A stretch of 10,394 bases of DNA from Candidatus Aenigmatarchaeota archaeon (lineage in GTDB: Archaea > Aenigmatarchaeota > Aenigmatarchaeia > CG10238-14 > SCSR01): NCBI GenBank assembly GCA_039000165.1, contig JAWBTW010000022.1, forward strand, positions 1-10,394. Reading direction: 5' to 3'. This document shows, piece after piece, positions 1-10,394 of the stretch (its first letter is position 1; every line of letters begins with the position of its first letter). The notes under the pieces were generated by a model, which was not told where the DNA came from, ran no database searches, and was given only the letters and a program-made list of their open reading frames with translations. A program made the position numbers and the translations under genes.

Positions 1-555
1 GTCATTAAACCCATAAACTAAAAACTTATAAATTGCTTTCTCGTTTGGCATTAGTGGAATAGATTTATCTTGTAAGATTGCTTTTATCTCAGAAGCAAAG
101 ACGAATTTTTTTCCATTAGCATAATAGTAAAGCGGTTTTATGCCAAATCTATCCCTAACTAAAATCAATGTCTTCCTTCTTTTATCCCAAATAGCAAAGG
201 CAAACATTCCATTTAATTTTTCTAGGCAGTTTATACCCCATTCTTCATAAGCATGAACTATAACTTCTGTATCACTCTTTGTATAAAAATTGTGACCAAG
301 TTTAATCAACTCTTCTCTTAATTCAAGAAAGTTATAAATCTCTCCGTTATGTACTACCCACACATTCTTTTTTTCATTGTAAATGGGTTGTTTACCAGAC
401 TTGATATCTATGATAGCAAGTCTTCTGCTCCCTAAAGCAACATTTTTATCAAAAAGTATTCCACTATCATCAGGACCACGATGCTTTAAAGTTTTAAGCA
501 TCTTTCTAAGCAAAGGTTTGTTTTCAGTCCCAAAATAACCAGCTATACCACACAT
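1..555 (-). CDS. asnB: Asparagine synthase (glutamine-hydrolysing)-family amidotransferase, N-terminal Ntn glutaminase domain; partial, runs off the left edge
   Basis: Missing from the ORF track; translated by hand from ATG at 555: MCGIAGYFG...LKHRGPDDSG...GSRRLAIID...GKQPIYNE...HNGEIYNF...SDTEVI...LNGMFAFAIWD...RDRFGIKPLYY...FASEIKAIL. The N-terminal Cys nucleophile and the class II GATase motifs are present, and the frame is open to position 1. It starts 6 nt after the epimerase stop. In a glycan locus it is probably a sugar amidotransferase. Confidence 0.95.
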   Translation of the reverse strand, partial: MCGIAGYFGTENKPLLRKMLKTLKHRGPDDSGILFDKNVALGSRRLAIIDIKSGKQPIYNEKKNVWVVHNGEIYNFLELREELIKLGHNFYTKSDTEVIVHAYEEWGINCLEKLNGMFAFAIWDKRRKTLILVRDRFGIKPLYYYANGKKFVFASEIKAILQDKSIPLMPNEKAIYKFLVYGFND

Positions 556-561
556 AAAAAG

Positions 562-1683
562 TTAGACCCCTAATTTTTTCTCTAAAATATCAACTATTCT
601 TTTGCTTGCCTTCCCGTCGCCTAAAGGATTTTTGGATTTTTTAACACCTTTATAAAAAGCACCTTTTCTTTTCACATCTTCTAAATAATAAAGAATTTTT
701 TCGGGATTAAACCCTGTTAAAACAGTAGCTCCAGCCTTAACAGTTTCAACCCATTCTGTTACATTTCTCATTAATATACAAGGAATTTTAAGTATGCACG
801 CTTCTTCTTGCAATCCACCACTGTCTGTCAATACTGCTTCAGCATTTTTCACTATGTTCAACCATTCCATGTAGGGAATGGGATCTGATAGATGAACATG
901 ACTCATTTCTTTCAGAGAAGACAATAGATGAAGTCTTTCTAGTTTTCTTTTTGTGTTTAAATTAAGAGGAAAAACAACATTGAATGGACACTTCTCTATT
1001 GTTTTTACAAGTAATTGCATTTTCTTTTTGTTGTTTATATTTTCGAATCTGTGAAGACTTATAGCAACATAATTTTTATATTTAACTTTGATTTTGAATT
1101 TTTTGAGAATATATTCAACCGTTTCCACCATCGGATCCCCAACATAATACATCTCTCCATGAACACCCTCTCTTTTTAAGTTTTTAACTGCGGTTGGAGT
1201 TGGACAAAAGTGAATATTCGTAAACCTATCAGCAATAACTCTATTAATCTCTTCCGGAATAGGCTCAAAAAAATTATGGGAACGCATTCCAGACTCTCTG
1301 TGGGCGAGTAATATTCCCCTTAAAGACAATCTTGCAGCTAGTGCGGTTAAAGGTACGAAAATAGTATCACCTTGGTAAATAACAATTTTTGGTTTTTCTT
1401 TTCTAAAAATCTGCAATAATTTAGGAAATTTTGTAGAGACCCAATAAGAAAAAACTTGAATTGACCCGAAAAAACCTTTTCTAGACCAAACTTCTCTTAA
1501 GCTTTCTCCTAAATTTATGTCAGGTTCTGGTAAATCAAGTTTTTTCATCCAATCTATTATTGTTTGTTGTCCGTGCTGCCCTGTATTTAAAATTTTAAAT
1601 GGTAACCTTCTTTTTTGGCATTCCCTAATTATAGTAGAAAATTTTATTGCTTCGGATCTTGTACCTATTATAAAGATAATCAT
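562..1683 (-). CDS. wecB: UDP-N-acetylglucosamine 2-epimerase family protein (non-hydrolysing, WecB/WbpI-like), about 373 aa
   Basis: Motifs GTRSEAIK, NTGQH, QGDT, ESGMRS, PEEINR, LHRFEN, TDSGGLQEEA, RNVTEW and NPLGDGKAS. The start is moved from 1776 to ATG 1683 (MIIFIIGTR), which matches the family N-terminus and removes the overlap with the divergent gene. Confidence 0.93.
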   Translation of the reverse strand: MIIFIIGTRSEAIKFSTIIRECQKRRLPFKILNTGQHGQQTIIDWMKKLDLPEPDINLGESLREVWSRKGFFGSIQVFSYWVSTKFPKLLQIFRKEKPKIVIYQGDTIFVPLTALAARLSLRGILLAHRESGMRSHNFFEPIPEEINRVIADRFTNIHFCPTPTAVKNLKREGVHGEMYYVGDPMVETVEYILKKFKIKVKYKNYVAISLHRFENINNKKKMQLLVKTIEKCPFNVVFPLNLNTKRKLERLHLLSSLKEMSHVHLSDPIPYMEWLNIVKNAEAVLTDSGGLQEEACILKIPCILMRNVTEWVETVKAGATVLTGFNPEKILYYLEDVKRKGAFYKGVKKSKNPLGDGKASKRIVDILEKKLGV

Positions 1684-1714
1684 ACATATATTTCTTCTAA
1701 CTTTAAAAATAAGT
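1684..1714. promoter_or_regulatory. 31-bp divergent intergenic region with putative overlapping archaeal TATA-type promoters
   Basis: Lies between ATG 1683 (-) and ATG 1715 (+). Minus-strand TTTTTAAA at 1709-1702 is 19-26 nt upstream of the epimerase ATG. Plus-strand ATATATTT at 1686-1693 is 22-29 nt upstream of the GT4 ATG. No Shine-Dalgarno is visible. The AT-rich background weakens the signal. Confidence 0.45.
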
Positions 1715-2830
1715 ATGCAAAAGATTAGAGTTTTTTTACTTTCTGGAAATTTGCCATTGTACATGGAAATGCTCAAGTTTCCACCAAAGCATGTAAAATA
1801 TTTAGGAACACCTTCAAAAGGAGCAAGAAGTTATTATTCAAAAATTAATGAAATAAGAAGGAAAACAGTCTGGTGTATTACTCAAATTTTTAAGATACCT
1901 CGAATGGTTTTTGTTCTAACAAGTGCAGATATTATACATTCAAACAGGGGAATTTGTGTTTTAAACAGGAAGCCCTGGATTATTGATGTTGATCATCCTT
2001 CATCTTTTTTGAGTTTTTCTCCTATTTGGAATGAAGAAAAATATAGAAAAATTCCTGAAAAACTTCTTTCTTCAAAGTTTTGTAAAAAGATAATGCCTTG
2101 GTCTTGGGCTTGTTTTAAATCTATGATTAGCTCTTTCTCAAAAAACGAAAGAATAAAAGAAAAAATGGAAGTTTTATATCCAGCAACCTTTTTATATGAA
2201 GGAAAAAAGAAAGCCGAAAAAGAATTTATTACTTTGCTTTATGTTTCAAGTTTATTTAAAGAAAAAGGAGGAATGGAAGTTTTAAAAGCTTTTGAAATTT
2301 TAAGAAGAAAATTTGATGTTAAGCTAATCTTTAAGTGTGATGTACCAGATGAAATAAAGGAAAAATTCAAATTTCCAGAGATAGAGTTCTACCAATATAA
2401 AAAAGAAATTCTGCCAAGAGAAAAATTGTTATCTCAATTCTTTGCAAGAGCTGATATTTTTGTTTATCCAACCTATTTTGATATTTTTGGTTTATGTTTG
2501 CTAGATGCTTTGGCCGTAGGTCTACCAATAGTTGCCACAGATGTTTTTGCGGTGCCAGAAATTGTTGAAGATAATAAAAACGGTTTTTTAATTCACTCCC
2601 CTATAAGATGGCATGATGAAACTTATCTATGGAACCCTGTTGGCGGTTCAAAAAAAGATAAAGAATTTATTGTGAAGCAGTTAGTAGAAAAGCTTTCTTT
2701 GTTGATAGAAGATTCTTCTTTAAGAAGAAGAATGGGAAGATATAGTAGGAGGTTAGTGGAAAGAGGAAGATTTTCGATAAAAGAGAGAAACGAAAAATTA
2801 AGAAAAATATACGAAGAAGCGATAAGATAG
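1715..2830 (+). CDS. Glycosyltransferase family 4 (GT-B fold, RfaB-like), about 371 aa
   Basis: C-terminal GT4 signature LLYVS..FKEKGG..VLKAF and ADIFVYPTYFDIFGLCLLDALAVGLPIVATDVFAVPEIVED.KNGFLI, ending LRRRMG...FS. The start is moved from 1517 to ATG 1715 because the upstream part is antisense to the epimerase gene. Confidence 0.92.
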   Translation: MQKIRVFLLSGNLPLYMEMLKFPPKHVKYLGTPSKGARSYYSKINEIRRKTVWCITQIFKIPRMVFVLTSADIIHSNRGICVLNRKPWIIDVDHPSSFLSFSPIWNEEKYRKIPEKLLSSKFCKKIMPWSWACFKSMISSFSKNERIKEKMEVLYPATFLYEGKKKAEKEFITLLYVSSLFKEKGGMEVLKAFEILRRKFDVKLIFKCDVPDEIKEKFKFPEIEFYQYKKEILPREKLLSQFFARADIFVYPTYFDIFGLCLLDALAVGLPIVATDVFAVPEIVEDNKNGFLIHSPIRWHDETYLWNPVGGSKKDKEFIVKQLVEKLSLLIEDSSLRRRMGRYSRRLVERGRFSIKERNEKLRKIYEEAIR

Positions 2831-4264
2831 TTAAATTTTAAGGACTCTTCTTCCTAAATTTTTCATCCAGTTTATTATTTCATTAATAAATAAAACCGAT
2901 AATTTTCCACTTACAAAACAATCTGGGTGTAAACTTACAAATTTATTATAAGAAAAAAACTTCCCCATTTTAAGGTTGTTGATAATGTTCTTTTTCAAAT
3001 CCTTCACATTCTTATAATTTACACCACTTTCTAAACCAAGGAAAATAGCAGACTTTAAATCTTTAATTTTGTGAGCATCATTACCACCCAAACTGTAGAA
3101 GAATTTATTCTTTCTTATCATTTTTTTAAGCCAAATCAAGTTGTTTACAGGAGGGACAGTTCCATGGTATTTTTTGTTCCATACTTCAACGATACTTAAA
3201 CTCGGTGGTTCATAAAATTCAGGAGAAACATGTGCGAATACAAATAGTATTTTATTCCTTTTACAATAACTTATAACTTTTTTAACAGATCTTGAAAAGT
3301 AATACTTTTTTGGATCAATTAAAAGAATATGACTTTCCTTACAAGAAATTTCTAATCCCGGAATTAAAACCAAATTCCTGCTACTGAATTTTTCACATTC
3401 TTTTTTGTATTCTTCCCAAGATCTTTTATTCATGTCTTCAGCATGTTCAGTTAAGAAAACAAATTTTATGTCATTTTTTAAACAAAAATTTTTCAAATTC
3501 TCTAAAGAAAGCTTTCCATCGTGAGAGTAGTCAGAATGTATATGAAAAATTCCCTTAATACTTGGTTTCAACTCATTTCTTCTATTGGAAATGCTATTAA
3601 CTTCTTTCAAGTAGCCTAGAAAGCTTATAATTTTCCTAGAGGTAAGTATGTTAGGGTTTTTAAATAAAAAATTATCTTGAATTGGTATGGCAGGATAAAC
3701 TGCTTTACTATCATCCACAAAACCTATGTCAGAAGTTCTTATGAACTTGTAGCCATACTTTGAACAATTTTTTATAACATTCTGATTATATTTACCTCCG
3801 GGTAAAGAGATAGAGACGATTTTAGTATGCAGAATTGATTCCAATTTATTTTTAGATTCTTGCAATTCTTTAATTAGTTCCTCTTCTTTTAACATTGTAA
3901 GATCTTTGTGAGAGGCTGTGTGAGAACCTACTTCCATCCCATAATCACGTAGCTCTTTAATTTGAGAAACGGTAAGATAATTTTTTTGCCCAAAAGTATT
4001 TGTGATAATAAAAAAAGTGCCATTTACACCATATTTTTTCATTATTTGAAATGCACCATATTGTGATGAGTCGCCATCATCAAAGGTTAAACAAACGACA
4101 TTCTTTTTCTTTGTTTTATTTAACTCTTTTAACCTTACGAAGACGAAGTTTTTCTTTTTGAAAAAATTTATTATCCTTTCGAAACAGTTTAAACTCAAAG
4201 AATACCTGTCTTTAATGTATTTCTTTTTTTCATAAAACCTATGAAATACTAGGACAATCTTCAA
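2831..4264 (-). CDS. Two-domain protein: N-terminal CE4/NodB polysaccharide deacetylase fused to a C-terminal PHP metallo-phosphoesterase domain
   Basis: CE4 motifs: VLVFHRF, LTFDDG (TFDDG at 4087-4073), GTFFIIT, EVGSHTASH (HTASH at 3922-3908) and SLPGG. PHP motifs: HIHSDYSHDG (HIH at 3544-3536), LTEH, PGLEIS, HILL, FAH, EVWN and GGNDAH (GNDAH at 3085-3071). The start is placed at TTG 4264, which overlaps the upstream TGA as TTGA and has GGGGTG about 10 nt upstream. ATG 4282 is the alternative start. Confidence 0.85.
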   Translation of the reverse strand: MKIVLVFHRFYEKKKYIKDRYSLSLNCFERIINFFKKKNFVFVRLKELNKTKKKNVVCLTFDDGDSSQYGAFQIMKKYGVNGTFFIITNTFGQKNYLTVSQIKELRDYGMEVGSHTASHKDLTMLKEEELIKELQESKNKLESILHTKIVSISLPGGKYNQNVIKNCSKYGYKFIRTSDIGFVDDSKAVYPAIPIQDNFLFKNPNILTSRKIISFLGYLKEVNSISNRRNELKPSIKGIFHIHSDYSHDGKLSLENLKNFCLKNDIKFVFLTEHAEDMNKRSWEEYKKECEKFSSRNLVLIPGLEISCKESHILLIDPKKYYFSRSVKKVISYCKRNKILFVFAHVSPEFYEPPSLSIVEVWNKKYHGTVPPVNNLIWLKKMIRKNKFFYSLGGNDAHKIKDLKSAIFLGLESGVNYKNVKDLKKNIINNLKMGKFFSYNKFVSLHPDCFVSGKLSVLFINEIINWMKNLGRRVLKI

Positions 4265-5397
4265 GGTCTTATAACACCCCATAATTTATATAAAAATTCT
4301 GCAAAAAACGGCAACGGATCTTTCCAATCAAATACATAAGGTTTGCACTTAAGTAGTAAGAAGAGGTTTTGAAGTGCTTCGAAAAAGTTTGGATAGTATA
4401 AATTCCATCCTTTAGGTTTTCCTCTGAGTACTCTCAAAAGGTATATCAACACACCCAATAAATGACCAGAATAGACTTTTTTCCATTTTCTTACAGCTAT
4501 GAACTTCTTTCCAACTGCTAAACAATAAAGCTGATAAGGAAAATCAACACCCGCATGAATTGCTAATGGCAAAGAACCCCAAAATCTTCCGTTAATTTCT
4601 ATAAGTTTGAATTTACCATCTTTCTCATCTTTCTTAAACTCAACCATTATTACTCCATTCCATTTCAACCTTTTAATAATTTTTTCAGAATATTTCTTCA
4701 TTTTAGGATAAACTCTTGAAGAGACACAGATAGCGCTACCGCTTCCTTTAGGGTCCTGTTCTACAATTCTTTTATGAGCAAAACATTGCAATATTTTCCC
4801 ATTTTTACATAACGCAAAAAACCCGTAAGTGTCGCCGACGATAACTTCTTGAACAAATGGGAATGGAGATTTTTTATGATATCGAAGATATTCTTCTGTA
4901 AAATTTTCTTTACTAAAAACGTAATGGGGGCGCAAATGATACTTATAATAACTTGGTCTTATTATTACAGGATATCTTATTTTTTCCTTTAATTCTTCCA
5001 GTTCTTCTAACTTCTTTATTGTCCAAGTCTTTGGTATAGGAACTTTAATTTTTTTCATAAGATTTATTGTAGTGATTTTATTGGCAACTGTTTCAAGAGA
5101 TTTAGTAGGGGGTAAAACTTTAGGTAAATTTTTAATTTTAGAAAGAATAATCGAATCTTCCTCTCCTGCTGGGATTATTAAATCATATTCATTCTTTACA
5201 ATTCTCATAAGTTTATTTAGCCAAAATCTTTTACTATCCGGTAATATGTATCTTTTTTTGCAATATTTAGAAAAAAAGCATAGCGCAAGTGGATGCTTAC
5301 TAGCAACATCCACATTTATATTTTTTTTCCCAAGACTGCGAACTATGGCTAAGGTTTTCCACTGTTCTCCACCAAGAACTAAAACTCTGTTTTTCAT
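4261..5397 (-). CDS. ATP-grasp carboxylate-amine ligase of the polysaccharide-locus type, about 378 aa
   Basis: N-terminal LAIVRSLGKK...FFSKYC; ATP-grasp elements ANK, IPKT, YPVIIRP, FVQEVIVG, WNGVIMVEFK.D..DG.FKLIEINGRFWGSLPLAI.AGVDFP; C-terminal DPLPF. The codon at 5400 is TTG, so the adjacent ATG at 5397 is taken as the start. Confidence 0.88.
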   Translation of the reverse strand: MKNRVLVLGGEQWKTLAIVRSLGKKNINVDVASKHPLALCFFSKYCKKRYILPDSKRFWLNKLMRIVKNEYDLIIPAGEEDSIILSKIKNLPKVLPPTKSLETVANKITTINLMKKIKVPIPKTWTIKKLEELEELKEKIRYPVIIRPSYYKYHLRPHYVFSKENFTEEYLRYHKKSPFPFVQEVIVGDTYGFFALCKNGKILQCFAHKRIVEQDPKGSGSAICVSSRVYPKMKKYSEKIIKRLKWNGVIMVEFKKDEKDGKFKLIEINGRFWGSLPLAIHAGVDFPYQLYCLAVGKKFIAVRKWKKVYSGHLLGVLIYLLRVLRGKPKGWNLYYPNFFEALQNLFLLLKCKPYVFDWKDPLPFFAEFLYKLWGVIRP

Positions 5398-5498
5398 CAA
5401 TAAGTATTTATTTTAATTTAATTTTTAATTTAACAGATGTAATGCGGATTTTTAAAGAATAAATGGCTTGGTCTGTTGGAATTTTAGTTGGCCTTAAA

Positions 5499-6428
5499 TT
5501 AATCTTTAATAAGTTCTAGTAAAATTGCTTTTTGAATGTGTAATCTATTTTCTGCTTGGTCGAAAATTATGGAATTCTTTGATTCAATAGTATAATCATC
5601 TATTTCCAAACCTCTATGCGCAGGTAGAGGATGCATTACTAATACGTTTGGGTTAAGTTCCAAAAGCTTTTTATTAACTTGATAAGGAGCAAATGTCTTT
5701 ATTCTTCTTTCTTTTTCTTTTTTGAACTTTGGGTCTAAAAACAATTCCATGTCAATCCATGTGTCTGTATAGATTATGTCAGCATCTTTTATGGCCTTTC
5801 TAGGGTCTTTCTCTTCAAAGTATAAACCTGTTTTCTTTGCTTCTTTTATTATTTCTTCATCAAAACTTGGAGGATGTCTTTCAGGAGAACATAGAACAAA
5901 ATTCATCCCTACCTTTGTACAACCTACTGTAAGCGAATTGCTTATGTTATTTGCTATTCCCATGTAAACTAATTTTAAACCTTCCAACTTTCCTTTCTTC
6001 TCTTTTATAGTAAGTAAGTCCCCTAATATTTGGCAAGGATGATATTTCTCACAACAACCATTAATTACCGGTACTTCTGCTGCATCAGCTAGTAGTTTTA
6101 AGTCCGCATGTTTCAACATCCTTGCCATAATTGCATCTGAATATCTAGCTATACATCTTGCCTCATCTCTAATATCTGCTATAGGGAATTGAGTAGTTCT
6201 CCAATCCAAGTAAATAGCATGTCCACCCATTTGTGTCATAGCAACTTCAAAAGATACCCTAGTTCTGGTAGAAGTTTTCTGAAATATCATTGCTAGAGTC
6301 TTTCCTTCTAAAGATTTTGAAAATTTCTTTGGATTTCTTTTAATTTCTATTGCCTTATCAATAAGATATTTTATTTCTTCTTTTGTGTAATCTTTCAAAG
6401 TAAGCAAATCTCTTCCTTTTAAATTCAT
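5499..6428 (-). CDS. argF: Ornithine carbamoyltransferase-like transcarbamylase (ATCase/OTCase superfamily) with atypical substrate-binding motifs, about 309 aa
   Basis: Carbamoyl-phosphate motifs FQKTSTRTRVSFE, AR, HPCQ and QAENRLH are intact, and the overall layout is OTCase-like. It has DTWIDME instead of DxxxSMG and HPLP instead of HCLP. Start is ATG 6428, 4 nt after the stop of the NodU-like gene; the ORF-track start at 6446 is a TTG inside that gene. The family call is firm, but ornithine specificity is not. Confidence 0.8.
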   Translation of the reverse strand: MNLKGRDLLTLKDYTKEEIKYLIDKAIEIKRNPKKFSKSLEGKTLAMIFQKTSTRTRVSFEVAMTQMGGHAIYLDWRTTQFPIADIRDEARCIARYSDAIMARMLKHADLKLLADAAEVPVINGCCEKYHPCQILGDLLTIKEKKGKLEGLKLVYMGIANNISNSLTVGCTKVGMNFVLCSPERHPPSFDEEIIKEAKKTGLYFEEKDPRKAIKDADIIYTDTWIDMELFLDPKFKKEKERRIKTFAPYQVNKKLLELNPNVLVMHPLPAHRGLEIDDYTIESKNSIIFDQAENRLHIQKAILLELIKD

Positions 6429-6432
6429 TTTC

Positions 6433-8151
6433 TCACTTTTTTTCAATCAACCAATTTTCCATAGCAAGATATTTCAATCCTGAATTTTTAAGAACATATA
6501 ACGCATCTTCCGGCGAACATACTATCGGATAACCGTGTAAGTTAAAAGAAGTGTTCAGGATTCCACCCATTCCCGTACTTTCTTCGAAAATCTTAATGAT
6601 TTTGTAATATTTTTCATTCGTTTCTTTATTCAAAACTTGCGGTCTAATTGTGTAGTCGTAAGGATGCATTGCAGCTACCAAATCTTTTTTTGCTCTTTCT
6701 TTGGAATTAAAAGCTAATATCATGTAAGGGGCAGGAATTTTTTTAGGGTTGATTAGGTATTCTTCTTCAAACTCCTTAATTATTGTTGGAGCAAAAGGCA
6801 TCCAAAAATCCCTTTGCTTTATCATTTCATTTATTATTTTTACTACACCATAATCCGAGGCGTTCGCCAAAATTGACCTGTTACCCAAAGCTCTAGCGCC
6901 CCATTCCATTCTTCCTGAAAATCTGGCAACTACTTGATTGTTAACGAGAAGTTCAGCAATTTTTTCCTCGATGTTTTCAAAAAATTTATATTTTATACCC
7001 TTTTCTTTCCTAAGAATTTTTTCTATATACTCGTTAGAATAGTTCGGGCCTAGGTATAAATCACCCAAAGGTTGAATGTCAACTTTTCTCCCTTCATCTT
7101 TGCACAATTGTTCATAACCATAATAAGCAGAGCCTATTGCTAAGCTTTCATCTCCACAGCTTGGGAAGACGAAAAGTTTTCTTACTTCTGGCATGTTCAT
7201 GATTTTTAAGTTAAGTTTAACGTTCATAAATACACCACCGGCTAAAGCAACATCATGTATACCAGTTTTCTCTATAGCTCTTCTTATCCATTCTACAACT
7301 AACTCTTCAGTAAGTTTTTGTATTGCTCCAGCAATCCAATCGAATCTATGAAGGTACAAATTTTCCCTAACATACTTTTTGAAATTCGGCGTTTTAACGG
7401 GTGAATAAAATTGAAGGGAATTTTCTTTTAAAGTTATAACTTTCTTCAAAATTTTATAGCTTCTTTCTACTCCTTCAGGAGACGCATAAGGAGCTAAACC
7501 CATAACTTTGTACTCATGTTCTAGTGGTTTCATTCCTAAGAAGCGTGTTATTTCAAGATAAAGTATTCCCAAAGAATGTAAGTAAGATGTTTCAGAAATT
7601 TTTTTAATTTCACCATTTTCTACTATGTTGACAGTTCCGCATAGTCCATCTCCACCACCATCCAAAGTAAAAACTAAAAAGTTATCTTTAAAGCCGGAAC
7701 CATAAAAAGCAGTGTAAGCATGGCATAAGTGGTGATCTACAAAAACAATCTTGTTTTCATCAATACCTAAAAGTTTAGAGTATGTTTTTTTTCTTTTTTT
7801 AGTACCGTAGTAAATAGGAACCAATTTGTTGTATAATTTAAAATAAAATTTTTCCGGAAGTATTAGCATACCTTTTTTTAAAATTCTTAATAAATGATGA
7901 AAAGTGCTTTTTGTTTTGTTGATTTCAACTTCTGTAGGCAGAGCAAGAATTCTATTAGATAAAACTATTAAATCCAAATCCTCAGGTTTGATTTTACAAA
8001 AATTTAAAACATAATTTATGGAATTGAGAGGAATTCCTGTATAATTTTTTATTCTTTTAAACCTTTCTTCACTTACACATGCTTCTATTTTTCCATCTTT
8101 CAAAAGGCAGGCAGTTGAATTGTGGCTATCATGAATTCCAAGTACGTACAT
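6433..8151 (-). CDS. NodU/CmcH/TobZ-family carbamoyltransferase, 572 aa
   Basis: Kae1-like N-domain motifs GIHDSHNSTA..EERFKRIK, DHHLCHA, LDGGGD, EYKVMGLAPY, LAGGVFMNVKLN and GDESLAIG. YrdC-like C-domain motifs EWGARALGNRSI, IKQRDFWMPFAP, RPQ and LNTSFNLHGYPIV. Confidence 0.95.
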   Translation of the reverse strand: MYVLGIHDSHNSTACLLKDGKIEACVSEERFKRIKNYTGIPLNSINYVLNFCKIKPEDLDLIVLSNRILALPTEVEINKTKSTFHHLLRILKKGMLILPEKFYFKLYNKLVPIYYGTKKRKKTYSKLLGIDENKIVFVDHHLCHAYTAFYGSGFKDNFLVFTLDGGGDGLCGTVNIVENGEIKKISETSYLHSLGILYLEITRFLGMKPLEHEYKVMGLAPYASPEGVERSYKILKKVITLKENSLQFYSPVKTPNFKKYVRENLYLHRFDWIAGAIQKLTEELVVEWIRRAIEKTGIHDVALAGGVFMNVKLNLKIMNMPEVRKLFVFPSCGDESLAIGSAYYGYEQLCKDEGRKVDIQPLGDLYLGPNYSNEYIEKILRKEKGIKYKFFENIEEKIAELLVNNQVVARFSGRMEWGARALGNRSILANASDYGVVKIINEMIKQRDFWMPFAPTIIKEFEEEYLINPKKIPAPYMILAFNSKERAKKDLVAAMHPYDYTIRPQVLNKETNEKYYKIIKIFEESTGMGGILNTSFNLHGYPIVCSPEDALYVLKNSGLKYLAMENWLIEKK

Positions 8152-8208
8152 TTGCTTCAGCTTTAAATTATTTAAATTTCTTATTTTTTTAAAACTTAGT
8201 TAATACTT
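8152..8208. promoter_or_regulatory. 57-bp divergent promoter region between the carbamoyltransferase and the flippase
   Basis: Minus-strand TTTAAATA at 8176-8169 lies 18-25 nt upstream of ATG 8151 and follows a purine-rich AAGAAA (BRE-like). Plus-strand TTTTTTTAAAA at 8184-8194 lies upstream of ATG 8209. Confidence 0.5.
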
Positions 8209-9720
8209 ATGAGCCTAACTAGAAAAATGTTTTCAAATTCTTTTTATCTTTTTTTAGATGTGATAGTGGTTAATCTTTTGGGTTTAATCTTTTGGTTTTT
8301 CAACGCAAGATTTTTATCCCCAGAAGAAGTGGGTATTGTTTCTACTTCAATAAACCTTGCCCTTTTTTTATCTTCATTAAGTCTTTTAGGTTTCCAAGGA
8401 GTTCTGCCAAAACTAATCCCAGAATACTTAGAAAAAAGGCAGTATAATAAAATCGTTAGTTTATCGAGACTTACTCTAAAAGTAGTGTTGTTGTCAAACA
8501 CAGCAATCGTTTTAACCGTTTTGCTCTTTTTACCTCTATTTCAATCTCTTCTAAACTTACCAGCTAAGGCTTTAATTTTCTCCTCTTTTCTACTATTCTC
8601 TTTTACATTTTCTACTTTCTTTGGATGTATTATGTGGGGGTTTCAAAATATGCGTGCTTTTTTCTCAACAGATTTTGTAGGCGTGGTAACCAAACTTCTT
8701 TTAACTATAATCTTATTGTTCTTTGGTTTTGGCTATATAAGTCCCTTAATAGGTGTTTTACTAGGCTACATTCTAATAGACTTGAAAAGATTCAGAAAAT
8801 CTTGGTTTTTCCCTCCTAGTAAGGAAAAAATTAACAACAGAGAAATATTTTTTGATTATGCGTTACCCTATTTCATTACTCTTGTGTCGGGCTTAGTGTT
8901 TTCAAACTTTCAAATACTTCTTTTAGCTTCTTTACAAGGCCAATATGCTACAGGTGGCTATTCGATAGCTTTTTTAATAGCTTCTCTCATATCAATAATT
9001 CCAGGTGTTTTGTCCCAAGCTTTATTTCCTATAATCTCACAACTCTCTGTGGGTAAAAAAATCAAAAAACAATCTTATTTAATAAGATTAGTCTTAAGGT
9101 ATGCTCTATTTATTGTGCTTCCTCTAGCAGCAGTTTTAATATTCTTCTCAAAACCTTTACTTCTTTTGCTTAGAAGCGAATATATAGAAATAACGGATAT
9201 TCTTTCAATATTAACAACAGCTTCCATTTTATTTGGTTTAGGTCAACTATTCTCTTCCAATCTTTACGCAATAGGTAAAACCAAATTAAATAGAAATATT
9301 TGGATTGTTTCTGCAATAACATTCTTACTAATTTCTCCAGTTTTAGTTAGCTTATATTCAGCCTTCGGACTTGCAATTTCTTTTACACTTGCATCCTTAA
9401 TTTTCTTAATTTTGAACTATTACTTTATCAAGAAAACATTAAAATTGAAAATTGATTGGACAAACTTGTTTAAACTGACAATACCATTATTCTTACTTTT
9501 GTTCTTCTTTTATATTGCAGATGCGGTTGAAGCAAACCTGCTAATAAAAATTATTTTTGCTTTTTGTGGTTTGTTTGTTTATTTAATACTTTTGGTTCCC
9601 TTGAGATTTTATAAAAAAGAAGATTTGAAAATACTTCATATAATCGTAAAAAAGCTCCCTATGATGAAAAAACAATTTTTGATTTTGCTAAAATGGTTCT
9701 CAAAATATGTTCAACAATAA
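8209..9720 (+). CDS. Oligosaccharide flippase, MOP superfamily (Wzx/RfbX/AglR-like), 503 aa
   Basis: Highly hydrophobic with roughly 12-14 TM-like segments by eye. Family-typical pieces: N-terminal FWFFNARFLSPEEVGIV, LPKLIPEY, ATGGYSIA, QALFPIISQL, LYAIGKTK, and C-terminal FYKKEDL. Confidence 0.9.
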   Translation: MSLTRKMFSNSFYLFLDVIVVNLLGLIFWFFNARFLSPEEVGIVSTSINLALFLSSLSLLGFQGVLPKLIPEYLEKRQYNKIVSLSRLTLKVVLLSNTAIVLTVLLFLPLFQSLLNLPAKALIFSSFLLFSFTFSTFFGCIMWGFQNMRAFFSTDFVGVVTKLLLTIILLFFGFGYISPLIGVLLGYILIDLKRFRKSWFFPPSKEKINNREIFFDYALPYFITLVSGLVFSNFQILLLASLQGQYATGGYSIAFLIASLISIIPGVLSQALFPIISQLSVGKKIKKQSYLIRLVLRYALFIVLPLAAVLIFFSKPLLLLLRSEYIEITDILSILTTASILFGLGQLFSSNLYAIGKTKLNRNIWIVSAITFLLISPVLVSLYSAFGLAISFTLASLIFLILNYYFIKKTLKLKIDWTNLFKLTIPLFLLLFFFYIADAVEANLLIKIIFAFCGLFVYLILLVPLRFYKKEDLKILHIIVKKLPMMKKQFLILLKWFSKYVQQ

Positions 9721-9782
9721 ACTAAAACAATAAAAAGTACACGAACAGTTTTGTAATCAATAACATTTCTACAAGCTTTTTA

Positions 9783-10394
9783 TCAAAATGGTCTAAACAA
9801 AACGAAAGCTAAAAAAGCAAATAGTAATTCTATTGTTACAATGGCAAAAACAACTCTTTTTTCACTCTTAACAAATTTTAGAAAAACATGAGTTAAAGAG
9901 CCTATTCTTTCAGGAGCTTTTAAGCTTCCGTTTTTTTGCGGTATGCCAAAGCATTCACTCTTAAACTTATTCTTTGCTTTTATCAAAAACTCAATAAAAT
10001 AAGGAATAAAAAGGAAAACAGCTATTTTTTCCATGTTTCCCAAGATTGCTACGCAAGCGATTAAAGCTCCTGTAGCATAAGTAAGAGTGTTGCCAGGGAA
10101 TACTTTTGCAGGATATTTGTTAAAAATCAAGAAAGCGATTAAGCTAAAAACTGCTGAAAAAGCAATTGTGGCAACCCACAAAAAATTGGAAAGCCAGGCA
10201 AAAACTCCTAAGGTGCTAAGAATTATTAAACCCATATAAGCTTCTAATCCATTAAGGCCTGCAAGCATGCTAAAGCCATTAGCAGCACCTACAATTCCTA
10301 GAGGAACTATTAAAAGAGGATATAGAATTCTAAAATCCACATCACCAAAAAAAGGAATGCTCATAACCGAATTTCCAGCGTTAATTACCATTAG
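9783..10394 (-). CDS. aglH: Polyprenyl(dolichyl)-phosphate GlcNAc-1-phosphate transferase, AglH/DPAGT1/MraY superfamily; partial, 5' end beyond the right edge
   Basis: Motifs GAANGFSMLAGLNGLE, FLIFNKYPAKVFPGNTLTY..GA and FIPYFIEF, in a hydrophobic protein. The LAGxNGLE form is the archaeal/eukaryotic type rather than bacterial DGxDGL. The frame is open to the window edge (10394-10392 = CTA). Confidence 0.85.
   Translation of the reverse strand, partial: LMVINAGNSVMSIPFFGDVDFRILYPLLIVPLGIVGAANGFSMLAGLNGLEAYMGLIILSTLGVFAWLSNFLWVATIAFSAVFSLIAFLIFNKYPAKVFPGNTLTYATGALIACVAILGNMEKIAVFLFIPYFIEFLIKAKNKFKSECFGIPQKNGSLKAPERIGSLTHVFLKFVKSEKRVVFAIVTIELLFAFLAFVLFRPF

Follow-up and report, generated by a model that had tools for sequence, protein, structure and literature searches.

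The stretch of DNA analysed here, which we call the window, is 10,394 nt long, corresponds to the entire contig C22 and comes from a 783-kb Aenigmatarchaeota genome that is 91.6% complete (G000). It carries the gene for a carbamoyltransferase (CT) followed by that for an OTC-type transcarbamylase (OTC), co-oriented on the minus strand among genes for glycan synthesis (Table 1). The GC content is 0.309 in the window and 0.334 in the genome as a whole; with a tetranucleotide correlation of 0.974, the window is comparable to the other small contigs.

Table 1. Features of the 10,394-nt window, in order of position.
Feature	Position	Strand	Basis
AsnB-like amidotransferase, N-terminal glutamine-amidotransferase part, cut by contig end	1..555	-	PF13537 178.2 bits
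WecB-type UDP-GlcNAc 2-epimerase; start inferred at Met32 of the ORF	562..1683	-	TIGR00236 258.8 bits vs 210.15
Group-1 (GT4) glycosyltransferase; start inferred at an internal Met, ORF opens at 1517	1715..2830	+	PF00534 78.4 bits
Polysaccharide deacetylase + PHP phosphoesterase fusion	2831..4282	-	PF01522 99 bits, PF02811 32.2 bits
ATP-grasp ligase (PRK06849/PRK12767-like), 98 nt downstream of OTC	4261..5400	-	profile matches
OTC-type transcarbamylase, DME-loop subfamily, 309 aa, start ATG (MNLKG)	5499..6428	-	PF02729, PF00185, TIGR00658
4-nt spacer between CT stop (TGA, 6435-6433) and OTC ATG (6428)	6429..6432	-	read from sequence
NodU/CmcH/TobZ-type CT, dependent on ATP and carbamoyl phosphate, 572 aa	6433..8151	-	PF02543 and PF16861 domain matches
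AT-rich divergent intergenic region between CT and flippase, 57 bp	8152..8208	.	presumed shared promoter
Wzx/MOP-type polysaccharide flippase	8209..9720	+	PF01943 84.2 bits
Glycosyl transferase family 4 (MraY/AglH-like phospho-sugar transferase), cut by contig end	9783..10394	-	PF00953 77.7 bits

At the junction of the two genes, which reads ...AAG TGA gaaa ATG AAT... on the minus strand, an SD-like GTGA overlaps the CT stop codon, and the 4-nt spacing implies that CT and OTC are probably translationally coupled. On its other side, the CT start codon (ATG at 8151) faces that of the divergent Wzx gene (ATG at 8209) across 57 AT-rich bases that presumably form a shared promoter region. No arginine or pyrimidine gene other than the OTC was found in the window. 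The ATP-grasp gene was ruled out as CarB, its resemblance to the CPSase-L ATP-binding domain being weak (46 bits). The preliminary description of this DNA had read it as a NodU-type CT coupled to an ArgF-like transcarbamylase within a glycan locus, with a 4-nt gap, a divergent flippase and no further arginine or pyrimidine gene, and all of this was borne out: both domain sets matched, the 4-nt spacer and the 57 bp between CT and Wzx were read directly from the sequence, and glycan genes lie around the pair.

Both domains of the CT, Kae1-like at the N terminus and YrdC-like at the C terminus, scored well above their cut-offs (PF02543, 153.6 bits vs 24; PF16861, 193.7 bits vs 27), and the closest solved structures were those of NovN (9s2t, E 8.9e-58), GdmN, 7xb6 and TobZ. 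The CT is not NodU itself, since it reached only 91.9 bits against the cut-off of 1000 for the NF041651 equivalog. TobZ, NovN, GdmN, CmcH and NodU use carbamoyl phosphate (CP) and ATP by way of a carbamoyl-adenylate, and the window CT would be expected from its domains to use the same co-substrates, with a sugar hydroxyl as the probable acceptor. No CT-OTC fusion was seen among 32 longer CT homologues, which is weak evidence given that the candidates were limited to those sharing the most words.

The OTC matched both transcarbamylase domains (PF02729, 155.4 bits; PF00185, 158.1 bits) and exceeded the equivalog cut-off for ornithine carbamoyltransferase (TIGR00658 / EC 2.1.3.3, 341.1 bits vs 280.85) as well as that of NF001986 (342.6 vs 306), falling below that of NF011379 (PRK14804, 322.8 vs 373). 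It was ruled out as a putrescine carbamoyltransferase (TIGR04384, 267 bits vs a cut-off of 500) and as an aspartate carbamoyltransferase (TIGR00670, 158.2 bits vs 236.95); the true pyrB of the genome lies on contig C1 and scored 372.1 bits with the latter model. Using the definitions of STRTR, HPxQ and FxKxSxRT given in PMC4581275, we found that the CP-binding motifs are kept (STRTR, HPCQ and FQKTSTRT(R), including the K53 equivalent) and, by alignment, identical to those of the Pyrococcus furiosus OTC 1a1s. The ornithine-binding elements listed in that review are DxxxSMG, D231, S235, M236, N167 and K53. In the window OTC, the DxxxSMG loop is replaced by DTWIDME and a 6-residue insertion, with D and M kept, S changed to D and G to E, and GIANN stands in place of GDGNN; equivalents of D231, M236 and K53 and the NN pair are kept. 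HPLP is found where 1a1s has HCLP, which we take to be an OTC signature motif, and the subfamily consensus at this site is H(D/P/C)(M/L)P. Since two ornithine-binding motifs are missing, ornithine and citrulline are only predicted substrates of this enzyme.

The DME loop is common to all of the best 120 homologues of the window OTC and defines a large subfamily, with at least 586 genomic stretches in one scan, that is uniformly annotated as ornithine carbamoyltransferase yet lacks the textbook ornithine-binding motifs. The closest relatives of the window OTC, at loci L155 and L156, are 74-75% identical to it and carry the DME-loop variant in tandem with a canonical OTC; L156, the nearest, is linked to arcC. 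In Micrarchaeota and Poribacteria genomes with argG, the DME-loop type is the sole OTC-type gene, and in Micrarchaeota it adjoins carA or argG-argH.

Elsewhere in G000, carA (476.7 bits) and carB (1519.6 bits) lie beside pyrB-pyrI on contig C1, and G094, a second genome of the same genus (g1), likewise encodes carA-carB next to pyrB-pyrI; CP is therefore obtainable without the OTC in both. Every other arginine or citrulline enzyme sought in G000 was absent. There was no match to argG, the sole match to the argH model reached 59.6 bits vs a cut-off of 279.5, neither arcA nor PF02274 matched for arginine deiminase, and the carbamate kinase profile (arcC) gave 20.3 bits only; no ArcE-like arginine synthetase was found either, the candidate ArcE of G065, which adjoins arcC-arcB in that genome, having no tblastn hit. 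PMC11032458 describes ArcE as an LpxK-like P-loop protein, and the ATP-grasp gene of the window is thereby ruled out as an arginine synthetase of that kind. The window OTC is thus an orphan, and G000 offers it neither the argG and argH of an arginine pathway nor the setting of a catabolic ArcB (a co-transcribed arcC, with arginine deiminase or ArcE in the genome), of which the arcC part is seen in its relative L156. With neither argG nor argH, a housekeeping argF was ruled out for G000, and citrulline would need to be imported, since neither arcA/PF02274 nor an ArcE-like gene was found. Gene absences are provisional throughout, the genomes being MAGs with completeness values of 73-92%.

These results bear on the proposal, made in the preliminary description, that reversal of the OTC reaction provides the CT with CP in an archaeon lacking CarAB. 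The premise is false for G000, and so is the rationale built on it, because carA and carB are encoded next to pyrB-pyrI; it does hold in G055, G231, G232 and G233, in which neither carB nor arcC was found. Among the genes named there as worth seeking, carbamate kinase, arginine deiminase and argG/argH were absent from G000 and carAB was present. Chance adjacency of a housekeeping gene was to be suspected if no other genome had the pairing and this were the only argF of a genome with a complete arginine pathway; G000 has no arginine pathway, and the pairing recurs in G094, G055, G231 and G233.

The CT-OTC pairing is rare but recurrent, and the adjacency is more than chance. Among the 371 genomes of the class, 91 have a CT, 129 an OTC and 39 both. 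In 5 of these 39, the two are either neighbours or have a single gene between them: G000 and G094, G055 (genus g13), and G231 and G233 (genus g108). The paired OTCs form three clades in a quick IQ-TREE tree, corresponding to three genera; the paired CTs are 31-35% identical between lineages, and closer CT relatives, in G024 (46%) and G082 (41%), have no OTC beside them. Under a rough model with 800 genes per genome, ~0.2 co-localised genomes would be expected by chance vs the 5 observed, with a Poisson P of ~0.001 for three or more.

Within genus g1, CT and OTC are either both present (G000, G094) or both absent; G095, which is 90% complete and has carB and pyrB, carries neither. In G094, the CT spans 3333-5075 and the OTC starts from 5078, leaving a spacer of 8 nt or less, and the two remain joined within a reordered cassette. 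The G055 pair has a fully canonical OTC, and no carB, arcC, argG, pyrB or ArcE-like gene was found in this genome; with OTC and CT as its only CP enzymes, there would be no CP for an OTC running forward. In genus g108, carB, arcC and ArcE were not found in G231, G232 or G233, and the OTC lies outside the glycan operon, convergent to it. Conservation of the pairing across the OTC subfamily was ruled out, a CT being present at 0/80 genome loci and 0/80 metagenome loci, including L155 and L156.

We considered whether the OTC might be a leftover from the loss of ArcE and ArcC that happens to sit in or beside variable glycan islands with no functional link to the CT. We regard this as unlikely. Three observations are consistent with incidental adjacency: CT and OTC lie apart in 34 of the 39 genomes carrying the two, the subfamily at large is never beside a CT (0/80 and 0/80), and the g108 OTC faces the glycan operon convergently rather than lying within it. 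Against it stand three independent lineages where ~0.2 co-localised genomes are expected (P ~0.001 in the rough model), the co-translation implied by the 4-nt spacing and the joint gain and loss of CT and OTC in genus g1; a partnerless orphan OTC would also be expected to decay in genomes as small as 0.6-0.8 Mb.

We also assessed CP sources across the 118 genomes of the order, where argG occurs in 4 genomes vs 40 for the OTC. The arcC gene occurs in 21, all of them OTC-positive, and mostly adjoins the OTC. For two of the three clades of paired OTCs, the nearest relatives have a carbamate kinase gene as neighbour; in the case of the G055 pair, these relatives are the OTCs of G051 and G054, each with arcC beside it. 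These patterns speak for OTCs working in the catabolic direction. A CP source of any kind was present in 23 of 34 CT-positive genomes vs 28 of the 84 others (Fisher p 0.0009, a statistic that ignores kinship). The remaining 11 CT-positive genomes, including the 95% complete G046, have no OTC, carB or arcC, so a CT can exist without a recognised CP source.

In genus g1, the ATP-grasp gene, the deacetylase and the PHP enzyme travel with the CT-OTC pair. The deacetylase and the PHP enzyme, fused in the window, are separate genes in G094 and G098, and ATP-grasp homologues adjoin a CT in G094, G098 and G088. This cassette is not obligatory for the CT-OTC module: 6 of its 10 genomes (G048, G029, G011, G043, G041 and G027) have it without a CT, and the G055 and g108 loci lack it, ATP-grasp gene included.

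The company of these enzymes in genus g1, together with the changes from DxxxSMG to DTWIDME plus six residues, from HCLP to HPLP and from GDGNN to GIANN, would suit a DME-loop transcarbamylase of altered substrate, one that N-carbamoylates another amine later carried by the glycan, as the preliminary description also proposed (a candidate being a small amine or an amino acid that the neighbouring ATP-grasp enzyme then ligates), or frees CP from another ureido compound; the presence of the variant in tandem with a canonical OTC in L155 and L156 also argues against redundancy. We nevertheless judge a change of substrate to be quite unlikely: the window OTC is above the equivalog cut-off (341.1 vs 280.85), it retains the D231, M236 and K53 equivalents and the NN pair, and the DME-loop type is the only OTC-type gene in argG-bearing Micrarchaeota and Poribacteria, adjoining carA or argG-argH in the former. 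Moreover, the G055 pair has a canonical OTC and no ATP-grasp gene, and 6 of the 10 genomes with the ATP-grasp cassette have it without a CT. A forward-running OTC, which would turn CarAB-derived CP and imported ornithine into citrulline for attachment to the glycan (amide-linked by an ATP-grasp ligase, for example) independently of the CT, is very unlikely: CarAB in G000 and G094, an ATP-grasp ligase 98 nt downstream of the OTC and the amino-acid-decorated uronic acids known in archaeal N-glycans would fit it, but it is unworkable in G055 and genus g108, which have no CP source besides the OTC and no ATP-grasp gene in the locus, it leaves the CT unexplained as a conserved partner, and no source of ornithine came to light in G000 (argG and argH being absent).

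The explanation we favour, and to which we would give close to an even chance, is that the CT-OTC pair serves to supply CP for carbamoylation of a glycan. The OTC would work in the phosphorolytic ("catabolic") direction, converting phosphate and citrulline (or a close ureido analogue), presumably imported from outside the cell, into ornithine and CP; the co-translated TobZ/NodU-type CT would then use this CP and ATP to O-carbamoylate a sugar, probably on a lipid-linked glycan built by the surrounding locus with its GT4-family transferases, WecB, deacetylase/PHP fusion, ATP-grasp enzyme and Wzx flippase. As the equilibrium of the OTC reaction lies far on the side of citrulline, a strong pull would be required to drive it in reverse. 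The reversal of the OTC to feed the CT, as proposed in the preliminary description, is thus favoured by the comparative evidence and by the precedent described in PMC13260591, even though the lack of CarAB invoked for it does not apply to G000.

More broadly, this could be a portable two-enzyme cassette for citrulline-driven glycan carbamoylation, put together in DPANN archaea on at least three separate occasions, in which an OTC stripped of its other arginine-pathway partners survives only to feed a sugar CT and the surface glycan of a symbiont is carbamoylated from host- or community-derived citrulline; the DME-loop subfamily may differ from classical OTCs in substrate or direction. We consider this wider proposal plausible, if somewhat short of an even chance. 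If true, it would give a concrete role to many orphan OTC genes of ultra-small archaea, would carry the principle of a reverse OTC as CP source beyond pyrimidines and hydrogenase maturation into the chemistry of the cell surface, and would predict that DPANN archaea have an N-glycan or surface polysaccharide carbamoylated at the expense of a host or community metabolite. No paper describing a CT-OTC glycan module was found in a literature search confined to papers outside subscription.

The best solved match of the window OTC is the anabolic OTC of P. furiosus (PDB 1a1s/1pvv, 287.8 bits), from which it differs in the replaced SMG loop, HCLP and GDGNN motifs and in its separate clade (100% SH-aLRT). 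The CT shares its two-domain architecture with the O-carbamoyltransferases TobZ, NovN, GdmN, CmcH and NodU (E 1e-51 to 1e-58 against solved structures), although these tailor antibiotics or Nod factors with CP drawn from CPS; the same literature search found no description of a dedicated OTC for enzymes of this type. HypF is a homologue of the NodU/TobZ family. According to Michimori et al. 2026 (PMC13260591), a reverse-running OTC is the physiological CP source in Thermococcus, and T. kodakarensis, which lacks CPS, requires ArcB for the CP used in pyrimidine synthesis and [NiFe]-hydrogenase maturation. The predicted pathway resembles this ArcE/ArcB route in that a reverse OTC supplies CP to consumers other than carbamate kinase, including a HypF-dependent process (PMC13260591). 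Unlike in the window, Thermococcus citrulline comes from arginine via ArcE (PMC11032458), the genes are dispersed and CPS is lacking (PMC13260591), whereas G000 has CarAB, lacks ArcE, arginine deiminase and arcC, and has its OTC joined to a glycan CT. Co-transcription with a CP-consuming enzyme is a mark of catabolic transcarbamylases according to PMC6022934, and the predicted co-transcription of the window OTC with its CP consumer likens the pair to the arcB-arcC modules that serve the arginine deiminase and arginine synthetase pathways. In those modules a kinase consumes the CP and yields ATP, whereas here a sugar carbamoyltransferase would do so and the product would be a glycan decoration.

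The window spans an entire contig (C22), placed by binning in a 783-kb genome (G000) that comprises 25 contigs and is 91.6% complete. Its GC content is low (0.309 vs 0.334 for the genome) and its tetranucleotide correlation of 0.974 is below that of large contigs, a pattern typical of glycan islands. Only 4 nt separate the stop codon of the NodU/TobZ-type carbamoyltransferase (CT) gene from the ATG of the ornithine transcarbamylase (OTC)-type gene, while a 57-bp AT-rich spacer separates the divergent CT and flippase genes. The preliminary description of the co-oriented pair, the 4-nt gap and the CT-flippase divergence was therefore correct.

Genes of the window, from the ORF listing and Pfam/NCBIfam scans
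Feature	Position (nt)	Strand
AsnB-like amidotransferase N-terminus	1-555	-
WecB	562-~1683	-
Group-1 glycosyltransferase	~1715-2830	+
Polysaccharide deacetylase-PHP domain fusion	2831-4282	-
ATP-grasp enzyme	4261-5400	-
OTC-type transcarbamylase	5499-6428	-
NodU/TobZ-type CT	6433-8151	-
Wzx flippase	8209-9720	+
GT4-family phospho-sugar transferase	9783-10394	-

The CT carries both domains of its family in the Pfam scan, and its closest solved structures are the O-carbamoyltransferases NovN, GdmN, 7xb6 and TobZ (E values of 1e-51 to 1e-58). In CT homologues with 41-42% identity (P0121-P0124, of which one has a Nanoarchaeia label), the CT is joined in one protein to GNAT, CTP_transf_3 (a type found in CMP-sugar synthetases) and YhcH domains, which hints that related CTs may act on nonulosonic-acid-type sugars.

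The transcarbamylase scored above the OTC equivalog cut-off (341.1 vs 280.85 bits), with P. furiosus OTC 1a1s as its top solved match (287.8 bits). Alignment to 1a1s indicated that the window OTC retains STRTR, HPCQ and FQKTSTRT, but that DTWIDME and a 6-residue insertion replace the DxxxSMG ornithine loop, HPLP replaces HCLP, and GIANN replaces GDGNN. The ornithine-binding elements of OTC described in PMC4581275 are DxxxSMG (D231, S235, M236), N167 and K53. Since two ornithine motifs are missing from the window OTC, it is possible that the enzyme acts on another ureido or amine substrate, as in the earlier proposal of a second, N-carbamoylating tailoring enzyme that consumes carbamoyl phosphate (CP).

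The altered loop is common to all 120 of the 120 best database homologues of the window OTC. A genome scan located this DME-loop subfamily in at least 586 genomic stretches, the majority from Bathyarchaeia and the others from Micrarchaeota, Poribacteria, Latescibacterota, Anaerolineae and Clostridia, and a quick IQ-TREE tree placed it in a clade apart from canonical OTCs (100% SH-aLRT). The consensus of the window gene and loci L007-L086 and L155-L234 has DTW(V/I)(D/N)ME.F.DPKF for DxxxSMG and H(D/P/C)(M/L)P for HCLP; all members are annotated as ornithine carbamoyltransferase and score highest on NF011379/PRK14804.

The evidence on the function of this subfamily points two ways. In Micrarchaeota, the DME-loop gene adjoins carA (four loci) or argG-argH (one locus), and it is the sole OTC-type gene of argG-bearing Micrarchaeota and Poribacteria genomes. 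In contrast, the two metagenomic genes nearest to the window OTC (L155, 6292-8170, and L156, 2739-5698; 74-75% identity) each lie in tandem with a canonical OTC; in L156 alone, a carbamate kinase gene is immediately upstream and a class-III aminotransferase gene is close by. Such paired transcarbamylases in a catabolic-looking cluster suggest differing substrates or roles. Bathyarchaeia DME-loop genes were observed in a conserved housekeeping block with Spt5, D-aminoacyl-tRNA deacylase, FtsY and prefoldin genes (loci L014, L015 and L033). At three Bathyarchaeia loci the gene adjoins those for AdoMet decarboxylase and/or branched-chain polyamine synthase, and no argG was seen in one such genome (G001).

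The CT-OTC pairing recurs in three genera of the class but is absent across the wider OTC subfamily, with no CT near a DME-loop OTC at 80 genome loci (±10 kb) or 80 metagenome loci (±8 kb). Among the 371 class genomes, 91 encode a CT, 129 an OTC and 39 both, all compared genomes being incomplete MAGs. Within the order of G000 (118 genomes), CT was found in 34, OTC in 40, argG in 4, carB in 20 and arcC in 21, the last all OTC-positive and mostly with arcC adjoining the OTC gene. CT and OTC are adjacent by coordinates in G000 and G094, both of genus g1, and in G055, of a different genus, while G231 and G233, of a third genus (g108) in a different family, have the two genes one gene apart; a rough model gives a chance expectation of ~0.2 co-localised genomes among the 39. 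The three lineages carry OTCs of three different clades in the quick IQ-TREE tree, namely DME-loop with HPLP in g1, DME-loop with a longer insertion in g108, and fully canonical (SMG, HCMP and GDGNN) in G055. Their CTs share only 31-35% identity with one another, while closer CTs have no adjoining OTC. Genomes of g1 have both CT and OTC or neither; G095 (90% complete) has carB and pyrB and is missing both. The contig of G098, also of g1, breaks off within the CT, which leaves unassembled in G098 the place where G094 has its OTC; this contig also encodes an STT3/AglB oligosaccharyltransferase, a link between the cassette and N-glycosylation. No CT-OTC fusion was found among 32 longer CT homologues.

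The ATP-grasp/PHP/deacetylase cassette flanking the g1 pair is separable from CT-OTC. The deacetylase and PHP domains that are fused in the window are split genes flanking the ATP-grasp gene in G094 and G098 (L148:480-1391, L148:2576-3325), and g1 genomes arrange the five-domain cassette in different gene orders while keeping CT and OTC adjacent. A genome of another genus (G088; 73% complete, 5% contamination) has the ATP-grasp gene and a CT fragment at a contig end (G088:C118:3018-5147), and the 96% identity of this fragment to residues 1-69 of the window CT reflects either recent cassette transfer or mis-binning.

The proposal that the OTC runs in reverse to supply the CT had been coupled to a lack of CarAB, a premise that proved false because carA (476.7 bits), carB (1519.6 bits), pyrB and pyrI are consecutive on contig C1 of G000. 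Besides the OTC, the CP enzymes of this genome are CarAB, PyrB and the CT only. Profile searches of G000 gave no match for argG or for arginine deiminase and its superfamily, a match of at most 59.6 bits for argH, far under the model cut-off, and at most 20.3 bits for carbamate kinase; ArcE gave no match using a candidate from the arcE-arcC-arcB cluster of a relative as the query. Because none of these enzymes was found, the G000 OTC is an orphan. The G065 gene immediately upstream of arcC-arcB (L238:3984-5288) encodes a candidate arginine synthetase ArcE, a 434-aa P-loop protein that has weak cobW/MeaB/LpxK matches and agrees with the published account of that enzyme.

Four lines point to CP production as the inferred direction of the OTC reaction, which would supply the CT: arcC partnership, ArcE-like genes, arcC-linked relatives and the enzyme set of G055. 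OTCs of the order are overwhelmingly partnered with carbamate kinase rather than argG, and the OTCs most closely related to those of g1 and G055 show linkage to arcC. ArcE-like homologues occur in 155 of the 371 class genomes, none of which has the CT-OTC pairing. In G055, carB, arcC, argG, pyrB and an ArcE-like gene were not found; since the OTC and CT were the only CP enzymes found, a forward OTC would be without substrate. Likewise, carB, arcC and ArcE were not found in G231, G232 and G233. PMC6022934 takes co-transcription with the enzyme that consumes CP as a sign of a catabolic transcarbamylase and puts the half-life of CP at ~5 min at 37 °C, so a dedicated local supply is plausible. Elsewhere, a canonical OTC lies between pyrC-like and pyrF genes in G033, a genome without carB (L152:91-2862), and in G013 (L151:7687-14635) the pyrB-pyrD-pyrK-pyrC genes have a DME-loop OTC 1.5 kb upstream of them, contexts that hint that OTC-derived CP feeds pyrimidine synthesis too in these archaea.

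Several observations nevertheless argue against CP supply by the OTC. A CarAB route to CP is available in G000 and G094, 11 of the 34 CT-positive genomes of the order lack any recognised CP source, and CT and OTC are apart in 34 of the 39 genomes holding both. Moreover, no citrulline-making enzyme was found in G000, so CP supply by the OTC would require citrulline import. The lack of CT-OTC fusions among the 32 longer CT homologues, the incompleteness of all the MAGs, the two ornithine motifs missing from the window OTC and the separability of the g1 cassette also count against this reading.

The carbamoyltransferase family and the presence of CTs in glycan loci are ordinary. Reverse OTC activity as a CP source for a non-kinase consumer has also been published already, with genetic evidence reported by Michimori et al. 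(2026, PMC13260591) that ArcB of T. kodakarensis, which is without CP synthetase, provides the CP used to make pyrimidines and to mature [NiFe]-hydrogenase. What is new relative to these systems, and for which no description was found in the literature searched, is a hard-wired OTC-CT operon that ultra-small archaea have assembled recurrently in their glycan loci, in genomes that have lost all other arginine enzymes.
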